DNA of 48,539 nt from Alphaproteobacteria bacterium (GTDB taxonomy: Bacteria; Pseudomonadota; Alphaproteobacteria; Rs-D84), in NCBI GenBank assembly GCA_017513285.1, contig JAFXGD010000001.1, forward strand, positions 1 to 48,539, read 5' to 3'. The notes below the pieces were generated by a model. That model was not told the origin of the DNA and ran no database searches. It saw only the letters and a program-made list of their open reading frames with translations. Each line of letters starts with the position of its first letter. The first letter of the stretch is position 1. Position numbers and translations under genes: made by a program. Below, in pieces: positions 1 through 48,539 of this stretch.

Positions 1-206
1 ATTCCCCGGGTTGCCGGTCGTGCGAACACTTTTACAGGACCGGAACCGGGATGTTCTTTTGGTGCAACGCCGGTTCCGAATCCGTCCCGAATATGACACG
101 GGAAATATTGCACCCAAAACCCAAGCGTGGACGGCCACGAAAAACCGACGTCCCCGCAAAGGCCAAAAAGAAGCCCGTAAAGACACGCAAAAAGAAAAAT
201 GGATAA
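1..206 (+). CDS. 3' fragment of a Cys-rich small protein with a basic AT-hook-like tail (truncated copy of 46136..46405)
   Basis: Identical to the 3' part of 46136..46405, cut by the window start. Confidence 0.5.
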   Translation, partial: SPGCRSCEHFYRTGTGMFFWCNAGSESVPNMTREILHPKPKRGRPRKTDVPAKAKKKPVKTRKKKNG

Positions 207-429
207 GTTGTACCAAGACGGGACGAAATGCCCGCAAATCGAAAATTTGGAAAAAATAACGCCCGAACAGGCGGCCGAATACGTGCGTTTCGTCGCACAC
301 GTCCGGCACACGCAACGCCGGTATTTCACTTTCCGCAAACCGGAAATCTTGGATGAATCCCGGCGGTTGGAAAAAGAGTTGGACGCCCTTAACGCGCATT
401 TGTTGGACCCAACGCCGAAATTGTTTTGA
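199..429 (+). CDS. hypothetical protein (76 aa)
   Basis: ORF track. Tightly packed with its neighbours on the coding strand. Confidence 0.6.
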   Translation: MDKLYQDGTKCPQIENLEKITPEQAAEYVRFVAHVRHTQRRYFTFRKPEILDESRRLEKELDALNAHLLDPTPKLF

Positions 430-430
430 T

Positions 431-682
431 ATGACGAAAGAACAATGCGGCCGTTGCAAAATGTTGGATTGGATGAATACACGGACCGGCCCGAAAGACT
501 GTTGCCGTTACTTTTATCCGCCGGAAGCGTTGGAAAACGTCGTGTGCAAACAAACCCAATACGGGTACGGTATTTTGGTTGAACCAAGTTTGAAAAAGGA
601 TGAAAGGATTAAAACCGTTGACCGTTCCGTTGTTGGCCGTAAATCATTACGGCCCGGAACATCAAAAGCAAAAGGCCGTTGA
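431..682 (+). CDS. Cys-rich small protein (MTKEQCGRC...CC), 83 aa
   Basis: ATG at 431 lies 2 nt after the previous stop. The CxxC...CC pattern resembles other mini-proteins in this genome. The 3' end overlaps the 600..920 ORF by 83 nt. Confidence 0.5.
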   Translation: MTKEQCGRCKMLDWMNTRTGPKDCCRYFYPPEALENVVCKQTQYGYGILVEPSLKKDERIKTVDRSVVGRKSLRPGTSKAKGR

Positions 683-920
683 AGAAATGGGCGAATTGAT
701 AACCGCGTTGTCCCGGGAACAGGACGGCCGCGCCACGCCGGAACAGGTAATAACCGAAATCGCCGACGTTCATTTGATGTTACGCCAATTGATGGTTATT
801 TACGGGTTGGATGCCTGTTTGAAAGAATACGACCGGAAGCAACGCCGGTTGTTGCGCCGGATGGATAAGGAAAACGGCGGCGATTACCGAAAAGAAAAAG
901 ACGATGGGAACAAAGGTTGA
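600..920 (+). CDS. mazG: MazG-like nucleoside triphosphate pyrophosphohydrolase
   Basis: EEMGELITAL ... EIADVHLMLRQL matches the two acidic helices (EExxE / ExxD) typical of small all-alpha MazG-type NTP-PPases. Confidence 0.6.
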   Translation: MKGLKPLTVPLLAVNHYGPEHQKQKAVEEMGELITALSREQDGRATPEQVITEIADVHLMLRQLMVIYGLDACLKEYDRKQRRLLRRMDKENGGDYRKEKDDGNKG

Positions 921-1107
921 CGCGTATATTGCACGGGACCCGAACGGGATTTGCCGGGTTATGGTCAAGCGGGCCAAATTCAAACATTGGTTCGAATTGG
1001 GCCAACACGGGCCGACCGACGCCGCGTTTGAACAGGCGTTGGCGGCCGGAACGGTCCGATGGAATCCGGCGATTGAGGACAAAACAAGACTTTTTCGAAA
1101 AATTTAG
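904..1107 (+). CDS. hypothetical protein (67 aa)
   Basis: ORF track. Overlaps the upstream gene end by 17 nt, consistent with operon packing. Confidence 0.55.
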   Translation: MGTKVDAYIARDPNGICRVMVKRAKFKHWFELGQHGPTDAAFEQALAAGTVRWNPAIEDKTRLFRKI

Positions 1108-1116
1108 CGAAAAATG

Positions 1117-1147
1117 TTTGGAAATATAAAAATTATCCTTACCTTTG
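1117..1147 (+). promoter_or_regulatory. Bacteroidota-type promoter (-33 TTTG 1117..1120, -7 TACCTTTG 1140..1147, 19-nt spacer)
   Basis: Read directly. About 60 nt here are near-identical to 39160..39200 and similar to 36700..36740 and 40230..40265. Confidence 0.75.
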
Positions 1148-1175
1148 TATCGGGTTAAGGAAATGACCCAACCGC

Positions 1176-1191
1176 CCGGGCGGGTTCCCGG
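1176..1191 (+). promoter_or_regulatory. 5'-leader stem-loop CCGGG-CGGGTT-CCCGG
   Basis: One of six copies of a 5-bp stem with a 6-nt loop, located 15-30 nt upstream of start codons. Stem pairs covary between copies. Confidence 0.6.
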
Positions 1192-1206
1192 TTAAAGATT
1201 AAGACA

Positions 1207-1446
1207 ATGAGAACAGAAATTTTGAAACAGATGATGAACGCCAAGATTGGGGCGATTGCCGGAACGACTGTTGACGTAACCGTTTTGTCCGGACGAAAGA
1301 AAGGCGGAATTTATCTTACCGTGGAAATTGAGGGTAACAACACCAACGCCGTTTCCGCAATCGAAAATTTCTTTGGGCCGAAATTTGACGGTTCAGAATA
1401 TGACGAAGAATTGAACTATACGTATTGCGGAATCGAACTTGAATAA
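1207..1446 (+). CDS. hypothetical early protein (79 aa)
   Basis: First ORF after the strong promoter and leader hairpin. Confidence 0.7.
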   Translation: MRTEILKQMMNAKIGAIAGTTVDVTVLSGRKKGGIYLTVEIEGNNTNAVSAIENFFGPKFDGSEYDEELNYTYCGIELE

Positions 1447-1453
1447 CAGGAAT

Positions 1454-1524
1454 TGCGCCGTGGTGTAATGGTAACACCCAAGTTTTTGGCACTTGTATTC
1501 CCCGTTCGAATCGGGGCGGCGCAA
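1454..1524 (+). tRNA. tRNA-Gln (anticodon TTG)
   Basis: Cloverleaf folded by hand. Acceptor TGCGCCG/CGGCGCA, D arm GTGT-AATGGTA-ACAC, anticodon arm CAAGT-TTTTGGC-ACTTG, variable TATT, T arm CCCCG-TTCGAAT-CGGGG, discriminator A. No encoded CCA. Confidence 0.85.
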
Positions 1525-1532
1525 CAAAGAAT

Positions 1533-2006
1533 ATGAATAGAAAATACAAAAATACCGACGCGGAATTTATCGAAGCCGCCGCGCAATCAAAGAGTATTGC
1601 GGAAATGTGCCGCCGTCTTGGACGGTCGCAATTTGGCGGTTCATATAAGATTATCCACGCGAAAATACGGGAATTGAACATTGACATTTCCCATTTCACG
1701 GGTTCTGTATGGAATAAGGGTAAAACGGGCGGCGTTGGTCCCCGTGTCCCGGACAACATCGTATTTTCGGTTAATTCGCCGTATAAGTGTTCGAATAACT
1801 TGCGTAACCGGTTGTTTGTCGGCGGATATAAGGAAAGGAAATGCGAAATTTGCGGTAATACTGAATGGAACGGAAAACCGATTCCGTTACAGGTCTACCA
1901 CATTAACGGGATAAACACGGATAACCGTTTGGAAAACTTGCAAATCCTTTGTCCGAATTGCCACGCACAAACGGAAACATACGCCGGAAAGAATAGTAAA
2001 AAATAA
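1533..2006 (+). CDS. HNH homing endonuclease inserted between two tRNA genes
   Basis: C-terminal CEICG...VYHINGINTDNRLENLQILCPNCH is a classic HNH ββα-metal motif with two CxxC pairs. The ORF starts 9 nt after tRNA-Gln and ends 2 nt before tRNA-Leu. Confidence 0.85.
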   Translation: MNRKYKNTDAEFIEAAAQSKSIAEMCRRLGRSQFGGSYKIIHAKIRELNIDISHFTGSVWNKGKTGGVGPRVPDNIVFSVNSPYKCSNNLRNRLFVGGYKERKCEICGNTEWNGKPIPLQVYHINGINTDNRLENLQILCPNCHAQTETYAGKNSKK

Positions 2007-2007
2007 T

Positions 2008-2090
2008 GGCCCTTTGGCGAAATTGGGATACGCGCAAAACTCAAAATTTTGTACCTTAACGGTGTGCCGGTTCGATTCCGGCAAGGGCCA
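2008..2090 (+). tRNA. tRNA-Leu (anticodon CAA), type II with long variable arm
   Basis: Acceptor GGCCCTT/AAGGGCC, 3-bp D stem GCG/CGC with an 11-nt loop, anticodon arm CAAAA-CTCAAAA-TTTTG, 14-nt variable arm, T arm GCCGG-TTCGATT-CCGGC, discriminator A. Confidence 0.85.
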
Positions 2091-2099
2091 CAAAACCGA

Positions 2100-2115
2100 C
2101 CGGGCGGATTCCCGG
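2100..2115 (+). promoter_or_regulatory. Leader stem-loop CCGGG-CGGATT-CCCGG
   Basis: Same hairpin family, located between tRNA-Leu and the ATPase gene. Identical to the copy at 40596..40611. Confidence 0.55.
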
Positions 2116-2146
2116 GATGTTAAACCAATAAACAGGCGATACAATT

Positions 2147-3568
2147 ATGTACATCAAGAAATTGGAACTTTTGAATTTCCAAGTAATTGAGAAATTCGAC
2201 GCCGACTTTGACGGAACGGTTTATTTCGTGACCGGCGACAACGAATTGGGTAAATCCACGTTGTTAAAAGCAATCGGCGCATTGTTGACCGGCCAACGCG
2301 ACGACGTGTTGCGCAACGGCGCATCCAAGGGTTTTGCCAAAATGGTTGTGGGCGACGACGGCGAAGAATACGACGTACAATTGTCGTTCACGGAAGCGAA
2401 CCCACGCGGAACGCTTACCATCAAACAGAAAACAACCGGTATGGCGACCAACAACGTTTCGATGTTACAACGCATATTCGGGTATCAAGATTTCGACGCC
2501 GTGGAATTTTCCCGTTGGTCCGAAACCGCCGACGGCCGCCGCAAACAAATTGCCGTGGTTAAGGCCCTGTTGCCCGAAAAGGTCCGGAACCGGATTGCCG
2601 AAATTGACGAATCGGTAAAGACGTTGAAAGAGGAACGCACCGGCGTAAACCGCGACGTCAAGACGTTTGCCGGATTCGTGGACACGATGGCCAAACAGTT
2701 GGACCCGGACGACCTTAAAAAATACGCCGAACCCGTGGACGTTACCGAATTGATGGAACGCCAAGAAACCAACGCAAAGTTGATTGAAAAGGCCAAGACG
2801 GTACGCGCTGCGATTGAGCAACGCAAACAACAGATTGCCGCCATTCCGGGCCGCATCGAAGCGGAAAAGGCCAAGGCCGACGAAACCCGGGCCGTGTACG
2901 CCCAACGCGTGGAATCCGCCCGCATCCTGTACGAAAAGGCCATTGCCGAACAAAAGGAAGCGGAACAAAAGATTGTCGCCCAATACGACGCCAACGTTGC
3001 CGCCATTGAAGCGGAACGCGCCGATTTCGAAAGCCGCAAGGCCAACGGCGAAGATTGGATTAAACGGTACGAAGCGAACAACCCGGAAAACACCAACGTT
3101 CCGGCCCTGTTGGCGGAAGCGGAAGCCCATAACAAGCGTTACCACGTCGTTTGCCAATACAGGGAAAAGAAAGCCCAATACGACGCGTTCAAGGCCAAAT
3201 CCGAACAGATGGACGCCGACATTGCCAAATTGGCCGACGAACGCGCCACGTTGATTGCAAACGCCGAATTACCGATTGCCGGGTTGTCGTTCACGGACGA
3301 CGGGTTGGAATTGAACGGCGTTCCGTTCGTCCCCGGGAAAGTAAGCGATTCCCAAACGATGGAAATTGCGGCCAAATTGGTTATCGCATCCAATCCGAAA
3401 GTAAAGGTTTTCAGAATCGCCCGTGGCGAATCGTTGGGCCAAAAGCGGCTTGAAACGATTATTGACATTGCCCGCCGTAACGGATTCCAAGGGTTTTTAG
3501 AATGTGTTGTTAGAGGACAGGAAGAAATGCACATTGAAGAATATACGGAATTTCAGAAAAAACAGTAA
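2147..3568 (+). CDS. SMC/Rad50/SbcC-like AAA ATPase (recombination/repair)
   Basis: N-terminal MYIKKLELLNFQ...VTGDNELGKSTLL (P-loop), a long central coiled coil rich in A/E/K, and a C-terminal globular part. Confidence 0.7.
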   Translation: MYIKKLELLNFQVIEKFDADFDGTVYFVTGDNELGKSTLLKAIGALLTGQRDDVLRNGASKGFAKMVVGDDGEEYDVQLSFTEANPRGTLTIKQKTTGMATNNVSMLQRIFGYQDFDAVEFSRWSETADGRRKQIAVVKALLPEKVRNRIAEIDESVKTLKEERTGVNRDVKTFAGFVDTMAKQLDPDDLKKYAEPVDVTELMERQETNAKLIEKAKTVRAAIEQRKQQIAAIPGRIEAEKAKADETRAVYAQRVESARILYEKAIAEQKEAEQKIVAQYDANVAAIEAERADFESRKANGEDWIKRYEANNPENTNVPALLAEAEAHNKRYHVVCQYREKKAQYDAFKAKSEQMDADIAKLADERATLIANAELPIAGLSFTDDGLELNGVPFVPGKVSDSQTMEIAAKLVIASNPKVKVFRIARGESLGQKRLETIIDIARRNGFQGFLECVVRGQEEMHIEEYTEFQKKQ

Positions 3569-3573
3569 CTTTG
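3566..3573 (+). promoter_or_regulatory. -7 promoter motif TAACTTTG for the HNH cassette
   Basis: Matches TAnnTTTG and overlaps the stop codon of the ATPase gene. Confidence 0.5.
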
Positions 3574-3576
3574 CAA

Positions 3577-3668
3577 TGCGCGGATAGGATGAATTTGCAA
3601 CCCATCCGAAAAGGTACGCCGATTGCCCGGCCGCGCATTTTCAATCAATCGGCAACATATTAAATCGG
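3577..3668 (+). ncRNA. Structured 5' leader of an HNH gene (copy 1)
   Basis: Outer stem TGCGCGG/CCGCGCA, hairpin GGATG...CATCC. Internal CCGATTG (3619..3625) is complementary to CAATCGG (3646..3652) and to AATCGG (3663..3668). About 90% identical to 8558..8650 with compensatory changes. Confidence 0.6.
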
Positions 3669-3674
3669 CAAGAA

Positions 3675-4187
3675 ATGCAAAGTGAAATTTGGAAAGAAAT
3701 TCCCGGATACAACGGGCGTTATTTGATTAGTCAAACCGGCAATGTTTATTCGCGGTATCTTAAAAGGAAAATGAAACCGGCAAATCGTGGGAATGGTTAT
3801 TATTTTGTCCGTCTTTGTAATAAGGGGGAAATGAAAAATGTAATGATTCATAGACTTGTCGCGGCGGCCTTTGTACCGAATCCGGACGGATTAACGGAAA
3901 TTGACCATATAGACGGGAATAAGGAAAATAACGTTTATACCAATTTGCGTTACGTTTCCCATCTTGACAATATGAGAAACCCGAATACAGAACCACAACG
4001 ATTTGAAGCAATCCGAAAGAAACAAGGTATTCCCGTAATTGCTTTTTTGAACGGAAAACGTGTTGGGAAATATTCTTGTTTGATGGAAGCCGCCCGCGAT
4101 TTGGGTTTGTCCTGTTCACATATAGCAAAACATTTGAAAGGTTATTTTACCCACGTAAAAGGATATAAATTTGAACGGGTATGTTAG
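3675..4187 (+). CDS. HNH homing endonuclease (NUMOD4-like N-terminus plus HNH_3/AP2-like core)
   Basis: MQSEIWKEIPGY...G.V.S...HRLVAAAFVPNP...EIDHIDGNKENN...NLRYVSHLDNMRN. Paralogous to 7627, 8656, 22192 and 23886. Confidence 0.85.
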   Translation: MQSEIWKEIPGYNGRYLISQTGNVYSRYLKRKMKPANRGNGYYFVRLCNKGEMKNVMIHRLVAAAFVPNPDGLTEIDHIDGNKENNVYTNLRYVSHLDNMRNPNTEPQRFEAIRKKQGIPVIAFLNGKRVGKYSCLMEAARDLGLSCSHIAKHLKGYFTHVKGYKFERVC

Positions 4188-4597
4188 ACAAAGAAACGAA
4201 ACGAAAGATTGCGTCTTGCAAGGCGTTACAGGGAAAGACGGTCGAAGATTTCATTAAAAACGACCGGTTCCGCGAAAACTTGGCCGGTTACTTGACCGAA
4301 CAACGGGAAACCCGCAAGACGGCCCGCGCATCATACGCGGCGATGCGAAAGGTTGGCGGCGCAAAGGGTTACAAATTGCCCGCCCACGTATGCGACAAAT
4401 TCATTGACGTTTCCGTTGACCTGTTCGCCGAACTGTTTAAGGCCGTAATTTCCAACCGATACAACGGCCCGTTTGCCGAACGTCAATACATCCGACAATT
4501 GGGGATGCAAGCGTACAATTTGACCGTCGCCCAATATGTCGTTGAGGAATACCCCGAATTAGAACCCGTCTTAATACCAAAGTCAAAAACAAACTAA
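4181..4597 (+). CDS. hypothetical protein (138 aa)
   Basis: ORF track, overlapping the upstream gene end. Confidence 0.7.
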   Translation: MLDKETKRKIASCKALQGKTVEDFIKNDRFRENLAGYLTEQRETRKTARASYAAMRKVGGAKGYKLPAHVCDKFIDVSVDLFAELFKAVISNRYNGPFAERQYIRQLGMQAYNLTVAQYVVEEYPELEPVLIPKSKTN

Positions 4598-4599
4598 TT

Positions 4600-4854
4600 A
4601 TGGATACCAAAATACAGTCAATCAAAAGGGATGCGGCCATTAAGAAAATTATAAACGCATTGATTGGGGGCCGCCATTTATCGTTGTTCGATTCCGCCGA
4701 ATTTGGCGTATCGGAAATGCACACTTGTTTTTGTAAAATTCGCCAAAAGATACGTGACGGCAAGATTACCGGTTACGTTATGAAAGATTGTTGGCGTATC
4801 AATGTAAACAATATCCGATACAAAGAATATTGGTTCGAAGATGGACGTAATTAG
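4600..4854 (+). CDS. hypothetical protein (84 aa)
   Basis: ORF track. 2-nt gap from the previous stop. Confidence 0.65.
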   Translation: MDTKIQSIKRDAAIKKIINALIGGRHLSLFDSAEFGVSEMHTCFCKIRQKIRDGKITGYVMKDCWRINVNNIRYKEYWFEDGRN

Positions 4855-5251
4855 CGAATCCGGCATTATTACGGACAAAGGACAATTGCGGTTGCCGATG
4901 GACCGGTTAAACGCGTTTTTCGCGGCCAATAAGGGCAAACGGGTTGTCGTCCGGTTCGAAGCCGACACGCCCGGTTCAACGGCCTTGCAACAGGCGTATT
5001 ATTACAATTACGTTGTTCCGACTATAAAGGCGGCATTATATGAAAAGGGCGAACGTTTTACGGAATCCGGCGTTGATAGGTGGATAATAAATAATTACCC
5101 GTTAAGCAAAGATTTGTTTACGGAAGATGGCAACCCCAAGGTTGTAGGCAAGCAATTGACAATTTCGGAAATGTTTGATTTGTTGGAATGGTTGAAACAG
5201 TTTGCCGCCGAAAACCTGTACGTTTACATTGAGGACCCGCGAACACTTTAA
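4841..5251 (+). CDS. hypothetical protein (136 aa)
   Basis: ORF track. Confidence 0.7.
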   Translation: MDVISESGIITDKGQLRLPMDRLNAFFAANKGKRVVVRFEADTPGSTALQQAYYYNYVVPTIKAALYEKGERFTESGVDRWIINNYPLSKDLFTEDGNPKVVGKQLTISEMFDLLEWLKQFAAENLYVYIEDPRTL

Positions 5252-5262
5252 TAATTACCGAT

Positions 5263-5430
5263 ATGCGAAAGATTAACGAAAACGATTACGTTTCATTCAC
5301 GATTTCCAAAGGATGGAATCTTACGGTTAACGAATGGAAAACCGCGTTAAAGGAATGGAACAATTTAACGTCCGGAACACTTTACGGCAATAAGCCCGAC
5401 GGAACCCGCGCAATCATTGATTCCAAGTAA
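5263..5430 (+). CDS. hypothetical small protein (55 aa, below the ORF-track cutoff)
   Basis: Hand translation gives MRKINENDYVSFTISKGWNLTVNEWKTALKEWNNLTSGTLYGNKPDGTRAIIDSK. It fills an otherwise empty gap on the coding strand. Confidence 0.5.
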   Translation: MRKINENDYVSFTISKGWNLTVNEWKTALKEWNNLTSGTLYGNKPDGTRAIIDSK

Positions 5431-5456
5431 AAAAACACAAAAGGCGATACGACATT

Positions 5457-6320
5457 ATGACGATTAACGACGTTTTATTTTTCGATACTGAAACGACCGG
5501 TATTCCGGACCGCGCCGCCAAATGGGACGTTGACTTTATGCAATACCCGCACGTGGTGCAAATGGCGTGGATTCACGGTTGCAAGGTAGAAAACCACATT
5601 ATCCGGCCGGATGGTTGGACCATCCCGGACGAAACCGTGGAAATCCACGGAATAACGAACGAATACGCGATGGAACACGGCGAACCGTTCGCCGCCGTCG
5701 TGGATATGTTCATATCGGATTGCCACGACGCCGGGTTGATATGTGGCCATAACATCCATTTCGATACCGGCATTGTCAAAGCAAACATCTTGCGCGAACT
5801 TGGCCGGGAATACTACGACGCAAACGACGTGGAAACGGCGTTGTATAAGGGCAAGCGAATTGACACGATGCGTTCGACAATGAAATGGGTTGATGCCCGC
5901 AACAGTTGGGGAAAACTGAAATTCCCGAATCTTGGCGAACTGTATGCCCGTTGTTTCCCGGGCGAAACGTTCCCGGCACACGATGCGTTGGAAGATACGA
6001 AAGCGGTTGCCCGTTGTTTGCCCGTATTGGTTGATATGGGTTTGTTGGAATTGAAAGTGAAAGAATACGCCGAACAGGCGACCGACCCGGGAACAACGGT
6101 TGTCCGAATCGCCGAAATTGCAAGCGACGCCGCCAAGATTGCGGCCGATGCGGCAAAGAAATTCGGCTCGGCCCGGGAAACGGCCGGAAACGGCCCTATT
6201 TTGGACGCAAAACAAAAAGATGATAAATTACCAATCCAACCGGCGAAAGCCCCGGAAATCGAAAATTTCACAAAAATAAGCGATGCGGCGGCCGAACTGT
6301 TGGACCAAAACGATTTCTAA
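5457..6320 (+). CDS. DEDDh 3'-5' exonuclease (DnaQ/epsilon-like) with a C-terminal extension
   Basis: Exo I FFDTETTG, Exo II GHNIHFDTGI, Exo III HDALEDT. Confidence 0.85.
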   Translation: MTINDVLFFDTETTGIPDRAAKWDVDFMQYPHVVQMAWIHGCKVENHIIRPDGWTIPDETVEIHGITNEYAMEHGEPFAAVVDMFISDCHDAGLICGHNIHFDTGIVKANILRELGREYYDANDVETALYKGKRIDTMRSTMKWVDARNSWGKLKFPNLGELYARCFPGETFPAHDALEDTKAVARCLPVLVDMGLLELKVKEYAEQATDPGTTVVRIAEIASDAAKIAADAAKKFGSARETAGNGPILDAKQKDDKLPIQPAKAPEIENFTKISDAAAELLDQNDF

Positions 6321-6322
6321 TT

Positions 6323-6520
6323 ATGCCAAAGACGATTGAATTTCACAACACGCCCGGATTAACCCGGGAATACGTCAACAATTGGTTGGTTCACGCCCGC
6401 AAGGACAAAGCGGCCCCGGCGCAAATCGCCGTATTGGAAGATGTTTTGCAACTGATTGATGTTGCGTTGTCAGTTTTAGAACCCGGACCGGCGGCCCCGG
6501 AAAAAAAGAAACAATCCTAA
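6323..6520 (+). CDS. hypothetical protein (65 aa)
   Basis: ORF track. Confidence 0.6.
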   Translation: MPKTIEFHNTPGLTREYVNNWLVHARKDKAAPAQIAVLEDVLQLIDVALSVLEPGPAAPEKKKQS

Positions 6521-6533
6521 TTCAAAAAGCGAT

Positions 6534-7154
6534 ATGGAAAAAGAATTGCAAACCATCCCGACCGAAAAGGACTTTAATTTGTCCAAGGTCAAGTTGTTGC
6601 CGAAAGGCGGAATCCAAGCCGAATACCAAGTTACGCAAATCGTGGACGGCGAAACGTCATTGATTGACCGTAACGAAACGTGCAACCGTGACGTACACCC
6701 GGATTTGACCGGCTTGTTTGAAGATTTGCGCAACATCGTTGCCCGAACTTTCAACATTACGTCGTTCCTTTCCATGTTGGAATCCGACGAAATGAAATTG
6801 CCGGAATCGAAGAAGATGTTGGCCCGTTCCTTTGCCGATGAACTGATACAAAAAATTGAGGTTCGCGGCGTGGCGTGGTCCGGAACCGGCGACAAATCCG
6901 GCGTTGTCATTACCGCCGTGTACGAAACCGCGAACGGTTTGAAAACTTGCATCAATACCCCGCGCATTGTCCTTGCGACAATTTCGTTTGGGTTTGAGGA
7001 AGAATTGGAAACCATCGTGGAATCCATCAAAAAAGAGGTTTACGCGTATTTGTTCCGTGGGAAACAGGCCCAAATGTCGTTGTTCGGCGACAATGGCGCG
7101 GCTGATGATGAACCGGACCCGTTGGATAACCACGACGATATGCCCGCCGAATAA
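6534..7154 (+). CDS. hypothetical protein with an acidic C-terminal tail (206 aa)
   Basis: ORF track. The C-terminus is DDEPDPLDNHDDMPAE. Confidence 0.7.
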   Translation: MEKELQTIPTEKDFNLSKVKLLPKGGIQAEYQVTQIVDGETSLIDRNETCNRDVHPDLTGLFEDLRNIVARTFNITSFLSMLESDEMKLPESKKMLARSFADELIQKIEVRGVAWSGTGDKSGVVITAVYETANGLKTCINTPRIVLATISFGFEEELETIVESIKKEVYAYLFRGKQAQMSLFGDNGAADDEPDPLDNHDDMPAE

Positions 7155-7576
7155 TGGAACCGTTCTTGATTGATATCCGCGAACAATACGACCTTTGCAA
7201 AGCGCACGGAATCGAACCGTTGATTGACCGGCGTTTTACAATGGAAATCCGTTTGCGGGTTTCAATCCAACGGGAATTGTTCGGAACCGGCCACACCCCG
7301 GCGGAAAACGAACGGTTTTACCGGTTTTGTTGGGACCATTACCCGCACATTTGCGCGGAATGTATGCGGCCGTTGCGTCAATATTCGGCAACTTATGTAT
7401 CGCACATAATGACGCGCGGGGCGCACCCGGAAACCGCACACGATTGCCGGAACGTTAACATTCTGTGTTTTTCACACCATTCCGTTTGGGAAAATGGAAA
7501 TCGGAAGAATATGCGAATTTATCAACGTAATTTGCAAATAGTTGAAGAATTAAAAAAAGAGTATTCCGCTATTTGA
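7154..7576 (+). CDS. HNH-family nuclease-like protein
   Basis: CAEC...SHIMTRGAHPE...CRNVNILCFSHHSVWE fits an H-N-H spacing with flanking Cys residues. Confidence 0.45.
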   Translation: MEPFLIDIREQYDLCKAHGIEPLIDRRFTMEIRLRVSIQRELFGTGHTPAENERFYRFCWDHYPHICAECMRPLRQYSATYVSHIMTRGAHPETAHDCRNVNILCFSHHSVWENGNRKNMRIYQRNLQIVEELKKEYSAI

Positions 7577-7594
7577 TATTAACAATAAGGTTTG

Positions 7595-7602
7595 TAAATT
7601 TG
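7595..7602 (+). promoter_or_regulatory. -7 promoter motif TAAATTTG upstream of an HNH gene
   Basis: Matches TAnnTTTG, 25 nt before ATG 7627. Confidence 0.45.
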
Positions 7603-7626
7603 CATAGCAATATATTGTAAACATAA

Positions 7627-8217
7627 ATGGAAAACGAAATTTGGAAAGAAATTCCCGGCTATGCGGGAAAATATGAGGTTAGTAATTTCGGACGTGTTAA
7701 AAGTCTTGCCCGTAAGGTTTTATCCCGTAATGGCGGATTAAAGCCGATTCCCGAACGCATATTGAAACAATGCGTAATTAATGATTATTGCAACGTTATT
7801 TTGTGCGCCGATGGAAAGACACACAAACACGGATTGGTTCATAGATTGGTTGCGACTGTATTTGTTCCCAATCCCGAAAACAAACCTTTTATTGACCATT
7901 TAGACGGAAATTCAACCAATAACAGGGCCGATAATTTGCGTTGGTGTTCTCAAAGGGAAAATTGCCGGAATCCTATAACAACAAACCGAAATTCGATTGC
8001 AAAGCAAGGGGCCAACAATCCGCAATTTGGGAAAAGAAACGAACAGGTACATAATTCGCGGAAAATCGCTTGTTTTACAAAAGACGGAATATTTGTGCAA
8101 GTCTTTCCATCAATTGCGGAAGCGGTACGACAAATTAACGTCTTACAAAGCGGAATAACGCGTTGTGCTATGGGTAAGATTAAAACATCCGGCGGTTATA
8201 TTTGGCGGTATCTATGA
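7627..8217 (+). CDS. HNH homing endonuclease (NUMOD4/HNH_3-like paralogue)
   Basis: MENEIWKEIPGY...HRLVATVFVPNPENKPFIDHLDGNSTNNRADNLRWCSQRENCRN. Confidence 0.85.
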   Translation: MENEIWKEIPGYAGKYEVSNFGRVKSLARKVLSRNGGLKPIPERILKQCVINDYCNVILCADGKTHKHGLVHRLVATVFVPNPENKPFIDHLDGNSTNNRADNLRWCSQRENCRNPITTNRNSIAKQGANNPQFGKRNEQVHNSRKIACFTKDGIFVQVFPSIAEAVRQINVLQSGITRCAMGKIKTSGGYIWRYL

Positions 8218-8534
8218 AAGATTACAACGAATTGGTCCGGCGGTCAATCCGGAAAGACTTTGCCAAAGCGAATTTCAAACGGAATGGCCGCATACCAAAG
8301 ACGCCGCACCCGAAACACACCCGGCGCGTTGTTGACTTGAACGAAACAAGCGGGTACGCCCGATTCCGGCGTTATATCGTCGGCCGGTTGGTCCGGATTG
8401 TCGAAAGCGGCTACAACGGCGGATATTGGGTTGAATTTGTCCGGGACGCGGACCGGGACGCCCTAAACGCGGCGGCCGGTTGGTCAAAGGACAAACGCCG
8501 GTTCCTGTTGGATGGCGTAAAGTTTGACGAATGA
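8214..8534 (+). CDS. hypothetical protein (106 aa)
   Basis: ATGA start/stop overlap with the HNH gene. Confidence 0.6.
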   Translation: MKDYNELVRRSIRKDFAKANFKRNGRIPKTPHPKHTRRVVDLNETSGYARFRRYIVGRLVRIVESGYNGGYWVEFVRDADRDALNAAAGWSKDKRRFLLDGVKFDE

Positions 8535-8545
8535 ATTGATTTTTG

Positions 8546-8553
8546 TATATTTG
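8546..8553 (+). promoter_or_regulatory. -7 promoter motif TATATTTG for the HNH cassette
   Basis: Matches TAnnTTTG, at the same position relative to the leader as 3566..3573. Confidence 0.5.
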
Positions 8554-8557
8554 CCAT

Positions 8558-8650
8558 TGCGCGGATAGGATGAATTTGCAACCCATCCGAAAAGGTACGC
8601 CAATAGCCCGGCCGCGCATTTTCAATCTATTGGCAAAACTTAAATATTGG
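8558..8650 (+). ncRNA. Structured 5' leader of an HNH gene (copy 2)
   Basis: Outer stem TGCGCGG/CCGCGCA. Internal CCAATAG (8600..8606) is complementary to CTATTGG (8627..8633) and to TATTGG (8645..8650). Confidence 0.6.
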
Positions 8651-8655
8651 CAAAT

Positions 8656-9039
8656 ATGCAAAGTGAAATTTGGAAAGATGTACCCGGATTTCCGGGTTAT
8701 CAAGTAAGCAACGCCGGGCGCGTCCGTTCATTGCCGCGAACAGTAAAACGCGGGAACCATACAATGAACATTTCCGGTTCAATCTTGCGGTTTGGTACAA
8801 GTATGGGTTATCCCTTTGTAAACTTGCGAAAAGACGGCAAAAGTGTTTCGGTAAAGGTTCATAAATTGGTCGCATTGGTATTCGTTGAGAATCCGCAACA
8901 AAGGCCGGAAATTGACCATATCAATACGGACCGAAAGGATAACAGGCCGGAAAATTTACGTTGGGTTAATCGGCACGAAAACAATATGAACCCGATAACC
9001 CGTGAAAGAATGTCGAACGTTAAAAAACGAATAAAATGA
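8656..9039 (+). CDS. HNH homing endonuclease paralogue (short, 127 aa)
   Basis: MQSEIWKDVPGF...HKLVALVFVENP...EIDHINTDRKDNRPENLRWVNRHENNMN. Start set at ATG 8656 by homology with 3675. Confidence 0.8.
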   Translation: MQSEIWKDVPGFPGYQVSNAGRVRSLPRTVKRGNHTMNISGSILRFGTSMGYPFVNLRKDGKSVSVKVHKLVALVFVENPQQRPEIDHINTDRKDNRPENLRWVNRHENNMNPITRERMSNVKKRIK

Positions 9040-9461
9040 ACTTTGTTGTACTGAAAGGAAATGTTGGGCAAGACCCAAAGATTACCAATTTCCAAGATGG
9101 CGGAAAGGTCGCACAATTCACGTTGGCCACGACCGAACGCGGGTATGAAACCCGGGACGGCCGGAAGATTGAACCGCAAACAACTTGGCACAATATCGTT
9201 GTCAAGCGCACCGGCCTTGCGGGCGTATGCGAACAATTCGTGAAAAAGGGAACCCCGCTTTTGATTGTGGGAAAGATTCAAACCCGCCAATACCAAGATA
9301 ACGCCGGACAAACCCGGTACGTTACCGAAATCGTCGTGGAAGAAATGGAATTGTTGGGCGCGAAGAAACCCGAACAGGCCCCGGCCCCGGAACCCGAATA
9401 CAGGCCGACCGGCGATTACCGGCCGATGGGCGCGGACGATGATTTGCCCGCCGGATTCTAA
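9036..9461 (+). CDS. ssb: single-stranded DNA-binding protein
   Basis: OB-fold pattern MNFVVLKGNVGQDP...FTLA...TTWHNIVV...GKIQTRQY, a Pro-rich linker, and an acidic tip DDDLPAGF. Confidence 0.85.
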   Translation: MNFVVLKGNVGQDPKITNFQDGGKVAQFTLATTERGYETRDGRKIEPQTTWHNIVVKRTGLAGVCEQFVKKGTPLLIVGKIQTRQYQDNAGQTRYVTEIVVEEMELLGAKKPEQAPAPEPEYRPTGDYRPMGADDDLPAGF

Positions 9462-9472
9462 ACCGAACGATT

Positions 9473-9991
9473 ATGCAAATTGACCGCAAAGATTACAACC
9501 CGGACCAACACGACGTTTTCAAGGCGTTGTCGGTCAAACAACCATACGCGGATTTGTTAACGCGTGTTGTGTTCCGGGATGAATCCGGCGAATACCACGC
9601 CGCAAAAACAATTGAGGTCCGCACCCGGAACACCAATTACCGGGGCGACCTGTTGGTTTGTTCGTCGGCCAAACCCGTGGACCCGTGGGGCCGATACCCG
9701 GCGGGCGTCACTTGCGGTTTCGTTGAACTGTACGACGTTAAACCAATCGAAGATTTCACGCCGGAAGATTGGGCCGCAACGTGTATTCCCGAACAGAACA
9801 GGCCGCGCAAGGGTTACGGATGGATGATGCGCAACCCGCGCCGCGTCGTGGAAATGCCTATTAAGGGCCAATTGGGCGTTTACAACCTTATCGTGCCGAA
9901 AGGCGACATTACAGAATATCCCCGGGCAATGGCCTTGGATTCCGACGGATGGGATATTGTGCAACAACGTGTTAAACCGAAAAGAAAATGA
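9473..9991 (+). CDS. ASCH-domain-like protein
   Basis: LSVKQPYADLL...KTIEVRTRNTNYRGDLLV resembles the ASCH/PUA-like N-terminal strand-helix motif. Confidence 0.45.
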   Translation: MQIDRKDYNPDQHDVFKALSVKQPYADLLTRVVFRDESGEYHAAKTIEVRTRNTNYRGDLLVCSSAKPVDPWGRYPAGVTCGFVELYDVKPIEDFTPEDWAATCIPEQNRPRKGYGWMMRNPRRVVEMPIKGQLGVYNLIVPKGDITEYPRAMALDSDGWDIVQQRVKPKRK

Positions 9992-10164
9992 CAATCAAGA
10001 CCATTTTATTGCCTGTTGAAAAGGCGGCATTTGTCCAAAAGAACGCGGCCGAATATGGTTGCAATTTGGTTGAACTTGCCGTTGCCGGTAACAATTCGGC
10101 CAAAGTGACCGTTACCGGCGAAGATGATAACGTAAAAAAATTGTTTGACGAAATCGGGGAATGA
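9988..10164 (+). CDS. hypothetical small protein (58 aa)
   Basis: Hand translation starts MTIKTILLPVEKAAF. ATGA overlaps at both ends. Confidence 0.5.
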   Translation: MTIKTILLPVEKAAFVQKNAAEYGCNLVELAVAGNNSAKVTVTGEDDNVKKLFDEIGE

Positions 10165-10754
10165 TGGAACACAAAGATTATTGGAAACAGAAATTAACGC
10201 CGTTCGATGCTGAATTGGCGATAATGGTTGAATCCGTGACCGGGAAACCGTGCGAATTGAAGAATGGCGGCGACAATTTCTTTTTCGAAGCGGATTACGG
10301 GAACCACGCCAACGAACCGGATTATATCTTGGCCATTTGGGATGCAATAGAGGGCCGGACCGGAAAACGCCTTTTGGAAATCAAAGACGAACCCGAACGC
10401 CACGCCCTGTTTGTCCGTGTCAAGTTTTCCGATACCCAATACCCGGGAATCATCCGGGCAACGCGTGACCAATCCCCGCAAGAAACGTTCGGGAAAATCT
10501 ATTGTCACAAATTGGTCGAAATTCGGGCAATACAGGTTGAACGGGACAACGCCGAATCCGTATTGCAATTTGTAGGAAACGGCGAATGGGAAATTGAACG
10601 CCGCCCGGGCGGAAAAGCAATGTTCCATTTCCGCAATGCGGCCGGTTCCGTTTATGCACACGCGCCGGAACATTCATACATCGTTTATGTTGCGCCGGAA
10701 CGGTTCGAAATCGTGGATAAAGAAACGTTCGAAAAGGAATACGAATTACGATGA
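10161..10754 (+). CDS. hypothetical protein (197 aa)
   Basis: ORF track. Confidence 0.7.
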   Translation: MMEHKDYWKQKLTPFDAELAIMVESVTGKPCELKNGGDNFFFEADYGNHANEPDYILAIWDAIEGRTGKRLLEIKDEPERHALFVRVKFSDTQYPGIIRATRDQSPQETFGKIYCHKLVEIRAIQVERDNAESVLQFVGNGEWEIERRPGGKAMFHFRNAAGSVYAHAPEHSYIVYVAPERFEIVDKETFEKEYELR

Positions 10755-10927
10755 CGGAAAAGTTTATAAAACGACATTGCGAAAAATGTGAATTTCGGTT
10801 ATGGTCCCCGGGTGCAACTTGGTTGCCGGAACAATGCGGAATGATAACGGAAGATGGCGACGGAATTGTTTATGGGACATTGGAAAAAATGAACATTTCG
10901 GAATGTCGAAAAGGTTTTAAGAAATGA
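10751..10927 (+). CDS. Cys-rich small protein (58 aa)
   Basis: Hand translation gives MTEKFIKRHCEKCEFRLW...EQCGM...ECRKGFKK. ATGA overlaps at both ends. Confidence 0.5.
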   Translation: MTEKFIKRHCEKCEFRLWSPGATWLPEQCGMITEDGDGIVYGTLEKMNISECRKGFKK

Positions 10928-11283
10928 ACGCAATTGTAATGACGGAAGAATATTGGGCCAATTCGATGTTTTCGATTGCCCGATATTATGGCAAAATTTC
11001 GGTTGATAATCACGAATACGTCGTTGTTGACAAACGCGGCCACGACATTTTCGAATGTTCCATTGAAGCGGAAAAGGCGGGCCGGGAAAAAGCGATTGAA
11101 CCCGGGAAACCGTGCGATTTGTGCCGGGTTGATTTCGTGCCGATTTACCGGAAATTGGGACGGGAACAATTCTTGTTGTTGCCAACATTCGGTATCGTTA
11201 TTGATGATGGCGGCGTTTGGTTTACCGTCGCATTTGCCTTTTATGGCGTATCGTTTCGCGTGTACAGGTTCCCGGGCAATTGA
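10924..11283 (+). CDS. hypothetical protein (119 aa)
   Basis: ORF track. Confidence 0.65.
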   Translation: MNAIVMTEEYWANSMFSIARYYGKISVDNHEYVVVDKRGHDIFECSIEAEKAGREKAIEPGKPCDLCRVDFVPIYRKLGREQFLLLPTFGIVIDDGGVWFTVAFAFYGVSFRVYRFPGN

Positions 11284-11315
11284 CACCCGGGAATCGTTAT
11301 GTTTTGAAAATTAAC

Positions 11316-11323
11316 TAACTTTG
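11316..11323 (+). promoter_or_regulatory. -7 promoter motif TAACTTTG upstream of the packaging genes
   Basis: Matches TAnnTTTG, 17 nt before ATG 11340. Confidence 0.4.
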
Positions 11324-11339
11324 CAAAAACTGAATCGTT

Positions 11340-11891
11340 ATGCCAACCAAAACAGAACAGACCGAACCAAAGAAAAAGGGACGGAAACCAAAATGGACCG
11401 ATGCCAAGGTGGAAATAATGTGCAAGGCCATTGCCGCCGGTAAATCGTACAAAGATGCGTTTACGGCCACCCGTGTTTCCAAGGCGACGTTTTACGCCCA
11501 TTTGGCCAACGATTCGGACTTTTCGGACCGTGTAAAAAGGGCGGAACAGGAATACCAAGAATGGTACGATTCCCAATTGGTCGTTGACTGTAAACGTTCG
11601 TTGTTGGAATTGGTACAGGGTTACGAATGGGACGAAACAACGACGGAATCGGCGTTGGACAAAAACGGCAAAATGGTTGAGGTCAAAAAAAAGGTCGTCC
11701 ACAAAAAGGCCGCCCCGAATCCAACGGCGATTATCTTTGCGTTGTGCAACCGCGCCCCGGGCGAATGGTCCAATAAGCACATCCAAGAATTGACCGGCAA
11801 GATTGAAACGGAAACCAAACCGGGCATTACCTTGGCCAACGTTCCGGATAACCTGTTGGCGCAAGTTATTGACGCGATAAACGGAAAGTAA
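11340..11891 (+). CDS. terS: terminase small subunit
   Basis: GRKPKWTD..., an HTH-like segment (SYKDAFTATRVSKATFYAHL), and NPTAIIFALCNRAPGEWSNKH typical of this TerS type. Located upstream of TerL. Confidence 0.65.
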   Translation: MPTKTEQTEPKKKGRKPKWTDAKVEIMCKAIAAGKSYKDAFTATRVSKATFYAHLANDSDFSDRVKRAEQEYQEWYDSQLVVDCKRSLLELVQGYEWDETTTESALDKNGKMVEVKKKVVHKKAAPNPTAIIFALCNRAPGEWSNKHIQELTGKIETETKPGITLANVPDNLLAQVIDAINGK

Positions 11892-11892
11892 G

Positions 11893-12060
11893 ATGAAAGC
11901 AAAAATTACGTTCATATTGCAAGTTGATGGGAACGACCCGGAAGCGGTCGCGGAAATGATGGAAATAAAACGCCAAATCGAAAGCGGCGATTTTCAACGC
12001 GGGATGCGCAAAACAGGCGTTCGAAAGGTAATTGCCACGTTCGAATATATGGAACGATAA
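11893..12060 (+). CDS. hypothetical small protein (55 aa)
   Basis: Hand translation starts MKAKITFILQVDGNDPEAV. Confidence 0.45.
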   Translation: MKAKITFILQVDGNDPEAVAEMMEIKRQIESGDFQRGMRKTGVRKVIATFEYMER

Positions 12061-12230
12061 TGGCGGGATTCAGTAAGACGGACGGACCGGCCGACCCGAA
12101 CGAAGATGTTATTATTATCCATTTGGGCCGGTCGTTGACCGACGAACAGTTTGAACGGGTGCAACAATCCGTTATCGCGTTTATGAACGCACGATGGCCG
12201 GATATTGCGCACATCGGTATTGACAATTGA
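12060..12230 (+). CDS. hypothetical small protein (56 aa)
   Basis: Hand translation starts MAGFSKTDGPADPNEDVIIIHLG. Its ATG overlaps the previous TAA. Confidence 0.45.
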   Translation: MAGFSKTDGPADPNEDVIIIHLGRSLTDEQFERVQQSVIAFMNARWPDIAHIGIDN

Positions 12231-12334
12231 TTGGCCGGAATATATTAACAATGGGTTTATGTTTCTCAAAATTCGTTTCAGTTGGCCCAAAGGCGGCGAA
12301 ACCCGGCCCGTCGCCAATGGGCCATTTTTGATTT

Positions 12335-13879
12335 ATGGACGTTGATACGATGCAAATAACCCGGGCGTTGTCCGAACACCCGGAATTGTTCTTGCAAGAG
12401 GGCGCACGGCGAAACCTGTTGTGGTTCGCCCAATATATGGATTCGAACTTTCAACCAACGCCGTTCCATAAAGCGTATTACCGGGTATTGGATTTGTTCG
12501 CCAAACGCCGGATAAAAAAACTAATCATACAGGCCCCGCCGCAACACGGCAAATCCCAAGGTTCAAGCCGGTTTCTTCCGGCCGATATGTTGGGATTGTA
12601 CCCGGATATTCGGATTTGCATTTGTTCGTATGCGGCCACGATTGCAAAGGATTTCAACCGGGACGTTCAACGGTTGATTGATTCGGAAAGTTACCGGGCC
12701 GTTTTCCCGGAAACAGTATTGAACGGGTCCAACGTCGTAACCGTCGCCAACAATTACTTGCGCAATTCGGACGTGTTCGAAATCGTGAATCATACCGGTT
12801 CGTTGCGCGTCGTGGGGCGTGGCGGTTCTTTGACGTCAAAGACGGTTGACGTTATGATTTACGATGATTTGTACAAGGATTCGTCCGAAGCGAATAGCCC
12901 GATAATCCGGGCGGCCGCGTGGGATTGGTTTACAAAGGTCGCACAAACCCGTTTGCACAACGATTCCCAACAACTTATCGTGTTTACGCGATGGCATCCC
13001 GACGACATTATTGGCAAAATCATTGATTCGGAAATGGTCGTGTTCGTCGAATCGTGGGCGGACCTTGAAAACATCCCGGCCGGGGCGTGGGTATTGGTCA
13101 ATTTCGAAGCAATCAAAACAGGCCAACCAACGGAAATTGACGGCCGCGAAGCCGGGCAACCGTTGTGGGCGCAACGCCATTCGTTGGAACGATTGTTGGC
13201 GCAAAAACAATTGGACCCGTTGGGTTTCCAATGCCTGTACCAAGGGAACCCGGGCGACGCAACGGCGTTTCTTTACCAACCGTTCAAAACGTGGGTCGAA
13301 AAAAAGGATTGGGGCCAATATATCCGTTCGGGTTGTTACGTGGATGTTGCCGACCAAGGCGACGACTTTTTGTTTGCCGCGTCTTATGACATTTACAGGT
13401 CCGAAAACCAAATTTGGAATGAGAACAAACGCCGGTACGAACCGTTGTTGTTCGCCCTTATAACCGACATTGAATTTACCGACGAATCAACGGACGTTAC
13501 GGCCGTAACCGTTCCCCGGTTGATAAACAACAATGGCGTTCAAAAAGCGTGGATTGAATCGAACAACGGCGGTTCCCAATTCGAAAAGACCGTGAAAAAA
13601 AAGGTTCGGGCGTTGACCGTTCCGTTTTACCAAGGCGAAAACAAAGAATCCCGAATTGTCACGGATGCGCCGTTTGTCAATCAACATATCATTATGCCGT
13701 TCGGATGGGAAACCCGGTACAAGAAATTCCACGACCATATCGTTGGATTCTTGCGCAAGTTTGACGCGAACGAACACGACGACGACGCCGACGGATTGAC
13801 CGGCATTTACGAAAAGGAAATTGCCGACGGCAACACAAAACCATACGGCGCGGCGTCCCGTGGCGTCCGTGTCCATTAA
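12335..13879 (+). CDS. terL: terminase large subunit
   Basis: Walker A-like QAPPQHGKSQ, Walker B VMIYDDLY, and nuclease-domain acidic motifs VDVADQGDDF and ESNNGG. Confidence 0.85.
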   Translation: MDVDTMQITRALSEHPELFLQEGARRNLLWFAQYMDSNFQPTPFHKAYYRVLDLFAKRRIKKLIIQAPPQHGKSQGSSRFLPADMLGLYPDIRICICSYAATIAKDFNRDVQRLIDSESYRAVFPETVLNGSNVVTVANNYLRNSDVFEIVNHTGSLRVVGRGGSLTSKTVDVMIYDDLYKDSSEANSPIIRAAAWDWFTKVAQTRLHNDSQQLIVFTRWHPDDIIGKIIDSEMVVFVESWADLENIPAGAWVLVNFEAIKTGQPTEIDGREAGQPLWAQRHSLERLLAQKQLDPLGFQCLYQGNPGDATAFLYQPFKTWVEKKDWGQYIRSGCYVDVADQGDDFLFAASYDIYRSENQIWNENKRRYEPLLFALITDIEFTDESTDVTAVTVPRLINNNGVQKAWIESNNGGSQFEKTVKKKVRALTVPFYQGENKESRIVTDAPFVNQHIIMPFGWETRYKKFHDHIVGFLRKFDANEHDDDADGLTGIYEKEIADGNTKPYGAASRGVRVH

Positions 13880-13913
13880 GGCCGTTTTCGGGCGATTTGA
13901 CGGGCTTTTGTGG
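13880..13913 (+). repeat. Phased T-tract/GC 11-bp repeat array (GGCCGTTTTCGGGCGATTTGACGGGCTTTTGTGG)
   Basis: Read directly. Related arrays at 21053..21094 (inverted), 36571..36605 and 40023..40082. Confidence 0.6.
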
Positions 13914-13979
13914 AAAAGATAAGGAATTACCCATTTTTTGAAAGAAAAGCGATTTAACGCGTTTTTTATAAAAAATAAC

Positions 13980-13987
13980 TATTTTTG
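13980..13987 (+). promoter_or_regulatory. -7 promoter motif TATTTTTG
   Basis: Matches TAnnTTTG, 60 nt before ATG 14048. Confidence 0.4.
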
Positions 13988-14047
13988 CAATCGGAAGCGG
14001 TCAAGGGTCAACCGTGGAAACATCAACAATTAAAAACATTTTGCATT

Positions 14048-14713
14048 ATGTCACTTATTTGTCAATGCCCGGCCGCCGCCGCAATCACGACCATTCCCGC
14101 CGTCGCTTGCCCGGAGAATTTCGGCCAAATCCAAAAAGTTGCGTTCCAACGTTTGCGTCAAGCGGACGGGACCGTTAACAAATTCACATCTTCCGCGTCT
14201 ATCTTGTTGAAAGCATCTTGGACCGCGTTGTTGGCCGCCGCCAACGGAACCAAAATCGTGGTTTCCCCGTACATCAACGCACCGGCCGATTCCGGCGGCG
14301 ACGCCCGTATGACGTCCGGCGGCAACGATGATTTGGGCGGAATCCCCAACGTTTTGGGCGGCAACCCCGTTCAATTCGACGGTTCGTTGCGTTCCGTTCC
14401 GCAATCCGTCATTAAGGTAATGAAAGAATTGCAATGCGAAGCGAACGCCGGAAACCTTGGCGTGTTCCTGTTCGACGAAAACGGGAAAATTGAGTGCATC
14501 AAAGAAACGGTCCCCGGCACAACCCCGGCAACCAATTATTTGCCAATCCCGATTCGTGCGTTGTTCATCGGGTCCAAGATTCACGGCAATTTCGACGCCA
14601 AGGATTCCAACGCCATTTCGTGGCAATATCCCGACAATTATTCCGACGATTTGACCATTGTCACGCCGACCGACTTTAACCCGTTGACCGATTTGGTCCC
14701 CGCATCCGCTTAA
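14048..14713 (+). CDS. hypothetical virion-module protein (222 aa)
   Basis: ATG at 14048 is preferred over the TTG at 13985 because the promoter motif lies at 13980. Located between TerL and the candidate portal. Confidence 0.65.
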   Translation: MSLICQCPAAAAITTIPAVACPENFGQIQKVAFQRLRQADGTVNKFTSSASILLKASWTALLAAANGTKIVVSPYINAPADSGGDARMTSGGNDDLGGIPNVLGGNPVQFDGSLRSVPQSVIKVMKELQCEANAGNLGVFLFDENGKIECIKETVPGTTPATNYLPIPIRALFIGSKIHGNFDAKDSNAISWQYPDNYSDDLTIVTPTDFNPLTDLVPASA

Positions 14714-14715
14714 TT

Positions 14716-14907
14716 ATGAACGCCAAGACAACCACGGTAACGTTAATCGCTAATGGCGTTACCCGGGAATTTGAGTTTTCCCACGCGGAACGGTTGTTGA
14801 GGATGCCGAACAACGGCGGTTGGCAATTGCCGGAAAAATCGAAATTCGAATTTGTAGATTATGGGTTACGACGTCGCCAAGATAAAAAAGGAAATAGCGG
14901 AAAATAA
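14716..14907 (+). CDS. hypothetical protein (63 aa)
   Basis: ORF track. Confidence 0.5.
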   Translation: MNAKTTTVTLIANGVTREFEFSHAERLLRMPNNGGWQLPEKSKFEFVDYGLRRRQDKKGNSGK

Positions 14908-16603
14908 GCGTTCCGCCGTTTTGAGCCGTGCGAAATTGCACCAAATGCGCATCAAATTTCACACGGTCAAACGGGTTACGTCTTTCAATTCGCCGTACAT
15001 TTCCATTCCGTTAACGCAATTCCTTGCGATGGCGGAAAATATCTTGCCGCACGATAAGTTTGTATTGTTCAAAGCACTTTTCCGTTATCCCATCAAAACC
15101 AATGAGATAACGGAAATATGCTTTGACAAATTAAGCCGCATTTTCGACGGGCGCAACCCGGTGTTCAATTATCAATTCGCAAATTCCGCCCAACGCGACG
15201 ATTGGGAACAATACAGGCAAACCAAGTTGAACGAACCCGAAGTTTGGGCGACCAAGGGATGGGAATTTTTCAAATCCGAAATCAATTCCGTTTTGGTCGT
15301 TGACGTCGCCCGGGAACAGACAACAGAATTACCCGAACCGTATTTTTATTGGTTGCCGATTGACGACGTAATTACGTATAAGGCCGACCCGACAACGGGC
15401 CAAATGGATTTTATCGTGTTCCGTCGCCGTGACGAAATCGTTGTGTTGGACGATGAAACGTACCGCGTTTGGGACGACCGGAAGCACACGGGCCAATTGG
15501 TCGGTATGCCGAAAGTTGAAGCGACCCACGATTTGGGTTATTGCCCGGCCCGGTTCTTTTGGAATGAACCCATTTCGTTGGATGAACCGGACGTAAAGGC
15601 GTCCCCGTTGTCCGCCGAATTGGAAAGTTTGGATTGGTTCGAATTTTTCCACATTTCCAAACGCCAATTGGACCTTATGGGCGCATATCCCATTTTGTCC
15701 GGGTACGAACAAAGTTGCGATTTCACGAACGCGGAAAACGGCGATTATTGCGACGGTGGGTTTTTGCGTGACAAACAAGGCCGTTACCGTCTTGATATGG
15801 CCGGATTACTGTTGCGTTGTCCGAAATGCGGAAACAAACGCATCATCGGGGCCGGTTCCTTTGTGGAAATCCCCGTACCCAATGAAGCGGAAAACCAACC
15901 CGATTTGCGCAACCCCGTACAGATATTGAACGTTGACCGCAAGGCCCTTGATTACAACGTTGAGGAACAAAAGCGGTTGCGGGAAGAAATCATTACGGCC
16001 GTTGTCGGCCAAGAAGAAATCGTTACGAACCGCGATGCGTTCAACGAACAACAGGTACAAGCGAATTTCGAAAACGTCACAACCGTTTTGAACCGGGTTA
16101 AAAAGGGTTTCGAACAGGCCCAACAATGGGTTGACGAAACCGTTTGCCGGTTGCGTTATGGACGGTATTTTATTTCGGCGAAAATCAATTACGGAACGGA
16201 ATTTTACTTGTATTCCCCGGATGAATTGCGTAAACGGTATAAGGCCGCCAAGGATGCGGGCGCGTCGGAATCCGAATTGGATATGATGCAAAACCAAATC
16301 TTGGAAACCGAATACCGTAACGACCCGACGCAATTACGCCGTATGTTGGTTTTGGCCGAACTTGAACCGTTCCGCCATTTGTCACGCGTTGAGGTTTCCG
16401 AACTGTTCGACAAAAGGTTGGTTTCCGAAACGGATTTGCGTATTAAATTGAACTTTCCTAATTTTGTACGCCGGTTCGAACGTGAAAACACCAACATTTT
16501 GGATTTCGGTTCGGAAATACCGTACCAACGCAAGATTGAAAAGATTACGGCCGAATTACGGCGATATGCCGACGAACAGAAACCGGAACCGGCCAATGTT
16601 TAA
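14861..16603 (+). CDS. candidate portal protein (580 aa)
   Basis: Call rests on size and position: first large ORF after TerL and before the scaffold and capsid genes. No motif was recognised. Confidence 0.5.
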   Translation: MGYDVAKIKKEIAENKRSAVLSRAKLHQMRIKFHTVKRVTSFNSPYISIPLTQFLAMAENILPHDKFVLFKALFRYPIKTNEITEICFDKLSRIFDGRNPVFNYQFANSAQRDDWEQYRQTKLNEPEVWATKGWEFFKSEINSVLVVDVAREQTTELPEPYFYWLPIDDVITYKADPTTGQMDFIVFRRRDEIVVLDDETYRVWDDRKHTGQLVGMPKVEATHDLGYCPARFFWNEPISLDEPDVKASPLSAELESLDWFEFFHISKRQLDLMGAYPILSGYEQSCDFTNAENGDYCDGGFLRDKQGRYRLDMAGLLLRCPKCGNKRIIGAGSFVEIPVPNEAENQPDLRNPVQILNVDRKALDYNVEEQKRLREEIITAVVGQEEIVTNRDAFNEQQVQANFENVTTVLNRVKKGFEQAQQWVDETVCRLRYGRYFISAKINYGTEFYLYSPDELRKRYKAAKDAGASESELDMMQNQILETEYRNDPTQLRRMLVLAELEPFRHLSRVEVSELFDKRLVSETDLRIKLNFPNFVRRFERENTNILDFGSEIPYQRKIEKITAELRRYADEQKPEPANV

Positions 16604-16623
16604 CCAATAAAACCGTGTGAACG

Positions 16624-17064
16624 ATGATTACAAAAGACGGGCGCGATACCCCGATTGAAAAGTTGACCGCCGAAAATTACATTGTTCCCAAGGGCGAAGA
16701 AAAGGATTACCACGCCGTTATTGAGGTCGTGCAATACGACCCGAAAACCGGCAAGCGTCTTTCCCGGCCCCGGGTGCAAAAATTCGGCAAAAAGATTTTT
16801 GAAGCCCACGTTGCGGATTCCTTGCGGAAACAGGGTTACACCGTTACGATTTTGCACGACCCGAACGTGTGGTTGAAAGAACAGGCCGCCAAGCGCGAAC
16901 AGGCCGCCAAGGAAGCCGCCGCCGCCAAGGCCAAGGCCGACCAAGAAAAATTCGATGCGGCCGTTGCCGCCGCCGTTGCCAAGGCCCTTGCCGAACGCGA
17001 CGCCGCAAAGGAACAGGAAACCGCAAAGAAACCGGGACGTCCCGCCAAAGAAACGAAAGAATAA
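16624..17064 (+). CDS. hypothetical protein with an Ala/Lys/Glu-rich C-terminal helix
   Basis: ORF track. Located in the head module. Confidence 0.65.
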   Translation: MITKDGRDTPIEKLTAENYIVPKGEEKDYHAVIEVVQYDPKTGKRLSRPRVQKFGKKIFEAHVADSLRKQGYTVTILHDPNVWLKEQAAKREQAAKEAAAAKAKADQEKFDAAVAAAVAKALAERDAAKEQETAKKPGRPAKETKE

Positions 17065-17084
17065 CATTTTAACATTTTACCGTT

Positions 17085-17342
17085 ATGGCACAAATCGCAC
17101 AACAGGACAATTTGTTTATTGAGGTTTCCGCGTTGGGGACCTTTACGGCCGACCAAAAGGCCAAGTTGGTCGAATCGTTCAAGGCCGGAACCATCCTTGA
17201 CGTCGTGCAACGTTCCGCCGCCGGGGTTTCCAAGTGTATTTCCGCGTCGTTCGCGGATGTAAGCACAACCCGCACGTACACGTTCGTTTTTGGCGGCGCA
17301 TCGCTTCAAAGCGTGACCGCAACCGAAACCATCGAAGCGTAA
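17085..17342 (+). CDS. hypothetical head-module protein (85 aa)
   Basis: ORF track. Confidence 0.6.
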   Translation: MAQIAQQDNLFIEVSALGTFTADQKAKLVESFKAGTILDVVQRSAAGVSKCISASFADVSTTRTYTFVFGGASLQSVTATETIEA

Positions 17343-17399
17343 CGACCGGTTGGGCGATACCGTAACAAGACATTACCAAAAATTCAAAGGGAAAGAATT

Positions 17400-18356
17400 A
17401 TGGCACTTACAACCGAATTGTTGAACGCCAACGCCGCGTTATCGGGCTTGACGGATGAACAGAAAACGGCAATCGTCGAAATGTCGAAGAACGACGAAAC
17501 GGCGGTTATCGGTCAAAAGACCGGCGAAATTTACGGCGGGTTGGATGCGGATATTTTGGCCGCGTCCGGAATCGCCAAGAATGGGGCCGAAAAAACCTAC
17601 GATTACGCCAAACGTGTTATTGGCGAAATCAAAGGCCAAGCGGGTAACGCCGCCGAATTGCAAACCAAGGTTTCCGAATTGGAAAAAGAGAAAACCCGTT
17701 TGGAATCCGTAATTGCAAAGGGCGGCGGGGACGCGGAAACCAAACGCCAATTGGACCAAGCCAAGGCGGATTTGGCCAACGTGACCAAGGAATTTACCGA
17801 CCTTAAAACCAAATACGACACGGCCGAAGCGGAACACGCAAAGGCCCTGTTCGGAATGAAGATTGACGGCGAATTTGCCAAGGCAACCGCCGGATTGAAA
17901 TTTAAGGCCGATTTGCCCGCGTCTGTTACGTCCGTGTTGACCGAACAGGCCGTGGCCAAGGTTAAGGCGATGAACCCGGAATACATTGATGACGGGAACG
18001 GCGGCAAGACTTTGGCATTTATGGAAAAAGGCGCGGTCAAGCGCAACCCGGAAAACAATTTGCGTCCGTTTACGGCGGCCGAATTGGTCGCCAAGGAACT
18101 TTCCACAATGGGCGTGTTGGAAACTGGGCGCAAACAGACCGGGGCCGGGTCCACGGGCGGCCACACCGGCGGCCAAGGCGGCAACGGCGGAACGGTTGAC
18201 ATTTCCGGGGCGCGTACCCAAAACGAAGCCCACGAAATCATTGCAAAACAATTGATGGCGCAAGGGAAAATCAACGGTTCCAAGGAATTTTCGGATGCGA
18301 TGGCGCAAGCGTGGAAAGACAACCGCGACGCAATCAAGGCGTTACCCATCCAATAA
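17400..18356 (+). CDS. candidate scaffolding protein
   Basis: Largely coiled-coil, acidic and Lys-rich, and lies directly upstream of the putative capsid gene. Confidence 0.5.
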   Translation: MALTTELLNANAALSGLTDEQKTAIVEMSKNDETAVIGQKTGEIYGGLDADILAASGIAKNGAEKTYDYAKRVIGEIKGQAGNAAELQTKVSELEKEKTRLESVIAKGGGDAETKRQLDQAKADLANVTKEFTDLKTKYDTAEAEHAKALFGMKIDGEFAKATAGLKFKADLPASVTSVLTEQAVAKVKAMNPEYIDDGNGGKTLAFMEKGAVKRNPENNLRPFTAAELVAKELSTMGVLETGRKQTGAGSTGGHTGGQGGNGGTVDISGARTQNEAHEIIAKQLMAQGKINGSKEFSDAMAQAWKDNRDAIKALPIQ

Positions 18357-18419
18357 GAACAGTAACAACCGGGTAAAGGGTCAATCCGGCAAACATTAAC
18401 AATTTAACACAAAACAATT

Positions 18420-19535
18420 ATGTCACTTGTAGCAACCCGTTTGCAAAATTGGCGTGTCGAAAACCCCGAATTTGACCGGAATATGGCCCGCCCGTTGGAA
18501 TACGGCGCGTTGGATTTCTTCATTGAGCAAACCAACGCCGCAAATTCCATCATCAACCCCAACTTGCGCGACCGTGCCTTTGAATCCATCGGCAACACCG
18601 TGCAAATTCCCGTTATCAATTACGATGGCGACGTGACCGTTTCCAACGTCCGTTCGTGCGTCATTGCCGACGACGAAAACACGTCCGCGTTGTACACCGT
18701 GAATTGGGTAACGTTGGCCGTCGGCTTTACGATGGTTCCCCAACTGTACCGGAACAACGAAATTTCCTACGAACACGACTTTGCCCGCAAGATGGAAAAG
18801 GTTTGCCGCGCCCTTGCAACCGCAATGGACGTGCAAGCAATTGCCGCCCTTGAAGCGAACAAAACCCAAGTGTTCAAGGATGCGTTGTATTACACCGTCA
18901 CGTCCAATTCGGTTCAAATTCCTTGGAATGCCCGTATGGAATTTTTGGCGGATATGAACGCGATTATGCGTGCAAACGCGTATCCCGAAATGTTGCACGT
19001 CATTGGCGGGGCCGGGTTCGATTCTCTTGTGCGCAAGATGGCCGAACACGACATTTACAACGACGTCAACAAGCGTTTGGAATACGACAACAAAGTGTTC
19101 CACTATACCAACAACATTGTGAACGGTTCCGGCATCTTTGCAACCGGTTACATCGTGGCCGATGGAAACGTGGGCGTCCTTACCCGCGTGGACCGCGAAG
19201 CGTTGAGCCGCACCCGCGCCAATTTCCACGAATGGGATGTTGTGCGTTTGCCGTTCATTGACTTGCCCGTGGGTTCCCACTATTACACCGCCGTCGGCGA
19301 CCAATCCCAAATCGCCGGGGCCGCGTCCGCCGATATGGTGTGCAACGTCAAGGAATATTTCGGATTTTCCGTTGACGTGGCCTTTTTGGTCGCGTACAAT
19401 TCCGACCCGACTGCCGTTGCCAACCCGATTATCAAAGTTGAGGTCGCAAGCCCGGGCAACGCCAATCCTTTCGCCGCCCCGGTTGAGGTCGTGAACGGAC
19501 AAACCAACCCGGTTTACACGCAAGCTGTACAGTAA
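18420..19535 (+). CDS. candidate major capsid protein (371 aa)
   Basis: Position after the scaffold, appropriate size, and followed by the strongest terminator in the genome. Confidence 0.6.
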   Translation: MSLVATRLQNWRVENPEFDRNMARPLEYGALDFFIEQTNAANSIINPNLRDRAFESIGNTVQIPVINYDGDVTVSNVRSCVIADDENTSALYTVNWVTLAVGFTMVPQLYRNNEISYEHDFARKMEKVCRALATAMDVQAIAALEANKTQVFKDALYYTVTSNSVQIPWNARMEFLADMNAIMRANAYPEMLHVIGGAGFDSLVRKMAEHDIYNDVNKRLEYDNKVFHYTNNIVNGSGIFATGYIVADGNVGVLTRVDREALSRTRANFHEWDVVRLPFIDLPVGSHYYTAVGDQSQIAGAASADMVCNVKEYFGFSVDVAFLVAYNSDPTAVANPIIKVEVASPGNANPFAAPVEVVNGQTNPVYTQAVQ

Positions 19536-19565
19536 TCACGGGCACATTCGATACCATTATTTCGC

Positions 19566-19598
19566 GGGGACGGGTCGAATTAACCCCGTCCCCGTTTT
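19566..19598 (+). terminator. Rho-independent terminator (GGGGACGGG ... CCCGTCCCC + GTTTT)
   Basis: 9-bp GC stem, 10-nt loop and a T-run, read directly. Confidence 0.75.
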
Positions 19599-19654
19599 CC
19601 ATTTGTAAAGGATTTTGACACGTCCGGAAAACCTGTAAAGAAAATCGAACTTTT

Positions 19655-20986
19655 ATGATACGATTACAAGACATTCAAAACGCATTGTTGCCGGTTGTCG
19701 GTTGGCAACAGGATTACAACCCGCAAAATCAAATTGACGAAGCGTTGACGCAATCGGAAAGCGGGTTGACGTTCCAAGGGGCGCACCCGCTTGTTACCTT
19801 GGCGAACGTCCGGGCGATTATGCCGGACGATTACTTGTATAAATATCCCGAATACGTGGCCGGGTATATGTACCCAAAGGGTTGGAAATGCCGTTATACG
19901 TCCGGCGGCGTAACAAAGATTTACATTTCCGAAAGAACGGTAACGCATAACGACCCGGCACCGAACGTTGGCAACCCGTGGGCCGAATACAATATGGTTT
20001 CGGACTTTGTGCGGAACGTAACCATTGCCGGAATCAATACGGCCGTCCAAAATTTCATCCAAGAAAAGCAATTGCAACAGGAAACCAAGAATTTGTTGGA
20101 ACGTCGTACATTCTTCGACGGGGCCGCCCGGTTGGCCGCGACAATAGACCCGACCGGAAAGATTGTCGGTTTCGAAATCGTGCCGGTTCGGGCGATGGGC
20201 GTAACAACCAAAATCGAACGAATCGGGTTGCAAATGGTCGGCGCGACCGGAACGGTTCGGTTGTACCTGTTCCATTCGTCCCAAATTGCGCCGATGCGCG
20301 TTGTTGACTTGGAATTTACCAACACCAAAGGCGGGTTCCAATGGTTTACCCCGACCGAACCCATATATTTACCGTATATTCCCGGCGGCGATGGTAACGG
20401 CAACGATGCGGGCGGCGCGTGGTTCCTTTGCTACAATCAAAACGAATTGCCCGTTGGTATGCGGGCGTTGAACGTTTCCAAGGATTGGTCCGTTGAACCG
20501 TGCCAAACGTGCCTTGGCGGTTCGATTGAATCTTGGCGGCAAATGACCAAGTATTTACAGGTTTCCCCGTTTGGGATTCACGCACCGTTGGATTTCGCCG
20601 CATACCCGGAAATGTTCGATATTGGCCAAATCGGTTACACGAACACGATGAATTACGGAATGAACGTCGAAATATCCGTTGGTTGCGACATTTCCGATTT
20701 CATCATTTCCCAACGGGCCATATTCGCAACCGTCATTCAAAAACAGGTCGCGGCAAACGTGTTGCGAACAATCGCAATGAATCCGGACGTTCGGGTTAAC
20801 CGCAACCAAGTAAACGTCACGCGTGACGAACTGTTGTATGAACTTGACGGCGCACCCACGGGCCGGGCGTCCGGGCTTGGGTACGAACTGAAACAGGCGT
20901 ACCGGGCTTTGGAATTGGACACGCGGGGATTGGACCGCATTTGTTTGCAATGCAACAACCACGGCGTGAAATATCGCACGGTATAG
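19655..20986 (+). CDS. hypothetical structural-module protein (443 aa)
   Basis: ORF track. Confidence 0.7.
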   Translation: MIRLQDIQNALLPVVGWQQDYNPQNQIDEALTQSESGLTFQGAHPLVTLANVRAIMPDDYLYKYPEYVAGYMYPKGWKCRYTSGGVTKIYISERTVTHNDPAPNVGNPWAEYNMVSDFVRNVTIAGINTAVQNFIQEKQLQQETKNLLERRTFFDGAARLAATIDPTGKIVGFEIVPVRAMGVTTKIERIGLQMVGATGTVRLYLFHSSQIAPMRVVDLEFTNTKGGFQWFTPTEPIYLPYIPGGDGNGNDAGGAWFLCYNQNELPVGMRALNVSKDWSVEPCQTCLGGSIESWRQMTKYLQVSPFGIHAPLDFAAYPEMFDIGQIGYTNTMNYGMNVEISVGCDISDFIISQRAIFATVIQKQVAANVLRTIAMNPDVRVNRNQVNVTRDELLYELDGAPTGRASGLGYELKQAYRALELDTRGLDRICLQCNNHGVKYRTV

Positions 20987-21052
20987 TTAATTTTCCAAGA
21001 AATGGCGTATAACGGGCTTTCGCCGGAAAGATGATAAATTACCCGTCTTTTT

Positions 21053-21094
21053 GACGAAAGCCCCGGAAAACGCCGGAAAACGGCCAAAACGGGG
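21053..21094 (-). repeat. Phased A-tract/GC 10-bp repeat array (GAAAGCCCCG GAAAACGCCG GAAAACGGCC AAAACGGGG on +)
   Basis: By eye the reverse complement is about 85% identical to 36571..36602 over roughly 32 nt. Confidence 0.6.
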
Positions 21095-21096
21095 AT

Positions 21097-21609
21097 ATGG
21101 GAATATTAAACGACTTGCGCACCCGCGTTCAATCGGTAAACGACGGTATGGAAACCGGCGAATTGGTCCGTAACGTCATTGTCCAACATCCCGACGACAT
21201 TTTGGATTTGCAAAAAATGCAATTGTTCCAAGGGTTGGCGGCCAACGGCCAAGATATACGGCCGTATTATTCGGAAGATTTGAAACCGTCCGGGTTTTTT
21301 CATTCGGTCGAATCGGCGGGCCGGTACGCGGCTTGGAAAAAAGACGGTATCAATTACCCGTACAAAGCGAACAGGAACCCGGATGCGCCAAACCTGTACA
21401 TCAACGGCCGGTTTCACGACGAATTGGGCGTACAGTTTGCCGCCGATACCGTGGGAATCGTCCCGACAACGCCGTATTCGGCCGGGATTATGGCGAAATA
21501 CGGAATTACGACGTTCGGTTTGATGATGGCAAATTGGATGGTCGTATTTGTCCAACGCGGCGCATACGATGAATTGATGAATGAATTAAAAACACGTCTT
21601 TATGTCTAA
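21097..21609 (+). CDS. hypothetical head-tail-joining-region protein (170 aa)
   Basis: ORF track. Confidence 0.65.
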   Translation: MGILNDLRTRVQSVNDGMETGELVRNVIVQHPDDILDLQKMQLFQGLAANGQDIRPYYSEDLKPSGFFHSVESAGRYAAWKKDGINYPYKANRNPDAPNLYINGRFHDELGVQFAADTVGIVPTTPYSAGIMAKYGITTFGLMMANWMVVFVQRGAYDELMNELKTRLYV

Positions 21610-22195
21610 CACAAACGCACCCATCATCAAAAACCCGGTTATGTTGGACCGGGTAATTGGGGAAATACAAACCGGATTGGTTGAAAATTTGCCGTGGTTG
21701 GACGTGGCCTTTGGCCGGTCCCAACGTCTTACAAAGATGATGAACGGCAAAAAGATAATTACGCCGAATGTCTATTGCGGCGGATGGAACGGACACGGCG
21801 AAAACGATTACATCGAAACGTCCCCGGATGCCAAGATTGGCAATTTTTCGTTTTTCGAAATTGAGGACCCGCAAACCATTGACGCGGGGCCGTGGGCGCG
21901 TGAAATCAAAGCCCCGTTCGGCCTTATCGTTTGGTTCGATTTAACCCGGGTGTATGATGAACCGGACAACCGGAATACCGAATACATCAAAGCCCAAATC
22001 TTGCGCGTGTTGAACGGCCGGGCCGGTTGGCATTTGACCGGCGGGCGTATCATCTTGAACAGGATATACGAACGGGCCGAAAACATATACCGTGGTTACA
22101 CGCTTTCCGAAATTGACAACCAATTTTTGATGCACCCATATTACGGTATGCGATTTGATGGGATATTGGAATTTGATGAACTTTGTTTTGAATGA
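21602..22195 (+). CDS. hypothetical structural-module protein (197 aa)
   Basis: ORF track. Confidence 0.65.
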   Translation: MSNTNAPIIKNPVMLDRVIGEIQTGLVENLPWLDVAFGRSQRLTKMMNGKKIITPNVYCGGWNGHGENDYIETSPDAKIGNFSFFEIEDPQTIDAGPWAREIKAPFGLIVWFDLTRVYDEPDNRNTEYIKAQILRVLNGRAGWHLTGGRIILNRIYERAENIYRGYTLSEIDNQFLMHPYYGMRFDGILEFDELCFE

Positions 22196-22725
22196 TTATG
22201 GAAAAAGTTTTGGCAATCAATCCCAATTACACCGTATTTTCGGACGGTCGCATTTTTAGTAAGATTTCCGGTAAATTCTTGAAACCGTGGAAAACCAACA
22301 AAGGTTATCCAATTGTTTCTTTATTCGATGGAAAAGGCGGACACAAATTTTATTTGTTGCATCGTCTAATTGCAACCGCATTTATTCCGAATCCGGAAAA
22401 CAAACCGTGCGTGGACCATTTGGATTGTAACCGTGAAAATTGCGCCGTTGAAAACTTGCGTTGGGTAACGTATTCGGAAAACAACAGAAATCCAATAACG
22501 GTAAAAGGTTTGGCACACGGAAATTCGATGCGCGGACGTTTCGGGCAAAACAATCCGTTATCGAAACGTGTTTTGTGTTATACGCGAAATGGCGATTTGG
22601 TTAAATGTTATGGCGGCGTCCACGAAGCAAGCCGGGAAACAGGAATAAACAAAGGCGATATTGGCGCGTGTTGCCGTGGCAAGAGAAAAACCGCCGGAAA
22701 TTATATTTGGAAATATGATAATTGA
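22192..22725 (+). CDS. HNH homing endonuclease paralogue
   Basis: HRLIATAFIPNPENKPCVDHLDCNRENCAVENLRWVTYSENNRN. ATGA overlap with the upstream gene. Confidence 0.8.
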   Translation: MIMEKVLAINPNYTVFSDGRIFSKISGKFLKPWKTNKGYPIVSLFDGKGGHKFYLLHRLIATAFIPNPENKPCVDHLDCNRENCAVENLRWVTYSENNRNPITVKGLAHGNSMRGRFGQNNPLSKRVLCYTRNGDLVKCYGGVHEASRETGINKGDIGACCRGKRKTAGNYIWKYDN

Positions 22726-22978
22726 ATTTGTTTGTTGGGTTGCGGTCGTTGCTTTGGCGGCCGCGTTCCTGTTGTCTTTGGCAACGAAATGGCATTGGAT
22801 GGAATGGTTGCAAATCCACGCGCCGAACGACTTTTTTAACGAATTGTTCAATTGTAAATTCTGTTGTTCGTGGTGGGTTTCCGTCGTTATTTCGCTAACT
22901 TTGTGCGTGGCAACGGGCCAATGGTGGTTGTTGGCCGTGCCGTTTTGTTCAACAGTTATCGCTCGGGAATTATGGTAA
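22715..22978 (+). CDS. small membrane protein (87 aa, about 3 TM segments)
   Basis: MIIEFVCWVAVVALAAAFLLSLA..., CCSWWVSVVISLTLCVA..., WWLLAVPFCSTVIA. Confidence 0.55.
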   Translation: MIIEFVCWVAVVALAAAFLLSLATKWHWMEWLQIHAPNDFFNELFNCKFCCSWWVSVVISLTLCVATGQWWLLAVPFCSTVIARELW

Positions 22979-23757
22979 CGGTCAAGATTGGAAAACACAC
23001 GGTGGAAATGTACGACACAATCGAAGAATTGCCGATTGTGCGTTTCCATAAATACCAAAAGTTGTTGTTGATTGATGCGGGTATTGGGGCCGACATTACG
23101 GCGTTCGACCAACGCATTGAGAAAACGCGCCGGTATCTTATGGACGGAAAGCCGGAAAAGGCGCAACAGGAATTGGAAAATTTGCGCCAAGCGGTTTATT
23201 TTATCCAAACGGGAATCAACCCAAAACACCGGGCGTTTGCCGTGTTGGTAACGAAGATTGACGGCCGGGATTGCAACGACCTTTCCGACGTTGCGTTGAC
23301 CGAATTGTTGGAAACCTTGCAAGACGTCCCCGAAAAAGAGTTGACCGCCCAATTGGAAGCGGTCAAAAAAAAAATTGACGGGGAATTAAGGTTGTATTTC
23401 CCGGGCCTGTTCGCCGATTCCGAAATTAAAGAATATTACGACCTTTTGAAGAAACGGACGATGGCGGTTTTGGCGAACATCATTGCGGGCGTAAACAACC
23501 CGGATGCAACGCCGGAAATCGAAAAGTTGACGACGGCGTTAATAACGTATTCCAACCCGAAATCGTTTGCCGGTTCGGATGGCGTGGAAATACAGTTTGA
23601 CCGCCAATTTGAAAACCTTTGTTTGGTTTTGTCCGAACAATTGCACGTCAAACCCAAGGATTATTCCGTTTTGGAATTTTACAACGCGTTTGATTTTGTC
23701 AAGGAAAGGGCAAAACAGGCCGAAAAGGCCCAAAAACGGGCCAAATCCGGGCGTTAA
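22972..23757 (+). CDS. hypothetical protein (261 aa); possible tail assembly chaperone by position only
   Basis: ATG at 22972 overlaps the stop of the previous ORF. It is the last non-HNH gene before the tape measure. Confidence 0.6.
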   Translation: MVTVKIGKHTVEMYDTIEELPIVRFHKYQKLLLIDAGIGADITAFDQRIEKTRRYLMDGKPEKAQQELENLRQAVYFIQTGINPKHRAFAVLVTKIDGRDCNDLSDVALTELLETLQDVPEKELTAQLEAVKKKIDGELRLYFPGLFADSEIKEYYDLLKKRTMAVLANIIAGVNNPDATPEIEKLTTALITYSNPKSFAGSDGVEIQFDRQFENLCLVLSEQLHVKPKDYSVLEFYNAFDFVKERAKQAEKAQKRAKSGR

Positions 23758-23796
23758 GGATAAAAGACATACAATTTACCATCCGAGGAAAGAAAC

Positions 23797-23816
23797 GCCG
23801 TTATACGGCATTTTTG
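23797..23816 (+). terminator. weak terminator (GCCGT-TAT-ACGGC + ATTTTT)
   Basis: Read directly. Confidence 0.4.
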
Positions 23817-23861
23817 AAAAGAATAACAAACCCAATTATTTTTCATTCCCGTATGATTTAT

Positions 23862-23869
23862 TAAATTTG
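23862..23869 (+). promoter_or_regulatory. -7 promoter motif TAAATTTG upstream of an HNH gene
   Basis: Matches TAnnTTTG. Confidence 0.4.
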
Positions 23870-23885
23870 TGAAAAATTTATGGTT

Positions 23886-24437
23886 ATGGAAATTTGGAAA
23901 AACATTGATGGTTACAAGCCAATTTATCAAGTAAGCGACGCGGGGCGCGTTCGTTCATTGGCCCGTGAAACAACGGCGCGTTATTCTATTCAACGAAAAA
24001 CAAGAATTTTGAAAATCGCAATTGACCACGTTGGTTATAATGTAGTTTATTTATATGACAATTCCGGGAAGCGGAAAACGGTACGCGTTCATCGTTTGGT
24101 CGCAATGGCCTTTGTTCCGAATCCCGACGGATTGCCGGAAATTGACCATATAGACGGCGAAAAAAAAAGGAATATTCCGGAAAATTTGCGTTGGGTTGAC
24201 CATAAAACCAATTGCAGAAACAAAAACACGGTTGTTGCACGGAAAAAATATGTTGGGGAAAAAGCAACACACCGAAAACGGATACGGGCGTATATGATGG
24301 ACGGAAAGATGGTTGGCGAATGGCCAACAATAACAATTGCGGCCCGTGAAACAGGGACAAATAGACATTCGATTTCTTATGCCGCAAATGGAAAATACAA
24401 AACGGCAAACAATTTAATTTGGAAATATTATGGATAA
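23886..24437 (+). CDS. HNH homing endonuclease paralogue
   Basis: MEIWKNIDGY...HRLVAMAFVPNPDGLPEIDHIDGEKKRNIPENLRWVDHKTNCRN. An alternative start lies at 23880. Confidence 0.85.
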   Translation: MEIWKNIDGYKPIYQVSDAGRVRSLARETTARYSIQRKTRILKIAIDHVGYNVVYLYDNSGKRKTVRVHRLVAMAFVPNPDGLPEIDHIDGEKKRNIPENLRWVDHKTNCRNKNTVVARKKYVGEKATHRKRIRAYMMDGKMVGEWPTITIAARETGTNRHSISYAANGKYKTANNLIWKYYG

Positions 24438-27400
24438 TCCGAACCCGATTCGTTATTCCGACCTTATTACGCCGGACAATTCAATTACCAATTTGATTGC
24501 CCAATTGGATGAATTAATACAAAAGTACGAATCCGCCAAAAGCAAGATTCAAGGCGCGGCGGCGGAAGCGGCAAAGAGTATGGGCAACTTATCCGGGGCT
24601 ACGGAAGAACAACGGCAAACCATTGCGTCATTATCCGCCGAATCGGATAAATTGGCGTCGCATTATGCAAGATTTAACAAGGAAGAACGCGACGCGTACA
24701 GGCAAAAACAATCCGTAATTCAAGCGACTAAGGAACAACAACGTATTGATAAATTGTTGGTGGAACTTAATAATTCCAAAGAGGGTTCTTATAAACGTTT
24801 GTCGGCACAATATCGTTTGAACAAAATTCGTCTTAACGAAATGTCGGCCGAAGAAAGGCGGACGGCGGGCGTTGGCAAGGAACTTGAAACCGAAACGCGG
24901 TTGATTTATGAGGAAATGAGCCGTTTACAACAGGCGACCGGAAAATACACGCTTGAAGTGGGCCATTATCAAAACGCATTAAAGGGTTTGCCCGGGCCGA
25001 TTGGTCAAGTTGTAACGGGATTTACCAATATGCGCACCCAATTGCACAACATCGGCACGTCCGGGTTGCCAATGGGCGCAAAGGCCGTACAGGGTTTTGC
25101 GACGGCATTAAACGGAACGGTCGCAATATTGATGGTATTTGTACGTTACTTGACGGGTTCGGCAAAGACAATGCGCGAATTCGAACAGGCCAACGCCAAT
25201 TTGTCAACGATATTGGGAACGACCCGGGCCGAAATGAAAGCGTTAACTGATTCGGCCTTAATGTTGGGGCGGACAACGGAATATACGGCGTCGCAAGTTG
25301 TTCAATTGCAAACCGAATTGGCAAAACTTGGATTCGGCCAAGGGTCCATAATGTCAATGCAAAAATCCATCTTGCAATTTTCAACGGCGGTTGGGGCCAA
25401 TCTTGCGGACGCGGCGTCCGTGGCCGGTTCCACATTGCGGGCGTTCAATCTTACAAGTAAAGACACGGACGATGTTTTGGCAACGTTGGCCGTCGCAACC
25501 AACAAATCCGCGTTGTCCTTTGAACGCATCCAAAATTCGATTGGTACGGTATTCCCTGTTGCAAATGCGTTCGGCCTTTCCGTCAAGGACACGACCGCGT
25601 TGTTGGGTTCGTTGGCCAATGCCGGTTTCGATGCGTCAAGCGCGGCGACCGCAACACGTAACATCATCTTGAAATTGGCCGATGCAAACGGAAAGTTGGC
25701 CAAGGCGATGGGCGGCCCGGCAAAGACGTTCGACGAAATCATTGATGGGTTGATTAAATTACGCAAGTCCGGAACGGATTTGAACGAAGCGTTGGAATTG
25801 ACCGACCGGCGAAGCGTGGCGGCCTTTACGGCGTTCATTTCCGGGGCCGATTCGGCCCGTGAATTGCGCCAATCTTTGGAAGATGTGAACGGCGAATTGG
25901 AACGCATCGAAAAAGAACGGTTGAATACGGTTGAGGGTTCAACCCTATTGTTGAAATCCGCGTGGGAGGGATTAACGCTTGCTTTCCAAGATTCAAACGG
26001 CGCAATCAAAGATACGATTGATTGGTTGACCAAGTTAATACAAAAGACGCAAGAATTGTTGTTCCCACGGGAAACGCGCATATCCGAATCGGCGGAAAAA
26101 TATACGGAAACATTCCAAGAATATTACAAACAATATGGCGCGGACGCCGCCCAAAATTACATCAATGCGTTTGTTGAACAATTCGAAAGTTCGGCCGAAA
26201 AAGCCGGAAAGGATGCCGTTTTCGATGGCGTGTTGAACAAATGGTTGGGATTCGGCCAAAAACAACGTATGGCGAAAATTACCGCCGATAATGCAAAGGC
26301 GATACGGCAAGCGGCGGGAATTGTCATTACACAGATACAGAACGACGCCGACGAAGCGGCACGGCAAGCGGCACAGACACAGGCGGAAGCGGAACGGAAA
26401 CAAAAGGAATTGGCGGCCGAACAGAAAAAGGCCATCGAAGCGGCCAAGAAACAACGCATTGCCGACCGCCGGGCGGTTATCGAATCCATTGATTTGGAAA
26501 TTTCCATTACGGAAGCCGGAACGCAAAAGATGTTGGAATTGCGCCAAGACAAAATCGAAGCGCAACGGCAATTGGAATTGGAACAGAACAGGCAAAAAAC
26601 CACGTCCGAACGGCAAGACGAAGCCGCCATAAATGCCAAGTACGACAAACAAAAATTGGATGCCGTCAAGACGTTTAACAACGAGGTTTCCAAATTAAAC
26701 GTCCAACGGTTACAGGCCGAACAACAGGCAATCCAATTGGAAATCGCCATAACGGAAGATGGAACCGAACGGATGTTGGAATTGCGGTTGGCGAACATCG
26801 AAAAACAACGTGAAATCGAAATTGAGCAAAACCGGCAAAAGGATGAAAAGGTACGCCAAGCGGAAACGGCCATTAACGCCAAATACGACGCGTTGCGCTT
26901 GAAAGAATCCGCCGATTTCAACCACAAATTGGCCGAACGGGATTTGGCGGCCGCCCAAGATTTGGCCCAAGCGGAATTTGATTTGTTGGACCGGAACGAA
27001 CGCCAAAAAACGTTGTTCAAGTTACAACAGGAAAAGGCCCGGTTGGAAGCGATATTAAAGTTGAATGAAACGGCCACAAAGAAAATGACGGCCGACGAAA
27101 TCGCCGCCATTAAAGCGACCATTGCCGGGATTGAAAAGGAAACCAAGAAATTGGGGTACAACAATCTTTATGAATTGTTGGGTATCAACTTGGATTCCGA
27201 CCAACAAAGCGCATTGAATACGGCCATTGATTCCGTTAAAGATTCAATCGGTTCGTTGGTTGATTCTTGGAACGCGGCGGCGGAAGCGGCCGTTAATGCG
27301 GCCAACGCCCAAGTTGACGCCGCGCAACGCACGTTGGACGCCGAAATTGAAGCCCGGAACGCCGGTTATGCCAATGAGGTTGAAACCGCGCAAAAGGAAT

Positions 27401-28047
27401 TGGAATTGGCCAAGAAAAACCGCGAAAAGGCGTTAAAGGAACAACAGAAAGCACAAAAGGCCCAATTGGCCGCCGATTCGATTACGCAAGCGTCAAGTTT
27501 AATAACCGCGTCGGCCAACATTTGGTCGTCGTTGTCCGGTATTCCTGTTGTCGGTCCCGGGTTGGCCGCCGCCGCGTTGGTCACAATGTGGGCGTCGTTC
27601 GCGGCCGCCAAGATTAAGGCCGTACAGGTTTCCAAACAAAACACGGAACAATACGGCGACGGTACGGTTGAGTTGTTACAGGGCGGAAGCCACGCAAGCG
27701 GCAACGACATTGATTTGGGAACCAAGCCCAACGGGACCCGACGCCGTGCCGAGGGCGGCGAATTTTTCGCCGTTATCAACAAGCGAAATTCCCGCCGATT
27801 CCGTGACGTTATCCCGGATGTTATCAATTCGTTTAACGATGGCACATTTGCGGACCGTTACCAACGTGCAAACGCCGCGATGGCCGGTTATGCCGTCCAA
27901 CTTATTGGCGGCGGCAAAACGGACGTTTCCGGGCTTGAAAAGGACGTTGCCGCAATCCGTCAACAGGGCGACGAAACCCGGTACGTTGATGGTCAAGGAA
28001 ACACGATTATCCGGTACAAGAATTTAACCCGTAAAATCAAATCGTAA
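24430..28047 (+). CDS. tail tape measure protein (1205 aa)
   Basis: Largest ORF, with extended coiled coils and hydrophobic Gly/Ala-rich segments (e.g. IPVVGPGLAAAALVTMWASFAAA). Located upstream of the distal tail genes. Confidence 0.85.
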   Translation: MDNPNPIRYSDLITPDNSITNLIAQLDELIQKYESAKSKIQGAAAEAAKSMGNLSGATEEQRQTIASLSAESDKLASHYARFNKEERDAYRQKQSVIQATKEQQRIDKLLVELNNSKEGSYKRLSAQYRLNKIRLNEMSAEERRTAGVGKELETETRLIYEEMSRLQQATGKYTLEVGHYQNALKGLPGPIGQVVTGFTNMRTQLHNIGTSGLPMGAKAVQGFATALNGTVAILMVFVRYLTGSAKTMREFEQANANLSTILGTTRAEMKALTDSALMLGRTTEYTASQVVQLQTELAKLGFGQGSIMSMQKSILQFSTAVGANLADAASVAGSTLRAFNLTSKDTDDVLATLAVATNKSALSFERIQNSIGTVFPVANAFGLSVKDTTALLGSLANAGFDASSAATATRNIILKLADANGKLAKAMGGPAKTFDEIIDGLIKLRKSGTDLNEALELTDRRSVAAFTAFISGADSARELRQSLEDVNGELERIEKERLNTVEGSTLLLKSAWEGLTLAFQDSNGAIKDTIDWLTKLIQKTQELLFPRETRISESAEKYTETFQEYYKQYGADAAQNYINAFVEQFESSAEKAGKDAVFDGVLNKWLGFGQKQRMAKITADNAKAIRQAAGIVITQIQNDADEAARQAAQTQAEAERKQKELAAEQKKAIEAAKKQRIADRRAVIESIDLEISITEAGTQKMLELRQDKIEAQRQLELEQNRQKTTSERQDEAAINAKYDKQKLDAVKTFNNEVSKLNVQRLQAEQQAIQLEIAITEDGTERMLELRLANIEKQREIEIEQNRQKDEKVRQAETAINAKYDALRLKESADFNHKLAERDLAAAQDLAQAEFDLLDRNERQKTLFKLQQEKARLEAILKLNETATKKMTADEIAAIKATIAGIEKETKKLGYNNLYELLGINLDSDQQSALNTAIDSVKDSIGSLVDSWNAAAEAAVNAANAQVDAAQRTLDAEIEARNAGYANEVETAQKELELAKKNREKALKEQQKAQKAQLAADSITQASSLITASANIWSSLSGIPVVGPGLAAAALVTMWASFAAAKIKAVQVSKQNTEQYGDGTVELLQGGSHASGNDIDLGTKPNGTRRRAEGGEFFAVINKRNSRRFRDVIPDVINSFNDGTFADRYQRANAAMAGYAVQLIGGGKTDVSGLEKDVAAIRQQGDETRYVDGQGNTIIRYKNLTRKIKS
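26488..26889 (+). repeat. Internal duplication in the tape measure (53-aa cores at 26488..26646 and 26731..26889, period 243 nt)
   Basis: IDLEISITEAGTQKMLELRQDKIEAQRQLELEQNRQK...AINAKYD versus IQLEIAITEDGTERMLELRLANIEKQREIEIEQNRQK...AINAKYD. Confidence 0.8.
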
Positions 28048-30599
28048 TGAACCCGATATACAAGTTTGAATTGACCGCCGGGAACACGACGCAACGGGCG
28101 TACCCGATTTATAAGGACGATTTGGCCAAGGACTTTGAAAAGGAATCCGGCCAAGAATTTTTCCGGGCCAAGTTGTCCGGAAATTTGACGTTCGAAAGCG
28201 ACGATTATATGTTTATCGTTTCCCAAGCGTTCGACACGCAATTTGTGTTGGAAATATTCATTTCGACGAACGCGGGCATATCGTGGGCGTCCTATTGGCG
28301 CGGGACCTTTTGGAAAACGGATTGCGAATTTGACGCGGACACGCAAACGGTTTCCGTAAAACCGACCGTTTTGGACCAATATAACGATATTTTGGCCGGG
28401 TTGGATAAAGAATATAACCTTATCGAATTGGCCCCGGAAATCGTACCCGTAAAGGCCGATAAACGGCCAATGGTACAAGTTTACGTTCCGGGCCAATCCG
28501 TCATTGGTTGTTTTCTTTCGGGTATGTGGTGGGAACAGGAAGCGGAACCCGAAAGCGACGAAACCAAATTGGTTAACGCTTTCCATTTTTCGTTGAACAA
28601 ATCTTTGTTGATTGCGGATGTTTCGGGGACAACGGACCCGGAATTGCCCGACATTTTAACGGGCGTAATAACCGGTTCGAAATTCGACGGGAACACACAG
28701 GGCGTTCAAGATTTCGTCAATGGCGATTACACGTTGCGTTATCAATACCAAGCGGGCGGCGGCGGTTCTATTCAAGCGTGGTATATAATCCGTAATTCCG
28801 ATTCTACCATATTGTGGGAAAATGTTTGGACGGGCGTTCCGCAATTGATAACGTTGCCGTTGACGGTCACGTTGACGCCACAAAACGGCGCGACGGGAAA
28901 CGTAACATTATACATCCACGAAACGCCGGTTTATTCCCGATTCGTTTGTGATACGGAAGAAATAAACGGAATCAGTACATACCCGATTCCGGCGGACGAT
29001 ATAGTTGAAAACAACAGAAATTACACCCGGGTAATTGGGTATTATTTCCCCGATACAATCGCATTTTCCAATAGGTTGACCGAAACGCCGACCCAATGGG
29101 GATTATATCAACCGAACGAATATTACCAACAACCGTATTCGTTGACGTCGCAAGAATTTTTCCCCGTTGCCCGCAACGCTTGGGGCCGTGTTTCCATTTG
29201 GTTTACCTTTTCGGCGTTCGATTGGTTGGTTGAGGAATCCGGACGGCAACCGTTCACGATTCGCCACGCGTACCCGCTTTGGTCTGTTTTACAGGTCCTG
29301 TTAAATAAGGTTGCGCCAAACGTTGTTTTCCGTGCGAATTATACGTGTTCGCAATTCTTTTATCCATACGATACAAACCCGATAACCGGTTTGGATTTCC
29401 GTTTGTTCATAACCCCGAAATCCAATATTGTTACGGCCGGTTATGACCAACCGGCGCAAAAGGCCCCGATAACATTACGCAATGTTTTTGATATGTTGCG
29501 CGATTGTTTCCGTTGTTATTGGTTCGTGGATGATAGCGACCGTTTACATATCGAACACATCCAATATTTTCGCAATGGCGGTTCGTATGATGGTTCGCCG
29601 GTTGTCGGAATTGACTTAACAACGCAACAGGTTCCACGAAACGGGAAGCCGTGGGCGTTCGGACGGGACCAATTCAAATTCGACAAACCGGAAATGGCGG
29701 CACGGTATCAATTTGGTTGGATGGACGATGTAACCCAATTATTCGACGGATTCCCAATTGACGTTGTTTCCAAATACGTTAACCCGGATAACATCGAACA
29801 AATTGATGTGTCAAAATTCACGTCGGACATTGATTATATTTTGTTGAATCCGGGCGAAATATCGAAAGACGGGTTTGTGTTACTTGCGGCCAAATATACG
29901 CCCGGGCAAGCCGATACGAACATTGATTTAACGACGCAATCGTTAAAAAACTACAATATTAGTCCGTCAACATTGAATTGGGGAACGAACAGTTCGTACA
30001 AACACGTCCGTATTCAATTAACGGCCGGTCAAAAGATACGGTTAACGTCCAACGCGAATAACCCGGCCCGTATCGCTTGGTTGACCAACAATGACAACGC
30101 GACGTCGGGCGGGACTGTTCCTTATGTTTCCGGAACGTCGTTAATATCGCAAGATGCGAACACGACGGTTGAATATACCGTGCCGGGTTACGGAACCGTT
30201 TATATGTACATTTACATTGGCGCGTCGTCGTCCAACCCGTCGTATCGTCCGACGTCCTTGGTTGTCCTTGGTTATCCGGAAGAACACAACTTGCCCTACG
30301 TTAATATTCAATACAACAACACGGACCATATTTTGCAAAACGCATACGTGGCGTTTTGCCTGTTACAACAATATTATGCGTATGATATGCCCGCGCCGGA
30401 CTACAAAATAAACGGCGTCCAAATGGTTGCGCAAGGAATCAAGAAATTAAAAGAACAAACAATACGTTTCCCGGTATTGACGGACCCGGATTTGGTCGAA
30501 TTAGTGAAAACAAATTTGGGTAACGGCGTTATTGAAAAATTATCCATAAATTTGTCAAGCCGGAACGCAAACGCAACGTTGAAATATGATACCGAATAA
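28047..30599 (+). CDS. distal tail / tail-tip protein (850 aa)
   Basis: ATG overlaps the tape-measure stop. Call rests on size and position. Confidence 0.45.
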   Translation: MNPIYKFELTAGNTTQRAYPIYKDDLAKDFEKESGQEFFRAKLSGNLTFESDDYMFIVSQAFDTQFVLEIFISTNAGISWASYWRGTFWKTDCEFDADTQTVSVKPTVLDQYNDILAGLDKEYNLIELAPEIVPVKADKRPMVQVYVPGQSVIGCFLSGMWWEQEAEPESDETKLVNAFHFSLNKSLLIADVSGTTDPELPDILTGVITGSKFDGNTQGVQDFVNGDYTLRYQYQAGGGGSIQAWYIIRNSDSTILWENVWTGVPQLITLPLTVTLTPQNGATGNVTLYIHETPVYSRFVCDTEEINGISTYPIPADDIVENNRNYTRVIGYYFPDTIAFSNRLTETPTQWGLYQPNEYYQQPYSLTSQEFFPVARNAWGRVSIWFTFSAFDWLVEESGRQPFTIRHAYPLWSVLQVLLNKVAPNVVFRANYTCSQFFYPYDTNPITGLDFRLFITPKSNIVTAGYDQPAQKAPITLRNVFDMLRDCFRCYWFVDDSDRLHIEHIQYFRNGGSYDGSPVVGIDLTTQQVPRNGKPWAFGRDQFKFDKPEMAARYQFGWMDDVTQLFDGFPIDVVSKYVNPDNIEQIDVSKFTSDIDYILLNPGEISKDGFVLLAAKYTPGQADTNIDLTTQSLKNYNISPSTLNWGTNSSYKHVRIQLTAGQKIRLTSNANNPARIAWLTNNDNATSGGTVPYVSGTSLISQDANTTVEYTVPGYGTVYMYIYIGASSSNPSYRPTSLVVLGYPEEHNLPYVNIQYNNTDHILQNAYVAFCLLQQYYAYDMPAPDYKINGVQMVAQGIKKLKEQTIRFPVLTDPDLVELVKTNLGNGVIEKLSINLSSRNANATLKYDTE

Positions 30600-31461
30600 C
30601 AACTTATCAGTATTGCCGTTTTATACGTCATTGGACCAACAGAACGCCCGTAAATGGTGGTTATACGGTCGTGTATATCCATTGTATTGTCCGGCCGGAT
30701 TCCTGTTGCCATTTCAAATAATTACGGAACATACGAATTTAACGCCGTCGAATATAAGCGGCGCAACCATATACGACGCAAATACGGACCAACAGATTGC
30801 CGGAATTACAACGGAAATCCGTAACGGAATAACAAAAAAGGAATTTGCGTCATTGGGTTACGACGTTTGGGTTTTCCCGGGGCAATTGCCCGTTGTGAAC
30901 GCATTACAAAACGGACGTTATTATTTGTTGGTTACGTGGGGAAATTGGCAAATTGTAAGGGTTTCCGAAATCTTTACGGTCGTAAACGACATTCAACCGT
31001 ATTTGAAAATTACTTGGTGGGACCTTGCCGATTTCACGATGGACGCCGGAACGATTGTGTACACAAATCCGGCGTTCAAGAACGTTTTGTATTTGAAAGC
31101 GGACATTGCAAAACCCGAATATCCGTTTGAGGAAGAGGGCGAAACCCGGGATGGTTATTTTTTCCCGACCAAACAGATTTCCGAAAAACGATACCGGTTT
31201 AATTTCCTTGCGTCCGAATACCTGTTGGATGTAATGCGATTTATCCGGATGGCCGATTTTGCGCAAATCGAATACCACGGGCAAACATACAGTTTGGACA
31301 CGTTCTTAATAACCCCGGAATGGGAAGATAACGGCGACGTCGCGGCCGTTGAAGCGGTTTTCGATACGGCGACCGTTGCAAAGAAAATTGGCGTTGGTTT
31401 CATAAAGGCCCAACGCGGCGATTTCAACGACGATTTCAATAACGACTTTAACAACCAATAA
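30586..31461 (+). CDS. tail-tip-associated protein (291 aa)
   Basis: Position between the tail-tip protein and the fibre. Confidence 0.4.
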   Translation: MIPNNNLSVLPFYTSLDQQNARKWWLYGRVYPLYCPAGFLLPFQIITEHTNLTPSNISGATIYDANTDQQIAGITTEIRNGITKKEFASLGYDVWVFPGQLPVVNALQNGRYYLLVTWGNWQIVRVSEIFTVVNDIQPYLKITWWDLADFTMDAGTIVYTNPAFKNVLYLKADIAKPEYPFEEEGETRDGYFFPTKQISEKRYRFNFLASEYLLDVMRFIRMADFAQIEYHGQTYSLDTFLITPEWEDNGDVAAVEAVFDTATVAKKIGVGFIKAQRGDFNDDFNNDFNNQ

Positions 31462-31462
31462 G

Positions 31463-34129
31463 ATGGCAAATTACGCAACGTTAATATCGGCGATTCAAAC
31501 GACCATTGCGGCCAACGGGAACAATGAAATTACCGGGCCGATTTTGCAACAAACATTGTTGGCAATTGTTAATTCGCTTGGCGCAAATTGCCAATTTGTC
31601 GGCGTTGCGAATGAATCAACAAACCCGGGAACGCCCGACCAAAACGTGGTTTATATTGCCGGTTCCGGTACATATCCAAATTTCAATTCGGCGGTCGTTC
31701 CGTCGGGTTACTTGGGCGTTTTCAAATACAACGGTTCGTGGGTTGTTCAAACGGTTGCGGTTGGAAAAGATTATGACGAAGCAATTACCGCGTTACAGAA
31801 AAACAAGGTTGATAAAAGGGCCGGAAAAAACCTTTTCGACCCGAACGCGGATGATATTGTGGAATATCATTATATTTCATCCGCCGGTTCCACGCCAACA
31901 AGCGAAACAAGTAATATTTCCGGATATATCCCCGTTACGGCGCAAGTTGATTACCATTTAAGCGCGTCAAATGACGGTTCCGTTGGTTCGTATTACCGTG
32001 CATTTTATGATTCGAATAAAACGTTGTTAAGTGTTCAATTCCAAAACACGAATGATTTTACAACGCCGCCAAATTGTGCGTTCGTTCGTTTTACATACAG
32101 GCGAAACGCAACGGAAATAATGTTGGAAACGGGTTCGGAAAGAACCGAATATTTGGAATATAACGTTATCGGCGGGTATATCAATGGACTAATTGATAAC
32201 GTATATTCCTTGCAAAAAAACAAGGTTGATATATCGGTTGGAAAAAATCTTTTTAATCCCAATGCGCCGGACATTTCGGTTGGTCGGTATTTATCTTCCG
32301 ACGGGTCGCAAATAACCGCAACGGGCATGAATATTTCGGGTTTCATTCCTGTACAAGCGAACACAATATATCATTTAAGCGCGGCAAATGATGTGGTCGT
32401 TGGCAAGAATTATCGCGGTTTTTATGATAGTGACAAAAACTTGTTAAGTACGCAATATCAAGAAACCGCCGCAACAAAAGTTACTTTTACAACACCGGCC
32501 AATTGCGCATTTATCCGTTTTACCTATTACACAAGTATAACGGAAATAATGTTGGAATTGGGCGGCGTTCGAACGTCTTATTATCCATATAGTCCAATCG
32601 GCGGATATGAAATACCGTTAATTGACGGAATCGAAGAATTAAAGACGAAAAAAGTTGACGTCAAGGTTGGTAAAAACCTTTGGGACGGAAAAATACTTGT
32701 AACGGGTTATTATCTTAATGACGCGGGCGTTGAAAAACGAAACAGTAATATTGATATTTCGGATTACGTACCCGTACAGGCCGAAACGGATTATTGTTTA
32801 AGCGCAAACGGAAACGTTGGCGTAACGTTGTCGTCGTCAATGTATTTGTGTTATTACGACGCAAACAAAACGTTCCTTTCGTCACGTTCCACATATAACA
32901 AGACGTTTACAACGCCCGTTGGATGTGCGTATATTCGTTTTTCGATATTGATGACACGCACGTTAATACAATTGGAATATGGTTCGACGCGCACGGCATA
33001 TCAAGAATATAGCCCAATCGGCGGATATTATGCCGCGTTGCAAAATGGCCAAGTTGAATACGACAATTTGAGTGACGGCGTAAAAGCGTTAATTGGTTCA
33101 TCGGTATTGCGCTTTGATTCATTGCGTGGTTCCGGAACGTTGGCCCCGGGCGCATCGTTGACGTTGGCAAATCAATATGTCAAAAAGAATGTGTCTTTTG
33201 TGGCGCATATTGACGGAACGGTTGAAAGTATTGTAATTGGCGTTGGCGGGACGGCTTTAACGGCATATTTGGGTTATTACATTACCATTACACCGACAAA
33301 TATAACGCTTAAACGTATGGACACGGGAAGCACACCCGCGACCGCCGCCCACGGCCTTACATTAACAGAACACACGACCGTTATTGTTGATACGCAAATT
33401 TTGCCGCCATCGTCCGTTATCAATGATGATGTTTTGCAAGTGAACATTACGTTGTGCGACAATTTGGGAAATACGTTTGTTCTCAATGCAAATAATTATT
33501 GGGGATATGGAACGCCGTTTATAACCAACAATAATACGACCGATTCCGTGGACGTCAATTTGTCGTTTTTCCCGAAAGACGAAAGCAAAAATATTTGGGT
33601 ATTCGGCGATTCATATTGCGAATTTACCTATTTGCAAAAGCGGTTATCGTATTGGTTGTTCTTGAACGGATATAACAATTGGTTGTTATGTGCAAAGGGC
33701 GGAATGGACCAAGCCGACCAATTGCCCGTGTTGCAAAACCTGTTAAACCTTGGATTCAAACCGGCGTTTGTGGTTTGGTTGTTGGGGATGAATGACGGGA
33801 ACGACACGGTTTCGGGCGAAACAATAACAGTTAATTCGACCGCCAAGACGAATTTGGATGCGTTTTTGGCCCTTTGTGCCAATTATGATATTACGCCCAT
33901 TTTGGCAACCATTCCGACCGTTCCAACGCGTCAACATACGGGATTATCCAATTACGTTAAATCGTTGGGTAAACGCTTTATTGACATTGCAAAGGCGGTT
34001 GGATGCGATACAAGCGGGAATTGGTACACCGGTTTGTTATCAAGTGACGGCATACACCCAACATCGGCCGGTTCCAAAGTTATATTTGAACAAATTTTAA
34101 TTGATTTTCCGGAAATAACAGTTAATTAA
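31463..34129 (+). CDS. tail fibre / receptor-binding protein with a C-terminal SGNH (GDSL) hydrolase domain
   Basis: Fibre-type N-terminus (ANYATLISAIQTTIAANGNNEITGPILQQTLL). Three tandem repeats of about 140 aa. SGNH blocks VFGDSYCEF, GMNDGN and SSDGIHPT. Confidence 0.7.
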   Translation: MANYATLISAIQTTIAANGNNEITGPILQQTLLAIVNSLGANCQFVGVANESTNPGTPDQNVVYIAGSGTYPNFNSAVVPSGYLGVFKYNGSWVVQTVAVGKDYDEAITALQKNKVDKRAGKNLFDPNADDIVEYHYISSAGSTPTSETSNISGYIPVTAQVDYHLSASNDGSVGSYYRAFYDSNKTLLSVQFQNTNDFTTPPNCAFVRFTYRRNATEIMLETGSERTEYLEYNVIGGYINGLIDNVYSLQKNKVDISVGKNLFNPNAPDISVGRYLSSDGSQITATGMNISGFIPVQANTIYHLSAANDVVVGKNYRGFYDSDKNLLSTQYQETAATKVTFTTPANCAFIRFTYYTSITEIMLELGGVRTSYYPYSPIGGYEIPLIDGIEELKTKKVDVKVGKNLWDGKILVTGYYLNDAGVEKRNSNIDISDYVPVQAETDYCLSANGNVGVTLSSSMYLCYYDANKTFLSSRSTYNKTFTTPVGCAYIRFSILMTRTLIQLEYGSTRTAYQEYSPIGGYYAALQNGQVEYDNLSDGVKALIGSSVLRFDSLRGSGTLAPGASLTLANQYVKKNVSFVAHIDGTVESIVIGVGGTALTAYLGYYITITPTNITLKRMDTGSTPATAAHGLTLTEHTTVIVDTQILPPSSVINDDVLQVNITLCDNLGNTFVLNANNYWGYGTPFITNNNTTDSVDVNLSFFPKDESKNIWVFGDSYCEFTYLQKRLSYWLFLNGYNNWLLCAKGGMDQADQLPVLQNLLNLGFKPAFVVWLLGMNDGNDTVSGETITVNSTAKTNLDAFLALCANYDITPILATIPTVPTRQHTGLSNYVKSLGKRFIDIAKAVGCDTSGNWYTGLLSSDGIHPTSAGSKVIFEQILIDFPEITVN
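31793..33050 (+). repeat. Three tandem repeats of about 139-143 aa inside the fibre (units start at 31793, 32210 and 32639)
   Basis: Each unit follows L(Q/K)xxKVD..GKNL(F/W)..., ISG(Y/F)IPV.A...YxLSA, F(Y)DxxKxLLS, FTTPxxCAF(I/V)RF and E(Y)xxIGGY. Confidence 0.8.
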
Positions 34130-34131
34130 AG

Positions 34132-34494
34132 ATGGAAACAAATATTTGGGTAACAATCATTACGGGTTTTCTTTCCCTGTTCGCGGGCGGCGGAATTTGG
34201 GGATGGATTAAAGCCCGCGAAGATAAGCGCAAAACACCGTATGATATGTTCCGCGACCTGTTGGCGGAACAAAAAAAGTTTTACGAAGAACGGAACGCCG
34301 ATTATGAACGCGAAAAGTTGGATTCGGCCGAAAAATCGTCTGTCATTATGCAATCCCAATTTTGCGCCCATAAATACACAAACCCGGATATTAAATGCCC
34401 GGTTGACATGGCGAATGACGACCGTTTGAAAAAGCGTTGCGAACGGTTCGGTTCGTGTCCAATTGCAAAAGATAAAGACGATGAAAACAATTGA
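34132..34494 (+). CDS. N-terminal single-TM protein; holin candidate
   Basis: METNIWVTIITGFLSLFAGGGIWGWI followed by a charged tail. Located immediately upstream of the amidase. Confidence 0.4.
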   Translation: METNIWVTIITGFLSLFAGGGIWGWIKAREDKRKTPYDMFRDLLAEQKKFYEERNADYEREKLDSAEKSSVIMQSQFCAHKYTNPDIKCPVDMANDDRLKKRCERFGSCPIAKDKDDENN

Positions 34495-34975
34495 TGCAAT
34501 CGTAATCCATTGTACGGCGACCCGTGCCGGGCAAGACATACACGCGTCCGACATTGACAAATGGCATAAAGAACGTGGATTTGCCGGGATTGGGTACAAT
34601 TACGTTATCCGTCTTGACGGGACGATTGAACAGGGCCGCCCGTTGACCCGTGACGGGGCGCATTGCAACACGGCCGGATTGTCGGGCGTGTCGTACAACA
34701 AACATTCAATCGGAATCGTGTACGTTGGCGGCCTTGACGAAAACGGAAACGCCGCCGATACCCGTACGCCGGAACAGAAAAAGGCATTGGCCGAATTGGT
34801 TTACCGGTTGATGGATGAATACCCGACAATCAAAGAGGTAATCGGCCATCGTGACGCGTCACCGGATAAGAACGGCGACGGCAAGATTTCGAAAAACGAA
34901 TGGATAAAACAATGCCCGTGTTTTTCTGTACGCGACGAATTTCCAATGGCGATTTGCACGGCGAAAAGGAAATGA
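34481..34975 (+). CDS. N-acetylmuramoyl-L-alanine amidase (Amidase_2/PGRP, T7-lysozyme-like endolysin)
   Basis: IVIHCTAT..., GIGYNYVI..DG....GR, GAHC, IGHRD....CPCF (Zn ligands). Confidence 0.85.
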   Translation: MKTIDAIVIHCTATRAGQDIHASDIDKWHKERGFAGIGYNYVIRLDGTIEQGRPLTRDGAHCNTAGLSGVSYNKHSIGIVYVGGLDENGNAADTRTPEQKKALAELVYRLMDEYPTIKEVIGHRDASPDKNGDGKISKNEWIKQCPCFSVRDEFPMAICTAKRK

Positions 34976-35379
34976 AATTGATTGTTGAAATTCTGTTGTG
35001 GATATGGCAAGCCCCGCAAAATATTGTCGGGCTTGTTATCCGTTTAATATACGGCGGTTTTCCTTTGTTTCCGCTTTTGTATAAACATTGCGTCGTTATT
35101 CAAAGGCCGAATTTCCCGGGCGGAATATCGCTTGGCCGTACAATAATGGTTAAACGCGTTAATATTGACGGTTATAAAGACAACCCGACGTTATGGGACC
35201 ACGAACACGGCCACGCCCGCCAATCGCTTTATTTGGGGCCGTTATACCTGTTTGTCGTGGGTATTCCGTCGTTGTTGTGGGCTTGGTATTGGAACCCGTC
35301 GCGTGGCGTGTCGTATTATTCGTTTTATACTGAAAAATGGGCGGATAAATTGGGCGGCGTTGTCCGGACGAAAAAATGA
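34972..35379 (+). CDS. membrane protein with an HExxH motif (135 aa)
   Basis: ATGA overlap with the amidase. TM segments at both ends and the motif WDHEHGHARQS. Confidence 0.55.
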   Translation: MKLIVEILLWIWQAPQNIVGLVIRLIYGGFPLFPLLYKHCVVIQRPNFPGGISLGRTIMVKRVNIDGYKDNPTLWDHEHGHARQSLYLGPLYLFVVGIPSLLWAWYWNPSRGVSYYSFYTEKWADKLGGVVRTKK

Positions 35380-35380
35380 T

Positions 35381-35388
35381 TACCTTTG
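35381..35388 (+). promoter_or_regulatory. -7 promoter motif TACCTTTG
   Basis: Matches TAnnTTTG and is followed by the palindrome TTTAACGTTAAA (35397..35408). Confidence 0.5.
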
Positions 35389-35396
35389 CATAAACC

Positions 35397-35408
35397 TTTA
35401 ACGTTAAA
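35397..35408. promoter_or_regulatory. 12-bp perfect palindrome TTTAACGTTAAA (operator candidate)
   Basis: Read directly, between the promoter motif and ATG 35414. Confidence 0.45.
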
Positions 35409-35413
35409 GTATT

Positions 35414-35776
35414 ATGGACAAACAACAACTTATTGCGTTGATTAACGCGAAAATCGCCGGTCAAGGAAACCAAATTGACCTTGGCGGGGCTTTGGCCGAA
35501 ATCCTGTTGGACCTTGCGGGCGCGGCCGTGCCGATTGAGGTTGCCGACATTACCGGTTTAACCGACGACCAATTGGACGCATTGAACGTCGGCGATAAGG
35601 TCGCAAAGAAAACCGGAACCGCGAAACACCTGTACGTCGTTTCCTACAAAGACGCCGAAAATGGCGGTTTGTGTTTGACGTACACCGACGCGTCCACGGT
35701 CGAAACCGTGTCGTATGACCATACGGAAAGCGGATGGGCGTACAACAGTACGGATAAAACCAATATCGCGGGATAA
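35414..35776 (+). CDS. small protein with a tail-fibre-like N-terminal segment (120 aa)
   Basis: QQLIALINAKIAGQGNQIDLGGALAEILLDLAG aligns with ATLISAIQTTIAANGNNEITGPILQQTLLAIVNSLG of the fibre. Confidence 0.6.
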   Translation: MDKQQLIALINAKIAGQGNQIDLGGALAEILLDLAGAAVPIEVADITGLTDDQLDALNVGDKVAKKTGTAKHLYVVSYKDAENGGLCLTYTDASTVETVSYDHTESGWAYNSTDKTNIAG

Positions 35777-36393
35777 TGGGCGTTCGTACCAAAATCGAAA
35801 TCGGGGTTGCGGTCCTTTTGGCCGCAATCCTGTTGTTTTGTGCCGGGCAACAACGGCGCATCAAACAGTTGGCCGCCGAACGGGACCGGTACGCCGGGAA
35901 CACGGCCGCGTTGTTGTCCGACGTCGAACGTTACCGTGTCCGGGATTCTTTGAACGCCGCCCGGGTGCAATCGCTTGAATTGACCGTAAAGGAATACGAA
36001 CGGTTCCGGGCCGACGACGCCGAATTGATACGGTCGTTGAAACAACGCAACCGGGATTTGGCCGCCGTCAACAAAACACAATCCCAAACCATCATTGATT
36101 TGCGGGCGGTTCCACGCGATACCGTCGTGTTGGTCCGGGATTCCATCATAACCCCGGCGGTCGCGGTCCATTGCGGCGACGCGTGGTATAATTTCGATGG
36201 GATATTGACCAAAGACCAATTCACGGGCAAGTTGACCAACCGGGATTCCCTATTGTTGGCGGAAACGGTCAAATACAAACGATTCTTGTTTTGGAAAACA
36301 AGAAAAATAAAGGACCGCGAATTAAACGTTGTTTCCCGTAATCCGCACACGGAAATTTTAGGCGTTGAACACGTCGTTATTGAACGCAAATGA
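35776..36393 (+). CDS. N-terminal TM plus coiled-coil protein; spanin-like candidate
   Basis: IEIGVAVLLAAILLFCAG followed by a long coiled coil. Located at the end of the lysis cluster. Confidence 0.4.
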   Translation: MGVRTKIEIGVAVLLAAILLFCAGQQRRIKQLAAERDRYAGNTAALLSDVERYRVRDSLNAARVQSLELTVKEYERFRADDAELIRSLKQRNRDLAAVNKTQSQTIIDLRAVPRDTVVLVRDSIITPAVAVHCGDAWYNFDGILTKDQFTGKLTNRDSLLLAETVKYKRFLFWKTRKIKDRELNVVSRNPHTEILGVEHVVIERK

Positions 36394-36394
36394 T

Positions 36395-36402
36395 TATCTT
36401 TG
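36395..36402 (+). promoter_or_regulatory. -7 motif TATCTTTG (context TATCTTTGCCATTG shared with 39956)
   Basis: Read directly. Confidence 0.45.
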
Positions 36403-36472
36403 CCATTGGTTTTTTATACTCATAATTGATTATGTTTTACCGTGCCGGTTGAGAAATCCGCCCGGTTTTTAT

Positions 36473-36480
36473 TATCTTTG
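36473..36480 (+). promoter_or_regulatory. -7 motif TATCTTTG driving a short ORF-less transcript
   Basis: Read directly. Confidence 0.45.
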
Positions 36481-36486
36481 TGGCGC

Positions 36487-36555
36487 AATCATTTACATAA
36501 TAATTTTTTCATAAAGAACAGACCGGCCACGTTGTGAAATGCGGCCGGTTTTTTG
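36487..36555 (+). ncRNA. candidate sRNA of about 70 nt (promoter at 36473 to terminator at 36522..36554)
   Basis: No ATG in the interval. Ends in ACCGGCC-N14-GGCCGGT plus TTTTTT. Confidence 0.4.
36522..36554 (+). terminator. Rho-independent terminator
   Basis: 7-bp GC stem and a T6 run. Confidence 0.7.
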
Positions 36556-36570
36556 TGCCATACCGGATTT

Positions 36571-36605
36571 GGCCATTTTTAGGCGTTTTCCGGGGCTTTC
36601 GCGGG
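36571..36605 (+). repeat. Phased T-tract/GC repeat array (GGCCATTTTTAGGCGTTTTCCGGGGCTTTCGCGGG)
   Basis: Read directly. Confidence 0.6.
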
Positions 36606-36709
36606 TTGGACGGTACAAGTTATCGTCCGCGCCGTAAAAGTGTTTTAAATCGAAGAAACGCGAAAAATAACTTATTTTGGCCCGAACTTGAAAAAATATA
36701 GAAAAAAGT

Positions 36710-36740
36710 TTTGGTAATTAAAAATAATTGCCTACCTTTG
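36710..36740 (+). promoter_or_regulatory. Bacteroidota-type promoter (TTTG 36710..36713, TACCTTTG 36733..36740, 19-nt spacer)
   Basis: Read directly. Confidence 0.75.
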
Positions 36741-36769
36741 TGCCGTGGTTGATATAACAATCCGACGGC

Positions 36770-36785
36770 CGGGGCCGGTTCCCCG
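36770..36785 (+). promoter_or_regulatory. Leader stem-loop CGGGG-CCGGTT-CCCCG
   Basis: The second stem pair is flipped relative to the other copies. Confidence 0.6.
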
Positions 36786-36804
36786 AACAAAAGTAACAAC
36801 AGTT

Positions 36805-37038
36805 ATGGCAACGTTAAAATACACAACCCGCGAAATCAACGGCAATTACAAAATCAAGGTTTCCGGCCTGTTCGATGGCAAAAAGGTTAATACGCTTGTG
36901 GGCGTTTCCGGGTTCCTTAAAATGGTCAACGATATTGAACTTTGCAACCGTCTTTTGGACCGGGCGTTTGCCTGTATGGACGACAAATTTTGTTGCAAGT
37001 TACGCCGGGGAATCCGCATAACGTTTTATGTTGCTTAA
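36805..37038 (+). CDS. hypothetical early protein (77 aa)
   Basis: ATG at 36805 (MATLKYTTREING) lies downstream of the promoter and hairpin. Confidence 0.7.
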   Translation: MATLKYTTREINGNYKIKVSGLFDGKKVNTLVGVSGFLKMVNDIELCNRLLDRAFACMDDKFCCKLRRGIRITFYVA

Positions 37039-37050
37039 TTTCCACGCCTT

Positions 37051-37233
37051 ATGAAAGAATTGCACAATGTGGTTTTCCCGGGCCACGTAACCGGAAATAT
37101 GTACGAATACCGGGGCGTCGGAATCTTCCAACACGGTACGCGTTACCGGATTGATTTTGCGACCGGGAACAAATGGGTTTCGTCGCTTGAATGGGCGAAA
37201 CGTGTAATTGATTCAGTCTTAAAACATCAATAA
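37051..37233 (+). CDS. hypothetical early protein (60 aa)
   Basis: ORF track. Confidence 0.55.
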   Translation: MKELHNVVFPGHVTGNMYEYRGVGIFQHGTRYRIDFATGNKWVSSLEWAKRVIDSVLKHQ

Positions 37234-37234
37234 A

Positions 37235-37402
37235 ATGTCTGTTGAGGATATAAGAAAAGAAATTGCCCGGCGGCAATCATTCATTCACGACGCGTTAATT
37301 GGCCAATCGCCGGAAGATTTGGAACGGCATTGGCGGTTGATGGGTGCGCAAGATGCGTTCAAGGGATTGTTACAATTCATTGAGGAAAACAACCAAAAAT
37401 AA
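37235..37402 (+). CDS. hypothetical early protein (55 aa)
   Basis: Hand translation starts MSVEDIRKEIARRQSFIHDALIGQSPEDLERHW. Confidence 0.5.
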   Translation: MSVEDIRKEIARRQSFIHDALIGQSPEDLERHWRLMGAQDAFKGLLQFIEENNQK

Positions 37403-37408
37403 ACAGAT

Positions 37409-37645
37409 ATGCAAAAATTCAAATTTGGCAATCCGGCGTCGGTCGTTGAGGTTTCCGAACACAACGTATCGTTCGTTATCGTCAAGCCCGGGGAAAAGGC
37501 GTTTAATTGCTTATGTCGTGGTTTTGGTCAAAACAACCACGCACCGCGCAAAACTTATGTAATCGTGGCGGCCACGCCGTCCCAAGCGGCCCGAAAGGCG
37601 ATTGAAAATTACCGTAAAGATTTTTTCAGCAATGGCACGGAATAG
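37409..37645 (+). CDS. hypothetical early protein (78 aa)
   Basis: ORF track. Confidence 0.6.
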   Translation: MQKFKFGNPASVVEVSEHNVSFVIVKPGEKAFNCLCRGFGQNNHAPRKTYVIVAATPSQAARKAIENYRKDFFSNGTE

Positions 37646-37919
37646 CAAAAGCACGAAAGGCGATGAATACCGCGCCGTAATGGAAAAAGACGGTATTCGG
37701 GAATACAAGGTTTTGGCGTTCGCTTTCCTTTCGGATATTGGTCCCGAATATTTCCATTATGAACTAATGTTGGCCGACCCGCGACCCGATTATTACCTGT
37801 TCGACATTATGGGCGAAATCGCCCAAATCATTGTTCCGAAAGATTCCGACAACGAACGCTTGTTAATCGAATTGGCGGAACGATGCGGCGGGAAAAAGAC
37901 AACACCAAACACGCGATAA
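37632..37919 (+). CDS. hypothetical early protein (95 aa)
   Basis: ATG at 37632 (MARNSKSTKGDEY). Confidence 0.6.
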   Translation: MARNSKSTKGDEYRAVMEKDGIREYKVLAFAFLSDIGPEYFHYELMLADPRPDYYLFDIMGEIAQIIVPKDSDNERLLIELAERCGGKKTTPNTR

Positions 37920-37920
37920 G

Positions 37921-38073
37921 ATGATAACATTAAAAAAAGAAATCCCGTATAGCGTGGAAAAGATATTTGAAAGGGCAAATCTTCCGGTTTTACTTGACGC
38001 CGAATATTTGTACCCGTCCGGTAAAGACAAACGCCGGGAACGGCGGAAAAAAGAAAGAAAAAAGAAACGATGA
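37921..38073 (+). CDS. hypothetical small basic-tailed protein (50 aa)
   Basis: Hand translation gives MITLKKEIPYSVEKIF...RRERRKKERKKKR. Confidence 0.4.
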   Translation: MITLKKEIPYSVEKIFERANLPVLLDAEYLYPSGKDKRRERRKKERKKKR

Positions 38074-38074
38074 T

Positions 38075-38245
38075 ATGACCCGGGAACAATGCGAACATTG
38101 CGGCCGCCATTCATACAGGGATGGCCGTTGTTATGCGGACCGCAAATTGAAAGGTCGGCCAATATCCGAAACCGTATATTGCGGTTGGGCCACGCCGCCA
38201 TACGCATTGCCCGGAAAGATATTGAAACGACCGAAAAGGAAATAA
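38075..38245 (+). CDS. Cys-rich small protein (56 aa, MTREQCEHCGRH...C)
   Basis: Its N-terminus parallels the 431..682 product (MTKEQCGRC). Confidence 0.5.
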   Translation: MTREQCEHCGRHSYRDGRCYADRKLKGRPISETVYCGWATPPYALPGKILKRPKRK

Positions 38246-38247
38246 CG

Positions 38248-38805
38248 ATGGAAACAAACCACATCATCGAAGAATTACGCGCCAAGGCGTCGTTCGATTG
38301 GAACCCGGAACAAAAAGCGTGGTTCGAACAACAGGCGAACGACGCCCGGCCGGTCCAATGCGTCCGGATGCGCGACGCGTTCACGCCGGAACAATTGCAA
38401 TTTCTGTTCAAGAATACCGGGTACAAGACACAACAAAAAATGTGTTACAGGAACGCGGCGGATTTGGTCGAACGTGTGGCGTGGATGGCCGGGCATTTCG
38501 ACCCGGACGTACCCGAAACAAAATACGTTGAGGGCTTCGCGTATGCGTATGGCCTGTTACCCATCGAACACGCGTTTGTCAAGGTCGGCGACCTGTACGT
38601 TGACCCGACCTTTGAACGGGCATTACATCGGGACGTCCGGAAAGAGTTGTACGCGGCTTGCATTGAATTGGACCCGTTGACAATGGCGCAATATCAATTG
38701 GAAACCGGCTTTTACGGCGAATTGTACGTGTACGATTATATGTGCAAGAATCGGCCGGAATTGGCCGCCAAAATCCGGGCGCGGAATCCGCACAACAGGC
38801 GATAA
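38248..38805 (+). CDS. hypothetical early protein (185 aa) with a possible Cys...His...Asp arrangement
   Basis: KMCYRNAADL ... PIEHAFVKVGDLYVDPT. A catalytic triad is an inference only. Confidence 0.65.
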   Translation: METNHIIEELRAKASFDWNPEQKAWFEQQANDARPVQCVRMRDAFTPEQLQFLFKNTGYKTQQKMCYRNAADLVERVAWMAGHFDPDVPETKYVEGFAYAYGLLPIEHAFVKVGDLYVDPTFERALHRDVRKELYAACIELDPLTMAQYQLETGFYGELYVYDYMCKNRPELAAKIRARNPHNRR

Positions 38806-38833
38806 AAAACCGCACCCGGTTTCCCGGGCGCGG
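38804..38833 (-). terminator. Rho-independent terminator oriented for the minus strand
   Basis: The minus strand reads CCGCGCCCGG-GAAA-CCGGGTGCGG followed by TTTTTT. Confidence 0.65.
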
Positions 38834-38871
38834 CGGTCAAAATACCGTGTGGGCGATACGTGGGTAAAAAG
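38806..38871 (-). ncRNA. candidate antisense-strand sRNA or 3'UTR segment
   Basis: Minus-strand TATCTTTG at 38885..38878, then the CCGTGT...ACACGG hairpin and the terminator. No ORF. Confidence 0.3.
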
Positions 38872-38914
38872 ACACGGCAAAGATAGGGAATTTCCCGGAT
38901 AATCCGGCGGTTCC

Positions 38915-39058
38915 CTATTTCTTTTTGCTTTGCGTGGGCTTTTCCCTGTAACCGGATGCGTAAATTGCACGGCCTTGCGCTTCTGCTTGTGCTTTGGTTG
39001 GGTAAACTTTCCCGGATTGGCCCCATTGATAGCCGCCGGGCACTTTTCTAACGGGCAT
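38915..39058 (-). CDS. small basic protein (47 aa); the only convincing minus-strand gene
   Basis: Hand translation base by base gives MPVRKVPGGYQWGQSGKVYPTKAQAEAQGRAIYASGYREKPTQSKKK. It has its own TATATTTG promoter motif (39094..39087) and a downstream terminator. Confidence 0.55.
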   Translation of the reverse strand: MPVRKVPGGYQWGQSGKVYPTKAQAEAQGRAIYASGYREKPTQSKKK

Positions 39059-39086
39059 AACGATTGATTTTTGGGGTTATCGTATG

Positions 39087-39094
39087 CAAATATA
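39087..39094 (-). promoter_or_regulatory. minus-strand -7 motif TATATTTG
   Basis: The + strand reads CAAATATA. Located 29 nt upstream of the minus-strand ATG. Confidence 0.45.
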
Positions 39095-39166
39095 CCCGGT
39101 TCGGCCCGGAATCTTGCACGAAAACCACAAATTTTTGCAAAAAATCGAAAAAATATAGAAAAAATG

Positions 39167-39197
39167 TTTGGTAATATAAAAAATTGTTGTACCTTTG
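39167..39197 (+). promoter_or_regulatory. Bacteroidota-type promoter (TTTG 39167..39170, TACCTTTG 39190..39197, 19-nt spacer)
   Basis: Read directly. Confidence 0.75.
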
Positions 39198-39225
39198 TAT
39201 CGGGTTCAAGATAGAACACCACGGC

Positions 39226-39241
39226 CCGGGCCGGTTCCCGG
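39226..39241 (+). promoter_or_regulatory. Leader stem-loop CCGGG-CCGGTT-CCCGG
   Basis: Hairpin family member. Confidence 0.6.
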
Positions 39242-39255
39242 TAAAGAAACAGACA

Positions 39256-39645
39256 ATGAACAAAACGTTATCCAATTCCGAATTTGCGCAAATGATTGCG
39301 GCGCGTTTCCCGGCCTTTGACCGATTCGACCGCGACATTATGGTTTTCGATGAAACCGGTAATTGCGCGATTTATGCCAAGGAATCCAAAAAGGGTTATT
39401 CTTCCGTTCGTCTTTCCGCGTTCGATAAGCCCTATTCCAAGATGAACGCCGCCGAAAAGGCCGCCGCCGTTGAATGGGTTTTGAATCTTCCGGTTGAAAT
39501 TGTAACCACGGACGAATCCTTTATGAAAAATTATCGGGCCTATTGGGTTGAGGGTGCGAAGATGAAAAGAATTGAACGCGACCGTGGCCAACATTGGTAC
39601 GAAAAGGCCAAAGCCCAAATCGTCAAAATCGAAAAAATATACTAA
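39256..39645 (+). CDS. hypothetical early protein (129 aa)
   Basis: ATG at 39256 (MNKTLSNSEF) after the promoter and hairpin. Confidence 0.7.
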   Translation: MNKTLSNSEFAQMIAARFPAFDRFDRDIMVFDETGNCAIYAKESKKGYSSVRLSAFDKPYSKMNAAEKAAAVEWVLNLPVEIVTTDESFMKNYRAYWVEGAKMKRIERDRGQHWYEKAKAQIVKIEKIY

Positions 39646-39653
39646 TCAATCCC

Positions 39654-39673
39654 GGCCCGGGGAAACCCGGGCC
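39654..39673 (+). promoter_or_regulatory. Intercistronic 8-bp GC hairpin with a GAAA tetraloop
   Basis: GGCCCGGG-GAAA-CCCGGGCC with no T-run. Confidence 0.5.
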
Positions 39674-39689
39674 ACAATCCAAAAGCAAT

Positions 39690-39923
39690 ATGAAATACGG
39701 AATCAAGCGCGTTATTTCCATCCCGGTTGAACAACGCGGAATCATTGACGAAACCGGATGCCGCCGGTACACAATGACGTTGGAACAGTTGCAAGCCCTG
39801 TACAAGCAATTCGAAAATTTCGTGGCCGATTGCCCGCAACAGGAATACAACGAAAACAAATCGGCAATCATTGCGGTTTATTCGCTAATCCATAAACACA
39901 TCAACAACGAAATTTACAAATAA
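39690..39923 (+). CDS. hypothetical early protein (77 aa)
   Basis: ATG at 39690 (MKYGIKRVIS). Confidence 0.6.
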   Translation: MKYGIKRVISIPVEQRGIIDETGCRRYTMTLEQLQALYKQFENFVADCPQQEYNENKSAIIAVYSLIHKHINNEIYK

Positions 39924-39930
39924 CGATTGG

Positions 39931-39953
39931 CCCGGGAATCATCCCGGGTTTTT
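39931..39953 (+). terminator. Rho-independent terminator (CCCGGGA-ATCA-TCCCGGG + TTTTT)
   Basis: Read directly. Confidence 0.75.
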
Positions 39954-39955
39954 CG

Positions 39956-39963
39956 TATCTTTG
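39956..39963 (+). promoter_or_regulatory. -7 motif TATCTTTG (TATCTTTGCCATTG context)
   Basis: Homologous to 36395..36408. Confidence 0.45.
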
Positions 39964-39969
39964 CCATTG

Positions 39970-40035
39970 CTTTTTAGTTTCATATACCGATTATGTGGGA
40001 ACGGCCAATGTTGCGAAACGTCGGCCGTTTTCCGT
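39970..40035 (+). ncRNA. candidate short transcript (about 65 nt)
   Basis: Begins after the promoter at 39956 and ends at the interrupted hairpin CGGCC...GGCCG plus TTTTCC. It is co-linear with the transcript from 36395. It could instead encode a 30-aa peptide starting MWERPMLRNVGRF. Confidence 0.3.
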
Positions 40036-40082
40036 TCCGGCCCGTATTGGCCCATTTCGGGCGATTTGGCGGCATTTCCCGG
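40023..40082 (+). repeat. Phased T-tract/GC repeat array (six units of about 10 bp)
   Basis: GGCCGTTTTCC GTTCCGGCCCG TATTGGCCCA TTTCGGGCGA TTTGGCGGCA TTTCCCGG. Confidence 0.55.
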
Positions 40083-40234
40083 TAAAATGGACCAACGGAC
40101 CGTCCGGCGGCCGAAAGGCCCGTAAAACGAAAATTCGGGAAAAATAAGTATTGGCCGGTTTGGCCCGGTCCCGGTTGGCCAAAAACGGTTTCTTAATGGC
40201 CGAAAAAGATTTTTTGAAAAATTATCAACTTTTT

Positions 40235-40265
40235 TTTGGTAATTAGGAAATAATGCCTATCTTTG
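40235..40265 (+). promoter_or_regulatory. Bacteroidota-type promoter (TTTG 40235..40238, TATCTTTG 40258..40265, 19-nt spacer)
   Basis: Read directly. Confidence 0.75.
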
Positions 40266-40294
40266 TACCCGGGTTGAGGAACCAACCAAACCGA

Positions 40295-40310
40295 CCCGGC
40301 GGGTTCCGGG
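40295..40310 (+). promoter_or_regulatory. Leader stem-loop CCCGG-CGGGTT-CCGGG
   Basis: The third stem pair is flipped relative to the other copies. Confidence 0.6.
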
Positions 40311-40330
40311 AAACAAAAACTTTACAAGTT

Positions 40331-40555
40331 ATGGCAACGATTAAATGCAACAATTCCGACCACAAGGCCGTTTCTTTCTTCCTCAATGGCGGCATCAATA
40401 TTTTGGTAATGGCGATGCAAGACGGCGAATATTGGTTTAGCATTGGCCACGGATATAAGAATGAGAAAACCGCGAAGCGGGCCGCCGTCAAAGAGTTTGC
40501 GAAACACGGTTACACATTCGACGCAAAGGAAATGGAAAATTTGGTTATCGAATAA
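40331..40555 (+). CDS. hypothetical early protein (74 aa)
   Basis: ATG at 40331 (MATIKCNNSDHK). Confidence 0.7.
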   Translation: MATIKCNNSDHKAVSFFLNGGINILVMAMQDGEYWFSIGHGYKNEKTAKRAAVKEFAKHGYTFDAKEMENLVIE

Positions 40556-40563
40556 ATAAACCC

Positions 40564-40583
40564 GGCCCCGGGCAACCGGGGCC
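40564..40583 (+). promoter_or_regulatory. Intercistronic 8-bp GC hairpin with a GCAA tetraloop
   Basis: GGCCCCGG-GCAA-CCGGGGCC. Confidence 0.5.
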
Positions 40584-40595
40584 AATAAACCCCGA

Positions 40596-40611
40596 CCGGG
40601 CGGATTCCCGG
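40596..40611 (+). promoter_or_regulatory. Leader stem-loop CCGGG-CGGATT-CCCGG
   Basis: Identical to 2100..2115. Confidence 0.55.
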
Positions 40612-40618
40612 AACTGTT

Positions 40619-41056
40619 ATGCGATTCAAGATTGACGAAAATTTGAACCGGGTTGCGGCCGCCAAGGCGGCCCGACCGGAAACCGTGGCGGTCGAACTTT
40701 TGGCCGCGTTGGTTGATGCGGGAATGATTGAGGACCCGAACGACAATTGGGGCGAATCCGTGTTGATTGCGACCGGCCCGCAATACGTTTCCGATGTTTG
40801 CGCCGTTTTGGCCGAATACCTGTACGACGACGAAACCCGTTCCATCCCGGCCGACGTGTTCGACGCGTTTTGCGCCCTTACAATCGTGGGCGACGGCGAT
40901 TGCCCGCATTGCGGCGGCGAATTGGAATTTGTCGAAACAGAGGGCCACGAACTGAATGATGGCGATTATTACACGCCAAATTCATACGTCGTTGATAATT
41001 ACGTTTATCGTTGCGCCGAATGTGGCGAATACATTAAAACACCAAATGAATTATGA
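40619..41056 (+). CDS. acidic protein with a C-terminal zinc ribbon (145 aa)
   Basis: Many D/E residues. CPHCGG...(31 aa)...CAECG. Confidence 0.7.
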   Translation: MRFKIDENLNRVAAAKAARPETVAVELLAALVDAGMIEDPNDNWGESVLIATGPQYVSDVCAVLAEYLYDDETRSIPADVFDAFCALTIVGDGDCPHCGGELEFVETEGHELNDGDYYTPNSYVVDNYVYRCAECGEYIKTPNEL

Positions 41057-41283
41057 TGCGAATTGAACAAGCGATTGCCCGCGCAAAGGAACAGGGCAAC
41101 AAAGTGTTGAAAAAAGACATTGCCGCCCGGTTGTGGCCCGATTCCACGCCGGTTGCACAACAGGTTAATTTTACCCGTCTTTGCGCCGGGAAAACCCCGC
41201 GCATTTACGAAGAATGGGTTAAAATCATTTGCGAAATGACCGGTTGCACGGCCGATTTTCTGTTTGGACTTTCAAACGAATAA
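41053..41283 (+). CDS. small helix-turn-helix (XRE/Cro-like) transcriptional regulator
   Basis: LKKDIAARLWPDS.PVAQQVNFTRLCAG......WVKIICEMTGCTADFLFGL has the typical HTH_3 layout. Confidence 0.55.
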   Translation: MMRIEQAIARAKEQGNKVLKKDIAARLWPDSTPVAQQVNFTRLCAGKTPRIYEEWVKIICEMTGCTADFLFGLSNE

Positions 41284-41287
41284 CGAT

Positions 41288-41449
41288 ATGGAAAAGGTAA
41301 ATTTGTTTTGGGCCATTATTTGGTCGGTTATGGCGGTTTTGTGCTTTGTAGCCATTTTTTGGAATCCGTCGCATTTCTTTACGCTTGCCATTTCCGTTGT
41401 CTTTGCGGCGATGTTTTGGCACGATTACAGGAAAACGAAAGGTATGTAA
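41288..41449 (+). CDS. small membrane protein (53 aa, 2 TM segments)
   Basis: MEKVNLFWAIIWSVMAVLCFVAIFW...FFTLAISVVFAAMFW. Confidence 0.5.
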   Translation: MEKVNLFWAIIWSVMAVLCFVAIFWNPSHFFTLAISVVFAAMFWHDYRKTKGM

Positions 41450-41467
41450 TTTTTAACAGGCGATACA

Positions 41468-42718
41468 ATGAAAGAAGAAAAGACAATTGACCCGGCGTTG
41501 GCCGCATTGGTCGAACCCGAACAGGAACAGGCAAAGGAAATCGAGCCCGGAATGACCGTTGAGGAAATCCGCGCCGTATATTTCAACGCCGACGCATTGA
41601 AAGAACCCGCGTACCGTGTGTTCCAACTTAATTCCGACGGGTATAGGTATTATTACCGGTTCAACGAAGCCGGGGAACCCGAATTTTTCCCGTCCGTCAC
41701 GACGTTGTTAAAACAGGTTATGCCGACGCCGCCCGCCCTGTTGGATTGGATGATTGCGAACGGCAAGGATGGTTCCGTGGAAAAGCGGGATTTGGCCGCC
41801 GCATACGGAACGTTTATGCACATCCAATTCGAAACGTTGGTAATCAACCGGCGTTACGACTTTGATTCCGTCCCGGCGGTCCTGTTGGGTTATATGGAAC
41901 GGGAAAATTTGCCCGAAAAGGTATTTGCCGAATGGTTGCCGAAAATCCGCAAGGATGTGTTGGCGTTCGCCCAATTCGTCCGGGATTACAACGTAAAGCC
42001 CTTGGCAATCGAAATCGGGTTGGTCCATCCCAAATACAATTACGCCGGTTGCATTGATTTGCCGTGCCTAATGACCGACCCGAAAAGCGGGAAACAGTTT
42101 ACCGCAATCGTGGATTTCAAAAGCGGCCGGAAAGGGTTTTACGAAGAACACGAATTGCAATTGCATTTGTACCGGGAAATGTGGAACGTCAATTACCCGG
42201 AAACCCCGGTTGCCCGCGTGTTCAACTTTTCGCCCAAGGATTGGCGGACGAAACCCACGTACAATTTGAAAGACCAAACCGATTCCGTGAACGCCCGGAA
42301 ATTGCCATACCTGTTGGCCCTTGCATCCATTGAGGACGAAAAGCGGGATAACACGTTGACGATTGTACGCGGCGTTTTGGACCTTGACAACGGAAAGATT
42401 GCCGACAACATCTTGACGTTATCATTGGCCGACCTTATCAAGACGAAATCGGCCGAAAAGGACGCCCCGGAACAGGCGGCAAAAGCACCGGAAACGACGG
42501 ATGAACCGGAACCGCCCAAGAAAGGCCGTAAAAGGGCCGTAAAAGCGACGAAAGAACACGAACCGATAAATTCCCCGTCCGAACCGGGAAAGCCCGTTAA
42601 AACGGAAATTGACGAAAAATTACCGTGGGAACAGGAACCCGAACCGGCCAAGCCCGCCGGACCGACGCCGGAACAGGCGGCCAAGGATAATTTGTTAAAC
42701 GACGAAATCGAATTGTAA
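41468..42718 (+). CDS. PD-(D/E)XK-family nuclease with an acidic, Pro-rich C-terminal extension
   Basis: YAGCIDL...TAIVDFKSG...EHELQLHLY fits a D...(D/E)xK core. Confidence 0.55.
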   Translation: MKEEKTIDPALAALVEPEQEQAKEIEPGMTVEEIRAVYFNADALKEPAYRVFQLNSDGYRYYYRFNEAGEPEFFPSVTTLLKQVMPTPPALLDWMIANGKDGSVEKRDLAAAYGTFMHIQFETLVINRRYDFDSVPAVLLGYMERENLPEKVFAEWLPKIRKDVLAFAQFVRDYNVKPLAIEIGLVHPKYNYAGCIDLPCLMTDPKSGKQFTAIVDFKSGRKGFYEEHELQLHLYREMWNVNYPETPVARVFNFSPKDWRTKPTYNLKDQTDSVNARKLPYLLALASIEDEKRDNTLTIVRGVLDLDNGKIADNILTLSLADLIKTKSAEKDAPEQAAKAPETTDEPEPPKKGRKRAVKATKEHEPINSPSEPGKPVKTEIDEKLPWEQEPEPAKPAGPTPEQAAKDNLLNDEIEL

Positions 42719-42719
42719 G

Positions 42720-43430
42720 ATGGGCGGAAGAATTTACAGAAACGAACAGACGGCGGCCGATATTTTGGGATTGCCCGAAATTGGCCGGTTACATATTGGG
42801 ATGAAGAACGAACGCGGGTTGCCGCAATCCATTGATTGGTTCCGGGCGACCGGGAAATATGCGGAACTATTCGCAAAGGCGTTCGGGGAACGGCCGAACA
42901 CAATTCAAGTTGTTTTCCCGTCTGACAATGCCGAAATATCGTGCAACGAACGTTTCGTTTACCGTGACGATAAGGGCGCGTTGGTTGCCCGGGGCGATGG
43001 TCGTATTTTCGAAATATGGGATGGCAAGAAATATGCGCCGTATTCCGTCGAAAATTACCCGGATATTTGGGACCAAATCATACGAAACAATCCCACGAAA
43101 CGCGGCGCGGATAATTGGGACGTCGAATTGACATTGCGGTTTATCGTTCCGGCGATTCGTGGCGTTGTTGGGGTTTGGGTTTTGAATACCAAGGGCCGGG
43201 CGTCAAGCGTCAAAAATTTGCGGGATTCGTTCGATTCAGTACAGGCAATGCGCGGGACCGTTACAACGTCCGTTTTCGATTTGTCGGTACATTTCCACAA
43301 ATCAAACAAGCCCAACCAAAATTCCCGTTATCCTGTATTGGAATTGGTATGCAACGATAATCGTATTGGAGAAATACGGGAATTACTAAAACCCGAAAAT
43401 TCAACGAAAAATTTGCTTTTACCGGGATAA
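42720..43430 (+). CDS. hypothetical replication/recombination-module protein (236 aa)
   Basis: ORF track. From memory, LPEIGRLHIGMK...IDWFR resembles the phiC31 gp3-like (RDF-like) phage family; this is unverified. Confidence 0.6.
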   Translation: MGGRIYRNEQTAADILGLPEIGRLHIGMKNERGLPQSIDWFRATGKYAELFAKAFGERPNTIQVVFPSDNAEISCNERFVYRDDKGALVARGDGRIFEIWDGKKYAPYSVENYPDIWDQIIRNNPTKRGADNWDVELTLRFIVPAIRGVVGVWVLNTKGRASSVKNLRDSFDSVQAMRGTVTTSVFDLSVHFHKSNKPNQNSRYPVLELVCNDNRIGEIRELLKPENSTKNLLLPG

Positions 43431-43442
43431 ACCGTATATTTG
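43412..43442 (+). promoter_or_regulatory. Bacteroidota-type promoter (TTTG 43412..43415, TATATTTG 43435..43442, 19-nt spacer)
   Basis: Read directly. Followed by the inverted repeat AACGTTC-N6-GAACGTT (43450..43469). Confidence 0.65.
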
Positions 43443-43548
43443 CATCAACAACGTTCGTGGCGGAACGTTATACGGGAAAGATAATGCCCGGGTGCAAGTA
43501 ATTTGGTTTCCGCCACAACCATTTGAAAGCCCCGGGCGTTTTTTTGTT

Positions 43549-44343
43549 ATGACGTATAATTTGAACATTGACCAAGAATTTGCAATTGTCAATGACCTTT
43601 CGTTGGTACAGGTTTCGACGTTGGCGGCCTTTATGACGTTGCCGATATGGACCAAGACGGTTGCAATTGACGGGTTCGTTTGGTATCAATATTCCGACGA
43701 AAAGATGGCCGACGATTTCCCGTTACTGTTCGGCGTGGCGAAAAGATGTTACAAGAACATTTCCGAATTGGCCGCGTTGGGATTCGTTGAATTAACCAAG
43801 TTGGGACGCACGAAATACGTTCGGTTCACGAACCGTTGTTCCGATTGGGGAAAGCAAAAAGAACAAATCCGGTCCAACGGTCCGAAAACGGACCAAGAAC
43901 AGACCGAAACCGGACCGGCAATTGGTCCGAAAACGGACCCGGTTAATATAGACTATAACATTAACAATCCGAACATTGAAGATAAAGCCGCCGACGGCGG
44001 TTTGTTCCCGACCGAACCGGCATTTGAAACGGTTACAGTTACCCGGCCGCGCCGGACCGCCGAACCGGCCGCGTGTCTGTTCGAAAATTCCCGGTTCGCT
44101 GATTACAATACATTTGCAAATGAATTTAACCGGCCGGAATTTTTCGGAATTGATATTATCTATTATTACCACGCCGTCGCGGATTGGTCCGCGCAAAAGG
44201 GCAAGAAAATGAAAGATTGGATTGCAACGGCGCGGAATTTCATTCGGGGCGATATGGAAAAGGGCAAGTTGCACCGTAAAAGCGGGACCGGCCCGGGATT
44301 GTCGCCCGATGCGTTGAAATACTTGCAAGATATGGCCGATTAA
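43549..44343 (+). CDS. replication-organiser-like protein (winged-helix N-terminus), 264 aa
   Basis: ATG at 43549 lies downstream of the promoter. The call rests on KRCYKNISELAALGFVELTKLGRTKYVRFT (wHTH-like) and position, so it is weak. Confidence 0.4.
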   Translation: MTYNLNIDQEFAIVNDLSLVQVSTLAAFMTLPIWTKTVAIDGFVWYQYSDEKMADDFPLLFGVAKRCYKNISELAALGFVELTKLGRTKYVRFTNRCSDWGKQKEQIRSNGPKTDQEQTETGPAIGPKTDPVNIDYNINNPNIEDKAADGGLFPTEPAFETVTVTRPRRTAEPAACLFENSRFADYNTFANEFNRPEFFGIDIIYYYHAVADWSAQKGKKMKDWIATARNFIRGDMEKGKLHRKSGTGPGLSPDALKYLQDMAD

Positions 44344-44346
44344 GCG

Positions 44347-45246
44347 ATGGAACAGAACAACAACCAAATTGCCGTCCGGCCGGTACAGAAAACGGCCGTT
44401 ATGATACGCCGGGAAATGGTCAAGATTCCCGCCGTTATGGGCGCGTTGGGTCCTGTTGAAAAGGCCGTGTTTCTTGCGTCCACGGCGAAAACCATTGCCG
44501 AATACGACGCCGCCGAACTTGCGGCCGAACTTGCAACGGCCTTGAAATGGATTTGCAAAGATGTTGGGTACAGGTCCCCGGATGAAAGCGACCGCCAATA
44601 TTTGGTTATCCGGACCGCCGAAATACTGAAACGGTATTACGCCGGGTTGTCGTTAAAGGATTTCCGGATGGCCTTTGAAATGTCGTTGACCGGCGAATTG
44701 GACGATTTCTTGCCGCGTGGGCGCGATGGCCAACCCGACCGGAACCATTACCAACAATTCAACGCCGAATATGTGTGCAAGATTTTGAACGCGTACAAAG
44801 GCCGCCGGGCGTGGGTATTGAGGAAAGCAAACGAAGCGGTCCCGAAAGAGGAACCCAAGCGCGACCCGGCCAAAGATAGGTATTACAGGAACGAAACCCG
44901 CCGGGATTGCATCAACGCGTTCGAATCGTTCAAGGAAAACGGCCGGTTGCCCGAAATGTCGCCAATTGCCGAAATGTTGTATTACGACGAATTGGCCGCC
45001 GTGGGCCTTGCGGACAAAATCGAAATTACGTTGGCCGACCAAAAAGAAATATGGCAACGGACAATCAACGATTACGCCCGGCGCGGATATGTCGGCGACG
45101 TCCGCCGGTTAAAGGAATCGGGAACCGACGACCCGGAATTGGAACACGGTTCGTTCGTATTGGCCCGGCGCAAGGCGTTGGCCGCGACATTCCGCCGGAT
45201 GGTTGAACAGGAAATACAAATAACCGATTACATCAAATTCGAATAA
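44347..45246 (+). CDS. hypothetical replication-module protein (299 aa)
   Basis: ORF track. Confidence 0.7.
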   Translation: MEQNNNQIAVRPVQKTAVMIRREMVKIPAVMGALGPVEKAVFLASTAKTIAEYDAAELAAELATALKWICKDVGYRSPDESDRQYLVIRTAEILKRYYAGLSLKDFRMAFEMSLTGELDDFLPRGRDGQPDRNHYQQFNAEYVCKILNAYKGRRAWVLRKANEAVPKEEPKRDPAKDRYYRNETRRDCINAFESFKENGRLPEMSPIAEMLYYDELAAVGLADKIEITLADQKEIWQRTINDYARRGYVGDVRRLKESGTDDPELEHGSFVLARRKALAATFRRMVEQEIQITDYIKFE

Positions 45247-45250
45247 CAGG

Positions 45251-45820
45251 ATGGAACAGAAAATAACAATCAATTGCGTTATAGGCGTGGACCCCGGAAG
45301 CAATGGCGGAATTGCCGTTTTCATTCCCGGCCAACATACCAAGGCGTTGAAAATGCCGAAAGACATTACCGAATTGCGGGATTTCTTCGCCTATTACCGG
45401 GAAAATTACAAACCGGTCGTGTTCCTTGAAAAATTGTCGGTACGTCCGGACGACGTGGTTGTACAGGGCGACCGGGCCGCGATGGGAAAGTTGTACCGGG
45501 TTCAAAAGATGATGGCCAATTTCGAACACTTGAAAGCCCTAATTGAAACGGCCGGGATTCCGTATGTATTGGTTCATCCGGGAAAGTGGACGGCATATTT
45601 GGGTTTACGTCTTGTTCGGAAAAACGGACCAAAGGAAACGAAACAAGAAAGGAAAAACAGATATAAGAAATTTGCCCAAAAAAATTATCCGGGTATAAAC
45701 GTAACGTTGTGGAACGCGGACGCATTAAACATATTGCATTTTGGCCGTTGGGCGTTGGTCAATGAACCGAAATGGGTAAAGGCCAATTTGCCGGAACGGG
45801 AATACCAAAAGTTGTTTTAA
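45251..45820 (+). CDS. RuvC-like Holliday junction resolvase
   Basis: VIGVDPGSNGGIAVF (first catalytic Asp), VVFLEKL (Glu) and NADALNILHFG (C-terminal Asp). Confidence 0.55.
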   Translation: MEQKITINCVIGVDPGSNGGIAVFIPGQHTKALKMPKDITELRDFFAYYRENYKPVVFLEKLSVRPDDVVVQGDRAAMGKLYRVQKMMANFEHLKALIETAGIPYVLVHPGKWTAYLGLRLVRKNGPKETKQERKNRYKKFAQKNYPGINVTLWNADALNILHFGRWALVNEPKWVKANLPEREYQKLF

Positions 45821-45825
45821 TGTTA

Positions 45826-45867
45826 TTAACGTTATTAACTTAATGTTAATGAAAATGTTAACGTTAA
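45826..45867. promoter_or_regulatory. Two TTAACGTTA(A/T) palindromes 32 bp apart (45826..45835 and 45858..45867)
   Basis: Read directly, in an AT-rich stretch after the resolvase gene. Confidence 0.4.
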
Positions 45868-46028
45868 AACAATGGTTGGAAAAAAACGGTTCGGAACCGT
45901 GCGATGGTTGTTTTTACAACATACCACATCGGGCGAAATGCACGTACAAAAAAGGTTATTGCGTCCGTTATGACGAATATAAGGCCGACCAACGCCGACC
46001 GACTGTTGAACAATTGGAATTGTTTTGA
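45843..46028 (+). CDS. Cys-rich small protein (61 aa; the start could be one of three nearby ATGs)
   Basis: EPCDGCFYNIPHRAKCTYKKGYC. Confidence 0.5.
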   Translation: MLMKMLTLKQWLEKNGSEPCDGCFYNIPHRAKCTYKKGYCVRYDEYKADQRRPTVEQLELF

Positions 46029-46029
46029 A

Positions 46030-46134
46030 ATGTGCAAGTTGAAAAACGAATGTTTGGGTTGTTGGTTTTGGCACAACGGGAAATGCAATGCCGGTCCGGG
46101 CGATTATTGCCGAATACTGAAACAACGTTATTGA
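46030..46134 (+). CDS. Cys-rich mini-protein (34 aa)
   Basis: MCKLKNECLGCWFWHNGKCNAGPGDYCRILKQRY. The ATG lies 2 nt after the previous stop and the stop lies 2 nt before the next ATG. Confidence 0.4.
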   Translation: MCKLKNECLGCWFWHNGKCNAGPGDYCRILKQRY

Positions 46135-46135
46135 T

Positions 46136-46405
46136 ATGCCGACCAAAGTATTTACGACCATAACCGGCCCGTGTCCGTTCGGAAAGAACGTAACGATTGA
46201 TTCCCCGGGTTGCCGGTCGTGCGAACACTTTTACAGGACCGGAACCGGGATGTTCTTTTGGTGCAACGCCGGTTCCGAATCCGTCCCGAATATGACACGG
46301 GAAATATTGCACCCAAAACCCAAGCGTGGACGGCCACGAAAAACCGACGTCCCCGCAAAGGCCAAAAAGAAGCCCGTAAAGACACGCAAAAAGAAAAATG
46401 GATAA
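46136..46405 (+). CDS. Cys-rich small protein with a basic AT-hook-like tail (89 aa)
   Basis: GPCPFG...GCRSCEHF...FWC, then KRGRPRKTDVPAKAKKKPVKTRKKK. Confidence 0.6.
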   Translation: MPTKVFTTITGPCPFGKNVTIDSPGCRSCEHFYRTGTGMFFWCNAGSESVPNMTREILHPKPKRGRPRKTDVPAKAKKKPVKTRKKKNG

Positions 46406-46628
46406 GTTGTACCAAGACGGGACGAAATGCCCGCAAATCGAAAATTTGGAAAAAATAACGCCCGAACAGGCGGCCGAATACGTGCGTTTCGTCGCACACG
46501 TCCGGCACACGCAACGCCGGTATTTCACTTTCCGCAAACCGGAAATCTTGGATGAATCCCGGCGGTTGGAAAAAGAGTTGGACGCCCTTAACGCGCATTT
46601 GTTGGACCCAACGCCGAAATTGTTTTGA
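46398..46628 (+). CDS. hypothetical protein (copy of 199..429)
   Basis: Terminal repeat copy. Confidence 0.6.
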   Translation: MDKLYQDGTKCPQIENLEKITPEQAAEYVRFVAHVRHTQRRYFTFRKPEILDESRRLEKELDALNAHLLDPTPKLF

Positions 46629-46629
46629 T

Positions 46630-46881
46630 ATGACGAAAGAACAATGCGGCCGTTGCAAAATGTTGGATTGGATGAATACACGGACCGGCCCGAAAGACTG
46701 TTGCCGTTACTTTTATCCGCCGGAAGCGTTGGAAAACGTCGTGTGCAAACAAACCCAATACGGGTACGGTATTTTGGTTGAACCAAGTTTGAAAAAGGAT
46801 GAAAGGATTAAAACCGTTGACCGTTCCGTTGTTGGCCGTAAATCATTACGGCCCGGAACATCAAAAGCAAAAGGCCGTTGA
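46630..46881 (+). CDS. Cys-rich small protein (copy of 431..682)
   Basis: Terminal repeat copy. Confidence 0.5.
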   Translation: MTKEQCGRCKMLDWMNTRTGPKDCCRYFYPPEALENVVCKQTQYGYGILVEPSLKKDERIKTVDRSVVGRKSLRPGTSKAKGR

Positions 46882-47119
46882 AGAAATGGGCGAATTGATA
46901 ACCGCGTTGTCCCGGGAACAGGACGGCCGCGCCACGCCGGAACAGGTAATAACCGAAATCGCCGACGTTCATTTGATGTTACGCCAATTGATGGTTATTT
47001 ACGGGTTGGATGCCTGTTTGAAAGAATACGACCGGAAGCAACGCCGGTTGTTGCGCCGGATGGATAAGGAAAACGGCGGCGATTACCGAAAAGAAAAAGA
47101 CGATGGGAACAAAGGTTGA
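46799..47119 (+). CDS. mazG: MazG-like pyrophosphohydrolase (copy of 600..920)
   Basis: Terminal repeat copy. Confidence 0.6.
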   Translation: MKGLKPLTVPLLAVNHYGPEHQKQKAVEEMGELITALSREQDGRATPEQVITEIADVHLMLRQLMVIYGLDACLKEYDRKQRRLLRRMDKENGGDYRKEKDDGNKG

Positions 47120-47306
47120 CGCGTATATTGCACGGGACCCGAACGGGATTTGCCGGGTTATGGTCAAGCGGGCCAAATTCAAACATTGGTTCGAATTGGG
47201 CCAACACGGGCCGACCGACGCCGCGTTTGAACAGGCGTTGGCGGCCGGAACGGTCCGATGGAATCCGGCGATTGAGGACAAAACAAGACTTTTTCGAAAA
47301 ATTTAG
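47103..47306 (+). CDS. hypothetical protein (copy of 904..1107)
   Basis: Terminal repeat copy. Confidence 0.55.
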   Translation: MGTKVDAYIARDPNGICRVMVKRAKFKHWFELGQHGPTDAAFEQALAAGTVRWNPAIEDKTRLFRKI

Positions 47307-47315
47307 CGAAAAATG

Positions 47316-47346
47316 TTTGGAAATATAAAAATTATCCTTACCTTTG
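47316..47346 (+). promoter_or_regulatory. Bacteroidota-type promoter (copy of 1117..1147)
   Basis: Terminal repeat copy. Confidence 0.75.
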
Positions 47347-47405
47347 TATCGGGTTAAGGAAATGACCCAACCGCCCGGGCGGGTTCCCGGTTAAAGATTA
47401 AGACA

Positions 47406-47645
47406 ATGAGAACAGAAATTTTGAAACAGATGATGAACGCCAAGATTGGGGCGATTGCCGGAACGACTGTTGACGTAACCGTTTTGTCCGGACGAAAGAA
47501 AGGCGGAATTTATCTTACCGTGGAAATTGAGGGTAACAACACCAACGCCGTTTCCGCAATCGAAAATTTCTTTGGGCCGAAATTTGACGGTTCAGAATAT
47601 GACGAAGAATTGAACTATACGTATTGCGGAATCGAACTTGAATAA
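47406..47645 (+). CDS. hypothetical early protein (copy of 1207..1446)
   Basis: Terminal repeat copy. Confidence 0.7.
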   Translation: MRTEILKQMMNAKIGAIAGTTVDVTVLSGRKKGGIYLTVEIEGNNTNAVSAIENFFGPKFDGSEYDEELNYTYCGIELE

Positions 47646-47652
47646 CAGGAAT

Positions 47653-47723
47653 TGCGCCGTGGTGTAATGGTAACACCCAAGTTTTTGGCACTTGTATTCC
47701 CCGTTCGAATCGGGGCGGCGCAA
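47653..47723 (+). tRNA. tRNA-Gln (TTG), copy of 1454..1524
   Basis: Terminal repeat copy. Confidence 0.85.
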
Positions 47724-47731
47724 CAAAGAAT

Positions 47732-48205
47732 ATGAATAGAAAATACAAAAATACCGACGCGGAATTTATCGAAGCCGCCGCGCAATCAAAGAGTATTGCG
47801 GAAATGTGCCGCCGTCTTGGACGGTCGCAATTTGGCGGTTCATATAAGATTATCCACGCGAAAATACGGGAATTGAACATTGACATTTCCCATTTCACGG
47901 GTTCTGTATGGAATAAGGGTAAAACGGGCGGCGTTGGTCCCCGTGTCCCGGACAACATCGTATTTTCGGTTAATTCGCCGTATAAGTGTTCGAATAACTT
48001 GCGTAACCGGTTGTTTGTCGGCGGATATAAGGAAAGGAAATGCGAAATTTGCGGTAATACTGAATGGAACGGAAAACCGATTCCGTTACAGGTCTACCAC
48101 ATTAACGGGATAAACACGGATAACCGTTTGGAAAACTTGCAAATCCTTTGTCCGAATTGCCACGCACAAACGGAAACATACGCCGGAAAGAATAGTAAAA
48201 AATAA
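47732..48205 (+). CDS. HNH homing endonuclease (copy of 1533..2006)
   Basis: Terminal repeat copy. Confidence 0.85.
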   Translation: MNRKYKNTDAEFIEAAAQSKSIAEMCRRLGRSQFGGSYKIIHAKIRELNIDISHFTGSVWNKGKTGGVGPRVPDNIVFSVNSPYKCSNNLRNRLFVGGYKERKCEICGNTEWNGKPIPLQVYHINGINTDNRLENLQILCPNCHAQTETYAGKNSKK

Positions 48206-48206
48206 T

Positions 48207-48289
48207 GGCCCTTTGGCGAAATTGGGATACGCGCAAAACTCAAAATTTTGTACCTTAACGGTGTGCCGGTTCGATTCCGGCAAGGGCCA
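48207..48289 (+). tRNA. tRNA-Leu (CAA), copy of 2008..2090
   Basis: Terminal repeat copy. Confidence 0.85.
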
Positions 48290-48345
48290 CAAAACCGACC
48301 GGGCGGATTCCCGGGATGTTAAACCAATAAACAGGCGATACAATT

Positions 48346-48539
48346 ATGTACATCAAGAAATTGGAACTTTTGAATTTCCAAGTAATTGAGAAATTCGACG
48401 CCGACTTTGACGGAACGGTTTATTTCGTGACCGGCGACAACGAATTGGGTAAATCCACGTTGTTAAAAGCAATCGGCGCATTGTTGACCGGCCAACGCGA
48501 CGACGTGTTGCGCAACGGCGCATCCAAGGGTTTTGCCAA
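48346..48539 (+). CDS. 5' fragment of the SMC/Rad50-like ATPase (copy of 2147..2340, cut by the window end)
   Basis: Terminal repeat copy. Confidence 0.7.
   Translation, partial: MYIKKLELLNFQVIEKFDADFDGTVYFVTGDNELGKSTLLKAIGALLTGQRDDVLRNGASKGFA

Follow-up and report, generated by a model that had tools for sequence, protein, structure and literature searches.

Background

Two stretches of DNA, at 3566-3700 and 8546-8681 in the 48,539 nucleotides analysed here (the whole of which is called the window below), precede two homing-type endonuclease genes and are nearly identical save for three short sites that change in step. What does such a leader do for a selfish gene in a phage? RNA structures that sequester the ribosome-binding site (RBS) regulate homing endonuclease genes of the T4 type: I-TevI, I-TevII, I-TevIII, segB and Aeh1 mobE (PMC2988022). 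In the initial annotation of the window, an internal 7-mer of the leader was proposed to pair with either of two downstream sites, as the logic of a translational switch or of an autoregulatory element.

Two leaders in the window

The promoter boxes, the outer stem, the inner hairpin, the 7-mers and the two ATGs were all found where the initial annotation had placed them (Table 1), whereas the identity of the two regions, given there as about 90%, is 85% in an ungapped comparison over 135 nt. Between P1, the outer stem (UGCGCGG/CCGCGCA at 3577-3583/3631-3637 in copy 1), and site B, the copies differ at only four positions, and these are the two compensated base pairs. Site A, the internal 7-mer, reads CCGATTG in copy 1 (3619-3625) and CCAATAG in copy 2 (8600-8606); the core of site B is CAATCGG (3646-3652) and CTATTGG (8627-8633), and that of site C is AATCGG (3663-3668) and TATTGG (8645-8650), respectively. 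Both ORFs start with MQSEIWK (ATG at 3675 and 8656), but the two nuclease proteins are only 39% identical, so that the leader is far better conserved than its genes. An AAA-ATPase gene (2147-3568) lies upstream of copy 1, and its stop codon overlaps the promoter box of that copy; the stop codon of the copy 2 nuclease gene overlaps the ATG (9036) of the SSB gene.

The predicted fold of the leader is a three-way junction (P1, P2 and P3) with an H-type pseudoknot, since P3 presents site A in a 9-nt loop. In copy 1 this loop (3616-3624) carries site A as GCCGAUU (3618-3624), and G3625 lengthens the A:B helix to 8 bp. The third stem had been missed in the initial annotation; the outer stem, the inner hairpin and the internal 7-mer with its two downstream partners are retained, and all of them covary in many relatives. 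A first version of P3 (C3617-G3629 and G3618-C3628), drawn from one apparent compensatory change, was superseded by the GGGC/GCCC stem of the wider family.

Table 1. Positions in the window of the parts of the two leaders and of the genes behind them
Feature	Position	Strand	Basis and remarks
Copy 1 -7 promoter box, TAACTTTG, Bacteroidota-type	3566-3573	+	Sequence; predicted promoter activity
Copy 1 P1 5' strand, AAUGCGCGG, pairs with 3631-3639	3575-3583	+	Family covariation (GC/CG and AU/GC swaps)
Copy 1 P2 hairpin, GGAUG-N11-CAUCC	3587-3607	+	11-nt loop with palindrome UUGCAA (3595-3600); family covariation
Copy 1 P3 hairpin, GGU 3613-3615 with GCC 3625-3627	3613-3627	+	Homologous P3 stems (GGGC/GCCC and others) covary
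Copy 1 P1 3' strand, CCGCGCAUU, then U-rich linker	3631-3639	+	Family alignment
Copy 1 site B, CAAUCGGC, proximal partner of site A, 8 bp	3646-3653	+	A:B covariation
Copy 1 site C, AAUCGGC, distal partner of site A, 7 bp, ends 5 nt before AUG	3663-3669	+	A:C covariation
Copy 1 gene, 170-aa NUMOD4 + HNH_3 + NUMOD1 homing-type endonuclease	3675-4187	+	Pfam
Copy 2 -7 promoter box, TATATTTG	8546-8553	+	Sequence, family position
Copy 2 P1 5' strand, UGCGCGG, pairs with 8612-8618	8558-8564	+	
Copy 2 P2 hairpin, GGAUG-N11-CAUCC, loop palindrome UUGCAA (8576-8581)	8568-8588	+	
Copy 2 P3 hairpin, 8594-8596 with 8606-8608, loop site A GCCAAUA (8599-8605)	8594-8608	+	
Copy 2 P1 3' strand, CCGCGCA	8612-8618	+	
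Copy 2 site B, CUAUUGGC	8627-8634	+	
Copy 2 site C, UAUUGGC, ends 4 nt before AUG	8645-8651	+	
Copy 2 gene, 127-aa NUMOD4 + HNH_3 endonuclease	8656-9039	+	Pfam

A widespread family of leaders

Judged by sequence and pairing, the two leaders are members of a large and widespread RNA family without a match in Rfam. A search of the whole window against Rfam 15 at the gathering threshold returned tRNAs only, only noise came from 3500-3760 when matches with E up to 10 were allowed, and permissive searches (E up to 1) of eight loci of divergent members gave no match to the leader. No description of the motif was found in a full-text literature search, nor does it appear in the main text of PMC10690425, a catalogue from 2023 with over 10,000 candidate phage RNAs. 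The statement that no described RNA family has this architecture has thus stood with respect to Rfam, but its restriction to NUMOD4/HNH genes has not, as described below.

Exact and near-exact pattern scans (viral scans and one metagenome scan) yielded only about 13 near-identical leaders with three alleles, and a loose 16-base pattern applied to viral sequences gave mostly chance matches. The family came to light only through HNH protein homologues combined with a covariance model, which was built from window-like leaders only and searched against loci fetched by HNH protein homology. Its matches in divergent relatives had E-values from 4e-14 to about 1e-5; most of them run up to the ATG of the HNH gene by which the locus had been retrieved, and some lie before a neighbouring gene about 1 kb upstream. 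Altogether, 66 distinct leaders with about 20 A/B/C alleles were recognized in gut and rumen phages, including phages of Bacteroidota and Clostridia, and one occurs in a cultured pair, Parabacteroides phage PD491P1 and P. distasonis DA491, where it occupies positions 21491-21628 of OP172815.1.

In 62 of the 66 leaders, P1 is preceded at a distance of 1-6 nt by a TAnnTTT[GA] box. It is this fixed position of the box across the family that suggests a promoter, not enrichment in the window, where TAnnTTTG occurs 44 times against 39.6 expected, a difference that is not significant; a near-match to the box in the P2 loop of the window leaders (TGAATTTG) is not conserved. Nearly all members have a U-rich tract 3' of P1, and the junction nucleotides are near-invariant even in very divergent members (UA then G in J1/2; GAAA, GAUAA or GACAA in J2/3).

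Two other candidates were rejected. A small ORF with its ATG at 3590, in which the site A changes are synonymous (Pro-Ile-Ala), could have encoded a leader peptide; however, its other substitutions are non-synonymous (N2K, P5T, T10K and R14L), its C-terminus and stop codon lack conservation, and the ORF is missing from divergent members. A hammerhead or other ribozyme core does not fit either, because J1/2 is UA(G), not CUGANGA, and no Rfam ribozyme was matched.

Covariation of the helices

When the leaders were aligned by plain MAFFT and folded by RNAalifold, P1, and P1 alone, was recovered with covariation. Because of differences in loop length, MAFFT misaligns P2 and P3, so a structural alignment of 26 sequences was made by hand in N-padded blocks. 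In this alignment 97.7% of the cells are paired with A:B, and 96.0% with A:C, values to be read with the bias toward the model of both the hand-made alignment and the family scanner, which requires pairing. None of 500 shuffles reached the observed pairing values, and controls in which the blocks were slid were 30-51% paired. All four helices covary, with 21 of 28 pairs changed on both sides: P2 is 100% paired (four of six pairs changed on both sides), P3 is 100% paired (five of five pairs covarying), A:B is 99% paired (seven of seven core pairs covarying), and A:C is 93% paired (seven of seven). In close relatives of the window leaders that carry a third allele, the outermost U-A pair of P1 is replaced by A-U. 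The initial annotation had called for homologues and for such covariation, and P1, P2, P3, A:B and A:C all displayed it.

The geometry is that of an H-type pseudoknot. On its 5' side the A helix is flanked by two loop nucleotides in 45 of the 66 leaders, and on its 3' side by 0 or -1 nt in 58; the helices of site A have 6-9 bp, consistent with a loop 1 of 1-2 nt, a stem 2 of 6-7 bp, a loop 2 of about 0 nt and coaxial stacking. In nested folding, the minimum free energies of the two window leaders are not lower than those of shuffled sequence (z = +0.9 and +0.1), so that the support for the fold is comparative, not thermodynamic. The comparison establishes, at the level of sequence, the fold and its two alternative pairings.

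The three sites change together more often than chance allows. The third allele, CCGATAG/TATCGG/TATCGG, is in step at all three sites, as are all of the approximately 20 alleles. The summed complementarity of each loop to its own tail is 303 against a maximum of 247 in 20000 permutations, none of which reached the observed value. Elsewhere in the window the 8-mers of the alleles show no enrichment, and targets in trans were therefore rejected.

Genes behind the leader, and RNA versus DNA

The genes that follow the family leaders encode NUMOD4+HNH_3, GIY-YIG+NUMOD3, PDDEXK_5, DUF4379 and other proteins; NUMOD4/HNH, GIY-YIG, PD-(D/E)XK and treble-clef nucleases are represented. The cassette occupies at least five different intergenic sites in related phages. 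The element is specific neither to NUMOD4/HNH genes nor to the phage of the window. The 170-aa HNH protein of the window and that of another member (L003) are 78% identical, with near-identical C-terminal DNA-binding regions, yet their leaders carry different A/B/C alleles. Since unrelated nuclease genes stand behind the same leader, and the same type of 170-aa protein behind different alleles, autoregulation by the encoded HNH protein, which the initial annotation had considered, is unlikely, and so is a DNA operator.

If the element acted at the DNA level, the 7-mers would be operators of a repressor, for example the nuclease itself, or they would serve the cassette as signals for recombination or homing. 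In favour of this, matched pairs of operator and protein would show just such a picture, with a short site present three times next to a promoter and differing between paralogous cassettes, and the cassette is found at several intergenic sites. The homing endonuclease I-TevI, too, is controlled through short sites near its own promoter: it represses that promoter via an operator that overlaps it and resembles the homing site (PMC2988022). In the leader family, however, no operator over the promoter and matched to the specificity of the nuclease was recognized; the sites are transcribed, lie downstream, at about +45 to +95 from the promoter box, and not over it, and are not tied to the encoded protein, as seen from the unrelated nuclease folds and the differing alleles mentioned above. 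P1, P2 and P3 covary as well, and the 8-mers lack enrichment elsewhere in the genome. In addition, G.U is tolerated and A.C is not (45 versus 4 cells), with the single changes at helix ends being C to U and yielding G.U, and this strand-specific pattern indicates that the structure belongs to the sense-strand RNA. Taken with these observations, action at the DNA level is very improbable.

Site C and the start codon

Site B lies 5-10 nt past P1; the distance from the end of site C to the AUG is 0-5 nt in 59 of the 66 leaders. Members without the Bacteroidota promoter box (L166, L167, L257, L297 and L079) have GGAGG or GAGG as site C, at a distance of 3 to 8 nt before the AUG. For hosts that use Shine-Dalgarno sequences, site C is thus itself that sequence, as in L166, L167, L257 and L297. 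In three other members (L211, L245 and L300) site C includes the AUG itself. The position of site C and the A:C covariation both point to RNA pairing over the Shine-Dalgarno sequence or AUG of homing endonuclease ORFs. The placement of the pairings relative to the AUG and the association with nuclease genes are established by the same comparison of leaders, and the members in which site C is GGAGG or contains the AUG reinforce the earlier reading of a translational switch, whose function would follow from these positions.

We consider it probable that the leader is a portable promoter-plus-leader module that gates translation of the nuclease gene through competing A:B and A:C pairings; most likely, it sets the amount of nuclease made. 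Each selfish homing-type nuclease gene would be preceded by a host-type promoter and then by a structured mRNA leader of about 100 nt, in which site A, in the P3 loop, would form an H-type pseudoknot, stacked on P3, with either B or C, its near-identical complements. Pairing with C would hide the start site from the ribosome and turn translation off, and pairing with B would occupy site A and leave the start site open. The transcription start, the folding and the effect on translation are predicted here.

The mean duplex energies, -11.2 kcal/mol for A:B and -10.2 kcal/mol for A:C, are nearly the same, so the balance could be tipped. Because site B is transcribed first and its duplex is the slightly more stable one in most cases (32 of 43), the simple model predicts a permanently ON state, which counts against a switch and leaves the retained complementarity of site C unexplained unless some trigger exists. 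Also, initiation in Bacteroidota does not rely on Shine-Dalgarno pairing, and a 7-bp helix at -12 to -6 might not block initiation strongly there. A ligand, RNA dimerisation and folding kinetics are possible triggers.

Candidate triggers and other roles

The near-invariant junction nucleotides suggest a bound ligand or factor, and an orphan riboswitch or protein-factor sensor, which would refine the proposed gating, is a tentative possibility. The junction would then be an aptamer, and a metabolite, an ion or a factor from host or phage would, on binding, stabilise the pseudoknot of P3 and A:B and so set the balance of A:B and A:C. The fold goes far beyond the needs of an RBS hairpin, and it combines a covarying, aptamer-like core with an expression platform of alternative pairings; its anti-RBS, decoy and RBS elements form the layout that is standard for translational riboswitches. 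However, the leader resembles no Rfam riboswitch, no metabolic gene context points to a ligand, and it is not evident what a selfish nuclease gene would sense.

The loop of P2 suggests another trigger, kissing dimerisation between RNAs. Its self-complementary 6-8-mers change and yet stay palindromic: UUGCAA in the window, and GUAGCUAC, UAAUUA, UUUGCAAA and GUCAUGAC elsewhere, among them (G)UAGCUA(C) and (G)UCAUGA(C). If P2 loops kissed, site A could pair in trans with site C of the other RNA, and translation would be turned off once transcripts build up, which would explain the retention of both B and C and could explain why two copies in one genome share the P2 loop but differ in their A/B/C alleles. 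The format, a self-complementary hexamer in a hairpin loop, is like that of the HIV-1 dimerisation initiation site, with the dimer itself being a prediction in the phage leader. Against this, single palindromes are only modestly unlikely (shuffle frequencies 0.02-0.16), one leader (L137) has none and another (L115) only a 4-mer (GUAC), most of the loops were found with a search pattern that fixes half of the loop, and the differing alleles in four of four two-copy genomes are not significant given the number of alleles. We regard such control by RNA dosage as unlikely.

A bolder form of these ideas, which we hold to be rather unlikely, is that the leader is a sensing RNA new in its class: an orphan riboswitch for an infection-state signal, or a self-dimerising gauge of concentration that works through the P2 loop. 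The dimer form would move the anti-start loop from the cis decoy B to the start site C, and the variable 7-mers would be orthogonal addresses that prevent cross-talk between cassettes.

The leader could instead act on the transcript, with P1 and the U-tract terminating or pausing transcription (perhaps freeing a small RNA of about 65 nt), or as a stabiliser or processing signal at the 5' end, with the terminal junction protecting the mRNA or directing its cleavage; sites B and C would then be secondary. The U-rich tract of nearly all members and the location of P1 at most a few nucleotides from the predicted start of transcription would suit such an attenuator or insulator, and T4-type homing endonuclease genes are also subject to terminators and RNase E processing (PMC2988022). 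However, P1 encloses about 45 nt of structure, unlike a simple intrinsic-terminator hairpin, and the U-run is partly paired with upstream A residues that extend P1. In a related phage (L002) that lacks the sequence at 8554-9035 of the window, the promoter is followed by 21 nt and then by the SSB ATG, so that this is the promoter of SSB itself; as there is no further promoter box between the copy 2 leader and SSB, strong termination there would be costly. The strict covariation of A, B and C and the fixing of site C at the start codon would also be left unexplained, and this role is decidedly unlikely.

Comparison with known systems

On the proposed reading, the leader family represents translational control of phage homing endonuclease genes by RNA structure, which is a known kind; it is the variant form that is new. 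As in the T4-type hairpins, a cis-acting RNA structure stands directly before the homing endonuclease ORF and over the ribosome-binding region, the promoter is within the same short module, and the presumed role is to limit nuclease synthesis. However, the T4-type hairpins are simple and lineage-specific, and control comes from a late promoter located within the hairpin, which yields late transcripts without the 5' arm. In the leader family, the promoter is upstream of the whole structure (62 of 66) and no conserved box lies between sites A and C, a three-way junction with an H-type pseudoknot is conserved, a duplicate decoy (B) competes with C, and a single fold is common to unrelated nuclease families.

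Translational riboswitches with pseudoknotted aptamers (SAM-II, preQ1 and ZTP) also have a junction or pseudoknot core with covarying helices in the 5' UTR, and an anti-RBS segment with two mutually exclusive partners. The leader family differs from them in that it matches no Rfam riboswitch and serves selfish nucleases, not metabolic or transport genes, and its context suggests no ligand. The 5' leader of HIV-1, with its monomer-dimer switch, likewise contains a loop with a 6-nt palindrome flanked by purines, and an element with alternative partners of which one lies over the AUG region of the same leader. However, it is unrelated in sequence and size, and in the phage leader the dimer is putative and the palindromic loop is not itself an alternative partner.

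The PeSL (promoter-early stem-loop) cassettes of T4-type phages consist of a promoter and a simple stem-loop, with a presumed role at the level of DNA recombination. They resemble the leader family as repeated units of promoter and structured sequence that stand before variable ORFs at many intergenic sites and could favour modular shuffling, but the leader family differs in its RNA-type covariation and in having a pairing partner fixed at the start codon.

Conclusions

If the proposed reading holds, one portable RNA module controls many unrelated homing endonuclease genes in gut and rumen phages. It would give a general answer to how selfish nucleases stay tolerable to their phage hosts, and would extend the paradigm of T4 to Bacteroidota, where initiation works without Shine-Dalgarno pairing. 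Because the leader is present in the cultured pair of PD491P1 and P. distasonis DA491, a direct test is possible. By its palindromic loop, the leader becomes a further candidate among the few natural RNAs that might act as homodimers, and the approximately 20 natural A/B/C alleles on one scaffold could serve as orthogonal parts for translational control in Bacteroides engineering.

Two leader copies in one phage genome

The window is a phage genome of about 46.2 kb with a terminal overlap; the spacing of 46,199 nt between its direct repeats and between its duplicated tRNA genes marks this genome as circularly permuted or terminally redundant. It contains four HNH genes, of which two have the structured leader, and the other two no more than a TAAATTTG box with a short plain leader.

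Features of the window and of two related loci, with coordinates
Feature	Position	Remarks
Terminal overlap	1-2340; 46200-48539	same sequence
tRNA genes	1454-1524; 2008-2090	again at 47653 and 48207
Leader copy 1	3566-3700	A CCGATTG; B CAATCGG; C AATCGG
Leader copy 2	8546-8681	A CCAATAG; B CTATTGG; C TATTGG
P2-loop palindrome	3595-3600; 8576-8581	UUGCAA
P3, copy 1	3613-3615; 3625-3627	GGU paired with GCC
Small ORF	3590-3662	MNLQPIRKGTPIARPRIFNQSATY
ORF after copy 1	3675-4187	170 aa, NUMOD4+HNH_3
ORF after copy 2	8656-9039	127 aa, NUMOD4+HNH_3
HNH stop/SSB ATG	9036-9039	ATGA overlap
NUMOD4/HNH genes, no structured leader	7627-8217; 23880-24437	
Other intergenic family	36709-36792; 39166-39249; 40234-40317; 1095-1195/47294-47394	
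Second leader of relative L003	9894-10014	minus strand of locus
Duplication in relative L005	258-406	CCGAAAAGGTACGCCAATAGCCCGG repeated

The sequences of both leaders are exactly as initially annotated, each with a TAnnTTTG box, an outer stem (P1, UGCGCGG/CCGCGCA), an inner hairpin (P2, GGAUG-N11-CAUCC) and three short variable sites, A, B and C. The differences between the copies had been claimed to be compensatory, and all three sites indeed differ at two positions with complementarity always kept; no other difference lies between P1 and site B. Since the two encoded proteins are only 39% identical, conservation of the near-identical leaders far exceeds that of the genes. A search of Rfam gave no match to the leader, and nested minimum free energy folding of the window leaders was no better than that of shuffled sequence, so the case for structure has to be comparative. 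Both site A differences are synonymous in a small ORF running through the leader, yet the other substitutions, those in relatives, are non-synonymous and its C-terminus is not conserved; this ORF is probably a coincidence.

Another intergenic family recurs in the window, in which TTTTGGTAAT is followed by A/T-rich sequence, a TAnCTTTG box and a conserved leader with a G+C-rich inverted repeat (e.g. CCGGGGCCGGTTCCCCG). This family probably represents a second type of promoter-leader module, which may serve late genes.

Distribution of the leader

In viral and metagenome contigs, pattern scans turned up about 13 near-identical leaders from related phages of 44-47 kb, including a third allele, or A/B/C sequence set, that again changes in step (A, CCGATAG; B and C, TATCGG). 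The sole single-sided changes in the A:B helix of these close relatives are C-to-U, giving G.U. When 80 loci encoding HNH homologues were searched with a covariance model built from window-like leaders only, about 25 divergent leaders were found, with scores from 74 down to 21 bits. Most of these run up to the ATG of the HNH gene by which the locus was fetched, whereas in a few loci (L111, L136, L139, L145 and others) the leader stands before a neighbouring gene, some 0.5 to 1 kb further upstream. Viral sequences scanned with a conserved-core pattern gave at least 120 stretches, and about 70 of the matches listed were true leaders; all 14 matches of a genome scan were true members. With a structure-aware scanner, at least 66 distinct leaders and about 20 different alleles were recognized among the matches listed. 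Leaders occur in genome records of Segatella, Prevotella, Leyella, Cryptobacteroides and Flavobacteriales, in metagenome-assembled contigs labelled Clostridia, Oscillospiraceae and Roseburia, and, unannotated, in the gap before an I-HmuI-like endonuclease gene of the cultured Parabacteroides phage PD491P1. A 617-nt contig (L294) of a Vibrio olivae record, NZ_JBHMEP010000084.1, carries a leader of the Bacteroidota-phage type with the first part of an HNH gene, and is most likely a contaminant.

Structure of the RNA

The common order in the family is promoter box, P1 5' strand, UA, P2 (first base G), GAAA, GAUAA or GACAA, P3, 0-3 nt, P1 3' strand, U-rich linker, site B, spacer, site C and AUG. 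The outer stem, hairpin and paired sites of the fold originally proposed are borne out; P3, whose loop of about 9 nt contains site A, had been overlooked. In a hand-made block alignment of 26 sequences, which leans towards the model, 97.7% of cells are paired with A:B and 96.0% with A:C, and 21 of 28 pairs are changed on both sides. The observed values were not reached in any of 500 shuffles, and pairing fell to 30-51% when the 3' partners were slid out of register. Support independent of this alignment comes from RNAalifold on a plain MAFFT alignment, which recovered P1 with covariation, from the covariance-model matches, whose P1 and P2 sequences differ yet remain complementary, and from a permutation test of the P3 loop against the tails of other members (observed 303; maximum 247 in 20,000 permutations). 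Because G.U cells far outnumber A.C cells (45 versus 4), the structure is that of the sense-strand transcript. The A helix begins after two loop nucleotides in 45 of 66 leaders and reaches the 3' end of the loop in 58, the geometry of a textbook H-type pseudoknot stacked on P3. We regard the RNA, with high confidence, as a conserved, widespread, pseudoknotted three-way junction.

In L005, a 24-nt tandem duplication doubles J2/3 (junction nucleotides), P3 and site A; this may be a genuine form with two A loops, or else an error of assembly.

Insertion sites of the cassette

Synteny mapping placed the promoter-leader-nuclease cassette at no fewer than five distinct intergenic sites in related phages. 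Site 2 is empty in the relative L002 (positions 1-545), which lacks window positions 8554-9035 and has the promoter box, 21 nt and the SSB start codon; the window has the stop codon of the HNH gene overlapping the SSB ATG. The cassette thus separates an essential gene from the position of its promoter, and expression of SSB probably relies on reading through the copy 2 leader. In the Alistipes phage AS73P1, a relative of the window phage, no nuclease gene directly follows the ATPase homologue, and the next gene comes after a 41-nt gap. The 170-aa HNH type has allele 1 in the window and L069 and allele 2 in L003, although these proteins are 78% identical with almost the same C-terminal DNA-binding parts; given also the varied insertion sites, the allele goes with neither the site nor the protein. 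Independence from the protein, the G.U bias and the position of the sites all speak against a role of A, B and C as DNA operators, a reading that we disfavour.

L003, which already has a window-type leader at site 1, carries elsewhere a second, divergent leader (A, GCAACCU; B, AGGUUGC; C, AGGUUGU) ahead of a 129-aa MSKEIWK... gene.

Alternative pairings near the start codon

Of 66 leaders, 59 have 0-5 nt between the end of site C and the AUG, and in L211, L245 and L300 the site includes the AUG. In leaders without the Bacteroidota promoter box (L166, L167, L257, L297 and L079), site C reads GGAGG or GAGG, resembling a Shine-Dalgarno sequence, and site A resembles CUCC. Sites B and C are direct repeats of one another, and the duplexes are nearly isoenergetic (means of -11.2 kcal/mol for A:B and -10.2 kcal/mol for A:C), the B duplex being the more stable in 32 of 43 cases. 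The position of site C and this near-equality support the translational switch suggested in the initial annotation, in which A would be the anti-start-site element, B a decoy and C the start site; we hold with moderate confidence that the leader gates translation in this way. Being the proximal and in most cases the slightly more stable partner, site B should keep the leader ON by default, and something must then favour A:C, or complementarity to C would not be maintained.

The almost invariant junction nucleotides suggest a riboswitch-like or factor-binding role. Homodimerisation by kissing P2 loops is likewise suggested by their self-complementary 6-8-mers, which covary yet stay palindromic (UAAUUA, GUAGCUAC, GUCAUGAC and UUUGCAAA in the relatives L123, L138, L139 and L068), with one clear exception, L137, that breaks the pattern. 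P1 and the U-tract might add an attenuator or 5'-stabiliser layer, which would leave sites B and C unexplained.

A proposed module for homing-endonuclease genes

Of the known systems, the RBS-sequestering hairpins that precede T4-type homing endonuclease genes (PMC2988022) come closest, being alike in purpose and position. However, the T4-type promoter lies inside the hairpin, whereas here it does not, and the leader is instead a conserved, widespread three-way junction. As for the claim that no such RNA family had been described, full-text literature searches, like Rfam, gave no description of the motif, which could be among the unnamed entries of a 2023 catalogue of candidate phage RNAs.

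The genes downstream of the leaders mostly encode NUMOD4+HNH_3 proteins, the others being GIY-YIG+NUMOD3, PD-(D/E)XK (PDDEXK_5), a DUF4379 treble-clef protein, an AP2-like protein and several unknowns. Such unrelated nuclease families argue against recognition by the encoded protein, and so against the autoregulation by the HNH protein first envisaged; from sequence comparison, we favour the leader as a generic module for homing-endonuclease genes.
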